Positions 1 through 64,000 of a stretch of DNA of 64,000 nt are shown one piece after another. Source of the stretch: Candidatus Staskawiczbacteria bacterium (GTDB taxonomy: Bacteria; Patescibacteriota; Minisyncoccia; Minisyncoccales; Staskawiczbacteraceae); contig JACPYG010000006.1 of NCBI GenBank assembly GCA_016196125.1, positions 54,511 through 118,510 on the forward strand, written 5' to 3'. Each line of letters opens with the position of its first letter. Within the stretch, counting starts at the first letter, position 1. The translations under genes were made by a program, and so were the position numbers. The notes below the pieces were generated by a model. The model saw only the letters and a list, made by a program, of their open reading frames with translations, had not been told where the DNA came from and made no database searches.

Positions 1-501
1 CCGATATGCTACGGGCAGTAAAATGTGGCTTTGCTTCGCGCGCGGCACTGGTATCTGCAAGTAGTATCGTTTTGCATCCCGCTTTTTTACCGGCTTCAAT
101 ATCAATCAGGCTATCGCCAATCATATAGGAATTTGGCAGGTCTATGTTTAGCTCTTTTGCGGCTTCAAGTATCAGACCCGGCTCTGGTTTGCGGCATGCG
201 CACATTTCTTTTATGTAATGCGGACAGACATAAATTTTATCAATGATGGCATTATTTTTTTCAAGCTCGGACTGCATATTGGCATGAATACTATTTACAT
301 CATCGGCTGTCATCAGCCCCTGTGATATGCCTCCCTGGTTTGACACTACTACGACTAAAAACTTTTTATTTAATTGACTGATCGTATCTGCGGCATGGGG
401 CAAAAACTCAAACTCGCCCCAATTTTTTATGTAATCATGTTCTTTGGCTTTTTTATTTATCACGCCATCCCTGTCTAAAAAAATAGCTCTTTTTTTAGTC
501 A
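1..501 (-). CDS. gmhB: HAD-IIIA phosphatase, D,D-heptose 1,7-bisphosphate phosphatase (GmhB)-like; 3' part runs off window
   Basis: Manual reverse translation from ATG at 501: MTKKRAIFLDRDGVINK... with DxDGV HAD motif I and a later GDS..D motif. It is not in the ORF track because it is open to the window edge. Confidence 0.65.
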
Positions 502-1622
502 TACCGGTTATTTTTTAAGATTTCTTTTAAAGATTGCGCAATAAATTTAACTTCTTGGTCAGTCATCCCATAAAAAATCGGCAAACAGAGATGATGGGCG
601 CTCAAATATTCTGTTTTTGGCAACTTTAAATCTTGGGCCCAAGGAAATACGGGCTGTTTATGCAGTGGCAACTCGTAAACATATCCGCTTGGCTGAATGC
701 CCCTTGCCTCTAATTCCTTATGAACAATACGGCGGTCATGGTCTTTTAAGATAATAATATATTTAAAATAGTTATGAATTGACTCTGACTCGGGTTTTAT
801 AATTTTTACGCTTAAAACTTCTTTTAATTCTTCGTCATAAAGCTTAGCAATCTCATTTCGTCTTTTAATAAAACTTTCGAGTGCCGACAACTGTCGTAAA
901 CCCATTAACGCAGCCACTTCTGGCATTCGCCAGTTATATCCCATGTATTTATGATAATTGATATAAATATCTTGCTTAACCTTGCCAAATTCTCGCATTG
1001 CTTTCATTTTTTCCACTAACATTTCGTCATTAGTAGTAACCATTCCTCCTTCACCTGTGGTCATGACTTTTGTAGAAAAAAAACTGAAACCTGCCGCGAC
1101 TCCAAAGGCGCCTGCTTTTGTCTTTCTTAAACTGGAACCATGAGCTTGGGCGGCATCCTCTATAAAATATAATCCGCGATCCTCGCAGATTTTTTTTAAC
1201 TTCAAAGTGCTTTCGGAAACAATCCCGCCGATATGAACCTGCATAATAGCTATGGTATTCTTTGTAATTCTTTTTATAACATCAAGGTCATCTAAACACA
1301 TATTATCCGCGCAGTCTGCAAATACAGGTATGCCTCCCGCATTCAAAATCGCATTAGCCGTAGCCATGAAAGTATTTGAAGGCAAGATAACTTCTTTGCC
1401 AGAAACATCTAAAGCCCGACAAATTAATTCCAGCGCAGAGGTACCGCTATTACAAGCTACTGCAAACTTTGTTCCAATAAATGCCGCGAACTCTTTTTCA
1501 AATTGAGCTACATATTGGCCATTAGATAAAAATGATTTTCCATGCAAAATATCTTGAAATTTTTCAATAATAAATGCAATATCATCTTCCGGAAAATAAG
1601 GTTTAGTGGCTGGAATTTTCAT
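495..1622 (-). CDS. DegT/DnrJ/EryC1/StrS-family PLP-dependent sugar aminotransferase
   Basis: 375 aa; the N-terminal FEKEFAAFIGTKFAVACNSGTSALE and the overall length are typical of sugar 3- or 4-aminotransferases. Confidence 0.85.
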   Translation of the reverse strand: MKIPATKPYFPEDDIAFIIEKFQDILHGKSFLSNGQYVAQFEKEFAAFIGTKFAVACNSGTSALELICRALDVSGKEVILPSNTFMATANAILNAGGIPVFADCADNMCLDDLDVIKRITKNTIAIMQVHIGGIVSESTLKLKKICEDRGLYFIEDAAQAHGSSLRKTKAGAFGVAAGFSFFSTKVMTTGEGGMVTTNDEMLVEKMKAMREFGKVKQDIYINYHKYMGYNWRMPEVAALMGLRQLSALESFIKRRNEIAKLYDEELKEVLSVKIIKPESESIHNYFKYIIILKDHDRRIVHKELEARGIQPSGYVYELPLHKQPVFPWAQDLKLPKTEYLSAHHLCLPIFYGMTDQEVKFIAQSLKEILKNNRYD

Positions 1623-2765
1623 TTATGCATAAAATTTTTTAATACTTTGACAAATAAATTCTATATTTTTATCAGTTAAGCTGGGAGCCGATGGCAAACA
1701 AACTCCGGTCTTAAATATTTCTTGGGTATTCGGAAAATCTCCTTTTGTATCGTAGGCAGGCATGGAGTGCATAGGCATAAACATATTTCGCACTCCGATC
1801 CCCAATGAAGCTAAATAAGCAATTAAATGTTTGGCGCTGGGAACAAAAATTACCACTCGATGAGGAACTATGGCGCCATCAGAATTAAATGTGAATAATC
1901 TTACACTGTTTATGCCAGAAAGCTTCTTTGAATAAGACCGTAAAATTTCTTTTTTTCTTTTAACAAAATAAGCCGCTTTTTTAAGTTGAGCCACTCCGAC
2001 GGCGGCTTGCAACTCTGTTATCCTGAAATTGTAACCTTTATATTCAATAACGTCCACCCCTCGCTCGCGGCGTCCGTCATGCTTATACATATTAACCTTA
2101 TTAATTAAAGCAATATTATTAGAAAGCAACATGCCTCCCTCACCCGTGGTTATAGTTTTATCGGCAAAAAATGATAGTACGGAAAAATCTCCATAAGACG
2201 CAATTGGCCTGTTTTTATAACTTCCAAATAACGCGGGAGCGCAATCATTAATTAAAAATATTTTTTGGGATTTAGCGTAAGATGCCATGGCATCTAAATC
2301 CGATACATTACCATAAGCGCAAACATATAAAATGGCCTTGGTTTTTTTGGTTATTGCTTTTTTAATTGTTTGTTTAGTCAGACACATGGTGGCCGAGTCA
2401 ACATCAACAAACACTGGAATCGCGCCACTGTTAGAAATAGAATTGGGATCAGCGGAATGAGAAAAACTTGGGACAATAATTTCGTCCCCCTCTTTAATGC
2501 CTAATGCTTTCACACCTGAAATGAGCGCTGCTGTGGCATTAGCAAAGGCTACGGAATATTTTCTTTCACAAATTTTAGCTAAACGATTTTCAAACTCTCG
2601 CGTATATTTATTTTCCGATAACCAGTTGCGTTTTATTACATCTGTTACAAGACGCAATTCTTCCTTTCCAATCGATGGTTCATAACAAGGAATTGTTTCG
2701 CGAGCCACGCGATTTCTATAAGTTTCGTAAGATGTAACCACATCACTATGAGGGTGCTTTTTCAT
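1623..2765 (-). CDS. DegT/DnrJ/EryC1/StrS-family sugar aminotransferase (second paralog)
   Basis: 380 aa; FANATAALISGVKALG...SFSHSADPNS; the stop is adjacent to the start of the upstream gene. Confidence 0.85.
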   Translation of the reverse strand: MKKHPHSDVVTSYETYRNRVARETIPCYEPSIGKEELRLVTDVIKRNWLSENKYTREFENRLAKICERKYSVAFANATAALISGVKALGIKEGDEIIVPSFSHSADPNSISNSGAIPVFVDVDSATMCLTKQTIKKAITKKTKAILYVCAYGNVSDLDAMASYAKSQKIFLINDCAPALFGSYKNRPIASYGDFSVLSFFADKTITTGEGGMLLSNNIALINKVNMYKHDGRRERGVDVIEYKGYNFRITELQAAVGVAQLKKAAYFVKRKKEILRSYSKKLSGINSVRLFTFNSDGAIVPHRVVIFVPSAKHLIAYLASLGIGVRNMFMPMHSMPAYDTKGDFPNTQEIFKTGVCLPSAPSLTDKNIEFICQSIKKFYA

Positions 2766-3649
2766 GTTTTACCTAATGACATTAAATATTCGTTGAGAGT
2801 GATAGAAAAAGATGTGAATAAATCATTTTTTAAGTTATTTTTAACTTTTTGATTAGATAAAAACGGCAAAGTTTCACCCTCGGGTTTATTTTCTAAAAAA
2901 TTAACTTTCACCTTAAAAAATTTTGCGATATCTTCAGCCGTGTCTCTGGTAGAAATATAATCATCTCCTCCTAAGTTATAAATACCGGTAACCAAGTCAA
3001 AACTTCTTAAAATGATATTAACCGCATCTTTAATATAAATATATTGCAGTTTGCGTTCTCCCTTGCCCCATACGGTGAGAGAGTGATTTTTAAGACATTC
3101 TTCTGCAAAAGCCAAGATAACATTCGGATGCATTGCTTGTCCCGGTCCAAATACGGAACATAAACGAAATATAACAGTATTTGGATGAATTTTCAAGATA
3201 AATTGTTCAAAGAAAGATTTTGCTATGCCAAAATTATGTTTAGGCGCCAAAAGCGAATCTTCATCGTAATACTGGTGTGCCGCCAAACCGCTGTAAACAT
3301 ATGAAGAGCTAAGATAAATTAAACGACAATCTCTCATGCCTGCTAAAGCATTAAGCATATTTACCGTAGCAGAAAAATCTTCTTGAAAAGAATTTGATAA
3401 GTGGTCGCGATAGGCTAAAGCCGAATGTGTAGCGCAATGAATGATTACATCGGGCTTAAAATCAATGATTAGTTTGGAGGTTTTAGCCGCATCTTTCAAA
3501 TTGAGGCTTTGCACATTGCCAGAAACATCAGCCAATTTATCTATAGATAAACATTCTTCTGAATACTGCTTAACCATTTTAAAAATTTCTGACCCAATGT
3601 ATCCCAGTCCGCCCGTAATTAGTATTCTTTTTGTTGAAAGATGATCCAT
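2762..3649 (-). CDS. NAD-dependent epimerase/dehydratase (SDR) family protein
   Basis: ILITGGLGYIGSEI Rossmann motif; 295 aa. Confidence 0.8.
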   Translation of the reverse strand: MDHLSTKRILITGGLGYIGSEIFKMVKQYSEECLSIDKLADVSGNVQSLNLKDAAKTSKLIIDFKPDVIIHCATHSALAYRDHLSNSFQEDFSATVNMLNALAGMRDCRLIYLSSSYVYSGLAAHQYYDEDSLLAPKHNFGIAKSFFEQFILKIHPNTVIFRLCSVFGPGQAMHPNVILAFAEECLKNHSLTVWGKGERKLQYIYIKDAVNIILRSFDLVTGIYNLGGDDYISTRDTAEDIAKFFKVKVNFLENKPEGETLPFLSNQKVKNNLKNDLFTSFSITLNEYLMSLGKT

Positions 3650-3654
3650 AATTT

Positions 3655-4632
3655 TTAATGATCCAGCACAATAGAGCTTCCGCCTTCGGAAAACTTAAAA
3701 GAAACGTTTTTATATTCAGACAAAGCGTCCGTAATAGACTGGTGTTTTTCGGGCGGAGCTAACACCAAAAGAAACCCGCCGCCGCCGGCTCCCAAAATTT
3801 TTCCTCCGTACGCGCCAGCGGTCAGAACTTTTTGGTACATCTGATCAATGTGGGGACTAGAAATACCCGATGCTAATTCTTTTTTGAGCAACCAATTTTG
3901 GTGCAAGATGTTTCCCAGTTTTTCAAAATCCCCTTTTTCTAAAGCATTTTTAAAGACGGATACGTTATCTGACATCTTTTTCAAAAATTCAAATTTATTT
4001 GTAATATTTTGTTTTTGTTCCGACAAAATGAGATTAGCCGACCTTTCTTTGCCTGTAAAAAACATCAACAGGTGGTTTTGGAAATCTTCTTTTATGTTTG
4101 GCAACAGATTAATCGGCTCAACTGTAATTCTTCCGTCACAATTAAAATTAATCACATTCAAGCCGCCAAAAGCTGCTGCGTATTGGTCTTGTTTGCCGAT
4201 GGGAGCGCCATTTTTATCAATTTCAATTTCACAGGCTTCTTTTGCGATCATATCAGCCGATACATTATTTCCTAAAAAAGCATGCAAACTATGCAATAGT
4301 CCAACCGTAAAACTGCTTGATGAACCAAGCCCCAGTCCTGTTTTTTGAGCAGGAATATCGGCTAAAGAAGCGATGTCAACTCCTTCCTTAATGCCTAATT
4401 TTTCCAAGGACAATCTTACTAATGGGTGTTTTATTTGCGAACAATGATTTACCAATTCAATTTCGGAGTAACTTAACTTAATCATCTCGTCAAATCTCGG
4501 GTTTACGGTGACATAAAAATATTTATTAATTGAGGTGCTTAAAACTTTGCCCGGATAATGCCGGTAAAAATCTTCAAAGTCAGTTCCTCCGCCGACAAAG
4601 CTTATCCGTAATGGTGTTTTTGAAATAATCAT
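3655..4632 (-). CDS. hddA: GHMP-family sugar kinase, D-glycero-D-manno-heptose 7-phosphate kinase (HddA)-like
   Basis: PLRISFVGGGTDFEDFY N-terminus plus GHMP motif GLGLGSSSSF. Confidence 0.7.
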   Translation of the reverse strand: MIISKTPLRISFVGGGTDFEDFYRHYPGKVLSTSINKYFYVTVNPRFDEMIKLSYSEIELVNHCSQIKHPLVRLSLEKLGIKEGVDIASLADIPAQKTGLGLGSSSSFTVGLLHSLHAFLGNNVSADMIAKEACEIEIDKNGAPIGKQDQYAAAFGGLNVINFNCDGRITVEPINLLPNIKEDFQNHLLMFFTGKERSANLILSEQKQNITNKFEFLKKMSDNVSVFKNALEKGDFEKLGNILHQNWLLKKELASGISSPHIDQMYQKVLTAGAYGGKILGAGGGGFLLVLAPPEKHQSITDALSEYKNVSFKFSEGGSSIVLDH

Positions 4633-5318
4633 GATGATAAAACTTGGCTAAATATTTTCAACCGATCAAAGGTTCCAATATCATAAAACTTCTTGTCGGT
4701 AATATGAGCATAAAGTTCTTTTTTTTTAATCAAGATGGGCAACAATTCTTCTTCGAGTGAAAAAACAGAATTTTCAGGCACAAAGTTTAAAACGTCTTTT
4801 TGAAAAATATGGACTCCCGCTTCAACGCAATTTGATTGACCTTCATTCTTTTTATCATAATTTAACACTTCTCCCGTTTCTGAAACCTCAATATTGTTTA
4901 AAACTATTTTAGGACTGTTTTTAAAAACAACGGTCATTGCCAATTTTTTACTTTCGTTAAAATCAGCTACTACTAATTTGTAATCCATATGCAAAAAACT
5001 GTCGCCATAAATTACAAAAAATTTATTTTCCAAAAGTTTTTCAGCGTTTTTTAATGCCCCTCCCGTACCCAATGGTTCATTTTCTTTTGAATACTTAACA
5101 TGTATTCCTATTTTTTTTCCATTGCCAAAATACTTTTCTATTTTTTCTCCCAAATATCCTGTACATAAAATAAAATCCTCAAAACCATTTTTTTTAAACA
5201 TTTCTAATTGGTACTCCAAAAATGGCTTGCCATTAATTAAAACCATTGGTTTTGGCACTTTGTGGGTCAAAGGCCTTAACCTTGTTCCCAGTCCCCCGGC
5301 TAAAATAACGACTTGCAT
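4629..5318 (-). CDS. hddC: sugar-1-phosphate nucleotidyltransferase, heptose/mannose-1-phosphate guanylyltransferase (HddC)-like
   Basis: MQVVILAGGLGTRLRPLT...KPMV nucleotidyltransferase signature; 4-nt overlap with hddA. Confidence 0.7.
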   Translation of the reverse strand: MQVVILAGGLGTRLRPLTHKVPKPMVLINGKPFLEYQLEMFKKNGFEDFILCTGYLGEKIEKYFGNGKKIGIHVKYSKENEPLGTGGALKNAEKLLENKFFVIYGDSFLHMDYKLVVADFNESKKLAMTVVFKNSPKIVLNNIEVSETGEVLNYDKKNEGQSNCVEAGVHIFQKDVLNFVPENSVFSLEEELLPILIKKKELYAHITDKKFYDIGTFDRLKIFSQVLSS

Positions 5319-5322
5319 ATTT

Positions 5323-6264
5323 TTATTTATTACTTTTTTTGTACCACTGAATTGTTTTTTTTAGACCATCCTCAAAATTTTTTTTTGCCTCAAAATTAAA
5401 TTCTTTTTTGGCCCGTGATATATTTATAGAGCGTCTTGGCTGGCCGTCGGGTTTTGTTGTATTCCATTTAATTTCTCCCTTAAAATCCATCGATTTACAA
5501 ATTAATTCTGCCAAATCTTTAATAGAAATTTCTAAATCCGAACCCAGGTTGACCGGCTCTGACTTATCATAATTTTCGGCAGCCAACAAAATACCTTCTG
5601 CCGCATCCTTAACATATAAAAATCCCCGAGTGACATTACCTGTGCCCCAAACTTCAATATATTTTTTATCACCTTTTTTCGCTTCGTAAACTTTACGAAT
5701 AAGCGCCGCAATGACATGTGACGATTCTGGATTAAAATTATCACCCGGCCCGTATAAATTTAAAGGCAAAAGAAAAATTGAATTAAATCCATACTGCTGC
5801 CGATATGCCTGCGATTGGACTAAAAGCATTTTTTTTGCCAAGCCGTAAGGCGCATTAGTTTCTTCAGGATAACCGTTCCACAAATCTTCTTCGCGAAATG
5901 GCACGGGAGCATGTTTGGGATAGGCGCAAACAGTTCCAATGGCTACGAATTTTTTAACATTGGCCTGCCTTGCCGCCTCCATTAATTGGGTTCCCATTAT
6001 TAAATTATCGTAAAATAATTCTCCGGGTTTTTCCTGGTTAAAGCCGATTCCGCCAACCTTAGCTGCTAAGTGAATTACAATATCCTGGCCCACGACAGCT
6101 TTTTGGCAATCATCCCATTTTCTTAAATCTAATTCTTTCATAGTCGGCAAAAATAAATTTTCTTTTGGAACTTTCCTTTTTTCCAATAAATTATTAACTA
6201 CATGCCTGCCTAAAAATCCACTTGATCCAGTTATTAAAATTTTCTTTTTTTTAAAATCCAGCAT
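5323..6264 (-). CDS. fcl: GDP-L-fucose synthase family (GDP-4-keto-6-deoxy-mannose 3,5-epimerase/4-reductase)
   Basis: ILITGSSGFLGRHV ... YIEVWGTG...LYVKDAAEGI, typical of Fcl/WcaG. The start is trimmed to the internal ATG at 6264, just after the gmd stop. Confidence 0.8.
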   Translation of the reverse strand: MLDFKKKKILITGSSGFLGRHVVNNLLEKRKVPKENLFLPTMKELDLRKWDDCQKAVVGQDIVIHLAAKVGGIGFNQEKPGELFYDNLIMGTQLMEAARQANVKKFVAIGTVCAYPKHAPVPFREEDLWNGYPEETNAPYGLAKKMLLVQSQAYRQQYGFNSIFLLPLNLYGPGDNFNPESSHVIAALIRKVYEAKKGDKKYIEVWGTGNVTRGFLYVKDAAEGILLAAENYDKSEPVNLGSDLEISIKDLAELICKSMDFKGEIKWNTTKPDGQPRRSINISRAKKEFNFEAKKNFEDGLKKTIQWYKKSNK

Positions 6265-6266
6265 AT

Positions 6267-7319
6267 TTAATCTATTTTCCACCATTTATTTGGAAACTTT
6301 TCTTTCAAAATTTTATTGCCTTCACCGATTATATCTAAATGTAAATTTTTAAAATCGCTGTCTATCATGATTTTACACAAATCACTGCATGTTATTTTTG
6401 GCTGCCAACCAAGGCGTTCTTTTGCTTTGCTTGCATTCCCAATTAACGATTCTACTTCAGCTGGCCTAAAATATCGTTGGTCAATTTCCACATAATTTTT
6501 ATAATCACCCAGCCCCGCATAACTAAATGCCAATTCTAAAAATTCCCTAACCGAATGACTTTCTCCCGTAGCAACCACATAGTCATCTGGTTTTTCTTGA
6601 CAGAGCATCATGTGCATTGCTTCCACGTACTCTGGCGCAAAACCCCAATCTCTTTTGGCTTTTAAATTACCCAAATATAATTTTTTATCCAACCCAGCCC
6701 TTATTCTGGCAATACCCATGGTAATTTTCCTGGTAACAAATGTTTCTCCTCTTCGCGGAGATTCGTGATTGAAAAGCAGACCATTGCAGGCAAAAATTCC
6801 ATAAGCCTCGCGGTACAATCTGGTAATATCAAACGAAAATACTTTGGCCACCGCATACGGACTTCGCGGGTGAAAAAGCGATAATTCATTTTGCGGAGGA
6901 AGCGTTGAACCGAACATTTCGGAACTGGCAGCATTATAAAACTTTATATGGTTACCCGAATTTTTTATTGCCTCTAAAATTCTCAATGTGCCCAGCGCAT
7001 CGGTATTAGCCGTGTATTCGGGCATATCAAAACTGACCCTAACATGCGACTGGGCTCCCAAATGATAAATTTCATCGGGCTTAATTTGGTTGACTAATTT
7101 TTCAATGTTTCCGGTGTCAGTTAAATCTCCGTAGTGCAAAAAAAGCCTAGTGCCTCTGATGTGCGGATCTTGATACAGGTGGTCTATCCTTACGGTATTA
7201 AACGTGCTTGCTCTGCGGATAACGCCATGCACCTCATATTCGCGGGAAAGCAAAAACTCGGCAAGGTATGACCCATCCTGCCCGGTAATTCCAAAAATTA
7301 ACGCTTTTTTTGTATTCAT
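6267..7319 (-). CDS. gmd: GDP-mannose 4,6-dehydratase
   Basis: [21 protein letters not shown]...[11 protein letters not shown] is the canonical Gmd N-terminus. The start is trimmed to the ATG at 7319, which forms an ATGA overlap with the upstream stop. Confidence 0.9.
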
Positions 7320-8272
7320 AAAATTTCTCGCCAATAATTTAACAAATCTTCCATAGTTTTTTCAAATGGTATTTTGGGCTGCCAACCGGTTTGTTTGCCA
7401 AATTTCGCATTACTGCCAACTGTAACAGCAATATCTGAAGGCCGAATTCTTTTTAAATCCTGTTTTATTTTAATATTTTTCACCAAGCTTTTGCTAAGCA
7501 ACAGAGTCAAAACCGATTTTATTGATCTGGCTTTTCCGGAACATACATTATACGGCTCTCCAAATTCACATTTTTCTGAAGCCAACCAATAAGCCACCGC
7601 TACATCACGCACATCGGTAAAATCCCTCTGCGCATCTAAATTGCCTGCGAATATTACAGGTTTTTGCTTGCCTTTTTCAATTTGGGCAATCTGTTTGGCA
7701 AATGTGGAAGCAGCAAAATGCTCTCCTCGTCTTGGGCCCTCGGTATTGAAAAATCTCATTAAAACTATTTTAAGCCCGTAGTTTTGATAATATTGGAAAG
7801 CTAATTTTTCTTGAGTAATTTTGGAAACCGCATAAGGCGATAGCGGCCTTAATTCATTATTCTCTTTGATGGGCAATTCATTTTTTAATGCTGCGCCATA
7901 TTCTTCCGAACTGCCCGCAATCACTATTACTGGATTTATCTTTATATTTTTGATCGCTTCGAAAAGATTTACATCAGAAACAATGTTATTAAACAATGTT
8001 TTTTCCGGCGACTGGAAGGAAAAAGAAACCTGGCTTTGGCCAGCCAAATGAAAAATTTTATCTGGTTTTACCTTTAAAATAACTTTTCTTACTTGTTCTT
8101 TTTTGGTAAGATCGCATAATAAAAATTCAATATTATTCTTAATATGCTCTAAGTTTTTTAATCCTTTTTTGTCTAAAAAAGTGCCATATAATTCAACATT
8201 GGGTTTGGTCATGCAATATTCAGACAAATGCGAACCGACAAACCCGGTTATCCCGGTAATTAATATTTTCAT
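7316..8272 (-). CDS. NAD-dependent epimerase/dehydratase, GDP-4-keto-6-deoxymannose reductase (Rmd)-like
   Basis: [16 protein letters not shown]; SDR located directly upstream of gmd. Confidence 0.7.
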
Positions 8273-8285
8273 CTCTTTTAATCTA

Positions 8286-9389
8286 TCACGAGTTTTTGGT
8301 TTTTAAAAGCCCCAAATAGCCCTCATATATAGTGTCTGCCATCTTTTGCCAAGTAAACTGCCTGGCCCTTATTTTTCCCTTTTTAATTAAATCAGCTGAC
8401 AAAAATTTATCATGTAATATTTTTTCAATGTTTTCTGCCAAGTTGCCAGAGTCACTTGGATCAAACAATAATGCTGCATTTAAAACTGCCTCTGGTATTG
8501 AAGAGGCATTTGAAGCCACAACAGGACAACCGCAAGCCATTGCTTCAAGCGGCGGGATTCCAAAACCTTCATAGAGCGATGGATAAATAAATAACGTTGC
8601 ATTGGCATATATACCCGCCAATTTTTCATCAGTGCCAGATTCCTGGCGAAACCAAGTCCCCTGGTTATATTTTTCAATGATTTTTTTATGAGACAAAGAT
8701 AAGTCTTTTTCCCCGCCAAATACCGTTAAATCAAACTGCAAATAATACTTTTCATCAATAAAAGTATTTAGCAGCATATCAAAATTTTTATAAGCATAAT
8801 TACGCCCACCAATATATAGCAGATATGGCCTTTGTTCAGGTTTTTGTGCTGTGATACGATTTTTAAAAAACACTTCACTTACTCCGGGGTAAGCAACAAT
8901 AACTTTTTGTGGATCAATGGGATACAATCTACAAATGTCTTTTTTGGTTGATTCTGATATTGCAATAATCAAGTCTGCCGCATCAAATGCTTTTTTCTTA
9001 AATTGTATTGTTTTTGAATTACCCCCGAATAATTCTTGGATCATATCATAACAATGAACAATGACTGGGCCTTTTGGTTTTTTTGGAACACGATAATACA
9101 GGGAATGAAAAGTTAAATCTTTGGCCATATTCAATTTATAAGCCAATTCCATTCCAATAGTATCTAAAAGATTAAAAATTCTGCCTTTCAAAAAATCTGG
9201 TCTTTTAATCCCGTAATATTTGCTAAACCATCTTTTTTTGAAAGGGTAACTATCCACATAAAAACCCCTGTAAAGAATCTGTTCAACTTCTTTATTTTTA
9301 CCCAACTCTTTGATTAATTCAAAGCCTAGTCGGCTAATTCCGCCTATTTTTTGCCTGCCAAATATGCCACCATCAAAAAATATTTTCAT
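8286..9389 (-). CDS. glycosyltransferase family 1 (GT4-type, GT-B fold)
   Basis: EGFGIPPLEAMACGCPVVAS motif. Confidence 0.85.
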   Translation of the reverse strand: MKIFFDGGIFGRQKIGGISRLGFELIKELGKNKEVEQILYRGFYVDSYPFKKRWFSKYYGIKRPDFLKGRIFNLLDTIGMELAYKLNMAKDLTFHSLYYRVPKKPKGPVIVHCYDMIQELFGGNSKTIQFKKKAFDAADLIIAISESTKKDICRLYPIDPQKVIVAYPGVSEVFFKNRITAQKPEQRPYLLYIGGRNYAYKNFDMLLNTFIDEKYYLQFDLTVFGGEKDLSLSHKKIIEKYNQGTWFRQESGTDEKLAGIYANATLFIYPSLYEGFGIPPLEAMACGCPVVASNASSIPEAVLNAALLFDPSDSGNLAENIEKILHDKFLSADLIKKGKIRARQFTWQKMADTIYEGYLGLLKTKNS

Positions 9390-10654
9390 TTTAATAATTC
9401 GTTGTAAAATTTGATATGCTCTCGAACAAAGTTTTCTACGCCAAATTTATACAAAAATTCATCTAAATTAAAATTTTCCGGAAACTTTAAATTTTCTGCT
9501 TCTTTTATTTTTTCAATCAAATCTTTTACATCGTCTTCTTTAAAAATTAAACTTTTGGGATAACCCTCTAATACTTCGCTAATCGCACCCGAAGAAGATC
9601 CAACAATGGTTAAACCACATGCCATTGCTTCAACTAAAACCCGCCCATACTGCTCTTTCCAATCAAGGGTTGTCAAAGAGGGCAAAACAAATACATCAAG
9701 AACATTGTAGTAGTTAGCCAAATCCTGGCGGTCTATATTTTTAAAATGAAAAAATCTTTTTCTTAGTCCCAAAGAATCAATAATATTTTGCAATGTTGGC
9801 TCATAAGTGCCGCTTCCCAAAAGCATCAAATAATATTTATCAAGTTGGCTTGTAGCTTTAATAAGATTTTGCAATCCCTTCTCTTCATTAAATCTGCCGA
9901 TATTCCCGATTAATTTTATATCTTTAGGAATTCCTAATTTTTCTCTATATACATTGCGACTTTTAGGGTAAAAAACCCCGAAATCCACTCCATAAAAAAT
10001 ACGGCGCATGGGCATGCGAGCTCCAATTTTTTTGATAATTTCCAACGGTTCTGTGCTGATACCCGTCACTCCATCTAAATATTTTTTATTTAAAAATAAG
10101 GCGATGGGCTGGATGATTTTTCTTAAAGTTCTTTTTAAAAAGTGGCCCAAGGAATCAAAAATAAAAGATGGCGGAAGTATTTTATTCTGTATATTTTGGG
10201 CAGCATAACAAACAATCGGAACTTTTTTGCCTCGCCATGCAGTATCCTTGCGTAGAGACGCGAGAATTTTCGGCTTTGCCAAAATTCCCGTCTTCGAAGG
10301 ATGGCCATATAAGATATTCCGGCAAATAATAACTTGGGCAAGATAGAAACTGCTATATTCATCGTAAACATGAATAACATCTGGATTAATTTTTTTTATG
10401 GTTTTAAAAAGCTGGAAAAATTTAAACCCTTCTCCATAGCTTTGCGGTTTTCGTAAATCCACCGGAAAAAACCGATAACCGCTTTCATCATCTTTAGAAC
10501 CATAGAAGTACCCGCCGGAGGAAGTATGGGGTAATTGAAGAATAATTTTTGAAGGCACTATAACTGCCAAGTCAATTCCTTGCCCTACATATTCACGGTA
10601 AGAAGCTTTCACATCGCCTGAAAGCCCGCAATGATAGATAATTAAGAGTTTCAT
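9386..10654 (-). CDS. glycosyltransferase family 1
   Basis: LVEAMACGLTIVGSS motif. The start is trimmed to MKLLIIY (ATG at 10654), 3 nt after the upstream stop. Confidence 0.8.
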   Translation of the reverse strand: MKLLIIYHCGLSGDVKASYREYVGQGIDLAVIVPSKIILQLPHTSSGGYFYGSKDDESGYRFFPVDLRKPQSYGEGFKFFQLFKTIKKINPDVIHVYDEYSSFYLAQVIICRNILYGHPSKTGILAKPKILASLRKDTAWRGKKVPIVCYAAQNIQNKILPPSFIFDSLGHFLKRTLRKIIQPIALFLNKKYLDGVTGISTEPLEIIKKIGARMPMRRIFYGVDFGVFYPKSRNVYREKLGIPKDIKLIGNIGRFNEEKGLQNLIKATSQLDKYYLMLLGSGTYEPTLQNIIDSLGLRKRFFHFKNIDRQDLANYYNVLDVFVLPSLTTLDWKEQYGRVLVEAMACGLTIVGSSSGAISEVLEGYPKSLIFKEDDVKDLIEKIKEAENLKFPENFNLDEFLYKFGVENFVREHIKFYNELLK

Positions 10655-11499
10655 TTTTGAATGCTCCTTTTTATTCTTCCCAATAAAGTTCGTGGCGCCA
10701 TTATTAATCTGATAATTCTGCGCCATAATTTTATAGCCGAATCTGGCGTATCTCTCAATGTAATAATTTTTAAAGCTTTTTTAACATCTATTGCCCTTTC
10801 GTCTTGATTTATCCAAAAAACCTCTCTTAAAACATGAACGGTTGGAACCATCGTAATAAAACTTCTTTTAGCTAAAAACTCTTCGGCTTTTTTACCATAT
10901 AGTTCAAATCCTCCGGGTTTTTTTGAGTTTAAAAGTGATTTATTATTTTCCAACAGTTCAACCGCAAATTCTTTCTTAAAAATTCCCGGCAGGCTTACAA
11001 TGTATCCCCCTGGGTAATTGCGCCACAAATTTTTTAGGGCGCTGGAGTCCGTAAGGTATTCTTTGTATAAAGGTTTGTTAGCCATTAACGTATATTCGTG
11101 TTCGCGCCGCCAAAATTCCCGCAAATGAGTTATTCTTAATACATCTGATTTTGAATTATAAAACTCTTCCAGTAAATAAAAAAATAAATTTTTATGAGGG
11201 CAAACGAACCAATGGTCTTCCATGAAAAAAAATAACAAAGGATTATTTCTGCTTTTATCAATTCGGGAAACTTGTTCTTTCACTATTTCGTAATAAGTAG
11301 AATTATTATTATTGGTTATTAAAGCATCGTTATAATGTTTTAAAATCTCTTTGCGGCAGGACTTTGCGTATTTGCCTACAATATTAAAATTCCAATAAAA
11401 TAGCGAAGAAACTGAATTTAAAGACCGGAGGCCATTAATAAAAATTATTTTTCTATGCCATGAATTTATTTTTATTGAACCAATAATATATATTTTCAT
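10651..11499 (-). CDS. hypothetical protein (glycan-locus protein of unknown function)
   Basis: 282-aa ORF packed in the operon; no motif recognised. Confidence 0.5.
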   Translation of the reverse strand: MKIYIIGSIKINSWHRKIIFINGLRSLNSVSSLFYWNFNIVGKYAKSCRKEILKHYNDALITNNNNSTYYEIVKEQVSRIDKSRNNPLLFFFMEDHWFVCPHKNLFFYLLEEFYNSKSDVLRITHLREFWRREHEYTLMANKPLYKEYLTDSSALKNLWRNYPGGYIVSLPGIFKKEFAVELLENNKSLLNSKKPGGFELYGKKAEEFLAKRSFITMVPTVHVLREVFWINQDERAIDVKKALKIITLRDTPDSAIKLWRRIIRLIMAPRTLLGRIKRSIQK

Positions 11500-12326
11500 A
11501 TAGTTATATGCTTTGCATATAATTTTCTTGAGACAGCCAAATAATTAATCGCTAAGAAAATCTCGTACTCTTCCTTATATGTATCTATCAATCTTATCCC
11601 GTCTTTTAAAATTCTGTAAATTTTATAATTGGGATTTAAAAAATCAAAAAAGTCCTTAAAAAAAGTCCTGGAATCTATGTCTGTTCCACCAAATTCAAAT
11701 TGGATAAAATCAGCCATTCCTGATGTAATTATTTTTTCTGCCCCCCTCAAAACATTCAACTCATTACCTTCAACATCTATTTTTAATAAATGGATATGCT
11801 CCACGTTATTTTCCCGACAGAAATCATCCAGGCGTCTGATAGCAACCTCTTCCTGTTGATCCATAGTAATGCCATGATGGTCCAGTTTTCTGGCATAAAG
11901 AGAGCCTAAAACCGAACCCTTTTGACCAGAGTAAAGAACCGCGGTTTTACTTTCTTCGCCAAAACCAATATTATATAATTTCACATTCTGGTGGTTTTTA
12001 AGGTTTTCCCCTAATAAACCAAAGGCTTTTTTAGACGGCTCAAAACAATGTAATCTTGTATTTTCTCCCAAAACGGAAAAAACTTCTTTGGAATAATCTC
12101 CTATATTAGCACCCACATCAAAAATAACAGGATTTACATCTTTGCCAATATGCGATTTTACATATTTTATAACCTCTTTTTCACCGTTAGATTCAATATC
12201 AATATTGCTAAAATTCATTCCTGTAATAGAAAATTGGTGCAATCGTTCAAAAAACCACTGCAATTCCTTTTTGCCAGCTATTTTATTAACCAAATAATTT
12301 ATTATCATCCTAAAATACTTCTTCAT
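11496..12326 (-). CDS. FkbM-family SAM-dependent methyltransferase
   Basis: FDVGANIGDYS motif typical of the FkbM domain. Confidence 0.8.
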   Translation of the reverse strand: MKKYFRMIINYLVNKIAGKKELQWFFERLHQFSITGMNFSNIDIESNGEKEVIKYVKSHIGKDVNPVIFDVGANIGDYSKEVFSVLGENTRLHCFEPSKKAFGLLGENLKNHQNVKLYNIGFGEESKTAVLYSGQKGSVLGSLYARKLDHHGITMDQQEEVAIRRLDDFCRENNVEHIHLLKIDVEGNELNVLRGAEKIITSGMADFIQFEFGGTDIDSRTFFKDFFDFLNPNYKIYRILKDGIRLIDTYKEEYEIFLAINYLAVSRKLYAKHITI

Positions 12327-14989
12327 GCATTTTTCTTTTGCAAGATTGTCGCAGTTAAATTTTGATTACCTAAAAACTTTTCTTTTAGTTTCATGGCTTG
12401 ACTCAGCCAAACGGGAAACTCAAGATCATTGGCCACCATCTTTTCTAAAAAGCTTTTGGCCAGCGCTTCAAACGCGCGATTGTCAATATGCCGTTCTTTT
12501 TCCCCGACAACCACGATAGCGGGAAACGACCACCCCTTATATTTAGATTGTGTAACTTTCACAACCCTAAAACCAAACAATTTATAAATTGATGTCAAGG
12601 TAAAGCGATCCCAACCTTCTAAATGACTTCCCCATCCTGATTCCTTGCTTCCAAAAACCTGGCGTAAGATTTTCCATTTGTCTGTTTTAAAATAATTTTT
12701 CTTATATTTAATAGCAATGAGCGTGTTCCAGATAATCTCCATGGGACTGGTTAACCCAAGATACTTTCTGGCACACCATTCAAAATCTGGCGTCGCAATT
12801 TCAAGTTTGCCTCCCCTTTTTAACCAACGATTAAAGACAAACATTAATACCACCGCTTGGTATCTATGAAAATGCTCAAACACATGATGCAATTTTATCT
12901 CATCAACAGAGTTATCATTAAATTGTAAATCTAATATGCTCGCATCAATATCGTAGGAAATTCCCTCCCTTTTCGTATTATCAATATTTATATACCCCGG
13001 TAATATAACGCTACCACAACCCAAATGAAGTTTTACTTCTTTATGTTCCATGTTATATGTAGACTGTTTAAAGTTGACATAAATATCACCCCACACATCC
13101 TTGTTTTCTATTTTTTCCAATGCTTCAAAAAGTTCGGCCCCTAATACCCAATCTTTAAAAGATAATTTTCCAGATTCTCCAACCGAATAATTAAATGTAG
13201 CGTTGCCCAAGGACGATACATAATCAACACATTCCTTGGCATCGACCAAAAACTCTTTGGTGAATTCAAAAGATATGTAAGGTATTAGTTTTGTTAGCCC
13301 TTTTAAAACTTCTTTTTCAAATCCTTCAACATCTATTTTGCAAAATTTCGGCAATCCGTGTTTGGATATTAAATTATCCAAAGTCGTAACCGGTACTTTT
13401 TCTATTGTAGCCCCTTTATAACTTTTTGAGAAACAGCCTTCTTTTTTCCACTTTTCAGACATAGTTGCAAGCACGCTCCGATCTTCACCGATTGATAATT
13501 CCATAAAACCAGAATTCGCGGCCAATCCTTTATTTACCACGACAAGATTTTTATTATCTCCATAGAACTCTTGAATTTTTTGGCATGCGAGCTCCTGTGG
13601 TTCAACCGCTATTACTTTTGCCCCTAATTTTAAAAATATATTTGTTTTGTTGCCGATGTTTGCTCCAACGTCAAAACATACATCCCCCTTTTTTATAAAT
13701 TGAGAGTAAAAAATTAGTTCTCTCTTCTCTTGCCTTACCGTTTCTGGATACAGTAAGTTCTTTTTCAATGATAAAATACTGCGAGCAATATAATGGTGAT
13801 TAAAGGTTTTTTTTCTTATAGTAAGATTGTTTTGGTAATCCGCAAGTTGTTTTACGAAATCGCTGATATTACCCGGCGCATCATTGGCAAAAGGTCCCCT
13901 CCCCACAATCTTGCGTGAAAAGCTTCGATATAGTGCCACCGGATTGCGGTATGACCAGAATGCAACGAATTTATTTGTCATAACATATTTAAAGAACTGC
14001 AAAATACTAAAAGGGTGGTACTTTCTTATCTGCTCTCTTTTTTGGATAATTTCTTTGATGCTGATATTCCATTTAAAGTATCCTGACTGCTGGACGATAA
14101 ACGCCCACATGGCATTATAGTTAAAATGCAAATTATCATAACATTGCGGAAACTTATCCATCGCGACCAATATTGCGTCTTGGAGTACATTAGCCAATAT
14201 GTCTATTCCAGGAAATAACGATGGATGAATTTGATAATTTTTATACTCTTGAATCATCTTTTCCGTATTCACCCGGCTATCCTTGCCATATGCCACTGCG
14301 CTGTTTGATTTAGGAGACCGTCCCGACACCGTAACGGCATACCCCACATTAATTGCCGTATCACAAAAAACCGGTATGGCAAATGACGTGAAAAGATCAG
14401 GCTGGGTAGAATGAAATACCCGACCGGTCTGCTTTCGTATTATATCTAAAATGGATTTGGCAACTGCGCCGTGATATACAGAAGGAAGTTGTCCGCTCTC
14501 TCTCATCACAGCTATGAATCTGGCGGCTAATTTTTTTAAGCTAATCTCAAATGGATGAATATCGGGGGACAAATAATACGCGGAGGCCCCCAGATCATTT
14601 TTAGGCCAGGTATAGAGAGGCATGGGCCAACAATATACTAAATTGGGGCTACTCTTGATGGTATTTTGTAACATATCTATCGCGCCAGGCATAATAGCAT
14701 CATCGTCTCCAATAAAAATCATGTATTCTCCTTTTGCATGTTCCAAGGCAAATTCATAATTATCGCACATAGATAAACGTCTGCCTGAATTGACATACAC
14801 CAAACGAGAGTCATTAAAACTCTCAACAACTTCTTTAGTATTATCTTGGCTGAAATTATCAGAAACAACCACCTCGTAATCATCACTATTTTGGTCCAAC
14901 GCAGTCTTTATGGCAAACAATAACGTATCGGCTCTTTCCCGCGTTGGGATAATCACGCTAATAAATGGTTTTACCCGCTGGTTATCCAT
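12323..14989 (-). CDS. multidomain glycosyltransferase family 2 / FkbM methyltransferase / class I SAM methyltransferase fusion protein
   Basis: N-terminal ISVIIPTRERADTL...SDNFSQDNT...DDD (GT2). The middle has CFDVGANIGNKTN (FkbM). The C-terminal part has LHLGCGSVILPGYINID (Methyltransf_11-like). Total length 888 aa. Confidence 0.8.
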   Translation of the reverse strand: MDNQRVKPFISVIIPTRERADTLLFAIKTALDQNSDDYEVVVSDNFSQDNTKEVVESFNDSRLVYVNSGRRLSMCDNYEFALEHAKGEYMIFIGDDDAIMPGAIDMLQNTIKSSPNLVYCWPMPLYTWPKNDLGASAYYLSPDIHPFEISLKKLAARFIAVMRESGQLPSVYHGAVAKSILDIIRKQTGRVFHSTQPDLFTSFAIPVFCDTAINVGYAVTVSGRSPKSNSAVAYGKDSRVNTEKMIQEYKNYQIHPSLFPGIDILANVLQDAILVAMDKFPQCYDNLHFNYNAMWAFIVQQSGYFKWNISIKEIIQKREQIRKYHPFSILQFFKYVMTNKFVAFWSYRNPVALYRSFSRKIVGRGPFANDAPGNISDFVKQLADYQNNLTIRKKTFNHHYIARSILSLKKNLLYPETVRQEKRELIFYSQFIKKGDVCFDVGANIGNKTNIFLKLGAKVIAVEPQELACQKIQEFYGDNKNLVVVNKGLAANSGFMELSIGEDRSVLATMSEKWKKEGCFSKSYKGATIEKVPVTTLDNLISKHGLPKFCKIDVEGFEKEVLKGLTKLIPYISFEFTKEFLVDAKECVDYVSSLGNATFNYSVGESGKLSFKDWVLGAELFEALEKIENKDVWGDIYVNFKQSTYNMEHKEVKLHLGCGSVILPGYINIDNTKREGISYDIDASILDLQFNDNSVDEIKLHHVFEHFHRYQAVVLMFVFNRWLKRGGKLEIATPDFEWCARKYLGLTSPMEIIWNTLIAIKYKKNYFKTDKWKILRQVFGSKESGWGSHLEGWDRFTLTSIYKLFGFRVVKVTQSKYKGWSFPAIVVVGEKERHIDNRAFEALAKSFLEKMVANDLEFPVWLSQAMKLKEKFLGNQNLTATILQKKNA

Positions 14990-15854
14990 TATTATCTAAA
15001 AAGTTAAAATATGACCTTAGACCTTCTTGCCACGAGGGCAATGTTATTCCCAAAGATTTGGCTTTAGTATTTTTTAAAGCTGAAAACTTTGGACGCTTTA
15101 CCTGACCATCAAAACCATGCCTGTCCACCGGTTTTAATTCTTTATTGATGCCGGCTAAGGTGAAAATTTCTTTTGTAAATTCATACCAACTGCATGCTCC
15201 CTCGTTAACCAAATGATATATTCCAGATTTTGCTTCGCTCGTAAGTAATTTTAAGGTGGCTTTGCTTAAATCACCCGCATATGCAGGACTTACAATCTGC
15301 TCGCAACTAACCTCAATAACTTTTTTATCTTGCGCCTCTTTGATAATATTTAACACAAAATTTCCTTTTTCCGGACTGCCTTTTTTACCGCCATAAAGAC
15401 CGCAAGTTCTGACAACAAAAACCCCGCCAGGATAAACATGTAAAGCAGCGTATTCTCCGGCCAATTTTGACAGACCATACACTTGCAAAGGATTGGGCAA
15501 ATCCTCTTCATCATAAGGCGCTCCTTTTTCTCCATCAAACACATAATCTGAGCTATAGGTAACAAAAATGACATTATTTTCTTGACATACTCTGGCTAAA
15601 TTTTGCACTGCAATAAAATGTACCGCCATTGCTAATGAAGGATTTGCCTCACACAGCAAAATAACTTGATAGGCTGATGTATTGATGACAATATCCGGTT
15701 TAATTTTCTCAATTTTTTCTTTCACTTGTAAGTGGTTGATAACATCCAATTCTTCTTGTTCAAAACCGACAATTTCAAAACCGAAAGAAAAAGCATCTTT
15801 TATTATTTCACTTCCCAACTGACCGTTTTTACCAATCAATAAAATTTTTTTCAT
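14982..15854 (-). CDS. dTDP-4-dehydrorhamnose reductase (RmlD)-family NDP-4-ketosugar reductase
   Basis: MKKILLIGKNGQLGSEI; 290 aa SDR with RmlD-like layout. Confidence 0.75.
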   Translation of the reverse strand: MKKILLIGKNGQLGSEIIKDAFSFGFEIVGFEQEELDVINHLQVKEKIEKIKPDIVINTSAYQVILLCEANPSLAMAVHFIAVQNLARVCQENNVIFVTYSSDYVFDGEKGAPYDEEDLPNPLQVYGLSKLAGEYAALHVYPGGVFVVRTCGLYGGKKGSPEKGNFVLNIIKEAQDKKVIEVSCEQIVSPAYAGDLSKATLKLLTSEAKSGIYHLVNEGACSWYEFTKEIFTLAGINKELKPVDRHGFDGQVKRPKFSALKNTKAKSLGITLPSWQEGLRSYFNFLDNNG

Positions 15855-15930
15855 CGTAATAGAGGCCAGTTTCTATCTTTTTCCAAAAAAATTGGAGGCT
15901 TTATAGCCCATTTAGTATTGATAAATTTAG

Positions 15931-17169
15931 CTATACGATTTTTATTTCTGGTATTGGTATAATGAACTTTCCTCCGTTCTGACGCCAGTTTTTTAATTCT
16001 TCCATCTGCATAACTTCATCGGCGAGATTCCAGCATAAAATGAGAAGATAGTCAGGCTTTTCTTCACTTATTTTTTCTGGCGGATACACTAATAAATGAG
16101 TTCCGGGCGTATATAAACCCTGTTTTGCTTTTGATTTATCAACAATAAAATCCAGATAATTTCCATCAATACCAAAATAAAGCAATAAAATATTTCCTCG
16201 TGCGGGGGCAGAATAAGCGGCTACTCTTTTACCTTCTCTCTTAAGTTTTTTTAACAAATCCACTAATTCATGTTTTATCGCCAGCACACTCTCGCTCATT
16301 TTCTGATATGTTTCTAATTTATCAAACCCGCTTTCAATTTCTTTTGCTTTAAGGTTTTTAACATTTTCATGTATTGGTAAAACTCCGGAATGGGAAGCAA
16401 AAATCATTAAAGACCCTCCTTGCATCGGGGTCATTTTTACATCATAAATTTCTAAATCTACTGACTTAAACAGATGTATTAGCGCAATAAGAGAATAGTA
16501 AAAAACATGTTCATGATAAATAATATCAAATTTATTTTCCACTAAACCCTGGACATATGGAAATTCAAAAACAGCTGTTCCTTTTGGCTTTAAAAGCTCT
16601 TTTACCCCCTTTACAAAACCGACAATTTCCGGCACATGAGCCAATACATTAGCGCCAAAAATTAAATCTGCCTGGACATTTTGCTCTTCTTTTAGTTTTT
16701 TAGCCAAGGGATAACTAAAGAATTCATCAATGGTTCTAATACCTTTTTCGTTGGCCACCTTTGCAATATTTTTAGCAGGATCTACTCCCAAAACCGGAAT
16801 TCCCAATTCTTTAAAACATTGCAGCTGGGAACCATCGTTGCTGGCAATTTCTAATACCAAACTTTCTTTGTCAAGGTTTAATTTTTTAGCTAAGTAATCT
16901 GCATTCTCTTTGCAATGTTCCAAAAAATACTTAGAAACAGATGAAAAATAAATATAATCTCTGAAAAGATCTTCCGGAGATATAATATCTATAATCTGGA
17001 CTAAAAAACATTTCGGACAAAAGCCAACGCTTAAATTATATTTTTTTTCTGAAGCAAAATCTTCTTCTTTTTTTAAAAAAAGGTTCAGAGAGGGTATTTG
17101 TCCCAAAGAAAAAAACTCTACTAATTCTGTTTCGCAACTTCTGCAATTCATACTTATTGAAACTAACAA
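15931..17169 (-). CDS. NDP-hexose C-methyltransferase (TylCIII/NovU family: Zn-binding N-domain, methyltransferase, C-methyltransferase C-domain)
   Basis: N-terminal CRSCETELVEFFSLGQIP zinc-binding motif; ~410 aa, typical of sugar C3-methyltransferases. Confidence 0.7.
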   Translation of the reverse strand: MLVSISMNCRSCETELVEFFSLGQIPSLNLFLKKEEDFASEKKYNLSVGFCPKCFLVQIIDIISPEDLFRDYIYFSSVSKYFLEHCKENADYLAKKLNLDKESLVLEIASNDGSQLQCFKELGIPVLGVDPAKNIAKVANEKGIRTIDEFFSYPLAKKLKEEQNVQADLIFGANVLAHVPEIVGFVKGVKELLKPKGTAVFEFPYVQGLVENKFDIIYHEHVFYYSLIALIHLFKSVDLEIYDVKMTPMQGGSLMIFASHSGVLPIHENVKNLKAKEIESGFDKLETYQKMSESVLAIKHELVDLLKKLKREGKRVAAYSAPARGNILLLYFGIDGNYLDFIVDKSKAKQGLYTPGTHLLVYPPEKISEEKPDYLLILCWNLADEVMQMEELKNWRQNGGKFIIPIPEIKIV

Positions 17170-17292
17170 GATTTCTTTTAAAAAGAATCTGCTTGTTGGT
17201 TGGTTAAATTAATAATATTTTTTACAATAATAACTTTATATAACCTTTTATCATGACTTTATCATTTGTTAAAATTGTAGTATAGTTTTACA

Positions 17293-17832
17293 ATGAATAT
17301 AGAAAATAATTTTGGTATTTCAAACATTTCCCAAAAAGAAATTAAAAATCTTGCCGCTTTAGTGCTAAAAAATATTTCAAATCCGGAGAATGGATTGGGA
17401 AAAGATCTTTTCAATGCGATTATCGCTATTGTTCCCCAAACAACCGTTGAAGCGATCATTGTGGACAGTATCGATCATCCAACAAAAGTGCTGGTTATGC
17501 CAAGGAATGACCGTAACTACCCTAAGTCATGCCATTTACCGGGAAGCTTTATCAGATATAGCGAAACTTTTTCCAGAAGGTTACACCGTCTTGTGCAGAC
17601 AGAACTGAAAGTGGACATCAGAAAATTTAAAGATACTAACATTAAATACAACTGCTTGGAAAAGAAAAATAAGAGGCATATTATAGGACTTTACTTCTTA
17701 GTCCAACTTATTGCTAATCCCACGGTCGTACATCGATGGGTGGATTATATCCCTAAAAATCTTATAAGGCAACATAAAGATTTTTTAAAGAACTATTTTC
17801 ATTGGAAAATCGGAGCATCGCTTTGGGAATAA
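17293..17832 (+). CDS. hypothetical protein (only plus-strand gene inside the glycan supercluster; weak Nudix-like stretch)
   Basis: 179-aa ORF with a divergent AT-rich promoter region at 17170-17292. LPGSFIRYSETFSRRLHRLVQTELKV weakly resembles a Nudix box. Confidence 0.45.
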   Translation: MNIENNFGISNISQKEIKNLAALVLKNISNPENGLGKDLFNAIIAIVPQTTVEAIIVDSIDHPTKVLVMPRNDRNYPKSCHLPGSFIRYSETFSRRLHRLVQTELKVDIRKFKDTNIKYNCLEKKNKRHIIGLYFLVQLIANPTVVHRWVDYIPKNLIRQHKDFLKNYFHWKIGASLWE

Positions 17833-17836
17833 AATA

Positions 17837-18796
17837 CTACGCGGTGTTATTTTTACTTTGAAGCCAGTCGAATGTTTCTTTTATTCCGTCTTCAAAAGTT
17901 GTTACGGGTTGCCAATGTAACGTTTCTCTTGCTTTGGTCCAATCAAGATATTGGCGCGGTATCTCATTATTGGCCATATTCAATATTTTGTAATTAATTT
18001 TTACTCCCAGGATTCCTTCAATTTTTTTGACGACATCTATCGTACTAAAAATATTTTTACTGGCGAAATTAAACGCTTCCCCCACAACCTTTTCTTTATT
18101 TTCCATTAATTTAATACAACCATCAGCTATGTCTTTTACATAAGTATAACCTCTTACCATTTTGCCGTCGCTTCTTATTAAAAGTTCTTTGTTTTCTATA
18201 ATAGCATTGATGGTTCCAGGAACTATTCTAGAAAAATTAAGGTCGCCAGGTCCAAAAACATTACTAAATCTTGTTATTGCAATGGGAAGATTGTAAGTAT
18301 GAAAATATGTTTGAGCTATCAAATCAGCCGCTGATTTAGAAGCATCGTAGGGATGGTCTCCCTTTAAGGGGAAATGTTCTTTGTAGGGAAGTTTTTTAGA
18401 TTTACCGTAAGCTTTATCTGATGAAACAACAACAATGGTTTCTAAATTTTTTCTTTTCCTACAAATTTCTAAGATATTAACCGTACCCATCACGTTTGTT
18501 TCTATGGCTTTATAGGGGTTTTTATAGGCATCTTCAACCAGGGGTTGGGCGGCAAGATGGAACACGATAGCGGGATTTTCTTTTTCAAAAATTTTAGAAA
18601 TATTTCTATCTCTTACATCTGCTTTATAAAATGTCGCTTTTAGATGTATATTTTCTTTTTTACCAGAAGACAAATCATCTATCACAACTACATGATAGCT
18701 TTTTTGTATTAGCTTATTTACAATATGACTTCCAATAAATCCGGCTCCGCCCGTAACTATCACATTTTTAAATTTTAGCTTAGATATACTTTTCAT
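17837..18796 (-). CDS. NDP-sugar 4,6-dehydratase/epimerase (SDR) family
   Basis: VIVTGGAGFIGSHIV; YDASKSAAD...ITRFSNVFGP resembles NDP-glucose 4,6-dehydratases. Confidence 0.8.
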   Translation of the reverse strand: MKSISKLKFKNVIVTGGAGFIGSHIVNKLIQKSYHVVVIDDLSSGKKENIHLKATFYKADVRDRNISKIFEKENPAIVFHLAAQPLVEDAYKNPYKAIETNVMGTVNILEICRKRKNLETIVVVSSDKAYGKSKKLPYKEHFPLKGDHPYDASKSAADLIAQTYFHTYNLPIAITRFSNVFGPGDLNFSRIVPGTINAIIENKELLIRSDGKMVRGYTYVKDIADGCIKLMENKEKVVGEAFNFASKNIFSTIDVVKKIEGILGVKINYKILNMANNEIPRQYLDWTKARETLHWQPVTTFEDGIKETFDWLQSKNNTA

Positions 18797-18824
18797 CTTT
18801 GATTTTTACTCTATCTATAATATT

Positions 18825-19586
18825 TTATTTTTCCCAAACTGTCCATGGCTTGCTATCGTGCCATAATTTATTAAGTTCTTCCATTTCCCTGTAGGTATCC
18901 ATTGCCTTCCAAAATCCTTCGTGCCTGTAGATTGACAACTGGCGGATGGCTGCCATTTTTTTCAAACCACTTTGTTCGTGTCCATTATCAAAATACTCTA
19001 AGGCTTTTTTGTTAAATATCATGAATCCGCCGCTTACATAATCATGCATCAGTGGCTTTTCATCGAAACTTTCAACTAAATTATTGCCATCGGTTTTTAT
19101 GAGTCCATATTTGGAATAGGGATGCACGCCACTGATAGTGCCCAAAAGCCCCTGCTTTTGATGAAAAGCTACTAATTCTTTAATGTTAATATTGCCGACG
19201 CCATCGCCATAAGTAAGCATAAAATTATTCTCGGTAATATATTTTTGCGCCCGCAAAATCCGTTCGCCCGTATTGCTTTCCAATCCGGTATCAGCAAAGG
19301 TAATTTTAAAATCATCACCAACACTGTTATGGAACGCCGTTTCATGAGTAGCGGCATCAAGGGTAAAATCATTCTGGAATTTTTTTTGATTTAAAAAGTA
19401 ATCCTTTATCATCTCCCCTTTATAACCCAAAGCCAATATAAATTCGTTATAGCCGTAATGGGCGTATATTTTCATGATATGCCACAGTATCGGCTTTCCG
19501 CCAATTAAAACCATTGCTTTTGGTTTGTATTCGGTTTCTTCTTTCATGCGGGTGCCCAAGCCCCCGCAAAGTATTATTGTTTTCAT
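18825..19586 (-). CDS. rfbF: glucose-1-phosphate cytidylyltransferase
   Basis: MKTIILCGGLGTRMKEETEYKPKAMVLIGGKPILWHIMKIYAHYGYNEFILALGYKG is the RfbF/DdhA signature. Confidence 0.85.
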   Translation of the reverse strand: MKTIILCGGLGTRMKEETEYKPKAMVLIGGKPILWHIMKIYAHYGYNEFILALGYKGEMIKDYFLNQKKFQNDFTLDAATHETAFHNSVGDDFKITFADTGLESNTGERILRAQKYITENNFMLTYGDGVGNINIKELVAFHQKQGLLGTISGVHPYSKYGLIKTDGNNLVESFDEKPLMHDYVSGGFMIFNKKALEYFDNGHEQSGLKKMAAIRQLSIYRHEGFWKAMDTYREMEELNKLWHDSKPWTVWEK

Positions 19587-19587
19587 T

Positions 19588-20904
19588 TTATATAAATTTT
19601 AATTTTTGGTTTTCTGTATTTTTTCTCTCTATGTCTTTTATTATTTCTAAAAATCGTTCTATGGGATTATACCTTGTTTCTATGTAATTATTATTAAATT
19701 TAGTTTTGAATTTATCTAAGTTCTTTGCACTGGCTATTTTTTTAAGATAATCCTCTAACTCTTCTATGGTTTGAAATGAGGCGCTACATGCACCCAATGC
19801 TTCAAAGTTATCTGATTTTATCGGATAATTCATCAATTGTAAAGATACTTTTGAGCTCATGGTTGCCTCAACTAATGAAGTTGACTGGAAGCTTATAAAT
19901 ATATCTGCTGTTTTAAATGCCTCTTGCAACCCTTCTCTTGTGTCAGTAAATGCAATATCTTTTAAATTTTTCTTTAGTAATTCTCTATTTTCTCCTGGAT
20001 GCGGCCTATAAAAAAACTTTATTCTTAGCTTATTGCAGATTTCATTTATTTTTTTGATGGTTTCCATCTTAACATCAAAAAATTCTTCATTGTAAAATTC
20101 TAAATTAGTGCCTAAATAATAAACAATATAATTTTTATCTTTTTTCTTGGTATCTTTATTTTTTTCAATTAAATACGGATAGCCCAATATATAAATATCT
20201 TCTGATTTTCTCACGTTTTGTTTTTCATATAAATCTGCAAAATATTTTCCCCAAACCAAAAGATAATCAACAAATTTACCGCTCTCAATTGGCCAAAAAG
20301 AATCGTCTATTCCGTGTTGAATCTCCAAAGTAATAATACCCAATTTTTTGCTCGCTAACACAATTGCCCTTTCAATTGGTAAAACATCGCTCCATAAAAC
20401 AATATAATCTGGTTTGGCAATTCTTAATTTATTTTCTACTTCTTCAATCAAACGGTAAAGATATTTAATATTATTTTCTTTTAAGTAACTTAAAATATAC
20501 TGATCTAAATCACTAGTAACGATGTAACCTATAAAATTTTTAACTGCAAAAAATCTATCCCAATTACCATGATTAATTAATCCTACTTTTTGATATTTCT
20601 TCGCTCCCAAAATAATGTTGTAATATTTAAATGGCCTAAATAGAATATTTTTTTTGTTTCTTTGAAAACTTAAAAAGGGGTTTTTATTAGAATATAGTTT
20701 TGAAAAAATCCTATCTAAAAATCTAACTAAAAATCTGTTCTTGCTGTATCTATCAACATTTAACTGCAAAGTTTGATAAAATGATTCTTTCTCGGTATTT
20801 TTAACCCAGGCCACTTCTTTGAATCTATCAAAGAAATCAAATAAAAACTGAGGAAGTTTTTCACTGGGTATAATTTTTTCGTAATCAGAATATGCGGTAT
20901 TCAT
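19588..20904 (-). CDS. hypothetical protein, possible capsule/teichoic-type glycosyl- or phosphotransferase
   Basis: 438 aa in glycan operon context; HG-containing motifs but no confident family assignment. Confidence 0.45.
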   Translation of the reverse strand: MNTAYSDYEKIIPSEKLPQFLFDFFDRFKEVAWVKNTEKESFYQTLQLNVDRYSKNRFLVRFLDRIFSKLYSNKNPFLSFQRNKKNILFRPFKYYNIILGAKKYQKVGLINHGNWDRFFAVKNFIGYIVTSDLDQYILSYLKENNIKYLYRLIEEVENKLRIAKPDYIVLWSDVLPIERAIVLASKKLGIITLEIQHGIDDSFWPIESGKFVDYLLVWGKYFADLYEKQNVRKSEDIYILGYPYLIEKNKDTKKKDKNYIVYYLGTNLEFYNEEFFDVKMETIKKINEICNKLRIKFFYRPHPGENRELLKKNLKDIAFTDTREGLQEAFKTADIFISFQSTSLVEATMSSKVSLQLMNYPIKSDNFEALGACSASFQTIEELEDYLKKIASAKNLDKFKTKFNNNYIETRYNPIERFLEIIKDIERKNTENQKLKFI

Positions 20905-20905
20905 A

Positions 20906-22408
20906 TTATAATTTAATCATAAATAATATCTCTTTTCGCTCCTCAAAAGACAAAAAAAGGTAAAAACCAAACGCAATAACCACTGCATACACAGCACCCA
21001 TTTGAACTATTGTTAAAAAAACATTTGATGGTTGAAAAACTTTAAGAGACAAACCAGATAAAATAATGGTAAAAAAATACAAACCAATATTTTTTTTAAT
21101 CGCTAAATTAAAAAAATCTTTGAAACTAACTTTCATTATTTTTAGTATCTGATACAAAGACAAAGGAAAATCAATCAAAATCATTGGAATAGTAGTTCCC
21201 AAAACAACTCCCAAAATGCCCAACGGCTTAACCAAGGCTAAGCTTAGTCCAACATTTAATAATGCGTTCAGAAAAGAAATTTTAAAAAACACCTTAACAT
21301 GACCTTTGGCTGTTGCCAAGCCGGAACCAACTTGTATCGTGCCGTTAAACAACCAGAAAGCTATTAAAAATTGAGCCGGCAAAATACTCTCGGCAAAACC
21401 CGGCCCCATCCAATTGGTAATAAAAAGTTCGGCAAAAATAATAGTAATAATAACTGCCGGAGCAAAAATCATTGTCATATACTTTGTTCCTTTAAATAAC
21501 AGTTCTTTTTGCTTACCTTGCTCATTTTTCCCTTCCAAAGAGGCGCTTGCGGAAAAAAGAGGGCCTCCAATTAAACTATTAACTGCCCTGAATCCATTTT
21601 GCAAACTATAACCTACGCCATATAGAGTAACTGCCGAAACGGAAGCAAAGGTTCCAATTACAAAACTATCAAAGTTAAATATAAGCAAAGACAATAAACT
21701 AGAAAGGAATACGAAGAAACTAAAACTAAAAATTTTCTTTGAAGTTTCTTTATCAAAATGGGGAGAAAAAATATGTATTTTTAAAATACGATGTCTCAAT
21801 ATAATATAAGAAATTATGTAGCGCGCTATAATTAAAAAATAAGATAGGGCTAAAAACCAAACCATCCCAAAATTATTTAAGAAAATAAAATAAGCAGATA
21901 TGGCAGTAAGAATTGTTATCGCTATATTATTTATTGCCAGCCAATCAAATCTTTGCAATCCATAAAGAACACCATCAAAAGTTCTGCCTGGCCAAATAAA
22001 TAACGATGCTATTGCGGCTACCCAAAAAAGTTGACGCATAATTGCTACATTAGCAGTCCCTATATTGAATATGCGGTCAAAATAAAAAGACAAAATTAGA
22101 AGAGTAACGGCAGAAATAAGTCCAACAATGATATAAAAAAATAAAGAAGAGTTTATTATTTTACTTGTTCCTTCTTTGTCGCCCCTGCCCATAAATTCGG
22201 CTATATATTTTACAACAGCAGTGCCTATGCCAAAATCAAGAACTCCAAAATATCCTATAAATGTCATTACCAATAAGTAGGCGCCATAAACTTCTTTTCC
22301 AACATGAGAAACAATGAAAGGGAATAAAACAAGCCCTACGGCAAAACTAATTCCGTAATTAATGATATTATATTTTATATTACTGCTAATGGTTCTTTTT
22401 CTAGACAT
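20906..22408 (-). CDS. polysaccharide biosynthesis protein / Wzx-type flippase (MOP superfamily)
   Basis: 500 aa, about 12-14 predicted hydrophobic helices; typical Wzx layout. Confidence 0.8.
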   Translation of the reverse strand: MSRKRTISSNIKYNIINYGISFAVGLVLFPFIVSHVGKEVYGAYLLVMTFIGYFGVLDFGIGTAVVKYIAEFMGRGDKEGTSKIINSSLFFYIIVGLISAVTLLILSFYFDRIFNIGTANVAIMRQLFWVAAIASLFIWPGRTFDGVLYGLQRFDWLAINNIAITILTAISAYFIFLNNFGMVWFLALSYFLIIARYIISYIILRHRILKIHIFSPHFDKETSKKIFSFSFFVFLSSLLSLLIFNFDSFVIGTFASVSAVTLYGVGYSLQNGFRAVNSLIGGPLFSASASLEGKNEQGKQKELLFKGTKYMTMIFAPAVIITIIFAELFITNWMGPGFAESILPAQFLIAFWLFNGTIQVGSGLATAKGHVKVFFKISFLNALLNVGLSLALVKPLGILGVVLGTTIPMILIDFPLSLYQILKIMKVSFKDFFNLAIKKNIGLYFFTIILSGLSLKVFQPSNVFLTIVQMGAVYAVVIAFGFYLFLSFEERKEILFMIKL

Positions 22409-22418
22409 ATTTAATTTT

Positions 22419-23558
22419 TTAATCTTTATCCCAAATATTATCTTTTACCCATTCGCCTTTTTCATCCTTCCACCATACTCTTGGGTCGCGAAAAGTGTCG
22501 CAAACTCTGTCAAATTCATCTTCTGTCATATCTACATACTCAAGCCAGCGTTTCAAGTCGCTCGGTTTCACATGGTCATACTTTTTAACCATTTCAATTC
22601 CCTGTTCTCTTGTTATATATCCCCTTCTAATATCCTTAGAAGCGTGGTCAGATGCGCGCCCATAACCGAATTTAATATATTTCAAATAATCGTGCACACC
22701 ATTTTCATGCATATCGTCCAAGTTTGAGAATTTTCGGTAAGTTCTGTCAAAATTACCTTCAAACTTTTTCCACCCGTAAGTATCCATCATTAATTTTACA
22801 TGAGCATTGGCGTCCCATGGAATGAAGTTGCCGAGATAAATACCCCGCACTCCCACGTCTTCAAGTTCTTTATCGGTAGGATATTTCGCCCACAACACGT
22901 CTTGTTCTTTAATGCCTAATTTTTCGTCAATCATATCATCAAAATCATATCCTCGGCATGCATGCTCGTCACGAAATTTACGCGTCATTTCTATAAAATC
23001 ATTCATAGAATACATTCCACCCAAATCAACATAACCGTGCTCACCCCAAATAATCAAAGGTATGTTCATTTTTACCGCAACTTGTACCGGATAGGTAAAT
23101 ATTCCGCAATGATTGTGCCAATTCATATCACCCATTAAATAAAAACATTTTTTGTTTATTTTTTTAAGAAGTGTTTCACTAGGCCTGAAAATAATATGGT
23201 CTGCGTTAAATGCATGACGCATATTCTCAAGATTTTCTTCTCCAATTGGTAAAAAATTATTACCATGATAGGTAACTAATAAAGGCCTTAATCCCAACTC
23301 TTTGATTACGTAGTGAGTTTGGAAATAACTGTCTTTTCCTCCACTAACTGGAATAATACAATCATAGTTACTGTTGGTTTTATATTTTGCAACTATTTTT
23401 TTTAACATTTCCTTTCGCAAACCCCAGTCAATATTATCTGTTTGATTGAACACCCGGCACCCGCTGCAAACACCGTTTTCATCAAATATTAAAGGCACCG
23501 CCGAAGAAGACGGATAAACGCATTTTGTGCAATAAGTTGCTTTTGGAGGTCTTGTCAT
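22419..23558 (-). CDS. N-acetyl sugar amidotransferase (WbuX/PseA family, PP-loop ATPase)
   Basis: PVSGGKDS PP-loop motif plus an N-terminal Cys-rich segment; followed by HisF- and HisH-like genes. Confidence 0.85.
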   Translation of the reverse strand: MTRPPKATYCTKCVYPSSSAVPLIFDENGVCSGCRVFNQTDNIDWGLRKEMLKKIVAKYKTNSNYDCIIPVSGGKDSYFQTHYVIKELGLRPLLVTYHGNNFLPIGEENLENMRHAFNADHIIFRPSETLLKKINKKCFYLMGDMNWHNHCGIFTYPVQVAVKMNIPLIIWGEHGYVDLGGMYSMNDFIEMTRKFRDEHACRGYDFDDMIDEKLGIKEQDVLWAKYPTDKELEDVGVRGIYLGNFIPWDANAHVKLMMDTYGWKKFEGNFDRTYRKFSNLDDMHENGVHDYLKYIKFGYGRASDHASKDIRRGYITREQGIEMVKKYDHVKPSDLKRWLEYVDMTEDEFDRVCDTFRDPRVWWKDEKGEWVKDNIWDKD

Positions 23559-24373
23559 ATATTTTTTATACTAAGATTTATAATCGGACGAATATCTATA
23601 CCAGCATTTTTTAGGGTTTTTTTAGCTTCAATGACACTATTTTCGGTAAAATTAAAAATATTTCCTGCCGATACGGCGCTGGCTCCGCCCTCCTTAATTC
23701 CATCTACAAAATGTGAAAATTCTCCTACTCCTCCGCAAGCAATCACTGGTATTGATACCGCTTTGACAACCATTTTAATCAGCTTAATATCATAACCGTT
23801 TGCGCTGCCATCTCTATCTATTGAATTTAAAAAAATTTCACCCGCGCCCCTCTTCTCTACTTCTTCGGCAAAGAACACGGGATCTAAACCAGTGGGCTTT
23901 TTACCATGACTAACGTAAACTTCATATTCTTTCTTTTCATTTATTTTTACATCAATGCCAACCACAATGCATTGCCTGCCGAATGCCTTTGAAGCCTTTG
24001 TTATAAAATCAGGATTTTCGAACACCGCTGTATTTATTATCACTTTATCGGCGCCTCTTTTTAACCGTTCTCTTATATCTGCAATATTTTTTATATTGCC
24101 TCCAAAAGTAAGCGGAATAAAGCACGTTTTTGAAACTGTTTCAATAATCTGGTAAATACTATCCATGCTTTTTATTTTATGGTCATCCCTTTGTAAATCA
24201 TGGTGCTGGTCATCGCTAATATCAATGTAAATTAATTCATCGGCAGACCAAGAGTTAATTCTTTCAACTTGGGTAATCGGGTTGCCCAATACTTGGTGAT
24301 AAGAAAACTTTTCAGACCTTACCAATCTGCCATTTTTTAAAAATAAACACGGAATTAGCCTTTTTTTAAGCAT
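23555..24373 (-). CDS. imidazole glycerol phosphate synthase cyclase subunit HisF-like (WbuZ-like)
   Basis: LIPCLFLKNGRLV ... (beta/alpha)8 HisF-like; paired with the HisH-like gene. Confidence 0.85.
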   Translation of the reverse strand: MLKKRLIPCLFLKNGRLVRSEKFSYHQVLGNPITQVERINSWSADELIYIDISDDQHHDLQRDDHKIKSMDSIYQIIETVSKTCFIPLTFGGNIKNIADIRERLKRGADKVIINTAVFENPDFITKASKAFGRQCIVVGIDVKINEKKEYEVYVSHGKKPTGLDPVFFAEEVEKRGAGEIFLNSIDRDGSANGYDIKLIKMVVKAVSIPVIACGGVGEFSHFVDGIKEGGASAVSAGNIFNFTENSVIEAKKTLKNAGIDIRPIINLSIKNI

Positions 24374-24375
24374 GA

Positions 24376-24990
24376 TTAACTGATATTAGAAAATTTCCTT
24401 AATATTTCCAAACCCTCTGTTTGACTTTTTTCAGGATGAAATTGAACTGCAAATATATTCTCTTTTTGTAATATGGCAGCAAACTTAACCCCGTAATTAC
24501 ACCAACCAACCACTAAGTTTTTATCTTCAACATCCGGATAATAACTGTGAACGAAGTAAAATGTTTGCTCGGTATTGCCTCCGCTTAAAATAGGCGAAGC
24601 AAGATTGCAAACAACTTCATTCCAACCAACATGAGGAACTAATAATTTTGATTGCCCCAAATTAAATCTTACAACTTCTGCGCCAATCCAGCCTAATCCT
24701 TGAAATTCCCCTTCTTCGTAGCTTTTTTTGCATATAAGCTGCATTCCTAAGCAAATCCCTAAAAACGGTTTTTTATTTTCTATCACTTCTTTATTCAAAA
24801 CTTCTATTAAATCCAACTTTTTTAAATTTTCCATTCCATAGCCGAATGCTCCAACTCCAGGCAAAATTATTTTATCCGCTTTTTGGATTTTTTGAATATC
24901 ATTTGTTATTTCCGACTGTATTTGCAAAACATCCAATGCATTTTTCACTGAACTTAGGTTTCCAAGGCCGTAATTTATAATTGCAATCAT
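24376..24990 (-). CDS. glutamine amidotransferase HisH-like (WbuY-like)
   Basis: MIAIINYGLGNLSSV...GICLGMQL...FHPE class I GATase triad motifs. Confidence 0.85.
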   Translation of the reverse strand: MIAIINYGLGNLSSVKNALDVLQIQSEITNDIQKIQKADKIILPGVGAFGYGMENLKKLDLIEVLNKEVIENKKPFLGICLGMQLICKKSYEEGEFQGLGWIGAEVVRFNLGQSKLLVPHVGWNEVVCNLASPILSGGNTEQTFYFVHSYYPDVEDKNLVVGWCNYGVKFAAILQKENIFAVQFHPEKSQTEGLEILRKFSNIS

Positions 24991-24994
24991 TGTA

Positions 24995-25753
24995 TTATGT
25001 ATTTTTCTGTTTTATATTTTCGTTTACTTTAATGATTTCTGGATTTTTCTCAAAAAATAATATCACATCTTTCATTGTAAAATTAGGATTTTTAGGATAC
25101 ACATTATTATAAAGAATTTTTAAAAGTTCATAATCTTCTTTTTCGTCGAGCGTCCATCTATAAAAAGAATAATCCTTATTATTTTTGATGTTTTTTGTTT
25201 TAAACAACGGTGAATTTTTTCTGATATACAGTGTCACATGCTCTTTGTCATCCTGGTTTTTAGCTAATTCAAATACTTTTTTTAAAGTATCAAAAGAAAA
25301 CACCTCAACATCCAACCCCCTAGGATATGTTCTTTCATCAAGAATATTGGAAACATAGTCAGAGTCAGAAGTTAAAAAACTATCTATTACTTTATCAATT
25401 ACTTTTGGGTCAATTAATGGGCAATCTGAAGTAATTCTAACTATAATATTGGCATTAAAATAATTTGCGGCTTTAAAATATCTGTCTAATACGTTTTGTT
25501 CAGAACCGCGGAAGACAGTAACTTTTTGGTTATTATAATCTTGAATTAGCTTCGCAATAACATCATCTTCTCTTTTGTTTGTTGTGGCGACAATAATTTC
25601 ATTAATTATTTTTGATTTTAAAACTCTTTCTACTACCCTTATTAAAACCGGCTGACCCAGAAGATCAAGCAATACTTTGCCTGGTAAACGGGTAGAACTA
25701 GTTCTCGCCTGAATAATTGCTATAATTTTTCCGTGTGATTTATGGCTTTTCAT
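24995..25753 (-). CDS. acylneuraminate/pseudaminate cytidylyltransferase family (CMP-nonulosonate synthetase, PseF/NeuA-like)
   Basis: IIAIIQARTSSTRLPGKVL cytidylyltransferase N-terminus. Confidence 0.75.
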   Translation of the reverse strand: MKSHKSHGKIIAIIQARTSSTRLPGKVLLDLLGQPVLIRVVERVLKSKIINEIIVATTNKREDDVIAKLIQDYNNQKVTVFRGSEQNVLDRYFKAANYFNANIIVRITSDCPLIDPKVIDKVIDSFLTSDSDYVSNILDERTYPRGLDVEVFSFDTLKKVFELAKNQDDKEHVTLYIRKNSPLFKTKNIKNNKDYSFYRWTLDEKEDYELLKILYNNVYPKNPNFTMKDVILFFEKNPEIIKVNENIKQKNT

Positions 25754-26577
25754 GATTTTATATTTTTCTTCCTTAAAGCAGACAAGTATACGTTTTCGAG
25801 TAAAAATGCCACAGTTAAAGGACCTATTCCTCCTGGAACCGGCGTCAAAAAAGAAGCTTTTTTACTTACGCTTTCCTTATCAACATCTCCTTTTACTATG
25901 CCATCTGCATCGCGAAAAATACCAGCATCAATTAATACGACTCCTTTTTTTATATTATTTTCATTAATTAATTTTAAACAACCACAAACAGTAATTATGG
26001 CATCTGCCAATTGGATTTTTGCATTGATATTTTCTTTTGACTCTTTATTATTAATTAAATATATAAGATTAATGCCTTCTTTCTTTAAAAACTCTTTTAA
26101 AACTTGCCCAAAAATTTCTGAATTTACCAATGCCATAATTTTTTTATTTTTAAAATCATCGGCAAATGCCTGGCTTAGGGTAAATAAAATCGCCTTGGGC
26201 AATACTGGAATAAAAATTGGCGTATGAAATCCATCAACATCTTTTTTAGCATCTATTTTACCGATAATTTCATTTTCATTAAATTTTTTGGGAAGAGGCA
26301 ACTGAACAATAATTCCATCGACTCTGCTATCATTGTTTATTGCTTCAATTTTATTTATTACTTCGTCTTGGATAGAATCTTGACTAAATATGAAATCTTG
26401 TACTTCAATGCCAATTCTTTTGCCAGCTTCCTTTTTTAAATTGACATAAATCCTGCTCGCCTCATCATTGCCAACTAAAATAATAGCCAAAACAGGTTTT
26501 ACTTTTTCTAATATAATCTTGTTTTTTAAATTTTCAAGTATTGCCTGACTTACTGATTTACCGTCAAAAATATGCAT
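25750..26577 (-). CDS. folD: bifunctional 5,10-methylene-tetrahydrofolate dehydrogenase / 5,10-methenyl-tetrahydrofolate cyclohydrolase
   Basis: AIILVGNDEASRIYV...GIIVQLPLP...DVDGFH are FolD signatures. Confidence 0.85.
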   Translation of the reverse strand: MHIFDGKSVSQAILENLKNKIILEKVKPVLAIILVGNDEASRIYVNLKKEAGKRIGIEVQDFIFSQDSIQDEVINKIEAINNDSRVDGIIVQLPLPKKFNENEIIGKIDAKKDVDGFHTPIFIPVLPKAILFTLSQAFADDFKNKKIMALVNSEIFGQVLKEFLKKEGINLIYLINNKESKENINAKIQLADAIITVCGCLKLINENNIKKGVVLIDAGIFRDADGIVKGDVDKESVSKKASFLTPVPGGIGPLTVAFLLENVYLSALRKKNIKS

Positions 26578-26579
26578 AA

Positions 26580-27092
26580 TTATATTTTTTTTATTTTCTC
26601 AAATACATCCACAAGTGTTTGAACATATAATGGATAAAGCTCGTTGTAAACACCTATCTCATTCTGGCTTACAATTTCTTTAAAATTTTCTACAATGACC
26701 TCTCCTTCGTCAATGTCTTCTGCCATCCAATGTGCGGCAACCGAAGCTTTTTTGTTACCTTCATCTAATAGTTTTTTAATAGGATCAGCCCCCTTATATT
26801 TGTATAAACAAGGATGAAAATTAATGCACTTAAATTCTTTTAATATCCTGGACTTTATAATTTGTCTTCCATGGCAGCATAAAAATAAATCAGCTTCTAA
26901 GGTTTCTAAATAATTAACAAAATCATCTAAATTAATATTTTTTGGTTTTCTAACATTGAGGCCCATTTTTAAAGCCACTTGCTCCACAATATCGTCTACT
27001 GGCACCACGCACACCACATTATGACCCAAAGCCATAGTGGCTAATAAATTTATTAATCCGGCTTGCCTGCCGCCATAAAAAATAACTTTCAT
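26580..27092 (-). CDS. formyltransferase N-terminal-domain protein (putative sugar N-formyltransferase)
   Basis: 170 aa with a Formyl_trans_N-like fold (HPCLYKYKGADPI region); directly downstream of folD. Confidence 0.65.
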   Translation of the reverse strand: MKVIFYGGRQAGLINLLATMALGHNVVCVVPVDDIVEQVALKMGLNVRKPKNINLDDFVNYLETLEADLFLCCHGRQIIKSRILKEFKCINFHPCLYKYKGADPIKKLLDEGNKKASVAAHWMAEDIDEGEVIVENFKEIVSQNEIGVYNELYPLYVQTLVDVFEKIKKI

Positions 27093-27094
27093 AT

Positions 27095-27784
27095 TTATAT
27101 TTTCAAAAATTTATTAAAATATTCTAAACCTTCTTTAATGCTTGCTGTATCATTTTTATATTTTTTAATCTTTTCCAGTTCTAACAAAAACATTTGCCAG
27201 GCCGTTTTGCTTCGTCCGCTGGCAAGTCTTTTCCAGGGTAAATTTACAGAACACATTAAAATAACTCCATTCCACAATTGTTGTTTAGAACTTTTTACAA
27301 AGCTCAAATAAGCTCTTAAAACATGATAAGCAGAAGTAACAATAATCATTCTTTTGTAACTATTTTTTTTTGCTAATGTTACCATATGAACTGCTTGGTC
27401 TTTAGTATTAAAAGATTTATCTTCAATAATAATTGAATTTTCTAAAATACCTTTATTTATCAATTCTTTTTTCAATTCTAATAAATGCAGGTCATTTTCA
27501 TCGTTACGAGTGCCGCGACCAATTAAATCATTGTTGCCTATAATTACAATTTGAGGAGCAATGTTTTTTTTATATATATTTGCTGTTTCTTTGACACGAT
27601 CCAATCTATCGCCTTGCAATAAAACAATAATATCTGATGGCTTTAATAATTGATGAGTGATTTTATAAAAAAGCACTGTGCCATTAAAACCAAAATGGTA
27701 ATATAAGGCTATCTTTAAGAAAAAATTCAGCAAAACTTCGCTTATTGAATTATATAAATGTTTTAGCGAGAGATTAAATTCCAT
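27095..27784 (-). CDS. DUF218/YdcF-like domain protein
   Basis: VIIGNNDLIGRG...VTSAYHVLRA resembles the DUF218 family. Confidence 0.55.
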   Translation of the reverse strand: MEFNLSLKHLYNSISEVLLNFFLKIALYYHFGFNGTVLFYKITHQLLKPSDIIVLLQGDRLDRVKETANIYKKNIAPQIVIIGNNDLIGRGTRNDENDLHLLELKKELINKGILENSIIIEDKSFNTKDQAVHMVTLAKKNSYKRMIIVTSAYHVLRAYLSFVKSSKQQLWNGVILMCSVNLPWKRLASGRSKTAWQMFLLELEKIKKYKNDTASIKEGLEYFNKFLKI

Positions 27785-28818
27785 GAAAGCGGTGTTCCTC
27801 GTTTAATATTGGTTTTGGCTTTTTTGCCTAGCACTTTTGGCATCTCTTTGGGAGCCAAACCAAACCCGGGCCTTATGCATTTGACATTTTTTAAGGTAAA
27901 GTTTTCGCCGGCCTTTATATCTTCAATTACAAATAATGACCTCTTAAAAACCAAATTGACTGACTCTTTTTTTCCGGAGCCATATTGCACTTTACCAATA
28001 GCTTTTTCGGCATCTCTGACTGATTTTACCAATTGTTCCAATTCCTGTGGCTCCAAAGAAAAAGCGGCGTCTGGCCCACCGTCACTCCTTTTTATGGTTA
28101 AGTGCTTCTCAATGATTTTAGCCCCCAATGCTACAGAAGTTACGGCCGCAACAATTCCCAGGCTATGGTCGGAAAGACCGACTACCACTTTAAAATTTTT
28201 TACTAAATCCGGAATAGTTGCCAAATTCATTTCTTCCAAGTTTGCCGGATAAGATGAAACACAATGTAAAACTGCCAGTTGCTTTGATCCATATTTTCTT
28301 AAAGTGGTTAGAGCCAAATTTATCTCTTCTTTGGTTGCCATTCCGCGAGAAATAATAACCGGTTTTTTTGTTTTGCCAATTTTTTTTAAAAGCTCGATGT
28401 CGCCAATTTCAAACGAGGCAACTTTATAAACTAAAACCCCCATATTTTCTAAAAAATCAACAGCCGTTTCGTCAAAGGGGGCAGAAAAAAGAATGAGTCC
28501 CTTTTTCTCGGCATATTTTTTTAACTTTGCCTGCCACTCCCATGGCGTATAGGCTGTTTTATATAATTGATAGAGCGTCTGCCCCTTCCATGCATCATTT
28601 ACATTAACTTGAAAGTACTTTCCATCAGAATCAATGGTCATGGTGTCTGGTGTGTAAGTTTGTAACTTAACTGCATCAACTCCCGCATTAGCGGCTTCAT
28701 CTATAAGTTTATAAGCACGATTAATATCCTGATTATGATTCCCCGATAATTCGGCAACAATAAAAATTGGCTGGCCGTCACCTATTAGTTTTTTCCCAAT
28801 TTTAATTTTATTTGACAT
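27763..28818 (-). CDS. pseI: N-acetylneuraminate/pseudaminate synthase family (NeuB/PseI-like, with SAF domain)
   Basis: GDGQPIFIVAELSGNHNQD...AGVDAVKLQTY is the NeuB-family signature; 351 aa. Confidence 0.85.
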   Translation of the reverse strand: MSNKIKIGKKLIGDGQPIFIVAELSGNHNQDINRAYKLIDEAANAGVDAVKLQTYTPDTMTIDSDGKYFQVNVNDAWKGQTLYQLYKTAYTPWEWQAKLKKYAEKKGLILFSAPFDETAVDFLENMGVLVYKVASFEIGDIELLKKIGKTKKPVIISRGMATKEEINLALTTLRKYGSKQLAVLHCVSSYPANLEEMNLATIPDLVKNFKVVVGLSDHSLGIVAAVTSVALGAKIIEKHLTIKRSDGGPDAAFSLEPQELEQLVKSVRDAEKAIGKVQYGSGKKESVNLVFKRSLFVIEDIKAGENFTLKNVKCIRPGFGLAPKEMPKVLGKKAKTNIKRGTPLSWNLISR

Positions 28819-28819
28819 A

Positions 28820-29476
28820 TTATTTTTTCTTTCCGCTGTTTTTCTTTAAAAGAAACATTGTATCTATATTGTCGCTTTTGAGATGTTTATACCTGCTCTC
28901 TTTTTGCAGTGCCAAATCTTTGAAATAATTTAAGTATAATTTTACGAAGTTAGTTTTCCAAAGCATATTTTTACGGCCTCGATATTCTATATCAGTATAT
29001 TTATCGGCATAATATTCAAAACCCCAAACATATTTCTTTGAACATCTGTAAATTTCTTTCATTGCTTTTTGTATATGAAGAGGAGATATATGAATGAGCA
29101 CTCCAGAAGTAAAAACCAAATCGAAATAGTTATCTTTAAAGGGAATATCAAAAGCTGATCCATAAATAATATTAATATTTTTTGTTCTTGATTTAGCAAG
29201 CTCTGCCACATCTTTGTTTATTTCTATTCCATAAAGATGCCGAAATCCCATTTTTTGAAGTAAAACTAATTGTATTCCAATATTTGAACCCACTTCTAAA
29301 ATCTTCATTGAACGGTTTAATTTACCAATAAATTCTTCATCCATTTTCATTCTCGTAATTCCGTAATTTTTTTTGTATAACTCATTTTCCGACGCTATAT
29401 TTAACATGTTTCTTGCAACATATTCTTTGCCAAATTTTTCGCTCCATATTTTCTCTTGAAAAGTATTTTTACTCAT
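28820..29476 (-). CDS. class I SAM-dependent methyltransferase (pseudaminic-acid-biosynthesis-associated methylase type)
   Basis: ILEVGSNIGIQL motif I; positioned between the pseI-like and pseC-like genes. Confidence 0.6.
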   Translation of the reverse strand: MSKNTFQEKIWSEKFGKEYVARNMLNIASENELYKKNYGITRMKMDEEFIGKLNRSMKILEVGSNIGIQLVLLQKMGFRHLYGIEINKDVAELAKSRTKNINIIYGSAFDIPFKDNYFDLVFTSGVLIHISPLHIQKAMKEIYRCSKKYVWGFEYYADKYTDIEYRGRKNMLWKTNFVKLYLNYFKDLALQKESRYKHLKSDNIDTMFLLKKNSGKKK

Positions 29477-30623
29477 AGCTCTTGTTTAATAATTTTTTAG
29501 TTGTGTTTATAACTCTTTCTACTTCATTATTTGTCATTTTTGGAAAAAGCGGTAAGGTAACCGCTCTTTCATAGTATTTTTCGGCAACCGGAAAATCACC
29601 TAATTTATAACCAAACTCCTTTTGATAAAAAGGATGCATATGTAATGGCATATAGTGAACCTGTGCTCCAATTCCACTTTTTTGTAACTGTTCAAAAAAC
29701 TTTCTTCTGTCTTTATCAATTAATTGTACGGTATATACATGCCAAGCCGAAATTCCTTGAAAGTTTTCTTTGGGCAATATAAGGTTTTCTGTATTTTTAA
29801 AATTATTATTATATATTTTTACAATTTCTCTTCTTCTTTTAATAAATTTATCCAGCTTTTTAAGCTGGCTTAATCCCAAAGCGCACTGAATATCGGTAAT
29901 TCTAAAATTAAAAGAAGGATTTTCTATTTCATAATACCATGCTCCTTTTTCTGGTTTTTTTACTATTCCATGACTTCTTAAAACTTTTAGTTTATCATAA
30001 AAGTTTTTATTATTAGTCAATATCATGCCACCCTCACCCGTAGTAATATGTTTAACTGGATGAAAACTAAACACAGTCATGTCGGCAAAACTGCCAACTT
30101 TCTTGCCTTTGCCCTGTGCTGAACTTGTAAAAGCATATTCAGCCCCCAACGCATGACAGGCGTCTTCAATTAACAAAATTTTGTGTTTTTTGGCAATTTT
30201 TAAAATTTGTTCATAATCACAAGGATTTCCCGCAAAATCCACTGTAACTATGGCTTTTGTTTTTTTAGTAATTTTTTTTTCTATTTCTTTTGGATCAATA
30301 TTTAAACTATCTTCTTTAATATCTGAAAAAATCGGTTTTGCCCCGCAAAAAAATATCATATTGGCAGTTGCGGCAAATGTTAATGGGGTTGTAATTACTT
30401 CATCTCCAGGTTTTATACCGGTTGCAACATAAGCCAAATATAACGCCGCTGTTCCAGAAGAAACCGCAACAGCATATTTTGCTTTACAATATTTGGCAAC
30501 AGCTTTTTCAAATTCTTCAACTTTCGAACCCTGGGTTAGCCAATCCGATTTTAAAATTTTCACAACCTCTTTAATATCATTATCATCTACCCATTGATGG
30601 CCATAGGGAATATTTTTTTTCAT
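29469..30623 (-). CDS. pseC: UDP-4-amino-4,6-dideoxy-N-acetyl-beta-L-altrosamine transaminase (PseC)-like DegT aminotransferase
   Basis: IPYGHQWVDDNDIKEV N-terminus matches the PseC pYGrq motif; 384 aa. Confidence 0.8.
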   Translation of the reverse strand: MKKNIPYGHQWVDDNDIKEVVKILKSDWLTQGSKVEEFEKAVAKYCKAKYAVAVSSGTAALYLAYVATGIKPGDEVITTPLTFAATANMIFFCGAKPIFSDIKEDSLNIDPKEIEKKITKKTKAIVTVDFAGNPCDYEQILKIAKKHKILLIEDACHALGAEYAFTSSAQGKGKKVGSFADMTVFSFHPVKHITTGEGGMILTNNKNFYDKLKVLRSHGIVKKPEKGAWYYEIENPSFNFRITDIQCALGLSQLKKLDKFIKRRREIVKIYNNNFKNTENLILPKENFQGISAWHVYTVQLIDKDRRKFFEQLQKSGIGAQVHYMPLHMHPFYQKEFGYKLGDFPVAEKYYERAVTLPLFPKMTNNEVERVINTTKKLLNKSYE

Positions 30624-31585
30624 GTAATTAAATGTTTTATTTGTTCTTTATCTAGCCATTTAGTATTGGAGTCTGATGAATACAAAAACTTATCAACAGT
30701 TTCTTTGCCATCTTGATGATTTTTGGTGTCCCAAAAAGAGAATTCCGGCGTAATAATAAAATATTCTTCAAATTCTTTAGCATTGCGAGATTCTTCGGCA
30801 GTTAATAACACCTCGTGTATTTTTTCACCAGGTCTTATGCCAATTATTTTTCTTTTTACTCCGGGAGCAATTGCTTCCGCCAAATCAGTAATTTTGGTGC
30901 TAGGAATTTTAGGAATAAATATTTCTCCGCCCTTCATATTTTCAATACATTTTACAACAAAGCGAACACCCTGATCTAATGTAATCCAAAATCGTGTCAT
31001 TGTTTCATCGGTAATAGTAATCTCTCCCATTTCTTTTTGTTTTTGAAATAAAGGCACCACGCTTCCGCTACTTCCGATTACATTTCCATAGCGAGCCACG
31101 CTAAACATAGTTTTACGATCTCCCGAATAACTATTGCCTTGCACAAAAAGCTTTTCAGCAACCATTTTAGTTGCCCCATAGAGATTCACCGGCTGCACTG
31201 CTTTGTCGGTGCTAATCAATATTGCTTTTTGGACGCCATTATTAATAGCTCCATCGATAACATTAACGGTTCCATCGATATTTGTTTTTATAGCTTCAAT
31301 AGGATTGTATTCGCATATCGGCACATGCTTTAAGGCTGCCGCGTGCACTACAATATCAACACCGTTAAAGGCCCTATGAAGCCTATTTGTATCGCGAATA
31401 TCTCCGATAAAAAATCTCAACCGTGGATCCTTTATCTCTCTTTCCATTTCAACTTGGGCTAACTCTCTATTGTCGTAGATTCTAACACTTTTAGGGTTGC
31501 ACTCTTTTAAAATAATTTTTGCAAATTCTTGGCCAAAAGAACCTACGCCTCCCGTAATTAAAATTGTTTTGTTGCCTAAGCTCAT
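30620..31585 (-). CDS. pseB: UDP-N-acetylglucosamine 4,6-dehydratase (inverting), PseB/FlaA1-like
   Basis: KTILITGGVGSFG and overall PseB layout. The start is trimmed to MSLGNK (ATG at 31585). Confidence 0.85.
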   Translation of the reverse strand: MSLGNKTILITGGVGSFGQEFAKIILKECNPKSVRIYDNRELAQVEMEREIKDPRLRFFIGDIRDTNRLHRAFNGVDIVVHAAALKHVPICEYNPIEAIKTNIDGTVNVIDGAINNGVQKAILISTDKAVQPVNLYGATKMVAEKLFVQGNSYSGDRKTMFSVARYGNVIGSSGSVVPLFQKQKEMGEITITDETMTRFWITLDQGVRFVVKCIENMKGGEIFIPKIPSTKITDLAEAIAPGVKRKIIGIRPGEKIHEVLLTAEESRNAKEFEEYFIITPEFSFWDTKNHQDGKETVDKFLYSSDSNTKWLDKEQIKHLIT

Positions 31586-31595
31586 ATTTTTGTAT

Positions 31596-31844
31596 TTACC
31601 ATTTTTTAATAGCATTTTTAACCCTTTCCTTGATTGTTAAATAAACTCTGTCTCCTTTTCCCATGGTTTCCGGAGAAACTAATCTTAAAATTTCTCTTCC
31701 CCAAATTCTATATTGACCGCTAACTTTATAGGTGTTGATAATACCGCCTTTAATCATTCTCTTCATTGTGCTTTCGCTAATTTTTAAAAAATCGCGAGCT
31801 TCTTTCGGAGTATATATTTTACCCGGTTTAATTTCGTCTGTCAT
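31596..31844 (-). CDS. small helix-turn-helix DNA-binding protein (excisionase/MerR-like HTH_17)
   Basis: 82 aa; YTPKEARDFLKISESTMKRMIKGGII is an HTH motif. Confidence 0.6.
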   Translation of the reverse strand: MTDEIKPGKIYTPKEARDFLKISESTMKRMIKGGIINTYKVSGQYRIWGREILRLVSPETMGKGDRVYLTIKERVKNAIKKW

Positions 31845-31872
31845 AACTAAATACTAAACCCCTCAAAATATG

Positions 31873-31902
31873 GTGTCAATAGGTGTCAAAAGAGGTCAAT
31901 AA
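31873..31902. promoter_or_regulatory. three tandem 10-bp direct repeats (GGTGTCAATA / GGTGTCAAAA / GAGGTCAATA) immediately upstream of the HTH gene; candidate operator
   Basis: Read directly from the sequence; exact 10-bp (helical) phasing, 28 nt from the HTH start codon. Confidence 0.45.
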
Positions 31903-31906
31903 GTTC

Positions 31907-32842
31907 TTAATTATTTTTATCGTACCAATCAATGGTTAATTTTATGCCGTTTTCCAAATCATATTCAGGTTTATACCCCAACATTTTTTTGGCTTTGGAA
32001 ATATCGGCAATAAATCTTACTACTTCCCCTTGCCGATTCTTTCCGAGAAAAATCCGGCTTTTGCTTTGCAAATTTTTTTTAATCAGTTTTGCCGCATCAA
32101 TAAGCTTTGAGCCCTTTCCAAAAGCGATATTAAAAGTATTATTTTTTACATTATCAAATTTTTCTACGCACTTAATAATTCCTTCCACGCAATCATCAAT
32201 ATAGGTAAAATCCAAAACTTTATCTTTTCCAAAAATCTCTATATTTTTGTTTTTCTTCATTTTTCTTAAAATAAGTGGAATGAACCTTTCACTTTGGTCG
32301 TACATGCCATACACATTGGAAAATCTGCAAATAATATAATTTATGCCGTAACATTTGAAAAAAGAGTAAATTAAAACTTCGTCTGAAATTTTGCTCGCCG
32401 CGTAAGGGCTTTCGCACCGCTCTATATCAACATCCGTTTCTTTAGAAACCATTTCTTTCTTATTTCCATAGGTTTCCCTGCTTGAAGAAAAAATAATTCT
32501 CTTTATATTATTTTTTCTGGCAAACTCTAACACATTATAAGTGGTAATTACGTTATCTCGCGCTAAATCTGGATTTACCACCAAATCATAAACCCTTGGG
32601 TTTGCCGCTAAATGCACAACCATATCGATATCATTAGGTATTTTTTCTATATCTTCTTTTTTTAATAAATCTCCGATTATAGTGAGCCTGTTTAATCTCC
32701 CGCTCCACTTGTTGTGATTTTTATCAAAACCAATAACATCGTGACTTTTTTCCAAAAGCTTTTCAAAAAGCCGTGTGCCAATTGTTCCGGAAGACCCGGT
32801 AATTAAAATTTTCTTTTTTTTATTTTCTGGAGAATGAGACAT
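31907..32842 (-). CDS. NAD-dependent epimerase/dehydratase (SDR) family protein
   Basis: ILITGSSGTIGTRLFEKL. Confidence 0.8.
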   Translation of the reverse strand: MSHSPENKKKKILITGSSGTIGTRLFEKLLEKSHDVIGFDKNHNKWSGRLNRLTIIGDLLKKEDIEKIPNDIDMVVHLAANPRVYDLVVNPDLARDNVITTYNVLEFARKNNIKRIIFSSSRETYGNKKEMVSKETDVDIERCESPYAASKISDEVLIYSFFKCYGINYIICRFSNVYGMYDQSERFIPLILRKMKKNKNIEIFGKDKVLDFTYIDDCVEGIIKCVEKFDNVKNNTFNIAFGKGSKLIDAAKLIKKNLQSKSRIFLGKNRQGEVVRFIADISKAKKMLGYKPEYDLENGIKLTIDWYDKNN

Positions 32843-32898
32843 AAAATGTTAGAACGAAATGAATAATATTTTATTGGCGAACAAGCGACTAAAATATG

Positions 32899-33786
32899 CT
32901 ATGCATATTGTTTATTTTTAAAAGATTTATTTTTATCGAAATATTTATATGGCGGTGAACCAAAAAATAACTTTCTTATTTGAAGAATGATGGGTCCTAA
33001 TTTTTTCCTAAAAGGTATAAAAGAATAACAATAACTGGCCCAACAAAATAAAACAGCTTTCTTATAGTTAGGATAACTATTCATATATTTTTTTCTTAAT
33101 GTCAAGTTTACCTTCACATTCCTTCTTATTTTGTAATTTCTATAGTGATAAGGGTCGTCATGTTCCTGGTCTAAATAAAATACAAAGAATTCTTGGAAGT
33201 TATAAAATTTACCTACCTTCCCCATTTTTAACCACAAATCCCAATCTTCTATAAAAGCGAACTGCTCGTCATAACCCCCAACTTTTTGAAAAGTATCTTT
33301 TCTGAAAAGAACTGTAGTATGGGCAAATACATTATTGATTAAAATTGCCTTTCTAATGCGTTCATCCTCTCTTGGCAGCAAGTACCGCACAATTTCTTTG
33401 CCATTTTTATCTACTTTTATCACACCGCCTCCCACCAAGCAATATTCCGGATTTTTTTCCAAGAACTCTACTTGTTTTTCTATTTTTTTATCATCACACC
33501 AAACATCATCATCATCTAAACGAGCAATATATTTTCCCTGCGCCATTTTAACGCCTTTATTTAAAGAGGCGACTATGCCTAAATTAATTTTATTGCATAA
33601 AATAGTTATTTTTGGATTATGCTTGGCAAAACTGCTAATTAATTCGCCGGTGGTATCTGTTGAAGCATCATTGACGATAATCAATTCTAAATTTTTATAA
33701 CTTTGCCTCCAAACGCTTTCTATGGCCTTGGCAATATACTTTGCTCTATTATAAGTAGGTAAAATTATTGAAACTAATGGAATCAT
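32899..33786 (-). CDS. glycosyltransferase family 2
   Basis: VSIILPTYNRAKYI...VNDASTD...DDDD GT-A motifs. Confidence 0.85.
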   Translation of the reverse strand: MIPLVSIILPTYNRAKYIAKAIESVWRQSYKNLELIIVNDASTDTTGELISSFAKHNPKITILCNKINLGIVASLNKGVKMAQGKYIARLDDDDVWCDDKKIEKQVEFLEKNPEYCLVGGGVIKVDKNGKEIVRYLLPREDERIRKAILINNVFAHTTVLFRKDTFQKVGGYDEQFAFIEDWDLWLKMGKVGKFYNFQEFFVFYLDQEHDDPYHYRNYKIRRNVKVNLTLRKKYMNSYPNYKKAVLFCWASYCYSFIPFRKKLGPIILQIRKLFFGSPPYKYFDKNKSFKNKQYA

Positions 33787-33789
33787 TTT

Positions 33790-35001
33790 TTAATTTTGGT
33801 TCATTAATTTTTGAAAAACGTCTTCATATTGTTTTATGTTTTTTTCTACTGAAAAATATCTTACTCTCTTTATGCCCTCTTTTGAAAAACTCTGCCTTAA
33901 AGAAGAATCTGATAGAACCCTTATAATTGCTTTTGACAAAGATTTGTAATCTCCTACTGGAACTAAAATTCCGCTTTTGCCATTCTCAATAATTTCTCCG
34001 GGACCCGATTTGCAATCAGTTGAAATAACCGGCGTTCCGCAAGCCATAGCTTCAACCAATACATTTCCAAATCCTTCATGTATAGAAGATAAAACAAACA
34101 CCGAGGCATTTTTCATGTACTTGAAGGGATTTTTCTGAAATCCAAGAAATGCAACTTTGTCAGAAATTCCAAGTTCTTTGGCCAGTTTTTCTAATTCTCC
34201 CCGGTCTTTCCCTTCGCCTAAAATAGCCAGGCGGGCTGGCATAGTCTTTAAAACCAAATTGAATGCGCAAAGCAAAGTGGGAAAATCTTTTTGATTGATC
34301 AATCTTCCAGCTCCTAAAATAAGAGGGGGGGTTGCTTGCGAAAACCAAGGGTGGTTTACCGGTTCTTTTGACCAATTCTGGATTCTATCGGCCGCCACGG
34401 GATAATATATTACCTTAACCTTGTCAGGAATCTTGACCACATCCAAAATACTTTCCGCCACGCCTTCTGATGCGCAAATCACCGAATCGGATAATGGATA
34501 AAAAATCCGCATTAAATGTGGCAGGATAAACATGCCGAAGAATCTGCGGTACAAACTTCTTGCGTTACTGGCAAGGCCAAAAAAGTGATTATGGTCTGTC
34601 AAAACAACTTTTACTTTTGCCCCCGAAAGAACTTTTGCCATCATGGCAAGAACATTAATGTGGGGAAAGGCAGCAACAAAAATATCCGGACGCTCTTTCC
34701 TAAGATATGCTATTAATTTAAAAAGCGCGCTTTTGATATAGGGATTGCTTAAATTTACCACGCAAATATTCTTTGGGATTTCTCGCGTAAAGCTTTCCTC
34801 TATTTTTAAGCCGACAAATGATACTGCGTATTTGTTTTGATCAATATTGTCAGTAATATTTCTCACCCATCTTGCCATTGCGGCATTTCTAAAAATAGTG
34901 TAAAAATAAGCAACTTTCACTCTGTTAAATTGTTTCGCATCCTGCGAAATACCGCTAAAAGCGGATTTAACAGGGTTAATTTTTTTAAATTCCCCTGTCA
35001 T
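33790..35001 (-). CDS. glycosyltransferase family 1
   Basis: EGFGNVLVEAMACGTPVIST motif. Confidence 0.85.
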   Translation of the reverse strand: MTGEFKKINPVKSAFSGISQDAKQFNRVKVAYFYTIFRNAAMARWVRNITDNIDQNKYAVSFVGLKIEESFTREIPKNICVVNLSNPYIKSALFKLIAYLRKERPDIFVAAFPHINVLAMMAKVLSGAKVKVVLTDHNHFFGLASNARSLYRRFFGMFILPHLMRIFYPLSDSVICASEGVAESILDVVKIPDKVKVIYYPVAADRIQNWSKEPVNHPWFSQATPPLILGAGRLINQKDFPTLLCAFNLVLKTMPARLAILGEGKDRGELEKLAKELGISDKVAFLGFQKNPFKYMKNASVFVLSSIHEGFGNVLVEAMACGTPVISTDCKSGPGEIIENGKSGILVPVGDYKSLSKAIIRVLSDSSLRQSFSKEGIKRVRYFSVEKNIKQYEDVFQKLMNQN

Positions 35002-36436
35002 TTTTTTGTAAATTTATAAAGTAAAAAAATAGAATGAAATAAGTTAATATTCCTATTAATACGGAATAAAAAATATTTAGATTATTAACTGCCGGCAGAT
35101 TGATTATAAAAAACATTACAAGGCTGGAAAAACCGGCCATAACAATAGTTTTTATAAATTTTGCATTGAAAATAGAAATGGGAGTAAAATACTTTGCAAC
35201 AATAATAGTTAGAAACAAAATAATTAAAGAAGAGATTATTGTAGAAATTATCATTCCATAAAAACCGTATATTGGTATGATAATAATGCCTAAAATAGAA
35301 CTCATTACAACTCCTGCAACTATTAAGAAAAAATTCTTTTTTTGTTCGTCGCAAACAATTAAAATTAGACTGAAAGGATAACTAATAAGACTAATGCCAA
35401 TAAGGTACATTAAAAGCTGGAAGGCTAAAATAGAGGGGTTGAAATTTGAACCATAAAAGAAATGTATGATTTTTGGCGCCAACACAATACCTCCCGTTAC
35501 CGTAGGAATGGTTAAAAAAATCATTACTTCCATTAAATGATCCCAGCTTTTTTGAAGCTTTTCTTTAGAATGAATAAAAAAATTACTCAATGCCGGATAA
35601 AAACTTCTGATAATTAAATCTGCCGGTACAACAGCGGCTAACGCTATTTTAGAAGCCGCGCTATACCAACCATTTTCTGCAATCAAACCAAAATATCCCA
35701 GAAAAATAGATGAAACAGACATATAAATCCAACTTGTCGTAAAACCCAAAGTTAAAGGCCAAGATATTTTTAAAATGCTAAAAATATTCTTGTTCCAACT
35801 TAATCTCAAAGGAATAAAATAAAAATGAAAAAGCAATAAAAGAAAGGGTAAGGCAACTACATTAGAGAGTAAATAACCATAACTTAAGTTGATAGCTGAA
35901 GGAAAATAAAAAATTACAAAAAATACCGCCCCGGCCATGATAATATTTTGCGCAATTTTGATACCGGCCTCATATTCCATTTTTTGCCGGCTTCTTAAAA
36001 AAGCATAAAAAATCCCAAAAAAACTGCTAATTAAAATAAAAAAAGACAGAATCCAAATCATTTTTTGGATTGCTAAATCCGCAGTTATAAAAAAAGAGCC
36101 CAGTATCATTAATAAAAGCGCTCCAACAGTCAAAGTAATATTTAATGTGAGAAGGGATGAAAATTCTTTTTCCTTCTCCTTATTACGGGAAAATTCCCGA
36201 GTCACCACATCAATTACGCCTAAGTCGGAGAAAAGAACTATAACCGATACAAAAGAAAATGCAAACATAAATTTACCATATTCCACCACGCCCAAAATCC
36301 TGGCTACATAAATAATCAGTATTAGACCCAAAATTCTTGATGTTATTTCAGCAAAAACCAGCCAAAAAGTATTTTTAAAAATGGTCTGCCTGATGCCAAT
36401 ATTTTCTAAAAAGACTTTTTTGATGTTTATATCCAT
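34985..36436 (-). CDS. polysaccharide biosynthesis protein / Wzx-type flippase (second copy)
   Basis: 483 aa, highly hydrophobic polytopic protein, MOP-like. Confidence 0.8.
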   Translation of the reverse strand: MDINIKKVFLENIGIRQTIFKNTFWLVFAEITSRILGLILIIYVARILGVVEYGKFMFAFSFVSVIVLFSDLGVIDVVTREFSRNKEKEKEFSSLLTLNITLTVGALLLMILGSFFITADLAIQKMIWILSFFILISSFFGIFYAFLRSRQKMEYEAGIKIAQNIIMAGAVFFVIFYFPSAINLSYGYLLSNVVALPFLLLLFHFYFIPLRLSWNKNIFSILKISWPLTLGFTTSWIYMSVSSIFLGYFGLIAENGWYSAASKIALAAVVPADLIIRSFYPALSNFFIHSKEKLQKSWDHLMEVMIFLTIPTVTGGIVLAPKIIHFFYGSNFNPSILAFQLLMYLIGISLISYPFSLILIVCDEQKKNFFLIVAGVVMSSILGIIIIPIYGFYGMIISTIISSLIILFLTIIVAKYFTPISIFNAKFIKTIVMAGFSSLVMFFIINLPAVNNLNIFYSVLIGILTYFILFFYFINLQKNDRGI

Positions 36437-36463
36437 TTATTTTTTAATTTTTAGCAAAAACTA

Positions 36464-37378
36464 TCATTGGTTTTCTGCGAAAACTATCATTTCAAAATCT
36501 TTTTTAAAAAAGGGCTTTAGCAAAAAACTGGCCGCATAAACAACAGTATATATTGAAAAAACCGATATGGTATAAAGCAGCATCTGAATAGATTTTTCTT
36601 TTTTTAATTTTGGCAATAACCATGTTCCTCCGAGCTCATGCCTCAAAGAAACATTACCGTATTCTACCTCTAAAGTTTTAAAATCTAATTTATGCATGAA
36701 TCTTTTAAAATTATCTTCTGAAAAAAGATATAAATGATAAGGAGGTATTAATACCGACCAAGGCATTTTTAACGAATGGCATATGAATCGAGTGGCTTTA
36801 AACCAAAAACAATCTATATTTGGGGTTGAAATAACAATTATTCCCCCTTTTTTCAATATCCTTTTACATTCTGAAAGCAAAGCAAGCGGGTCTACAACAT
36901 GTTCAATAATATCCCCCAAATATATTACTGAAAAATAATTGTTTTTAAAGTTTGCATCTTCTAAAAAACCATTAAAAACATTCAACTTATTACTGGCCGC
37001 AATGCCCGCAGTATATGCATTGGCCTCAACGCCATAGACATTAAACCCATATTTTTTTGCCAAAAACAAAAACTCGCCATTGGCGCAGCCCACATCAAGT
37101 AGATTGCCTTTTATGCCAAAATCAGCCAGTTTATCAATAATTTTTATAAAATTTTTGTCATATTTTTTAATTTTTTTTAAGTTTTCAACCAATTTATGGT
37201 GATATCCGGATTCTTCTGAATAAAAATTGGCGATGAGTTCTTTGGTATCTGGCAACGGATTCATAAATACTAATTTGCAATCATCACATTTTAAAAAAAC
37301 ATACTCATCTTTTTTTGAAAAAAAAGATATATGACTTAAATTACATATCGGACACTCTTTGGTTTCTTTTACGGCCAT
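36464..37378 (-). CDS. class I SAM-dependent methyltransferase with N-terminal zinc ribbon
   Basis: CPICNLS...CDDCKLVF zinc ribbon, then LDVGCANGEFL motif I. Confidence 0.75.
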   Translation of the reverse strand: MAVKETKECPICNLSHISFFSKKDEYVFLKCDDCKLVFMNPLPDTKELIANFYSEESGYHHKLVENLKKIKKYDKNFIKIIDKLADFGIKGNLLDVGCANGEFLFLAKKYGFNVYGVEANAYTAGIAASNKLNVFNGFLEDANFKNNYFSVIYLGDIIEHVVDPLALLSECKRILKKGGIIVISTPNIDCFWFKATRFICHSLKMPWSVLIPPYHLYLFSEDNFKRFMHKLDFKTLEVEYGNVSLRHELGGTWLLPKLKKEKSIQMLLYTISVFSIYTVVYAASFLLKPFFKKDFEMIVFAENQ

Positions 37379-37383
37379 TCTAA

Positions 37384-37824
37384 CTACTTAATATTAACTT
37401 TGCCTAATAATTCAGATGAACTTTGGACTTTATTCCCGCCTACATTATTAACCACCTTTATATTGAATTTTTCACATACCAATCTCTCTGATTCCGGGAT
37501 ATTATCTATGTTCCTGTCTCCGCCCTTGGCAAAATACAATTCTCCTATGGATTTTTTGGCTATAAATTCTAAAGATTTGGCAACAGTAATATCCTTATCT
37601 ATGGAAAGAAATACCTCGTCGACATAATTTAAAACCTTTATTATCTCAACTCTTTCTTTTTCTGACATAAACGGCACACTCCCCTTGACTTTTACCTGCT
37701 TATCGTTATTTACAATAACAACCAAAAAATCACCGAGTTTTTTGGCTTCCCTTATCAAGTTAATATGACCGATGTGCATTGGATTAAAAAATCCGGATGT
37801 AATTACTATTTTTTTAGCCTCCAT
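37384..37824 (-). CDS. cytidylyl/adenylyltransferase family protein (HldE domain II / TagD-like nucleotidyltransferase)
   Basis: VITSGFFNPMHIGHINLI (HxGH motif); 146 aa. Confidence 0.75.
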   Translation of the reverse strand: MEAKKIVITSGFFNPMHIGHINLIREAKKLGDFLVVIVNNDKQVKVKGSVPFMSEKERVEIIKVLNYVDEVFLSIDKDITVAKSLEFIAKKSIGELYFAKGGDRNIDNIPESERLVCEKFNIKVVNNVGGNKVQSSSELLGKVNIK

Positions 37825-37921
37825 ATATGGTTAAATTTACTATATTTTCGGTTTTTTTACAAGGCATTATTTATGTTAAAAATCTGTTTAATTCATTATC
37901 TTTATGATACGATACAGTTGA

Positions 37922-40543
37922 ATGAATATGAAAATAAACAACAACATAAACCAAGTGCTATTTTTTGGAGTTTGCTTTATTTTATTTTTACCCATCATAG
38001 TCCTTCCGCCAGACTTCCAGCCCTCCGACTGGACAAGGTCAATATTGTTTAGAATTATTATAACCGCACTTGTTTCTTTTTTATTTTTTAAATTTTTCTA
38101 TAAAAAAAGTATCTCCATAGAGTTACCGGCATGGAACAAATCTCTTTACCTGCCAATGCTCATCCTATCGGTATTTTTTATCACTTTAATCATAGCAACC
38201 ATATTTTCACAGGATATTTCATTTAGTATTTTCGGATCTCCGCTTCGCGCTGGCGGAGTGTTGAATTTACTGTTTTTCTTTATTTTTTCTATTATTTTAG
38301 CCCTTTTTATAGATAAAAATCACTGGGAAAAATTATTTAATATATTGTTTATTACAGGAGGCATAACATCATTGTTGGCCATTATACAATATTTTAACCT
38401 TCTAAAAAATATTTTTATTTCTTACGAAGAGGGTTCAACCCCTTCCTTTCTTGGAAACTCCACCGTATTGGCAATTTATATGCTTTTTCTGACTTTTTTG
38501 GCTTTTGTTTTTTTTATTCAAAAACAAAAAAGGAGAGAAAAATTATTGTATGGAGCATTATTTCTTTTATTTATTTTCACTATTTTTATCACTGGTTCAA
38601 GAGCGGCGTACCTTGGATTATTAGCCGGATTTTTATACTTTTTCTTCTTTTATCCGGCTACAAACGAAATACAAGCGCAATCAACGGAAAAATCCGGCAA
38701 ATGGCATTACTTAAAACTAAAAACTCTAAAAATAATTGCCGCTTCTTTTTTGATATTAGCCATTATTACAGTTTTATTCTTCAATTTTTTTCCCCAATTT
38801 GGGGAAAAAAATAGCTTCTTTAAAATACTGACAAGCCGCTTATCCATAGAAAAAATTGCGATGGATATTTTGGGAACAAGGCTTCCGGTATGGAAAATGA
38901 CATTAGAAGCGATAAAAGACAGGCCTCTTTTGGGATGGGGTCCCGAAAATTTTTATATTGGTTTTGAAAAATATTATGACCCCACACCATTCAGCCATCC
39001 GGTACTATTGTGGGACAGGCCCCACAACATAATTTTGGATATTGCCGTAAGTTCTGGCATATTTTCTTTGTTGATTTATTTGTTTTTTTGGATTTCTCTT
39101 TTTTGGCAATTGCAAAAAATAAAACACATTGAAAAAAATGCCGATTATTACGATGAAAATATACTAAAAACGCATGGAGTTCAATCTATGTTTATTGGTT
39201 ATTTAATAGTGCTTTTTTTTAATTTTGACAGTTTTGCGTCATATTTAATTTCTTTCTTTTTCATTGGTTATTCTTTTTATTTAATTTCTAACCGAGAAAA
39301 AAGATTAATTATTTTGCCTCTTCGTAATGTTTTTTTTAGAAAAAAATTATTGGTTTTTATTTGTTTTACAATGGTAATTATATTTCTATGGTTTTGGAAT
39401 ATAAAACCCTTATATCTTGGTGAAAAAATCACCCATGCTAAAAATTTATCCAGTGAGAGACGTTGCAAAAAAGCTTTTGATATATCAAATGGCGAAAACT
39501 GGGAAAAATCCGGTGTTTTAAGACCTTACGCCATTTTAATGTATTCCGATATTGTAAAAAGTTGCGCTTTTACGGAGCCTGAAAAAGAAGTTGAATATTC
39601 AAAAAAAGTGGTTTCTTTGCTGAAAATAGCGGCAGATGCCAAACCAAAATTTTCAAGAATCTGGCTTTTTATGGGCAGTTTTACAAATGTATTGGCGGCA
39701 AGAGAAGAAAATCCAGACAATAAAAATACGCTGATTAAAGAAGCAATAGAAAACCTCCAAAAATCTCTTCAATTAAGCCCCGGGCGACAGGAATCGTTAG
39801 CAGAAACAGAAAAAAGCCATTTAATAGCGCAGGACTATTCTGCAATGAAAAAGACGGGCGAAGATTGCATTGCGATAGACCCGCGATTTGGCGAGTGTTA
39901 TTGGTATTTAGGCCTTGCGCAAATATTTTTAAATGAACAAGAAGAAGGTAAACAAAATATAGACTTGGCAATTGCCAATGGCTATAATTATAATCCTATA
40001 TATAAGCAATTGGCTGTCGCTTATATGAGCCAAAAAAATTGGAAAGAGGCGGTTTTGGCCTATGAAAAACTCCGTCCAGCCAACGATACATCTGCCGCCG
40101 CCAGCTACTTTGCCACCCTTGCTTTTTTATACGATAAGGCCGGGAACTATGAAAAAGCCGGGTTAACCGCAATTGAAGTTTTTAAGCTTCAGCCTGAAAA
40201 TCCAGAAACCTTGCCATTCATAAAGTTATTGCTTGGCAAAAGGCCTAATAATCCAATTTTAAACTCATCATTGGCTTTCATTTACTTTAAACCAGGCCCA
40301 AAACAAGAGCTTTCCAAGGCTCGTGCCATTTATCTTCAATTATTAAGTAACGACCCCAACAATACTGAGTATCTTTCATACCTCATTTTAATCCACCACC
40401 AACTAAAAGAGCACGAGATGACCTATTTAAGAGCTGTCCAATTGATACGGTTAAATCCCCCGTCAAAAATAGGGATGGAAGAATTAATAAAAACACTGCC
40501 TTCTGGGTATTGGGAACGGTATTTACGCGAAACTCAACAATAG
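37922..40543 (+). CDS. O-antigen ligase-like (Wzy_C) polytopic membrane protein with C-terminal TPR repeats; candidate oligosaccharyltransferase/polymerase
   Basis: N-terminal ~450 aa are polytopic with a GSRAAYLGLL motif and a conserved RPHNI His region, typical of Wzy_C. The C-terminal ~350 aa are TPR-like. The gene is convergent with the glycan supercluster. Confidence 0.75.
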   Translation: MNMKINNNINQVLFFGVCFILFLPIIVLPPDFQPSDWTRSILFRIIITALVSFLFFKFFYKKSISIELPAWNKSLYLPMLILSVFFITLIIATIFSQDISFSIFGSPLRAGGVLNLLFFFIFSIILALFIDKNHWEKLFNILFITGGITSLLAIIQYFNLLKNIFISYEEGSTPSFLGNSTVLAIYMLFLTFLAFVFFIQKQKRREKLLYGALFLLFIFTIFITGSRAAYLGLLAGFLYFFFFYPATNEIQAQSTEKSGKWHYLKLKTLKIIAASFLILAIITVLFFNFFPQFGEKNSFFKILTSRLSIEKIAMDILGTRLPVWKMTLEAIKDRPLLGWGPENFYIGFEKYYDPTPFSHPVLLWDRPHNIILDIAVSSGIFSLLIYLFFWISLFWQLQKIKHIEKNADYYDENILKTHGVQSMFIGYLIVLFFNFDSFASYLISFFFIGYSFYLISNREKRLIILPLRNVFFRKKLLVFICFTMVIIFLWFWNIKPLYLGEKITHAKNLSSERRCKKAFDISNGENWEKSGVLRPYAILMYSDIVKSCAFTEPEKEVEYSKKVVSLLKIAADAKPKFSRIWLFMGSFTNVLAAREENPDNKNTLIKEAIENLQKSLQLSPGRQESLAETEKSHLIAQDYSAMKKTGEDCIAIDPRFGECYWYLGLAQIFLNEQEEGKQNIDLAIANGYNYNPIYKQLAVAYMSQKNWKEAVLAYEKLRPANDTSAAASYFATLAFLYDKAGNYEKAGLTAIEVFKLQPENPETLPFIKLLLGKRPNNPILNSSLAFIYFKPGPKQELSKARAIYLQLLSNDPNNTEYLSYLILIHHQLKEHEMTYLRAVQLIRLNPPSKIGMEELIKTLPSGYWERYLRETQQ

Positions 40544-40621
40544 ATAAGTTGGTAACCTGTACCTAAATCATATAATTCAATGGCGGTAATCTGATGATTC
40601 CACGAAACCAAAAAGTAAATT

Positions 40622-40657
40622 TAAGCAAGAATTTAAGCAAGAACGGTTCTTGCTTAG
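40622..40657. repeat. REP-like hairpin (TAAGCAAGAACGGTTCTTGCTTA, plus partial tandem half-copy) flanking the transposase 3' end
   Basis: Read directly: aagcaagaac/gttcttgctt palindrome; a second copy lies at 41366-41400. Confidence 0.7.
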
Positions 40658-41337
40658 GGTTGGACATCATCCCTAATAAAATAATCATCCACAAAATCTT
40701 TAAATGATTGATTGTCTCGAAAATAATCAGGGAAATTTTCTTGACTAATTATATTCTTTTCTATCCTATCTCTCCTAATATAATCTAAATAACTGGAATA
40801 TGGATATACTGCTAAGAATTTTTTCATATCATTTGGCGCTTTTTTAATTTCATCTTTCCAACCAGGAAATTCTATATCCAGAGAATTAATATGAATGTAT
40901 CCGAATAATTGCCTCATGTAATTATCATCATCTCTAATTAATTTTGATTTGAATAAGCCACCAAATAAAGATCCGCTTCTTTGGTACTTAATATTAAAAA
41001 ACATTGAGTACCCTACACCTACCTTTCTCATAAATCTTGTAATACCGCCATCTATTTCTTGTTTAATCAATAAATGAAAGTGATTTGGCATAAGACACCA
41101 TGCGCCAATGGATATAAGCGGTTCTCCTTTTTCCAATATCAAAATCTGATTGAATGTTTTATGCTGTTGATTTATTAGATTATCAAGACGGAAAAATTGT
41201 TCATTAGAGTTTGAAACATATAAAAGCATTATGAAACGCTCGTAATCTTTTTTTGATTTAAAAATAATACGTTTATCTATGCCACGATTGTATATATGAT
41301 AATACTCGCCGGTAATAAATGGGTCTTTACGTAACAT
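40654..41337 (-). mobile_element. IS200/IS605-like Y1 (HUH) transposase, REP-associated tyrosine transposase (RAYT)-like
   Basis: HIYNRG ... LMPNHFHLLI (HuH motif) ... C-terminal Tyr region; flanked on both sides by identical hairpins. Confidence 0.75.
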
Positions 41338-41365
41338 ATTTATAGTATACTAACTAACCAACAAC

Positions 41366-41400
41366 TAAGCAAGAACGGTTCTTGCTTAAACTTGCTTGAC
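41366..41400. repeat. REP-like hairpin copy 2 (TAAGCAAGAACGGTTCTTGCTTAAA plus partial CTTGCTTGAC)
   Basis: Identical core to the hairpin at 40636-40657. Confidence 0.7.
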
Positions 41401-41410
41401 TATATCCAAC

Positions 41411-41440
41411 TAAAAAGCCCCTTTCGGGGCTTTTTGGTTT
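41411..41440 (-). terminator. rho-independent (bidirectional) terminator AAAAAGCCCCTTTCGGGGCTTTTTGG downstream of the surface-protein gene
   Basis: GC stem GCCCC/GGGGC with TTTC loop, flanked by A-run and T-run. Confidence 0.75.
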
Positions 41441-41508
41441 TTCCCTTCAGCCAGTCCCTGCCCGTCCACAAGTCGGGCACAAGAAAGGCAAGGGGTTCAT
41501 TCAGAAAA

Positions 41509-44500
41509 CTATCTTGTCCAGGTTTCAGAGGACAATGAATCTTTTACAAGATAACTGTTTGTCCAGTCAGCAGTAGCAGTTGATCCGCTCGTTGCAGCAG
41601 TATGAGCTATTGCTGAATTATCTGACCATATCAAGTCTGCATCTTCTGCCGAAGCGCTTGCTGTGGCAGAGGTGAATAACTTAATAATACCAGTCAACGA
41701 TGTACCAACATTCAGGTAGCCAATAAAGTCAACTGAAGTACTGCCGAATGTTACATCTGCAGTATCCGGGCTAAACGATATGGCAACGCTGTCTGCGGCT
41801 GTGTCGGTGGCGCCATCTAATCTAAACTCTTGAGGAACTCCATTAAGAGTGTAAGTAGTAGAAGTTCCAGCGATAATCACATCTTCTGTAGAGCCATCCC
41901 AAGTTACAATAATCTTGCTGTTAAGTTCGCTTACTCCGTCAGTGCTTTCTAAGCTGGTTGCAGTATCTTCATCCACAATACTTACAGAGGCGGTGATATC
42001 AACGCCGTCTTTGTAGAACTTAAACGACTCCAACTCCAGTTCGTCATCTGTTCCTCCATCAGACCATGCTACATCAAATTTAAGCTGTTTAACACTAATA
42101 TCGCCCGCTACTGGAGCGGCAACTTTCATGCTATACAAATCCAAGACCTGACCATTAGCAATAGTGCCTGAATTATCTAACTCAACCTTTGAAAGAGTTG
42201 GAACTGACCTATAAACATAAGTGCTGTTTCCGTCTCTTTCTGTGGTGCTTGTTGATACGGTTCCTTGTTCATCCATGTATTCAACAAATGACAGGGCTGG
42301 GACTATTCTCAATCCCGATGTGCCATTTGTGGCTGATGGAACAGCCAAGGTTGCTTTGGCAGTCAAGGTTTTTGATGTGCCTGCAGGAACTGCAACGTTC
42401 AAACCAGTGAAATAATAACCGCCAGTAGAACCATTGGTATCAATGGCGTTAAAGCTTTGCGCTGTACCAACCTGAACACTGCCATCCCACAGCGTTAAGC
42501 TGGAAATAGCATCTTCAGCATTGTCTGTTGCAGTAGAAGCAACATCTGGGTCAATTTTGACTTCTGTCAAAGTAAATGGCCTGTAATCAGCGGAGAATTT
42601 CCATCTTCCAATCTCAACCTCTTGATTTCCAGAAACCGTCTGGTTTTGAGGTGTGCCGATAAATGCAGTTGTAAGAGCGCCCGTAGTGTATGTTAATGCC
42701 TGACCGGTAACTTCTGCCGAATTGGCCGCAACAGCTGAAGAAACAGTAGTGCTGTCAATATCCAATACAACTGTTCCCGTGCCGGTTGTCATACCGCTGG
42801 CAACGTCCATATACACTTCTACAGGAATGGTTACTCCTGCGGCAAGTGTGTAGTTAATTGACCATGCGTTTGCAGCGGCAACGGTTGGCTTTACCGATGT
42901 CATCTGTGTTCCGTACTTTACATACAAGTTTGTTGCATATGTGCTTACTTCGTCAACGGCAACATTGATAGTTGAAATATTAACTGCCTCTGATGTGCTT
43001 GGAACTAAGTTGTAATCAGCAACTTTGTAAGCAAACAAAGGAGCAACAACTGAATGGGCTGCGTAAGCAGGGTCTAACGACAATGACAATGTGCCTTGGG
43101 CAACTGTCAAAGTATTAGCGCTTATATCGCCTGAAGGCACATCAAGTGTAGTTGAAGAAACTAAACCTGTAGCATTGTTGTTGGTGCTGGCTCCTTCAAT
43201 TGTAACTTGAATAGTGCTGCCCGAAACAATGCTGTTTGTGCTGTCTGAAGTGCCTGTGTCGTAAATATCGGCCCTTACCGTCAATATTACAGGGCTTCCC
43301 GGTTCAACTATCAAAGATGAACCCAAGTTAAATGTGGTGTAGTCAAAGCTTGAATCTGCCGGGTCATAAAGAGTGGTTGTGCTTCCAATTTGAACTCCAT
43401 TGGCGTAAATTGCTCCATTTCTTAATCCGCTAACGCCTGATGTGTTAACATTTGCAGAAATATAAAGAGTTTCAATCTTTACTTTCTCGCCAGCGGCTTT
43501 TAATTCAAATTTTGCCAATAAAGCGTTTGATGCGGCATCAACAATATCTCCCGATGGAGAATCCGACATCTTTGTAATTGTCAGAGTTCCGGAATTTATT
43601 GTTTGCGCGCCTGTTGACCTCTTGGTAAATGACGCGTCTGAAATTAAGTCAGACAATACATTTGCCATATATTGACTGTCAACAACGGTAACATCGGCTA
43701 CATTCCACAGGTGCATTGTGAAGTTCAAGCTTGAACCGCCAATAATGTCGGCTAAAACTTTAACAACTCTTGTTCCGGCTTCCAACCTTTTTGGAGTTCC
43801 GGTTAAGTCAAAAGTTACATAGCTTTGGTCTAAGCTGTCTGCCATTAATTGCTGTGTTGAACCAACTTGTATTCCGTCAACATATAGTTTGAAATTTTTT
43901 AAATCTGTGTTAGAAACGCTTCCGGTTTTCCTGAAGCTGATTCTTGTCATATCAACCGCCCTTGTAGTAACAATTACGCTGTTTTGGAAAACAGTGTAAC
44001 CGTCTTGAGGGTCAACATCAGCCGCCGCAGGGGTTGTTGTGGCATTCCACTCCACTCCTGCTAATGTTCCGGTTGCTATTGTCATTAAGTTTCCTGTAAT
44101 AGGATATGTTCCTTTTACAGAACTGGCGTTTGTTGTGACACTGGACATTGAAACAACTTGCATTCCAACTGTTTCTCCAGATGTGCCATTAACATCAGAC
44201 AATACAGAGATTGTCATAGAACCCATTGAAGGCACTGTGAACAATCCTGAAGTATTATTGAAGTTAATCATGGTTTCTGAAACAGCTGACCCATCGGTTA
44301 ATCTTACGGCTCCATTAAACAAATAGACATTGGTCAAAGAAGCGTCGGCTGAAACACCAATTCTCTTTAACTTTAATCCTGTAACCTTTACCGGAGCATT
44401 GTCTCCGTTTGTAAAGGTTAATTTTGCCAATGAGGCTAATGCCTGACCGTCAACAATTGTTCCTGTGGCTGGGTTGTCAGAAGCCAACATTACTGTAAGC

Positions 44501-44985
44501 CCTGCTCCGGTTGGAACTGGTGTTGGGGTTGGTATTGGAGTTTGAGTTGGTGAGCTGGCTAACCATGAATTTAATAAACCTCTTGTTAAAGGACCAACCT
44601 GGTTTGCAGGTATCCATCCTTGCGCGGCCTGTAATGCCCTGACCTTTGCTAAGGTCAAAGGACCAAAGTACATGGTTTCATTTCCAGGCGAACCTGCTCC
44701 TGTTATTGCAAGCTGGTATCCATGGGAATTCATAAGTGTTTGCATACACTTTACGTCTTGCCCGGTAGAACCAACCGTCAAATTCCTTGTAAATGTGACT
44801 CCAACGCAATTTGCAGACGTGCCACCAGTTGTCTGTTGGCCTTGCAATGCGGCTAGTTGAGCCATCAAGGCATTAATCTGAGCTTGCAAATCTGACAAAA
44901 GGTCAGCTGAAGCTATTCCAGGAGCAATCGTTGCAACCATAGTCAAAGCGACTGTGGCTGATATGATTGTTTTTCTTATATTCAT
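41509..44985 (-). CDS. large secreted cell-surface protein (signal peptide, coiled-coil, PG_binding_1-like domain, long Thr/Ser/Gly/Ala/Val-rich beta-rich region); S-layer/surface-array candidate
   Basis: The N-terminus MNIRKTIISATVALTMVATIAPGIASA is signal-like. LTVGSTGQDVKCMQTLMNSHGY...FGPLTLAKVRALQAAQG matches the peptidoglycan-binding motif. The remaining ~950 aa are low-complexity T/S/G/A/V-rich. No LPXTG or SLH motif was seen. Confidence 0.7.
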   Translation of the reverse strand: MNIRKTIISATVALTMVATIAPGIASADLLSDLQAQINALMAQLAALQGQQTTGGTSANCVGVTFTRNLTVGSTGQDVKCMQTLMNSHGYQLAITGAGSPGNETMYFGPLTLAKVRALQAAQGWIPANQVGPLTRGLLNSWLASSPTQTPIPTPTPVPTGAGLTVMLASDNPATGTIVDGQALASLAKLTFTNGDNAPVKVTGLKLKRIGVSADASLTNVYLFNGAVRLTDGSAVSETMINFNNTSGLFTVPSMGSMTISVLSDVNGTSGETVGMQVVSMSSVTTNASSVKGTYPITGNLMTIATGTLAGVEWNATTTPAAADVDPQDGYTVFQNSVIVTTRAVDMTRISFRKTGSVSNTDLKNFKLYVDGIQVGSTQQLMADSLDQSYVTFDLTGTPKRLEAGTRVVKVLADIIGGSSLNFTMHLWNVADVTVVDSQYMANVLSDLISDASFTKRSTGAQTINSGTLTITKMSDSPSGDIVDAASNALLAKFELKAAGEKVKIETLYISANVNTSGVSGLRNGAIYANGVQIGSTTTLYDPADSSFDYTTFNLGSSLIVEPGSPVILTVRADIYDTGTSDSTNSIVSGSTIQVTIEGASTNNNATGLVSSTTLDVPSGDISANTLTVAQGTLSLSLDPAYAAHSVVAPLFAYKVADYNLVPSTSEAVNISTINVAVDEVSTYATNLYVKYGTQMTSVKPTVAAANAWSINYTLAAGVTIPVEVYMDVASGMTTGTGTVVLDIDSTTVSSAVAANSAEVTGQALTYTTGALTTAFIGTPQNQTVSGNQEVEIGRWKFSADYRPFTLTEVKIDPDVASTATDNAEDAISSLTLWDGSVQVGTAQSFNAIDTNGSTGGYYFTGLNVAVPAGTSKTLTAKATLAVPSATNGTSGLRIVPALSFVEYMDEQGTVSTSTTERDGNSTYVYRSVPTLSKVELDNSGTIANGQVLDLYSMKVAAPVAGDISVKQLKFDVAWSDGGTDDELELESFKFYKDGVDITASVSIVDEDTATSLESTDGVSELNSKIIVTWDGSTEDVIIAGTSTTYTLNGVPQEFRLDGATDTAADSVAISFSPDTADVTFGSTSVDFIGYLNVGTSLTGIIKLFTSATASASAEDADLIWSDNSAIAHTAATSGSTATADWTNSYLVKDSLSSETWTR

Positions 44986-45093
44986 TTTTGTTTATTTTTT
45001 GTAATTAATTTTATGATTTTTTTTCTCGCCGGTCGACCATTTCACTCGCGATTTTACGTATTAATCACGAATAACGACTCATCAATTATTATG

Positions 45094-45126
45094 TCAAAAG
45101 GCAAAGATACGTAATTTCTTTGCCTG
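45094..45126 (-). terminator. hairpin GGCAAAGA-N9-TCTTTGCC with T-run (minus strand) downstream of the anti-sigma-like gene
   Basis: Read directly; 8-bp stem and 9-nt loop, with TTTT following on the minus strand. Confidence 0.45.
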
Positions 45127-45135
45127 TCAAATTAT

Positions 45136-45903
45136 CTAATCATTTATTGTCAATATTCCTTCTAATGCATCAGAATACTTGCCATCTGCGTATAAATCTT
45201 TAACTTCTTGCATTATTTTTTGCTGATCTTCTGTCAAAGTTGTATTTTCCAAGTCGTCAATCTCTCTTAGGACCAAAGGAGCTAATGCATCATTTAAATC
45301 TTTTGATTCTTTGGTATCCTCTAAGTCTACTCCTAATGTTTGTAACTCCTTTTTATTATCTTTTATTTTTTTAATCTGAAATGCAATATCTTTTATTGAT
45401 TTGTAATCTTTTTGCTCCATACCGCTAATGCCAACCAGATTTTTTGTCGCTTCTGAAATACTTGCCTGAAATTCTCTTATAGCCGGAGCTATATTCTGCA
45501 TTTTGTTATCTTTTACGACCTGCGTTAAATCGTCCAATCTTCTATTGGCTGTTTCAAAATTATTTTTTAGTTGATTTTCCTGTGATATGAAAGCTGTTTG
45601 CGACTGTTCTGTCAGCTTCTTTACCGAAAATAACGCATCTCCCGGCATTGTATACTGGGCAAAACCAAACATTCCAACCATTATGAATAAAAGGCTTGCA
45701 AAAGCATAAGCTAATTTTCTTTGATGGATCAATGCTGGCAAAAAGTCTAAGAAACCAAATGTCTGTTTTTTCTGCGCTTTTATTTGTCCCTTTACCGGTG
45801 ATTGAGCGATAAATATCTGATTTTTAACCAAAACCACCCAGTCTTTATTGGGCTTTATTTGCTGGAATTCCTTTAATTTATTAATTAGTTGTTTCTCATG
45901 CAT
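45136..45903 (-). CDS. membrane-anchored putative anti-sigma factor (single transmembrane helix, extracytoplasmic coiled-coil-like domain)
   Basis: Directly downstream of the ECF sigma gene. One hydrophobic helix (LAYAFASLLFIMVGMFGFAQY). The start is trimmed to the internal ATG at 45903 so the gene does not overlap the palindromic element. Confidence 0.5.
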   Translation of the reverse strand: MHEKQLINKLKEFQQIKPNKDWVVLVKNQIFIAQSPVKGQIKAQKKQTFGFLDFLPALIHQRKLAYAFASLLFIMVGMFGFAQYTMPGDALFSVKKLTEQSQTAFISQENQLKNNFETANRRLDDLTQVVKDNKMQNIAPAIREFQASISEATKNLVGISGMEQKDYKSIKDIAFQIKKIKDNKKELQTLGVDLEDTKESKDLNDALAPLVLREIDDLENTTLTEDQQKIMQEVKDLYADGKYSDALEGILTIND

Positions 45904-45950
45904 TGTACATCTACGACGCAAAAACTGGCTTTTTATTACAATTTTATCCA

Positions 45951-46025
45951 TATGGAAATAAGGATATTTTTCAACGCCCGCCAAACCCACGGCCAGTCCG
46001 AATTGAAAAATATCCTTATTTCCAC
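45951..46025. repeat. 75-nt palindromic element, copy A (21-bp arms, 28-nt loop CGCCCGCCAAACCCACGGCCAGTCCGAA); candidate structured RNA
   Basis: Arms ggaaataaggatatttttcaa / ttgaaaaatatccttatttcc. Copy B at 61049-61125 has compensatory arm substitutions. Confidence 0.6.
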
Positions 46026-46037
46026 GATAGCCGTGCT

Positions 46038-46559
46038 TTATGATTCTTGTATTTTTTTTGCTTCTATTTCTTTTTTTAGGGCTTTTAGTCCTCTATGAAG
46101 CATAACCCTTACCGTACCTTCGGGTTTACCCATAATTTCGGCTATTTCAGGGACCCTCATATCGTCTATGTAATGACAAATAATTATATCCTGGTAGTCT
46201 TGTTTTAAATTTTGAATGGCAAGCTTAACTTTTTGGAATTCAGAACTCAATATGGCCTTCTCTTCCAATCCCATACCTGAGTCAACTATTTGAGGCGCAA
46301 GAGAAGTTGAAATAACCTTTATTTTGGCTTTTTCCCTATAATGGTCAATCACTGTATTTCTGGCAATTTGGTATAAAAAGGCGCTTGGATTAAGAATTCC
46401 TGATCCTTGGCTCTGGAAGGCCTCCCAGCCCTTTAAAAACACCTTTGAAGTGATATCTTCGGATATTTCTTGTGAACTTACCTTAAAATAAACAAATCTA
46501 TATATTTTATCAATATATTGGTCGTAAATCTGACTGAATTTTTCTTGATAGTTATCCAT
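46038..46559 (-). CDS. RNA polymerase sigma-70 factor, ECF subfamily
   Basis: Region 2 (KIYRFVYFKV...SEDITSKVFLKGWE) and region 4 (VPEIAEIMGKPEGTVRVMLHRGLKALK) motifs; 173 aa. Confidence 0.85.
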   Translation of the reverse strand: MDNYQEKFSQIYDQYIDKIYRFVYFKVSSQEISEDITSKVFLKGWEAFQSQGSGILNPSAFLYQIARNTVIDHYREKAKIKVISTSLAPQIVDSGMGLEEKAILSSEFQKVKLAIQNLKQDYQDIIICHYIDDMRVPEIAEIMGKPEGTVRVMLHRGLKALKKEIEAKKIQES

Positions 46560-46587
46560 TGATTATAATATAATAAAAACCTAATAA

Positions 46588-46660
46588 AGTCAACTCTTCA
46601 CCCCGCCATTAGCGATATTACAAAAATGATATCAGTTGTATCCTTGGGGTGAAGAGTCAA
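46588..46660. promoter_or_regulatory. 12-bp inverted repeat ACTCTTCACCCC-N41-GGGGTGAAGAGT within the ECF sigma promoter region (TATAAT-rich); the same core also lies upstream of clpB
   Basis: Read directly. The second instance is at 51342-51443. A tandem GATAGGACAA x2 and its inverted copy sit adjacent at 46666-46720. Confidence 0.5.
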
Positions 46661-46704
46661 TAGTTGATAGGACAAGATAGGACAAATAAATATTTATTAG
46701 GACA

Positions 46705-47427
46705 TTAACCTTGTCCTATCTGATAGGAGACCTGATTCCACTCTCCTACCCGTATTATTCTTCTATTTTTCAATAACTCGTCTAAATCCCGCCTTATTGT
46801 TCTTTTTGTTATATCGCCTAAAAATGTTTTAAAATCTGAAACTTGAGCCTTGCCTTTTTCATTTAAAACTTGAAGTATTTTTTTTTGACGGTCTGAAATT
46901 GAAAATCCAGAAGATTTTGGCTGGCTAATATTTTTATCGGTAAAAGACATCTGATTTTCTATAGTTTTTTGAAAAATAACCTTTTGGGTTTGCTCGACAG
47001 TACTTGTGTTTTCTGCTTTTTTTACCGGTTCGGCTGGCAGTTTTTCTATTGGCAAACTAATTTGACTTTTAATCCTTTCGTACTCTTTAGAGATTATTAA
47101 AAAATTTACAGTATCTATCCAACCAAAAGATTTGGCAAGTTTCAGGTAATTTAAAATAATTTCTATATCTCCTAAAAGCTGACTTTTAGCTTTATCTTTT
47201 TGCAAAGAAGCCCATCCTTGAGTGCCAAAAACTAAAACCAGATTTTCTGTTATTGCCAATGCCCTGTCTTTTGCCCTATTTTTTAACGGCTCTCCTTCAG
47301 GAAAAAAGTCCGATAATCTGTAAACAGCGCTGGTTAATTTTACCCCGTTAGAAATCTGATTGGTAAACGAGTCGGCAGTCGCCTCTGGTAATTTATTTCT
47401 AACGGGGTTTATAAATTTATCTTCCAT
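46705..47427 (-). CDS. hypothetical protein with C-terminal winged-HTH (DeoR-like) domain; putative transcriptional regulator
   Basis: C-terminal KILQVLNEKGKAQVSDFKTFLGDITKRTIRRDLDEL is HTH-like. Confidence 0.5.
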   Translation of the reverse strand: MEDKFINPVRNKLPEATADSFTNQISNGVKLTSAVYRLSDFFPEGEPLKNRAKDRALAITENLVLVFGTQGWASLQKDKAKSQLLGDIEIILNYLKLAKSFGWIDTVNFLIISKEYERIKSQISLPIEKLPAEPVKKAENTSTVEQTQKVIFQKTIENQMSFTDKNISQPKSSGFSISDRQKKILQVLNEKGKAQVSDFKTFLGDITKRTIRRDLDELLKNRRIIRVGEWNQVSYQIGQG

Positions 47428-47462
47428 TTGACCTTCAATTTAACAGAAAGAAAATAGAAAGT

Positions 47463-47510
47463 CAAAAAAACGACTTAGGGCGCGCGATTCAAAATAGAAT
47501 CACGCACCCT
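47463..47510 (-). terminator. rho-independent terminator (13-bp stem with two G-U pairs only on the minus-strand RNA, followed by T7 run)
   Basis: Minus strand gggtgcgtgattc-loop-gaatcgcgcgccc then aagtcgttttttt. The plus-strand version has C-A mismatches, so the structure is strand-specific. Confidence 0.55.
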
Positions 47511-47646
47511 GAAAATCGTCTTTTAATTGTACCACAAAAGAAAAGAATATCAGTATGTGGATAACTTATTTTTAATAAAAAAGCTTTCCGAAGAAAGCTT
47601 TGTGGTAATTTGGTTTTTAATATAGCGGAATTAAGAGAATTATTTT

Positions 47647-47868
47647 TTACATTTCTTTTCTGGATATAATCCAAGGAAGAAAATGATTGCGCGGAATACA
47701 ATCAAAACAGGAAAGCGCCACTCCTCCCGATACCTTTGTAATTTCCTGTCTTGCAATTTTTTCTCCGCAAAAATTGCAGAGAGGAAGGGTTTTTTTATTT
47801 TTGTGTTTGCCTTCTGTTTTTCTTTTTCCTTGAAATCCGACAAAAAATGCCTTTTGCTGGTCTTCCAT
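47647..47868 (-). CDS. small zinc-ribbon protein resembling the ClpX-type zinc-binding domain
   Basis: 73 aa; CNFCGEK...SCFDCI compared with ClpX ZBD CSFCGK...ICDECV. AAGGAGA RBS 7 nt upstream of the ATG. Confidence 0.45.
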   Translation of the reverse strand: MEDQQKAFFVGFQGKRKTEGKHKNKKTLPLCNFCGEKIARQEITKVSGGVALSCFDCIPRNHFLPWIISRKEM

Positions 47869-47905
47869 CTTATTTCTCCTTTTTCAAAGAACTGGCCGCT
47901 TTTAA

Positions 47906-48634
47906 CTACAAACCCAAAAATGCCTTTATCACGTTTACGGGAACAACCGAAATCATACCATCTGAATCGGTATAACTCAAGCCCACAAGCTCGCCTGTAA
48001 TATTAAACAAGGGGCTCCCGGAAACAATTGATTTTTCAGAAATATTTGTTTTTATAGTGTTAATATCAAAACTTCTCACTATTCCTTCATTTACCAGCCA
48101 ATCTTTGGCTTTTACTGAAGAGGCTGCTATTAAAAATACTCTTTGACCTAATTTTATTTTATCGAAATCCGCAAAGCCAACTGTCGGCAAATTACTTTTA
48201 TCAACCTTGATTAGAATTAAATTTTTCTTATAATCTGATTTTTGGATTTTAAAGTCTACTTTTTCTCCGTTTATAAAAATATTAAATTTACTGCCAACAG
48301 GAACCAAGTTTGCTAAAATAACAATTAATCCATCAGATGTTGCAATTAATCCTGATCCTATATAACTATTTTTCGCCAAAGTGGTCACTTGAATTGCCGC
48401 TACTGACTTTGTGACTTTTTCAATAGCCGATTCCAATGCTATATTCTCTTGGATATAAACTTGCTCTTTTGGATTTATAATTATTTTCCCGCTTTTAAAA
48501 TCTTTGACAAAATCAAACCTTTCAAAGTAAGTATTTGTCAACAAATAAGGCAATACAAAAACATTAAAAAAAAGAGCGCCCAACGTCCCTAACAATAAAA
48601 TACCAATAATTATTGATATAACTTTTGTTTTCAT
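47906..48634 (-). CDS. membrane-anchored trypsin-like (S1/HtrA-type fold) serine peptidase domain protein
   Basis: N-terminal TM helix; GSGLIATSDGLIV and SGSPLFNITGELVGL resemble chymotrypsin-fold motifs. The start overlaps the clpB stop. Confidence 0.65.
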   Translation of the reverse strand: MKTKVISIIIGILLLGTLGALFFNVFVLPYLLTNTYFERFDFVKDFKSGKIIINPKEQVYIQENIALESAIEKVTKSVAAIQVTTLAKNSYIGSGLIATSDGLIVILANLVPVGSKFNIFINGEKVDFKIQKSDYKKNLILIKVDKSNLPTVGFADFDKIKLGQRVFLIAASSVKAKDWLVNEGIVRSFDINTIKTNISEKSIVSGSPLFNITGELVGLSYTDSDGMISVVPVNVIKAFLGL

Positions 48635-51345
48635 TACCTGGTTGATGATTTTTCTAATTTTTGAGGTTCTTCCATTTTAGAAAAAGTTTTTGGCGTATCA
48701 AATACAATTTTCCCGTCTTTTGCGTCAATTAAAACTCTGCTTCCTTCTGTTATTTCATTAACAACTATCTTAATCGACAAAGGGTCCAAAATTAATCTTT
48801 GAATTACTCTCTTCAATGGCCTTGCTCCCAAATTTGGATCAAATCCGTCTTTAACTAATAATTCTTTTGCTTTTTCAGAAATTATAATTTTTATCTCTTT
48901 TGTTTTTAATCTTTTTTCAACTTTTAACAGTTCCAACTCAACAATTTTTTTAATTTCTTCTTTTCTTAAATAGTTAAATATTACAATTTCGTCAATTCTA
49001 TTCAAAAACTCCGGCCTAAACTGGTCTTTTAGGGAATCGCCTATTTTATCTTTCATCGATTCTCTTTCCGATATCTCTTCTTTTGTATTAAAACCAATTG
49101 AAGACATTTTATTTATATAGTCTGAACCGACATTTGAAGTCATTATTATAATCGTATTTTTGAAAGATACCATCCTGCCCTTTGAGTCTGTAAGCCTTCC
49201 ATCTTCAAAAATCTGAAGTAAAATATTAAAAACTTCGGGATGCGCTTTTTCAACCTCATCTAATAAAATAACAGAATACGGCCTTCTTCTAACTTTTTCT
49301 GTGAGTTGACCGGCTTCTTCATAGCCGACATATCCCGGAGGCGAACCAATAATTTTAGAAACAGTGTGGCGCTCCATATATTCTGACATATCCAATCTTA
49401 TCATGGCTTTTTCATCGTCAAATAAAAATTCGGCTAAAGCTCTGGCAGTTTCAGTCTTACCGACTCCGGTTGGACCTAAGAATAAAAATGATCCTAATGG
49501 TTTGCTTTCTTCGGAAATACCGGCCCTTGCCCTTCTTATCGCTCTTGATATGGCCGAAATTGCCTCTTTTTGGCCAATAACCCTTTTATTTAAAATATCT
49601 TCCATTGTTTCCAATTTTTTAGCTTCTTCCGTAATAAGTCTTGTAACAGGAATGCCGGTCCAACGCGAAACAACTTTGGCAACCTCTTCTTCGGTTACTT
49701 CTTCTTTCAAAAAATGATGGGTCTCTTGAAGCTTAATTAATTTTTGCTCAACTAATTTCAGCTCTTTTAAAAGCTGGGGTATTTTACTGTATTTTATTTC
49801 AGCCACCTTTTCCAAATCAGCTTCTCTTTGGGCAATTTCTGTTTGATAAGAAAGTTCGTCAATTTTTTTCCTGATGTCTTTTATTTTATTAATTAATCCT
49901 TTTTCTGCGTCCCATTTGACTCTAAGTTCTTTGGTTTTCTCTTTCAGATCGGCCAATTCTTTGGCAATTACTTTTAACCTCCTTTCAGAACCTTTTTCTT
50001 TTTTTAAAGCCTGTTTTTCTATTTCAAACTTTGTAATTTCTTCTTCGTATTTTTCTAATTCCTGCGGTTCTGATTCAATTTCTAATCTCAAAGCCGAAGC
50101 CGCCTCATCCATTAAGTCAACCGCTTTGTCTGGTAAAAACCTGTCAGAAATATAGCGGCCGCTTAATTCAACAGCTGCTTTAATAGCGGAATCTTTAATT
50201 CTTACTCCATGATGAACTTCGTATTTTTCTTTAATGCCTCTTAATATTGCAGTTGCATCTTCGGCCGAAGGTTCTTGGACATAAATCGGCTGAAATCTTC
50301 TTTCTAATGCCGGGTCTTTTTCAATATATTTTTGGTATTCTTTCAAAGTTGTGGCTCCAATTGCCCTTAATTCTCCTCTTGCTAAAGCCGGCTTCAATAA
50401 ATTTGAAGCGTCAATTGCGCCTTCAGCGGCCCCGGCTCCAACCAAGGTATGAAGCTCGTCAATAAATAAAATATATCGGCCGTCGGTACGGTTAATTTCT
50501 TTCAACAGGGCCTTTATTCTTGTTTCAAATTCGCCTCTGTATTTTGTGCCGGCAATTATCAGCCCTAAATCCAAAGAAATTATTTCTTTATTTTTCAAAA
50601 ACTCCGGCACATTGCCCCTTGCAATTCTTTGGGCAAATCCTTCTACGATTGCTGTTTTTCCAACTCCGGCCTCACCAATCAACACAGGATTATTTTTAGT
50701 CCTGCGGGATATAATTTGCATCATTCTTCTAATTTCATTATCTCTGCCGACTATCGGATCAATTTTTCCGGCAGCAGCCAAATTAGTCAAGTTTCTGGTA
50801 TATTTTTCAATTACCTGATATTTTGACTCTGGCTCCGGGTCTGTAATTTTTTGCCCGCCTCTTATTTGTGAAAGAATTTTCAAAACTTCTCCATAATCAA
50901 GCTTTGAAGTTTTTAAATTATTTGAATCTCCCAAAGAACTGAAAAATGTAACCTTTTCTAAAATTTCTTTGGCGCCTGATTTAGTGTCTAATAATGATAG
51001 AAAAAAATGCTCAACAGAAATAAACTCGTCTCCCATTTTTATTGCTTCCTGTCGCGCTCTGTCTAAAACCTTTGCCATATCCTGCGTTAAGTAAAATTGG
51101 CCGAAAACAGTCGGAGCCGCAATCGTTGGAATTTTTATAATTTGCGCTTCAACTTTCTTTTTTAAGGAGTCCAAATCAACCCCCAGCTTTAAAAGTATAG
51201 TTAAAACCACGCTGCCATCCTGCGAGAGCAAAGCAAAAAGCAGGTGCAGAGCGTCTATTTGCTGCTGTCCTTTTTCTTGAGCCAACTGCTGAGCCGACAT
51301 TATGGCATCTTGAGCTTTATTTGTAAAATTAGCCCCTCCGTTCAC
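48634..51345 (-). CDS. clpB: ATP-dependent chaperone ClpB (two AAA+ modules with middle coiled-coil)
   Basis: Two Walker A motifs ([13 protein letters not shown]; [15 protein letters not shown]), a long coiled-coil M-domain and a ClpB-type N-domain. Probable GTG start at 51345. Confidence 0.95.
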
Positions 51346-51443
51346 TCTTCACCCATACGAATTTATAATTTGTAAATATTTTAATTCGCTGGTATTAACG
51401 TAATATTTTCAAACTCTTCACTCATCTTTGGGTGAAGAGTTCA
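51342..51443. promoter_or_regulatory. inverted repeat TCACTCTTCACCCA-N73-TGGGTGAAGAGTTCA spanning the clpB start and upstream region (same core as at 46588-46660)
   Basis: Read directly; an additional partial direct copy AAACTCTTCACTCA at 51411-51424. Confidence 0.5.
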
Positions 51444-51508
51444 TAGTTTAATGTTTTATAATGCTATTCTATTCTAAAACTTAAAAAAATCAAGTGTTAA
51501 TTTTTGAT

Positions 51509-52759
51509 TTATTCGCTCCTTTCTCCTAAAATAACATCAATATTTAATTCATTGCCGTCTCTTAGAACCTTCAAAATTACTTTATCTCCCGCATTATATT
51601 TTGCGATAATTCTTGTCATTGAATTGTCTGTGGTTATTTTTTCACCGTTAAATTCTAAAATAATATCTTCTGATTCAATTCCTGCCTTATCTGCGGCTGA
51701 ATCTTTTATTATGGCTGGCTCTCCCTCATTCCCTTTTTTGACCCATGCGCCATAGTCAACCGGCAATTTATTTTTTTCTTTTATCTGCTCATTAATTAAA
51801 ACATATCTGACCCCTAAAAACGGATAAACTATTTTGTTGCCTTTTGAAACTTGCTCAATATCTTTCTTGGCTCTGTTTATGGGAATAGCAAAACCAATAG
51901 CTTCCGCTCCTTGGGCCATTGCTGTATTTATACCGATAACTTCTCCCTTCAAATTTAATAAAGGTCCGCCGGAATTTCCCGCATTAATTGCGGCATCTGT
52001 CTGTATAATATCTTCTAATGTTTCTGAAAATCCTCCTTGGCCTGAAGCAAGAATAGTTCTTCCAAGGCCCGAAATTACCCCTACTGAAACTGTATTGCGA
52101 AATTCACCTAAGGCATTGCCAATAGCAATAGCGCTTTGGCCAATTTGTATTCCTGAAGAATCGCCAAGTTGTATTGCTTTGAATTTTTTGTCACTTTCAA
52201 TTTTGATTATAGCTAAATCCTGGACTGGGTCTAATGCCAAAACTTTAGCTGAAAATTTTTGACCGTCATTGGTAAAAACGGTATATTCTGCTTTTTTATC
52301 CAAAACCACATGCTTATTTGTCAGAATGAGACCATCTTCTGAAACTATAAATCCAGAACCGCTTCCCACCTCTTGCTGTTTTGTTCCTTTTTGAATATAT
52401 CGTGGAATTTCAAAACCTGGAATGCTTAAATCTCCAAACGGATCAATCCATTGTTGCTCATAAACTGGAAGATTTTTTGTGATAATAATGCTTACAACCG
52501 AAGGAGATGATTCTTTTACGGAATTAATTATTGATTGCTCATAAGAAACCTGGGGGATATATCTATTTTCAATAATTTTTTCAGTTTTTGGCCCATACAA
52601 AAAAGACCTTACTTGATCCCCGGAGGCAAAACCAACTGCAAAAAATATAATAAAAGCCAATGCTGAAACCCAAGCAACCTTATTTTTCTCGTTAAATGCC
52701 TCTTTTATTGTTTTTTTAAACTTAGGAGCATTAAACTCTGGTAAATTATAAAGACTCAT
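51509..52759 (-). CDS. htrA: HtrA/DegP-family serine endoprotease with PDZ domain
   Basis: GNSGGPLLNLKGEVIGINTA catalytic Ser motif, His/Asp region, C-terminal PDZ. The start is trimmed to MSLYN (ATG at 52759). Confidence 0.9.
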   Translation of the reverse strand: MSLYNLPEFNAPKFKKTIKEAFNEKNKVAWVSALAFIIFFAVGFASGDQVRSFLYGPKTEKIIENRYIPQVSYEQSIINSVKESSPSVVSIIITKNLPVYEQQWIDPFGDLSIPGFEIPRYIQKGTKQQEVGSGSGFIVSEDGLILTNKHVVLDKKAEYTVFTNDGQKFSAKVLALDPVQDLAIIKIESDKKFKAIQLGDSSGIQIGQSAIAIGNALGEFRNTVSVGVISGLGRTILASGQGGFSETLEDIIQTDAAINAGNSGGPLLNLKGEVIGINTAMAQGAEAIGFAIPINRAKKDIEQVSKGNKIVYPFLGVRYVLINEQIKEKNKLPVDYGAWVKKGNEGEPAIIKDSAADKAGIESEDIILEFNGEKITTDNSMTRIIAKYNAGDKVILKVLRDGNELNIDVILGERSE

Positions 52760-53441
52760 GTTTTTGCAATTTAATAATTTTGTATTCCAACAGCATTTTA
52801 AAAATTTTAAACCACATTTTAGGACTTTTAATAAATTTGCTGTTCTGAACTCCGCCACATCTTTTTAAATTGGGAATTGGAACTTCTTTTATGGTAAAAC
52901 CTTTATTTATTGCCTTAATGTTCATTTCTGTTTCAATGTCAAAATCATCGCTTTGCAAATCAAGGGCATCCCAGTCTTTTCTGCGAATTGCCCGAAATCC
53001 TGCCAACGGATCGGAGACTTTTAAACCCAAAATAGAAGAAACCGGATTAGCTATTGCGCTATATAACTGAAAAAACTGTCTCATTTCAGGATCTTCTTTA
53101 TTAAACTTAGTTAAACTTCTGCAACCCAAAACAAGTTGATTATTCTCTAATTTTTTCAACAACGCTGGAATAAAATCCGCAGGATCTGTTCCGTCTCCGT
53201 CAAGAAATATCAATACATCTCCACTGCTTTGTTTTACGGCTTCTTTCATTTGCCAACCCTTGCCTTTTTTTTCTAATCTTAAAACTTTAACTCCCAAACT
53301 TTCTGCAATTATCGGAGTCATATCGCTTGAAGCATCAGCAACTATCACCTCGGAAAATTCCCTGATTTTTTTTGGTATAGAACAGATAACTTTGGCAATG
53401 CCCTCTTCCTCATTAAGGGTAGGAATAATAATGCTTAACAT
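52746..53441 (-). CDS. glycosyltransferase family 2, dolichyl/polyprenyl-phosphate hexosyltransferase (DPM1)-like
   Basis: LSIIIPTLNEEEGI...FLDGDGTD GT-A motifs; 231 aa. Confidence 0.8.
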   Translation of the reverse strand: MLSIIIPTLNEEEGIAKVICSIPKKIREFSEVIVADASSDMTPIIAESLGVKVLRLEKKGKGWQMKEAVKQSSGDVLIFLDGDGTDPADFIPALLKKLENNQLVLGCRSLTKFNKEDPEMRQFFQLYSAIANPVSSILGLKVSDPLAGFRAIRRKDWDALDLQSDDFDIETEMNIKAINKGFTIKEVPIPNLKRCGGVQNSKFIKSPKMWFKIFKMLLEYKIIKLQKHESL

Positions 53442-53474
53442 ATTATTGTTTTGAATAATAAATGAAATTATGCG

Positions 53475-54596
53475 TTAAATCTGCGAAACAACAAAATCAA
53501 CTATATCTTCTGCCGCGCGAGGCTTTTGAATCTTTTTGCAATTACTTCTCATTTTTTCTAATTTATCCGGTTGTGAAAATAAATCAACAACTGCTCTGAT
53601 AATTTCTTTTGTATTCTTAACCTTAACTCCTGCATTGTTATCAACTAAATAATTGATATTATCTTCTTCTTGGCCGGGGATAGTTTTATAGACAATCATC
53701 GGCAGATTCTTAACTAAACACTCTGCCGTAGTTGAACCGCCTGCCTTGGATAAAATTAAATCTGATATTGCCATAAAGCTTTCCATATTTGAAACTAAAC
53801 CAAAAATTCTTACGGATGCTATTTTTTTTAATTCTGAATTTTCTAATTTTTTTTGCAAGACCCTATCGCGTCCGGCCACGATAATAAATTGCACTGAATT
53901 ACTTCTTTCCTTCACTCCTAAAACAACTTTCAGCAAGTCATTATATTTTAATTGCCCTCCTATAATCAGTAAAACTGGCCGGGAAGAATCAAGGTTTAAA
54001 TTTTCTAAAATTTCATAGCGGTCTTGGGGCTTATTAAATGAAGACTTTACCGGAATGCCAGTAATTTTTATTTTATTCAAATTAACTCCGTGGTCAAGCA
54101 GTGACTTTTCCATTTCTTTATTGGCCACAAAATAATAATTAATATCAGGATTGTGCCATAAAGGGTGAAAACCGAAGTCGGTGCAAACATTGGCGGATAA
54201 AACATCAATAATTCTTTTTTCTTCTATTAAGGAAACCAATTGAAGGGGCAAAGGATTTGTGGCCAATATGAAATCAGGAGAAAAATCTTTGACAAAAGAA
54301 ATAAACTGATTTTTTTTTACAAAGAATAAAGTCATTTGTTCTAAAACTCTCTGGATTAACTTATTATTATAGCTGTCATAAAATATTTTAAAAATAAATG
54401 GAGCTTTAGCTACAATATGGTTGTAGAAATAAGGATATCCGTGTTTAAGAAGGCCGTAAAGAAAATCAAACGAATCAGCATCTTTAATTTCAACCTCTGG
54501 GTACTTTTTTAAAAAAACTTCCACAATGGCTCGGGCTGGCATTAAGTGGCCCATGCCCGGTTTTCCATGTAAAATTAGGACTTTCTTTTTTTCCAT
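53475..54596 (-). CDS. diacylglycerol glycosyltransferase, MGDG-synthase/UgtP-like (GT28)
   Basis: N-terminal VLILHGKPGMGH..A..A matches the MGDG_synth domain, with a GT28 C-terminal domain; 373 aa. Confidence 0.75.
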   Translation of the reverse strand: MEKKKVLILHGKPGMGHLMPARAIVEVFLKKYPEVEIKDADSFDFLYGLLKHGYPYFYNHIVAKAPFIFKIFYDSYNNKLIQRVLEQMTLFFVKKNQFISFVKDFSPDFILATNPLPLQLVSLIEEKRIIDVLSANVCTDFGFHPLWHNPDINYYFVANKEMEKSLLDHGVNLNKIKITGIPVKSSFNKPQDRYEILENLNLDSSRPVLLIIGGQLKYNDLLKVVLGVKERSNSVQFIIVAGRDRVLQKKLENSELKKIASVRIFGLVSNMESFMAISDLILSKAGGSTTAECLVKNLPMIVYKTIPGQEEDNINYLVDNNAGVKVKNTKEIIRAVVDLFSQPDKLEKMRSNCKKIQKPRAAEDIVDFVVSQI

Positions 54597-54598
54597 CT

Positions 54599-54856
54599 CT
54601 ATTTTGTTTTTTGGTATTTCAAAATTATAAAATAAATAACAATTACAAAAAACAATGAAAAAATATTGCCAAAGAAATTATTGAATGCATCCGGATAGAA
54701 TAAATCTGCACCCAATATATTAAAATAGTTAATAAGATATAAATCGCCAGAAATTACCACCGCAAAAAAGACAACGAGCATATGAATTATAGCCGAAAAC
54801 AGCATCAGGATGAATAATGCGTTTATGTATTTATTTTTCACTATTTTAATATTCAT
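54599..54856 (-). CDS. small hydrophobic membrane protein, hypothetical
   Basis: 85-aa ORF with two hydrophobic helices, packed between genes. Confidence 0.4.
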   Translation of the reverse strand: MNIKIVKNKYINALFILMLFSAIIHMLVVFFAVVISGDLYLINYFNILGADLFYPDAFNNFFGNIFSLFFVIVIYFIILKYQKTK

Positions 54857-54898
54857 AGAAAATTTAATTTATTATAATTTTCCTATTCATAATATTCA

Positions 54899-55900
54899 TT
54901 ATTGATTAAACAATTTTTTGGCTTCGTTCCATATTGCGGGTTGTCTTTGGTTTTCTTTCATCCAATACCACCATTCGGCGCCCCAAAGATAAAATTCTTT
55001 CAAACCGGTTTCTTTTGCGTATTTGATATTTTCTTTGAATTGTTCTAAATTCATTGTTTTTTCTTGTTCTTTCAGGGGAACATCATAAAAAAGTTCATTC
55101 GCCCATGGTTCCGCTTGTAATTCTGTGTTTATCACATCCTTCCCAAACATCTTTTTTATTATTTGGGCCTTCCGCCAGTAATGAACAGGCGGTAAAAATG
55201 ACTTGATATAAAAACCGAAAATATTATTTATGTTGCTCCAAACTTTTCTATACATGGTTATTCCGACTATATCTCCTATTTTTGCCGCTCCAAACCACAT
55301 TGACTGTTCCCCGGAATCAGAAACAATAATTGACCTTGCAGAATCGAGTGATTTTACCAGCTCTGCTTCTTTTTTTAAAAAATTTTTATCGTACCAAGGA
55401 CATTCTCCAAATTTAAAAAGCGGCTCATTTTCCACTTGCCAAAAAATGATTGATTTGGAATTTTTATACCTTAAAACAACTTCTTTGATATATTTTAATA
55501 TTTCTTGCTGTTGCTGCTGTTTTGAAAGGCCATTCGCCCATCGAGGAACATGGCATTCAGGCCAGCGGCCAGTTTTCATGCCAACAACATATATCAAATT
55601 AACCCCGCGGCTTTCGGCTTCATTTATTTGCCAATCTATGTCATCAAAATAATAACTGTCTTTTGTTCCTTCAATAAAATCCCAATTAGTTACTAATTTT
55701 ATATTCTTTACGCTTAAATCATCCAGTAAAGCAAGATAAACTTCTCTCCAGTTGAGTCTTAAGTTTTCCGCCTGCATTTGGGAAAAATTAACCCCCCATA
55801 TGATATTTTTTTGCTTTGGAGCCTTGCCAATAAAAAAATACAAAAAAATTATAAATAATACGATTAAAACTAAAATTATTATTTTTAGCATTTTATTCAT
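54899..55900 (-). CDS. membrane-anchored glycoside hydrolase ((beta/alpha)8, GH5/GH113-like)
   Basis: N-terminal TM anchor; WQVENEP motif containing the typical catalytic NEP acid/base. Confidence 0.55.
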   Translation of the reverse strand: MNKMLKIIILVLIVLFIIFLYFFIGKAPKQKNIIWGVNFSQMQAENLRLNWREVYLALLDDLSVKNIKLVTNWDFIEGTKDSYYFDDIDWQINEAESRGVNLIYVVGMKTGRWPECHVPRWANGLSKQQQQQEILKYIKEVVLRYKNSKSIIFWQVENEPLFKFGECPWYDKNFLKKEAELVKSLDSARSIIVSDSGEQSMWFGAAKIGDIVGITMYRKVWSNINNIFGFYIKSFLPPVHYWRKAQIIKKMFGKDVINTELQAEPWANELFYDVPLKEQEKTMNLEQFKENIKYAKETGLKEFYLWGAEWWYWMKENQRQPAIWNEAKKLFNQ

Positions 55901-57203
55901 TTTTAGATTCTATTATTTTTTCTATGTTATAAGTTCCTAATTTTTCTATTTCAATAAAGCCCTGCATTGCAATTTCTGCAAAGTCTCCGGTATTTAATAA
56001 ATCAAAAAACCATTGGTCGATATATTTTGGATTTTCTTGCGGGGTCCCCGCTCCGATATGCAAAAGCCATCTCTTGTTGAAATCCTCCTGCGAACCGATA
56101 GAAGGAGCAATAATAATAGGAATCCCCAATCCGGCATAAAAAGAAAGTTCTGAAGGTTTGGTCCATAAAACGTCTGTTTCTCTTAAAGCCTGATTAAACT
56201 TCTCAAAATACTCTTTCGTTGTTTTAGCAGATAATATATGGACCCATCCGTCTAATTTCAAACCCCTGACATTGTCGGTAAAATATTTAGTTAGCTCAAT
56301 TCTGGTACCCACAGCAATAATTATTCTAAGCTTGTTGTTCTTTATTTTATCTTTTAGGCTATTTACAGCTTTTAGCCCTATTTCTTTCTGGGCGCCAGCT
56401 CCTCCAATAGAAAACATTATTGTCAAAGGATGGTCTGATTTTTTTGGCAAATCCCCCAAATAACCCTGAATTAAAGGTTTATATAATTGTCTATATTTTA
56501 ACTTGGGATCAAGGTTTATAATACGATTTCTCAAATCCTCTTTTAAAATTTCCATATCTTTGCCTATATTTTCTTTTGGCAACGGATAGCCTGTTAAAAA
56601 TATTTTTTGAGGATCTACTCCGTAAAGCTTTAGTCTGTCCCTTACCCATGTACACGGAGCAAAATATTTAATTTTGCTTTTTTTAGGATCCAAAGAAGCC
56701 CAAACCCTGGCAATATCAGCGTCGCAGACAACACAATAAATATCATTTGGATATTGAAAGTGTTCTGCCATGAAGGCTGGCGTAAAAAAAGTGCTGATTA
56801 TCGGCAAATGGTTTTTTTTGAACCTCAAAATTAAATCTTCGCCCCAGCCTTTTTTTATAAAAGAAAAAATAACTTTGATATTAGAATCGGGACGGGACAA
56901 ATCTCTTTTGGGATAATAACTAAGAATTCTCTGAAACTTATCAAGAAAAGAAAAAATTATATTGCCAATAAGAGGAATTCTCTTGAATCTTGAAATAAAT
57001 TCATAAAGCGATTTTGTCGCATGCCAAAACCTCCTATCTTTTTCCGGAATACCGTCATAACTATTAGCGTTAATAACTTTTCCAGAAAAGGCAAGGTCTC
57101 TTAAAGGATAAGCTGTTCTCTGATGGCCATAACCCATATCGGCCGCAACAACCCATGCCCTTCGTTGTGATTCAGGACTTTCAGTTTTTTTATTATTAAT
57201 CAT
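55893..57203 (-). CDS. hypothetical GT-B-fold glycosyltransferase-like protein
   Basis: ADMGYGHQR N-terminal and FSIGGAGAQ C-terminal stretches resemble MurG/MGDG-type GT-B proteins; weak. Confidence 0.45.
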   Translation of the reverse strand: MINNKKTESPESQRRAWVVAADMGYGHQRTAYPLRDLAFSGKVINANSYDGIPEKDRRFWHATKSLYEFISRFKRIPLIGNIIFSFLDKFQRILSYYPKRDLSRPDSNIKVIFSFIKKGWGEDLILRFKKNHLPIISTFFTPAFMAEHFQYPNDIYCVVCDADIARVWASLDPKKSKIKYFAPCTWVRDRLKLYGVDPQKIFLTGYPLPKENIGKDMEILKEDLRNRIINLDPKLKYRQLYKPLIQGYLGDLPKKSDHPLTIMFSIGGAGAQKEIGLKAVNSLKDKIKNNKLRIIIAVGTRIELTKYFTDNVRGLKLDGWVHILSAKTTKEYFEKFNQALRETDVLWTKPSELSFYAGLGIPIIIAPSIGSQEDFNKRWLLHIGAGTPQENPKYIDQWFFDLLNTGDFAEIAMQGFIEIEKLGTYNIEKIIESKNE

Positions 57204-57301
57204 ATTATTTTGATTGTATCATACATCTTGAAAAATTTTAATATTCTGATAGTATGAAAACATGGTTTTTGGCACTTTAATTAGAAAAAATAATCTGCCT
57301 C

Positions 57302-57340
57302 AAAAAAACAAAAGCCGCAATGACAAAGTCCTGCGGCTGT
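57302..57340 (-). terminator. rho-independent terminator downstream of ftsZ (AGCCGCAGG-loop-TGCGGCT then T-rich on the minus strand)
   Basis: Read directly. Confidence 0.6.
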
Positions 57341-57396
57341 TTATTTGCAAACTACAAATTAAATAAAAAGAATAAAAATTATTTTTGACGGAGTCG

Positions 57397-58317
57397 CTAG
57401 AGCTTGGTTGCTATGACGGTAATTTTTATTTCACCTTTCAAGAGAGTGCCGTCTTTTACCGCTCCAAAAATTATTTGCGATTTTGCGCCAACGTTTTTAG
57501 TAATAACTTTTGCCGCTTCCTGAATCTCATTTAAAGTTATGTCCTGACCCGAAGCATTGAACAAAACTCCCTTTGCTCCCTTAATCGAAAAATCCAACAA
57601 AGGAGAATTAATTGCCTTTGTCGCCGCTTCTATTGCGCGATTTTCGCCCTTTGCCCTGCCAACGCCAAAAAGCGCACGGCCTGAGTTTTTCATAATTGAT
57701 AATACCGAAGAAAAATCAATATTTATAATTCCGGGAACCAAAATTAAATCTGTTATGCCTTGCACTGCCTCTCTTAAAATGTCGTCGCAAATTAAAAAAG
57801 CGCTTGATACTGTTGTTTTTTCGTTGATTATGCCTAAAAGCTTGTCGTTAGAAATAATTATTAAGGAATCAACTTTCTCTTTAAATTTTTGTAAGGCATT
57901 TTCTGCGACTCTTTTTCTTTGTTCGCCCTCAAAAGAAAACGGAGTTGTAACCACTGCTATAGTTAAAATACCCAAATTCCTTGATATTTCGGCAATGACT
58001 GGCGCAGCTCCGCTTCCAGTTCCGCCGCCGAGGCCGCAGGTAACAAAAACCATATCCGAATCTTTTAAAATTTCCGATATTTCCTCTTTTGATTCTTCTG
58101 CGGCTTTTTTACCCAATACAACATCCATCCCCGTTCCAAGTCCTTTTGTTGTATCTTTTCCTATGAGAATTTTTTTACTGACTTTGCAAAAATGCAATGC
58201 CTGAGCGTCCGTGTTTGCGGCAATCAACTCTACGCCCTGAATATCAAATTTTGTCATTCGGGAAACCGTATTGGATCCAGACCCTCCAACTCCTATCACC
58301 TTAATTTTCGGATTCAT
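57397..58317 (-). CDS. ftsZ: cell division GTPase FtsZ (short form, 306 aa)
   Basis: IKVIGVGGSGSN and GGGTGSGAAPVIAEI tubulin signature. Confidence 0.9.
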   Translation of the reverse strand: MNPKIKVIGVGGSGSNTVSRMTKFDIQGVELIAANTDAQALHFCKVSKKILIGKDTTKGLGTGMDVVLGKKAAEESKEEISEILKDSDMVFVTCGLGGGTGSGAAPVIAEISRNLGILTIAVVTTPFSFEGEQRKRVAENALQKFKEKVDSLIIISNDKLLGIINEKTTVSSAFLICDDILREAVQGITDLILVPGIINIDFSSVLSIMKNSGRALFGVGRAKGENRAIEAATKAINSPLLDFSIKGAKGVLFNASGQDITLNEIQEAAKVITKNVGAKSQIIFGAVKDGTLLKGEIKITVIATKL

Positions 58318-58321
58318 ATGT

Positions 58322-59611
58322 TTACGGGATGAAAACTCTAAACATTCTTATGAGTTTTTTAAGCCAATCCCTTAGTAAACCCAGTATACCTCCTCCATCT
58401 GAGCCGTCAATATCCGAACCTGCCAAAACTAAACCCGCAACTGTAGCAAGGCAAGGGTCATCTTGGATGCCAACAATTCCCTTCGGACTTCCTATGCTAC
58501 AAGGGAGTTTTAATTGTTGTTTTACCAATTCTTTTATTTTTGACAATTTCGCGCCGCCGCCAGACAGCACAATTCCTCCCGGCAACAATTCCTGACGTCC
58601 TATTTTTTTTAATTCTTTTTGGATCAAATCAAAAATTTCAGAAACTCTTGGCTCAATAATATCCACCAAGCTTTTTTTTGTAAAAGATAAATCGGAAGCT
58701 TTATCGGTAATTTCTATTTTTTTGCTCTCGCTTGCAATGAGCTTGTCCTTTTGCTGGTCTTTTTTATCCGCGCTCCTTACATTAAGAGACATGGTCTTGT
58801 CTGATTTGCCAGTTTTGGCAAAAATACAAGTACCATGCTGTTTTTTAATGGATTCTGCAATAGCAACTTCTGTGCGCAGGCCAATGGCAATATCATTTGT
58901 TATATTTGCCGAACCAATCGGCAATACGGCAAAGTGAATCAAATCTCCCTCTTCAAAGACCGCTAAACTAGTTGTGGCGGCTCCAATATCAACTAAAGCC
59001 ACCCCTAATTCCTTTTGTTGAGGGGTTAACACTGCATCGGCAGCAGCCAAAGGAGACGTAATAATATCGTCAATTTGCAGTTTTGAATTTAAAACTGCCT
59101 GAGACAGGTTTATAAAATCGGGCTGGAAATAACAAAGTAAAAGAACTTTTGCTTCCAGCCTTTTGCCTGTTAATCCTAATGGCTGCTTTATGCCTTTTTG
59201 GTCATCAATAATATATTCTCTTGGCAAAACATCTAAAACATCTTCATTTGCGGGAATATTAATTGCCTTAGCGGCTTGCAATACTCTGTCTATGTCTTCT
59301 TGAGAAATTACTTGGTTGGCGCGAGACACAGAAATTATACCATCAGAAGGGGTAACATATAGCCGGCTTCCGCTAATATTCACAAAAACTGAATTAATTT
59401 TTCTGCCCAAATCTTTTTCTACATCTGACATCAACAATTGAATATTTTTTGAAATTTCTTCAACTTTGACAACCGCTCCTTTTCTTAAGCCAAAAGATGG
59501 CATTTGGGCATAGCTCAAAACTTCCAGCTCTTTTCCTTTTTTCTGAGCAACCAAAACCTTTATAGTATTTGTCCCAATATCCAATCCTGCGACAATACGA
59601 CTCTTAGCCAT
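58322..59611 (-). CDS. ftsA: cell division protein FtsA
   Basis: IVAGLDIGTNTIKVLVA actin-like N-terminus; 429 aa. Confidence 0.9.
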   Translation of the reverse strand: MAKSRIVAGLDIGTNTIKVLVAQKKGKELEVLSYAQMPSFGLRKGAVVKVEEISKNIQLLMSDVEKDLGRKINSVFVNISGSRLYVTPSDGIISVSRANQVISQEDIDRVLQAAKAINIPANEDVLDVLPREYIIDDQKGIKQPLGLTGKRLEAKVLLLCYFQPDFINLSQAVLNSKLQIDDIITSPLAAADAVLTPQQKELGVALVDIGAATTSLAVFEEGDLIHFAVLPIGSANITNDIAIGLRTEVAIAESIKKQHGTCIFAKTGKSDKTMSLNVRSADKKDQQKDKLIASESKKIEITDKASDLSFTKKSLVDIIEPRVSEIFDLIQKELKKIGRQELLPGGIVLSGGGAKLSKIKELVKQQLKLPCSIGSPKGIVGIQDDPCLATVAGLVLAGSDIDGSDGGGILGLLRDWLKKLIRMFRVFIP

Positions 59612-59622
59612 TAAAATTAAAA

Positions 59623-60039
59623 TTAAAATTTAAATTTTGATAAATATTTTTCTTGTTTTTTTGCCATTTCCAAGGCCATCTTTTCCGGCCCTTCGTGTTC
59701 ATACCCTAAAATATGTAAAAGGCCGTGTATTAACATCTTTGTTAATTCCTTTTTAAAAGTCGTACTAAACTCCTTTGCATTATTTTTAACAACCTCCGGA
59801 CAAATGACAACTTCAGATGAATCGGATTTAGGACCTAAAGCTCTGCCAAAAGAAAGAACATCTGTTGGCTTATGTTTTTTTCTATATTTTTGATTTAATT
59901 TTTTTATTTCAGCAGGGCTGACAAAAGCAATAGATATGTTTTCTATTCCTCTATTTTCGCCTTTTAAAACTTTTTTTGCAACCCTTACGAAAAACTTTTT
60001 ATCCACAGCAAAACTGGTAAGATTATTTATCTCAATCAT
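59623..60039 (-). CDS. ybeY: rRNA maturation endoribonuclease YbeY
   Basis: HGLLHILGYEHE metal-binding H3xH5xH motif; 138 aa. Confidence 0.85.
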   Translation of the reverse strand: MIEINNLTSFAVDKKFFVRVAKKVLKGENRGIENISIAFVSPAEIKKLNQKYRKKHKPTDVLSFGRALGPKSDSSEVVICPEVVKNNAKEFSTTFKKELTKMLIHGLLHILGYEHEGPEKMALEMAKKQEKYLSKFKF

Positions 60040-60242
60040 ATGTCAACCTATCTTTTTAATAATTCTTTCTGCTGTAATTTGAAATTTTAACTGCAAATTA
60101 TTAAAACCTCGTCGGCTTATATAATAATACAAACCTCCTCGCTTTTAATAATTTTCGTTTTAAAATTTCTGCATTTCGCCACAAAAGATTATTAAACGAT
60201 AGGTTGCTTATTTTAACCTATATTTCAAACTTTTCAAAACAC

Positions 60243-60277
60243 AAAAAAAGCTGATGAAATATTTTCTCAGCTTTTTT
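60243..60277. terminator. putative bidirectional terminator (A-run, GCTGA/TCAGC stem, T-run) between yqeY and ybeY
   Basis: Read directly; short stem, weak. Confidence 0.35.
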
Positions 60278-60288
60278 AATTATTAAAC

Positions 60289-60792
60289 CTACTTACCTGA
60301 TAAAATTTCTTTTACAATCTTGCTTATTTCTGAACTGTCTGCCTTTCCTTTAACTTTTGGCATTAAATCTGCCATTACTTTACCCATGTCTTTCATTTCT
60401 TTTGCTCCCGTCTTATTTATAGATTCTTCGATTATTTTTTTTAATTCGACTTCTGATAATTGTTCCGGCAAATATTTCTGCAAAATTTCAATTTCTCTTT
60501 TTTCTTTGTCTGCTAATTCCGGACGATTGCCTTTTTCATATAGAACAATGGCGTCTTTCCTTTTTTTAATTTCAGATGATAAAGTATTAATAACTTCGTC
60601 GTTGGTTAATTCTGATTCTTTTATAAGATTTTCTTCTTTTAAATCTGGCTTATCTTTTGAAACCTTATACCCTTTTTCTTTTTCTTTAGATATTATAGCG
60701 GCCAGAACCATGCGCAAAGCATCAGAAGCGACATTATCGCCCGATTTCAAAAATTCTTTAGCATTATCTTGGATTTGTTGCTTTATTTCCAT
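60289..60792 (-). CDS. yqeY: GatB/YqeY domain-containing protein
   Basis: Located immediately downstream of rpsU as in Firmicutes; 167 aa, charged helical protein. Confidence 0.7.
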   Translation of the reverse strand: MEIKQQIQDNAKEFLKSGDNVASDALRMVLAAIISKEKEKGYKVSKDKPDLKEENLIKESELTNDEVINTLSSEIKKRKDAIVLYEKGNRPELADKEKREIEILQKYLPEQLSEVELKKIIEESINKTGAKEMKDMGKVMADLMPKVKGKADSSEISKIVKEILSGK

Positions 60793-61025
60793 GAATTAGC
60801 ACGACCTACTTTAGGTTTTTCTAATTTATCCAGACGTTTTTTTTCAGCCCTCATTTCAACTCGTCTTAGAGCTGATCTTTTTTTAGCTAAAGCTGATTTT
60901 GCTCTCTTTCTAAACTGTTTGCCTCTTACTTGGAGCAAAACTCCCGATTGGCGCACCACTTTTGTAAAACGATGGACCAAGCTTTGAGAGCTTTCTTTTT
61001 CTTTTCTTTTTACTTCTAATGCCAT
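60783..61025 (-). CDS. rpsU: 30S ribosomal protein S21
   Basis: 80 aa, very basic; VHRFTKVVRQSGVL...RGKQFRKRAK is S21-like. Confidence 0.8.
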   Translation of the reverse strand: MALEVKRKEKESSQSLVHRFTKVVRQSGVLLQVRGKQFRKRAKSALAKKRSALRRVEMRAEKKRLDKLEKPKVGRANSWK

Positions 61026-61048
61026 ATGAGTTTATTTTAAGTTGATTT

Positions 61049-61125
61049 TAAGCGGAAATAAGTATATTTTTCAACGTCCGCCAAACCCACGGCCAGCCCG
61101 AATTGAAAAATATACTTATTTCCGC
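61049..61125. repeat. palindromic element copy B (arms gcggaaataagtatatttttcaa / ttgaaaaatatacttatttccgc; loop CGTCCGCCAAACCCACGGCCAGCCCGAA) between hisS and rpsU
   Basis: Read directly. It is the same element as at 45951-46025, with compensatory G:C to T:A and T:A to C:G changes in the stem. Confidence 0.6.
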
Positions 61126-61146
61126 TTTATTTACAGTTTTTAATTA

Positions 61147-62418
61147 TTATTTAATTTTAGCTTTCATTTCTTTTACGACTTTATCAAGTTTTATTTCTTT
61201 TTGAGCGCCGGTTTCCATATCTCTTAAAGTGATAAAACCTTCCAATGCTTCTTTCTGGCCAAAGATTAAAACCCATCTTATTCCCATTTTGTCAGCTGTC
61301 CTCAACTGGGTTTTTAAAGAATCTTTTGAAAAAGATTCCGCCACCAGAATTTTCGCATCGCGAAATTCTTCAAACAGTTTTAATCCCTTTCTTTTTGCCA
61401 GTTGCCCCAACTGAGCTAAAAAGATTTTTGGCTCTGCTAATTTTACCGTTTTTACTTCTCTCGTTTTCAGTAAGCTTATTATTCGCTCAATTCCTCCGGC
61501 CACGCCGCAGGCGGGAGTATCTCTGCCTCCTAAAATTTTAGCCAAACTATCATATCTTCCCCCGCCCAGCAAAGATCCTTGAGCCTTGCCTTCTTCTGTG
61601 GTATTTTCTACTATTTCAAAAACCGTTTTTGTGTAATAATCCAGTCCTCTGACCAAATATGGATTTAAAGTATACGGCAGTTCTAACTCATCTAAAAATT
61701 CCAACACTTGCTTAAAATGACTATGGCAGTTTTCACAAAGATGGTCAATTATCTGTGGTGCGCCTGACTTCACTCTCTGGCACTTTTCTTCTTTGCAATC
61801 CAAAATCCTTAAAGGATTTTCTTTTAATCTTCTTTGGCAATCAGAGCATAAAGATGATTTTCTTGACCTGAAATAACCTGTCAAAATCTTTTTAAAATAA
61901 GGCCTGCATTCAGAGTCGCCAATGCTATTTACTTGAATGGTTATATTTTTAAAAGAAAGTTCTTTTAAAACATCGTAGCTCATTTGTATGATTTGGCTGT
62001 CAATTGATGGATTTTGCTCTCCTAATGCCTCAAAACCAAATTGATGAAATTGCCTAAAACGTCCCGCTTGCGGCCTTTCGTGGCGAAAAAATGGACCTAA
62101 ATACCAAAGCTTTACAGGTTGAGTAAGATTATGCATCCCATGTTCAATATAGCTCCTCACTACTGGAGCTGTCCCCTCTGGCCTTAAAGAAACCAAGTCT
62201 CCTCCCTTTGTTTTAAAAGTGTAAGTTTCTTTCTCCACAATATCGGTTGCCACCCCCACGCCCTTGGAAAAAACTTCGGCAAATTCCAAAATCGGAGTCT
62301 CTATTTTAGAAAATCCATAATAGTTGGTAATACTTTCAACCGCTTTTACAACCTTTTGAAAATAAGGCTGGTCTCCCGGCAGAATATCGTGCATTCCTGT
62401 TACGCTTTGAATTTTCAT
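61147..62418 (-). CDS. hisS: histidine--tRNA ligase
   Basis: Class II aaRS motifs (MHDILPGD..., RPEGTAPVVRSY, GGGRYD); 423 aa. Confidence 0.95.
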   Translation of the reverse strand: MKIQSVTGMHDILPGDQPYFQKVVKAVESITNYYGFSKIETPILEFAEVFSKGVGVATDIVEKETYTFKTKGGDLVSLRPEGTAPVVRSYIEHGMHNLTQPVKLWYLGPFFRHERPQAGRFRQFHQFGFEALGEQNPSIDSQIIQMSYDVLKELSFKNITIQVNSIGDSECRPYFKKILTGYFRSRKSSLCSDCQRRLKENPLRILDCKEEKCQRVKSGAPQIIDHLCENCHSHFKQVLEFLDELELPYTLNPYLVRGLDYYTKTVFEIVENTTEEGKAQGSLLGGGRYDSLAKILGGRDTPACGVAGGIERIISLLKTREVKTVKLAEPKIFLAQLGQLAKRKGLKLFEEFRDAKILVAESFSKDSLKTQLRTADKMGIRWVLIFGQKEALEGFITLRDMETGAQKEIKLDKVVKEMKAKIK

Positions 62419-62421
62419 ATT

Positions 62422-63024
62422 TTAATAACTGGGAACAGTAATTTTAGATATATTTACTACCGGTAAAACGCGCAAAAAAACCTTGCCAATAATATTTTTT
62501 GCCGGTACGCTTCCCCATACCCTTGAATCATAAGAAAATTCTCTGTTATCTCCCAAAACAAAATATTCGTCTGCAGTTAAAATAAGTTTCAAAGTTCCAA
62601 TGGTTCCGGATGGATTAGGAAGATACTTTTCGTCCAGAGTTTGGCTTTTTTGATCTTTATATATTGTTACTTTTCCATCTTTAATTTCCACTGTTTCGCC
62701 TGGCAATCCAATAACTCTTTTTATAAATTTTTGCGAAGTGTCTTTAGGATATTTAAAAACAATAATATCTCCTCTTTCGGGATTTTTAAACTTATAAGAA
62801 ATTTCATCAATAATTAAGTAGTCGCCTGATTGAAAATTCGGCACCATTGATTCGCCTTTTACTATAAATGGCTGAAATAAAAAATAACGAATGGGGAGCA
62901 CTATTACCGAAGCAATAACAAATATCTTTAAAACTTCGAAAACAAACGGGAAATACTTTTTAACTATATTTATTTTGGTCTGTTCTTCGTTTGGCTGATT
63001 GTTTGATTTTGTTATTTGTTCCAT
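62422..63024 (-). CDS. lepB: signal peptidase I
   Basis: GESMVPNF (Ser box), KRVIGLPGE, GDNREFSYDSR motifs. Confidence 0.9.
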   Translation of the reverse strand: MEQITKSNNQPNEEQTKINIVKKYFPFVFEVLKIFVIASVIVLPIRYFLFQPFIVKGESMVPNFQSGDYLIIDEISYKFKNPERGDIIVFKYPKDTSQKFIKRVIGLPGETVEIKDGKVTIYKDQKSQTLDEKYLPNPSGTIGTLKLILTADEYFVLGDNREFSYDSRVWGSVPAKNIIGKVFLRVLPVVNISKITVPSY

Positions 63025-63079
63025 TTTTTTTAACTTTAAATTGAACTCATTCTAACATATTTTAAATTTATTACAAGAC

Positions 63080-63108
63080 CCCGCTAATTTTAATTAGCGG
63101 GGGTCAAG
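63080..63108. promoter_or_regulatory. near-perfect 28-bp palindrome GACCCCGCTAATTTTAATTAGCGGGGGTC upstream of lepB, at the compositional boundary
   Basis: Read directly. Confidence 0.4.
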
Positions 63109-63130
63109 TCCCTATTTATTGCAACAAATA

Positions 63131-63165
63131 AAAAAAGCGGGCCGAGACAAAATTGCCTCAGCCCT
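63131..63165 (-). terminator. rho-independent terminator (GGGCTGAGG-loop-CTCGGCCC then T7 on the minus strand) ending the GC-rich cassette
   Basis: Read directly on the minus strand. Confidence 0.5.
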
Positions 63166-63210
63166 TGGTGCTTGGAAGTGTTTACGAACAAAGTTTAATG
63201 ATATTTTACG

Positions 63211-63471
63211 CTACGCGCCTCTCGCCCGATAAACCGGGCGATGCTCCTTGGTCTTATCAAAATGGCCATTGTGGCCACTGCTGTCGTCTCCCCGAAGGAG
63301 CCGACACACCGCCATAGGATGGATCCCCATGCCAAACTTCTTCTCAAAGCTGCGAGACAAGCTTTCAAGGAAGTTCTGCGTGAGAACTTCCCCGTTGGCT
63401 CGCAGTGAGAGAAGAAACTCCTTTTGGTCATGGTTCAACTGGTGGTGGTTGTGACAAGTTGTCTTTGACAT
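63211..63471 (-). CDS. small His-rich hypothetical protein (86 aa) in GC-rich cassette
   Basis: ATG preceded by a GAAAGGA RBS and followed by a terminator. Local GC is roughly 50%. Competing ORFs overlap in other frames, so coding is uncertain. Confidence 0.35.
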   Translation of the reverse strand: MSKTTCHNHHQLNHDQKEFLLSLRANGEVLTQNFLESLSRSFEKKFGMGIHPMAVCRLLRGDDSSGHNGHFDKTKEHRPVYRARGA

Positions 63472-63598
63472 AAAATCCTTTCTTCTGTGCGCGTATGTGA
63501 ACTAAACCACACAAGACAAAATGCCTCTTCTCTGTCCGACCAAAGCACGGCAGTCGCTGTTCTTAATTTACCTCCTTTCTCTTAAAGGTGCTATCTTG

Positions 63599-63627
63599 AT
63601 TGTACGCCTACTCAAATACAAAGTCAA
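63599..63627 (-). promoter_or_regulatory. sigma-70-like promoter TTGACT-N17-TACAAT (minus strand) upstream of the 86-aa ORF
   Basis: Read directly; consensus-like -35/-10 elements with 17-nt spacing. Confidence 0.4.
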
Positions 63628-63707
63628 TATTATTATTATTATGCAATAAAAAAGCAAAGTGGTTAGCTTCGCTCTGGGTTTTGCGGATTTTCTTTATCCG
63701 CCTGTTG

Positions 63708-63941
63708 TCACTTGGAAGTGACTTTTTTTCGTTTCAGCAACTTTCGTGCCTCATCCGTGTTATCTTCAAAGATAGCAGTTTCCAAAGCTTGACCGATGGT
63801 CTCGCCTGGACGGAGCTCTCTCCTGGCTGCCAAGAGAAGGGCCACTGTGTAAAGTTCGGGGTCTTCTGCGAAGTATTCTTCTTGCTCCAGTTTTTGAGCA
63901 ATCTGCTCAACAATGGGATAGACCACATCATTCAGTTTCAT
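63708..63941 (-). CDS. small acidic hypothetical protein (77 aa) in GC-rich cassette
   Basis: ATG preceded by an AAGGAGA RBS at -7. It is followed on the minus strand by the hairpin GCGGATTTTCTTTATCCGC. Confidence 0.4.
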   Translation of the reverse strand: MKLNDVVYPIVEQIAQKLEQEEYFAEDPELYTVALLLAARRELRPGETIGQALETAIFEDNTDEARKLLKRKKVTSK

Positions 63942-64000
63942 AGCAGGTCTCCTTTTGGTTAGGGTGTGCTGTGATTACAGTACCACACTCGGCGTTTATT

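Follow-up and report, generated by a model that had tools for sequence, protein, structure and literature searches.

Background

GC-rich islands within AT-rich genomes are often RNA genes. The described systems that come closest to the locus considered here are autoregulatory leaders, such as that of ribosomal protein L20 (RF00558), small HTH regulators of the phage CI/Xre N-terminal, homeodomain-like and small-terminase kinds, type II toxin-antitoxin, addiction and defence modules, and genomic islets or cis-mobilisable elements, which are att-flanked and have no recombinase of their own. In Candidatus Staskawiczbacteria itself an RNA-guided system, TIGR-Tas, has been described, recognised by a tandem array of guide RNAs next to a Tas protein, whose fold comprises RuvC, coiled-coil and C-terminal domains (bioRxiv 10.64898/2026.09.09.750476). 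The stretch of DNA analysed here holds no tandem array, only six trivial repeats, and the model of the larger operon protein described below had no significant neighbour in the PDB library used, the best TM being about 0.16. A general search of the literature on CPR horizontal-transfer cassettes yielded nothing specific.

The DNA analysed (the window) is a stretch of 64,000 nt from a Candidatus Staskawiczbacteria contig. A sequence-only reading had described its last 870 nt as an abrupt rise in GC with a self-contained two-gene cassette on the minus strand, and had offered horizontal acquisition, a chimeric assembly join or contaminant, or an unusual structured leader or non-coding RNA as explanations. 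Our analysis makes it probable that the GC switch reflects two independent transcription units that are neighbours by chance, a resident gene (gene X) and an imported operon. The first, at 63130-63627 on the minus strand, consists of gene X, between pth and the lepB-hisS operon, with its own sigma-70-type promoter, leader, ORF and intrinsic terminator. The second, from about 63645 to beyond 64000, is the distal half of a two-gene operon of about 1.2 kb running from promoter to terminator.

Results

Composition of the window end

The GC jump from about 63,131 was borne out. Positions 63131-64000 have a GC content of 46.1%, the maximum among all 870-nt windows of the 64-kb stretch, which have a mean of 34.7% (sd 3.6) and of which 0.02% reach this level. 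In 300-nt windows, GC passes from 0.29-0.31 (62800-63199) to 0.50-0.51 (63100-63499), and is then 0.40-0.47 up to 64000. By scan and by direct reading, the two ORFs, the TTGACT-N17-TACAAT promoter, the AAGGAGA ribosome-binding site, the hairpin and the T7 terminator were all located where the sequence-only reading had placed them. Promoter-like sites number 3 in the GC-rich region, against 1.4 expected by chance, and terminator-like sites 5, against 1.5; such counts alone are weak, and the signals are credible because they are conserved in relatives.

The description of a self-contained cassette did not hold. There is a break in homology at 63633-63645, and the 77-aa gene comes second in an operon that begins with another gene, the partner, situated beyond 64000. 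Homologues of both small proteins were found in CPR genomes, those of X at the same position between pth and lepB and those of the 77-aa protein in unrelated contexts. Horizontal acquisition was thus upheld for the 77-aa gene with its terminator (about 63645-64000) and given up for the 86-aa gene, a positionally conserved resident.

Gene X

Gene X (63211-63471, minus strand) is an 86-aa ORF whose predicted product is basic (pI 9.4), rich in His and Arg, and made of three helices and a disordered basic tail. It is annotated neither in the NCBI record nor in the output of the collection's gene caller for this genome; since the protein accessions of lepB and the 77-aa gene are consecutive, NCBI annotation must have skipped it. 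Phmmer with X returned ten homologues (E 6e-13 to 3e-4), eight of which are same-family proteins of 85-148 aa (mostly 85-93 aa) aligning along the ORF. A word-indexed homologue search with X gave no match, so that the exhaustive HMMER search was needed. In a frame-blind DNA alignment of X, the indels are all multiples of three and third positions are the most variable. The protein homologues, the form of the indels and the excess of third-position change show that X is truly coding, and the non-coding interpretation of the ORF was abandoned on these grounds.

The few homologues of X are flanked by pth and lepB and belong to closely related genomes, of which the two with named NCBI records are both Candidatus Staskawiczbacteria. 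Around the best homologue (P0062), a tandem-duplicated allele, the order pth(-), X, lepB, hisS, S21, YqeY...YbeY matches the window, and the arrangement pth-X-lepB(-hisS) is common to L021, L022-25, L026/27, L028 and L029. Across relatives, X has a GC content of 44-53% against 20-32% in its flanks and a GC3 of 0.37-0.64 against 0.20-0.33; the X of the window has a GC3 of 0.64 against 0.22-0.33 in neighbouring genes. Judged from these genomes, the GC-richness of X is a long-standing property of the locus, common to every relative, and not a sign of recent import. Because position, GC-richness, promoter, leader motifs and terminator all recur in relatives, we take X to be resident and not imported. 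Among these relatives a Panacea-domain two-gene module comes and goes near the X locus; it was noted in L022.

The amino-acid identity of X among relatives is 43-49%, against 92% for hisS and 80-86% for lepB (67% over a 39-aa fragment in L029). X shows a dN of 0.41-0.51 and a pS of 0.66-0.81, and the flanks a dN of 0.04-0.11 and a dS of 0.38-0.91. By these estimates X evolves far faster than its flanks, synonymous sites included. The elevated synonymous divergence and GC3 could mean horizontal exchange of X alleles, in which case the word 'native' would be blurred.

The AF2 model of X (pLDDT 74) has helices at residues 14-23, 32-46 and 52-66, followed by the basic disordered tail. Foldseek superposes it best on HTH domains, those of the G20c small terminase (TM 0.51, rmsd 2.3) and of engrailed (TMt 0.64), all at E>=0.8, and one X homologue has a weak HTH_33/HTH_32 Pfam match (HTH_33 E=0.033). 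We tentatively suggest, rating the proposal somewhat short of an even chance, that X is a small, nucleic-acid-binding, HTH-like regulator, with its own conserved promoter or leader as a possible target.

Transcription signals of X and the lepB side

The sigma-70-type promoter of X, found by scan, is TTGACT-N17-TACAAT (63599-63627, minus strand); TTGAC(T)-N17-TATAAT is kept at this place in L021 and L027, and in looser form in L022. If transcription starts near 63592, with the ATG at 63471, the 5' leader (63472-63592, minus strand) is about 121 nt long, slightly shorter than the roughly 135 nt of the sequence-only reading, and it does contain the GAAAGGAGGT motif noted there (63579-63570, minus strand), which we read directly and which is conserved. 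The leader alignment shows purine-rich conserved motifs, with CAGAGAAGAGGC at 63534-63523 and TTCACA at about 63501-63496, both on the minus strand, and the ribosome-binding site AAAGGA lies at 63482-63477 (minus strand). Each X locus has one copy of the motif CAGRGRAGAGGY, and the other loci retrieved have none. A scan of viral contigs with a 17-nt leader motif gave 16 matches, which were taken as chance because none had an X-like ORF nearby. The folding energy of the leader is no better than that of shuffles (z -0.8 to +1.0), and no stable or covarying structure was found in it among five sequences.

X ends in an intrinsic terminator found by scan (63130-63164, minus strand), with a stem at 63164-63139 (GGGCTGAGGCAATTTTGTCTCGGCCC), then GC and a T7 run at 63136-63130, whose sequence GGGCTGAG...CTCAGCCC-Tn is kept in 5/5 relatives. 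Beyond it, in native context, a scan located the lepB promoter, TTGTAA-N16-(TG)TAGAAT (63049-63076, minus strand), of which the block TTTAAAATATGTTARAAT is invariant among relatives. Between the two lies a hairpin specific to the window (63078-63106, minus strand), whose 5' arm is an insertion found only here.

The operon

The 77-aa gene (HY005_01520, MBI3337287.1; 63708-63941, minus strand) codes for an acidic protein (pI 5.0) that ends in a basic stretch, KLLKRKK. This protein has 23 homologue clusters, 21 at 65-94% identity and 2 at 43-45%. The intergenic spacer preceding the gene (63942-63995, minus strand), with AAGGAGA at 63954-63948, 6 nt before the ATG, aligns with other copies of the operon up to 64000. 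The last 5 nt of the window (63996-64000, minus strand) are the 3' end of the partner gene (HY005_01525, partial, 147 aa), with its TAA at 63998-63996; the source contig (118,951 nt) ends inside this gene, and the accessions MBI3337285-88 are consecutive there. The partner, of about 253 aa, precedes the 77-aa gene in every locus with enough upstream sequence; the layout in L002, L006, L010 and L011 and the partner family alignment support this assignment of the last 5 nt of the window. Wherever the sequence allows a check, the two genes are co-oriented, adjacent and co-occurring, with a single conserved TTGAC(T/A)-N17/18-TAnnAT promoter upstream of the partner, whose transcription would start some 35-50 nt before its ATG, and a single terminator after the 77-aa gene. 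The partner copy on this contig is without a conserved 14-aa segment, so that the operon may be decaying here.

In the 3' UTR (63645-63707, minus strand), the scan gave a hairpin, GCGGAT-N7-ATCCGC (63701-63683), and the operon terminator, AGAGCGAAGCTAACCACTTTGCTTT (63675-63651, T-run to 63648), both on the minus strand. Both hairpins are kept in L006, L010 and L012, and other copies have variant terminators. Conservation of the operon extends from its own -35 box to the terminator T-run, directly after which the flanks of the copies diverge.

Blastn of 63050-64000 against all operon-bearing loci matched 63633-64000 only. Homology to the operon copies ends at 63633 (L006/L007) or 63645 (L010), homology to operon-free relatives begins at the X -35 box, and between them lies an A/T-rich (TAA)n stretch (63628-63644). 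The operon is absent from the pth-X spacer in L021, L022 and L027, despite hisS and lepB identities of 92% and 80-86%, which places its insertion just upstream of the X -35 box; it landed about 5-20 nt upstream of this box, leaving the X promoter intact.

Elsewhere, the neighbours of the operon differ among seven loci (L002, L005, L006, L010, L011, L013 and L015), and among its hosts the source records name Staskawiczbacteria, Taylorbacteria and Saccharibacteria. Its GC content is 0.41-0.48 against a host GC of 0.29-0.51 (in the window, 45.8% against 34.6%). The operon moves horizontally among CPR bacteria, keeping a GC content of 41-48% whatever the host. Most contigs that carry it are shorter than 3 kb, and the two MAG contigs of this locus both stop within it, as sequence that several co-occurring genomes have in common would lead one to expect. 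The operon showed neither an integrase nor a transposase, and neither terminal inverted repeats nor a consistent target duplication. A 41-nt direct repeat flanks the operon only in L006/L007; no convincing flanking repeat was found in L002, L010, L011 or L015, and the window shows one border only, the far side, where pth is expected, lying beyond the assembled sequence. The copy in L010 lies about 200 nt from a tRNA gene.

Searches for function

Pfam, PADLOC, PHROGs and NCBIfam returned nothing above noise level for X, the 77-aa protein, the partner and their homologues (sub-threshold examples are Cas6_I-A, E 0.006, and Cas11e, E 0.005), a PDB sequence search with the three proteins gave no significant match, and the partner model (pLDDT 82) has no structural neighbour in PDB or BFVD. 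As none of the three matches a family or a solved fold, the functions of X and of the operon proteins can be approached by inference only. IMG/VR viral contigs hold no relatives of the 77-aa or partner families. Rfam at the gathering threshold gave no relevant family in the whole window, nor did 62900-64000 at E<=10; on five related loci it gave a single tRNA (in L010) and no other match. ARAGORN found no tRNA or tmRNA. An ADP-ribosyltransferase-like reading of partner residues (R91, S103, Q-x-E) was dropped for want of fold support. The operon does not fit an integron gene cassette, a promoterless ORF followed by an attC site, since it has its own conserved promoter and, at its 3' end, a simple, sequence-variable terminator; nor does it fit an IS element or MITE, there being no transposase domain and no terminal inverted repeats.

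Discussion

Several other explanations of the GC-rich tail were weighed against that of a resident X beside an imported operon. It is scarcely credible that 63131-64000 is one recently acquired cassette of the 86-aa and 77-aa genes, borne by a phage or plasmid: both genes are GC-rich, on the same strand and equipped with strong canonical signals, and the 77-aa part has really spread horizontally, but all relatives have X at this chromosomal position with no 77-aa gene, all other loci with the 77-aa gene have no X, each gene has its own promoter or terminator, and homology breaks between them. Phage or plasmid cargo is further contradicted by blastn, without a match in 50,697 phage and 72,556 plasmid records, and by the IMG/VR negatives for the operon proteins. 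Nor is the GC-rich end at all likely to be an assembly chimera or a contaminant joined to a Staskawiczbacteria contig, as the sequence-only reading had considered. In both assemblies the operon does stand where a contig ends, one of 118,951 nt stopping in the partner gene and one of 2,984 nt at window position 63969; short contigs are the majority of element carriers, the (TAA)n junction is of low complexity, and it is backed by two assemblies, possibly from related samples, whose contigs both end <=0.5 kb from it. Yet the junction is identical in the second MAG assembly (GCA_016178195.1), at 100% over 920 nt, which makes a chimeric join unlikely, though this is not proof. The 500 nt adjoining the junction, those of X, are demonstrably native, the element is embedded elsewhere in long CPR contigs (162 kb and up to 280 kb), and a (TAA)n run of only about 14 nt would be too short to bridge assembler k-mers. 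Blastn of 63100-64000 against E. coli genomes, plasmids and phages gave no match, which speaks against contamination by a laboratory organism or a vector.

It is likewise very improbable that 63131-63627 works mainly as structured RNA, be it a regulatory leader or a small RNA, in which the 86-aa ORF is incidental. The frequency of RNA genes among GC-rich islands, leader motifs (CAGAGAAGAGGC and GAAAGGAGGT) that exceed the ORF in conservation, the absence of the ORF from both annotations, and a high GC3 that points to selection at the nucleotide level would suit such an RNA; the eight same-family protein homologues, the indels and third-position excess, the empty Rfam search and the folding energies tell against it. 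Control by the leader over the translation of a genuine X protein is compatible with two neighbouring units and would be part of that explanation. A further reading, which refines the explanation by two units and does not replace it, holds that X is not strictly native, the pth-lepB spacer being a recombination hot spot at which divergent X alleles are exchanged and now and then another small module, such as the operon, is brought in; the conserved leader and terminator would then serve as anchors, and GC-biased gene conversion would raise GC3. We hold this to be unlikely. It would fit an X near saturation at synonymous sites beside flanks with a dS of 0.4-0.9, a hypervariable ORF framed by conserved promoter, leader and terminator, a GC3 raised in every allele, the tandem duplication in one relative, and the insertion of the operon at the same spacer. 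On the other side, it draws on six X alleles only, dS estimates from ORFs of only about 80 codons are noisy, no donor lineage came to light, and every known X homologue with context is from this one locus.

For this CPR genome, the analysis removes a flag of suspected contamination or chimera and adds X, a missed gene, to the annotation. A GC-rich patch in an AT-rich CPR genome can, by our preferred account of two units, combine a resident gene of atypical composition with a real horizontal insertion. Three uncharacterised protein families are defined, one of them apparently with a new fold, and limits, from promoter to terminator, are set to a two-gene unit that has passed from one CPR lineage to another. 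This unit is a tractable candidate for the study of gene flow and of selfish or defence modules in organisms that do not grow in culture by themselves. X itself, hypervariable within a conserved regulatory frame, is a small and clean case in which to examine whether reduced genomes undergo diversifying selection or biased gene conversion. A linked pair of proposals goes further, and we think it distinctly unlikely as a whole: that the operon is an undescribed minimal selfish CPR element, in which the confidently modelled partner and the 77-aa acidic protein form a new addiction or defence pair, and that the pth-lepB spacer is a recombination hot spot maintaining hypervariable, GC-rich X alleles by allelic exchange or GC-biased conversion. 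If the former were true, the operon would spread without a recombinase of its own, perhaps by way of att-like repeats such as the 41-nt repeat of L006.

Set beside the known systems, the leader of X, a motif-bearing leader of about 120-170 nt before a small basic protein (pI 9.4-12), resembles autoregulatory leaders such as that of L20. It differs in that it lacks stable or covarying structure and X is no known ribosomal protein; the match of the X gene to RF00558 is noise (14.8 bits against a cut-off of 58.7, E=8) and falls in the 3' part of the gene, not in the leader. The three-helix model of X likens it to the small HTH regulators, from which it differs in having no significant match (Foldseek E>=0.8, Pfam E>=0.03, PDB sequence E>=0.17).

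The operon could be a selfish pair of genes akin to toxin-antitoxin or defence modules, a possibility to which we give well under even weight; this would account both for its patchy spread without a recombinase and for the strong conservation of its two proteins. Unlike known type II toxin-antitoxin, addiction and defence modules, the operon has genes about 50 nt apart, not overlapping, and proteins that match no toxin, antitoxin or defence model. It resembles them in being compact (about 1.2 kb) and furnished with a promoter and a terminator of its own, in its patchy distribution, own composition and unrelated contexts, and in coding for a larger protein and a small acidic one with no mobility gene. 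With genomic islets and cis-mobilisable elements it shares a foreign composition, absence from the relatives' site and the lack of an integrase, together with the direct repeat in L006/L007 and, in L010, the nearby tRNA gene; it differs from them in the want of a flanking repeat in L002, L010, L011 and L015 and in that its edges coincide exactly with its promoter and its terminator.

Composition and anatomy of the GC-rich tail

At 46.1% GC, the final 870 nt of the window (63131-64000) stand above the window mean of 34.7% (sd 3.6, 870-nt windows) and rank highest among all such windows. This rise, and the minus-strand features listed for the tail by the sequence-only reading, were confirmed by GC profile, ORF analysis, signal scan and reading of the sequence. 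On the minus strand AAGGAGA precedes a 77-aa acidic ORF (63708-63941), which is followed by a hairpin and terminator and then by a TTGACT-N17-TACAAT promoter (63627-63599). Next come a leader, about 121 nt long and including GAAAGGAGGT, a basic, His-rich ORF of 86 aa (63211-63471), here called X, and a GC-stem/T7 terminator (63164-63130).

The only other GC-rich patch of the window (41-44.5% GC) is a 1158-aa ORF (41509-44985, minus strand) with a signal-like N-terminal segment, abundant Thr, Ser, Ala, Gly and Val and no Pfam match at E<=1e-5; it probably codes for a large surface protein, with GC lifted by that protein's composition. The 64-kb window as a whole is free of tRNA and tmRNA genes, of Rfam families at the gathering threshold, and of tandem, CRISPR-like or TIGR-like arrays.

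In the NCBI annotation the interval from lepB to the 77-aa gene is empty. The accessions of hisS (MBI3337285.1), lepB (MBI3337286.1), the 77-aa gene HY005_01520 (MBI3337287.1) and HY005_01525 (MBI3337288.1) are consecutive and, since this holds from lepB to the 77-aa gene, X was missed in that annotation. HY005_01525 is a partial protein of 147 aa, within which the 118,951-nt contig stops about 0.45 kb beyond the window. A second MAG (GCA_016178195.1, contig JACOTX010000059.1, 2,984 nt) is 100% identical from lepB to the 77-aa gene and terminates at window position 63969.

When region 63050-64000 was compared by blastn with every locus holding a relative of the 77-aa gene, the only part common to these loci was 63633/63645-64000, that is, the 77-aa gene and its terminator; 63131-63632 had no match in any of them. 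The idea of a single self-contained two-gene cassette is consequently not borne out, and the two units are described separately.

The X gene and its relatives

A word-indexed homologue search with X returned nothing. Exhaustive phmmer against 1.84 billion representatives gave ten matches, eight of which are X-family proteins (E 6e-13 to 3e-4): six of 85-93 aa, one of 135 aa with an N-terminal extension, and one 148-aa tandem duplication. The last (L022, 1003-1449) repeats a three-helix core of about 65 aa, which suggests that X acts as a dimer. In a frame-blind DNA alignment every indel measures 6, 9, 15 or 18 nt, with change greatest at third codon positions; therefore X is coding.

At every homologue with a fetchable contig the order is pth (opposite strand), promoter, leader, X, terminator, lepB promoter and lepB, and at locus L022 it runs on via hisS, S21, YqeY and YbeY, exactly matching the window. 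Protein identity of these relatives to the window is 92% for hisS and 80-86% for lepB (67% over a 39-aa lepB fragment at L029). Judging from these comparisons, X is a real, resident gene. Separately, the yqeY-ybeY interval of L022 (4776-5745) contains a SocA_Panacea-domain gene and a 110-aa gene, both absent from the window (60040-60288); they are a toxin-antitoxin-like pair and a second two-gene presence/absence difference among these genomes.

X homologues have 44-53% GC within flanks of 20-32%, and a GC3 of 0.37-0.64 against 0.20-0.33 for lepB, hisS, S21 and YqeY, so that the GC-richness of X does not come from recent import into this genome; nor does amino-acid composition explain it. Amino-acid identity of X among relatives is only 43-49%, with (Nei-Gojobori) dN of 0.41-0.51, pS of 0.66-0.81 and dS from 1.6 to saturated, as against dN of 0.04-0.11 and dS of 0.38-0.91 for the same four genes. 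Signals flanking the ORF are conserved, namely the promoter, the GAAAGGAGG, CAGAGAAGAGGC and TTCACAC motifs of the leader, the GGGCTGAG...CTCAGCCC terminator and the lepB promoter. A hypervariable ORF in a conserved frame is compatible with old alleles under diversifying selection, recombinational allelic replacement or a GC-biased conversion hot spot.

The leader has no Rfam match and folds with no excess stability. In relatives the Shine-Dalgarno-like GAAAGGAGG box is present twice in the leader, at a spacing of about 50 nt (L021, 553-566 and 600-613; L027, ~477-490 and 529-540), and neither copy is followed by a start codon; in the window the box occurs once, in a leader shorter by about 56 nt. 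A near-perfect hairpin, GACCCCCGCTAATTAAAATTAGCGGGGTC (63078-63106, minus strand), separates the X terminator from the lepB promoter; its 5' arm is an insertion missing from all five relatives, and it may be an extra bidirectional terminator.

AlphaFold2 (pLDDT 74) models X as three helices followed by a basic tail that is disordered. Foldseek gave no significant match; the best-superposing targets are of HTH type (a small-terminase N-terminal domain, TM 0.51; the engrailed homeodomain; the TP901-1 CI N-terminal domain), and pI is 9.4-12 across the family. X is thus possibly, though short of probably, a small nucleic-acid-binding regulator, whose target may be the conserved promoter or leader of its own gene.

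The operon of the 77-aa gene

Homologues of the 77-aa protein form 23 clusters, 21 at 65-94% identity and two at 43-45%, none with a Pfam domain. In every locus with sufficient upstream sequence the gene is preceded by a partner gene of ~253-277 aa (L002, L003, L006, L010, L011, L014 and L015-L020; partial copies in L004, L005 and L009), whose family of 38 clusters also lacks any Pfam domain. HY005_01525 belongs to this family; within the window only its stop codon is present (63998-63996). It lacks a 14-aa segment near the C-terminus, RREDEIWVTSFFNL, kept by nearly all full-length members; decay of this copy, variation or misassembly could each account for the loss.

The block conserved among operon copies starts at a promoter, TTGAC(T/A)-N17/18-TAnnAT, about 80 nt 5' of the partner ATG and stops at the terminator T-run 3' of the 77-aa gene; from these limits this mobile two-gene unit measures about 1.2 kb. 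Its neighbours are different in every genome: ribosomal proteins and an M50 peptidase on one side and L28 (read from sequence) on the other in L002, PvlArgDC in L005, an ABC transporter in L006, a tRNA in L010, pth in L011 and an S1-like protein in L013 (both read from ORF translation), and ABC-F and YgjP-like proteins in L015. Operon GC is steady at 41-48% while host GC spans 29-51%; the operon value is the lower of the two in L002 and L005, and the higher in the window, L006, L011 and L012. Hosts named by source are Staskawiczbacteria, Taylorbacteria and Saccharibacteria. Because the pth-X spacer of all X-bearing relatives checked is without the operon, we conclude that it was inserted in the window. 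About 20 nt separate the end of its terminator T-run from the X -35 box downstream, and similarity to other copies reaches within 5-17 nt of that box.

No recombinase gene lies inside the unit at any locus, and consistent terminal repeats are absent, with the sole exception of L006 and L007, in which the operon is bracketed exactly, promoter to terminator, by a 41-nt direct repeat (95% identical; L006, 158-198 and 1463-1503) that looks like an att-type duplication; no comparable repeat was found in L002, L010, L011 or L015. Directly upstream of the L014 operon, inside a patch of 43-52% GC, a 314-aa ORF (4026-4970, minus strand) looks by eye like an IS30-type transposase.

The partner protein is modelled confidently (pLDDT 82, pTM 0.83), with no structural neighbour in PDB or BFVD and no sequence match among solved structures; searches of PADLOC, PHROGs and NCBIfam with the operon proteins gave nothing.

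Discussion

Horizontal acquisition, proposed for the whole tail, holds for ~63645-64000 and beyond, but not for X, which occupies the same place in relatives. A phage or plasmid source finds no backing, with no match in phage or plasmid records and no relative of either operon protein among IMG/VR viral contigs, and contamination is rejected, no E. coli match having been found. A chimeric join at the GC-rich end of the contig is very improbable: two assemblies share an identical junction, the 500 nt adjoining it are native, and elsewhere the operon sits inside long CPR contigs. Most operon-bearing contigs are shorter than 3 kb and both MAG contigs of this locus break within the operon, which fits a sequence common to co-occurring genomes. 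A structured leader or ncRNA is rejected for the ORF, which is coding; a regulatory role of the leader itself keeps weak support.

The two operon genes strictly co-occur, are under strong purifying conservation, form an autonomous transcription unit and have spread patchily with no recombinase; on this basis we favour, tentatively and with considerable doubt, a selfish two-component module of toxin-antitoxin or defence type, a reading drawn from the unit's behaviour and not from homology; the SocA_Panacea module of L022 offers a parallel. Three uncharacterised protein families are involved, of moderate interest to CPR specialists. The event itself is of an ordinary kind, a small horizontally transferred islet beside a lineage-specific orphan gene, and calls for no new category.
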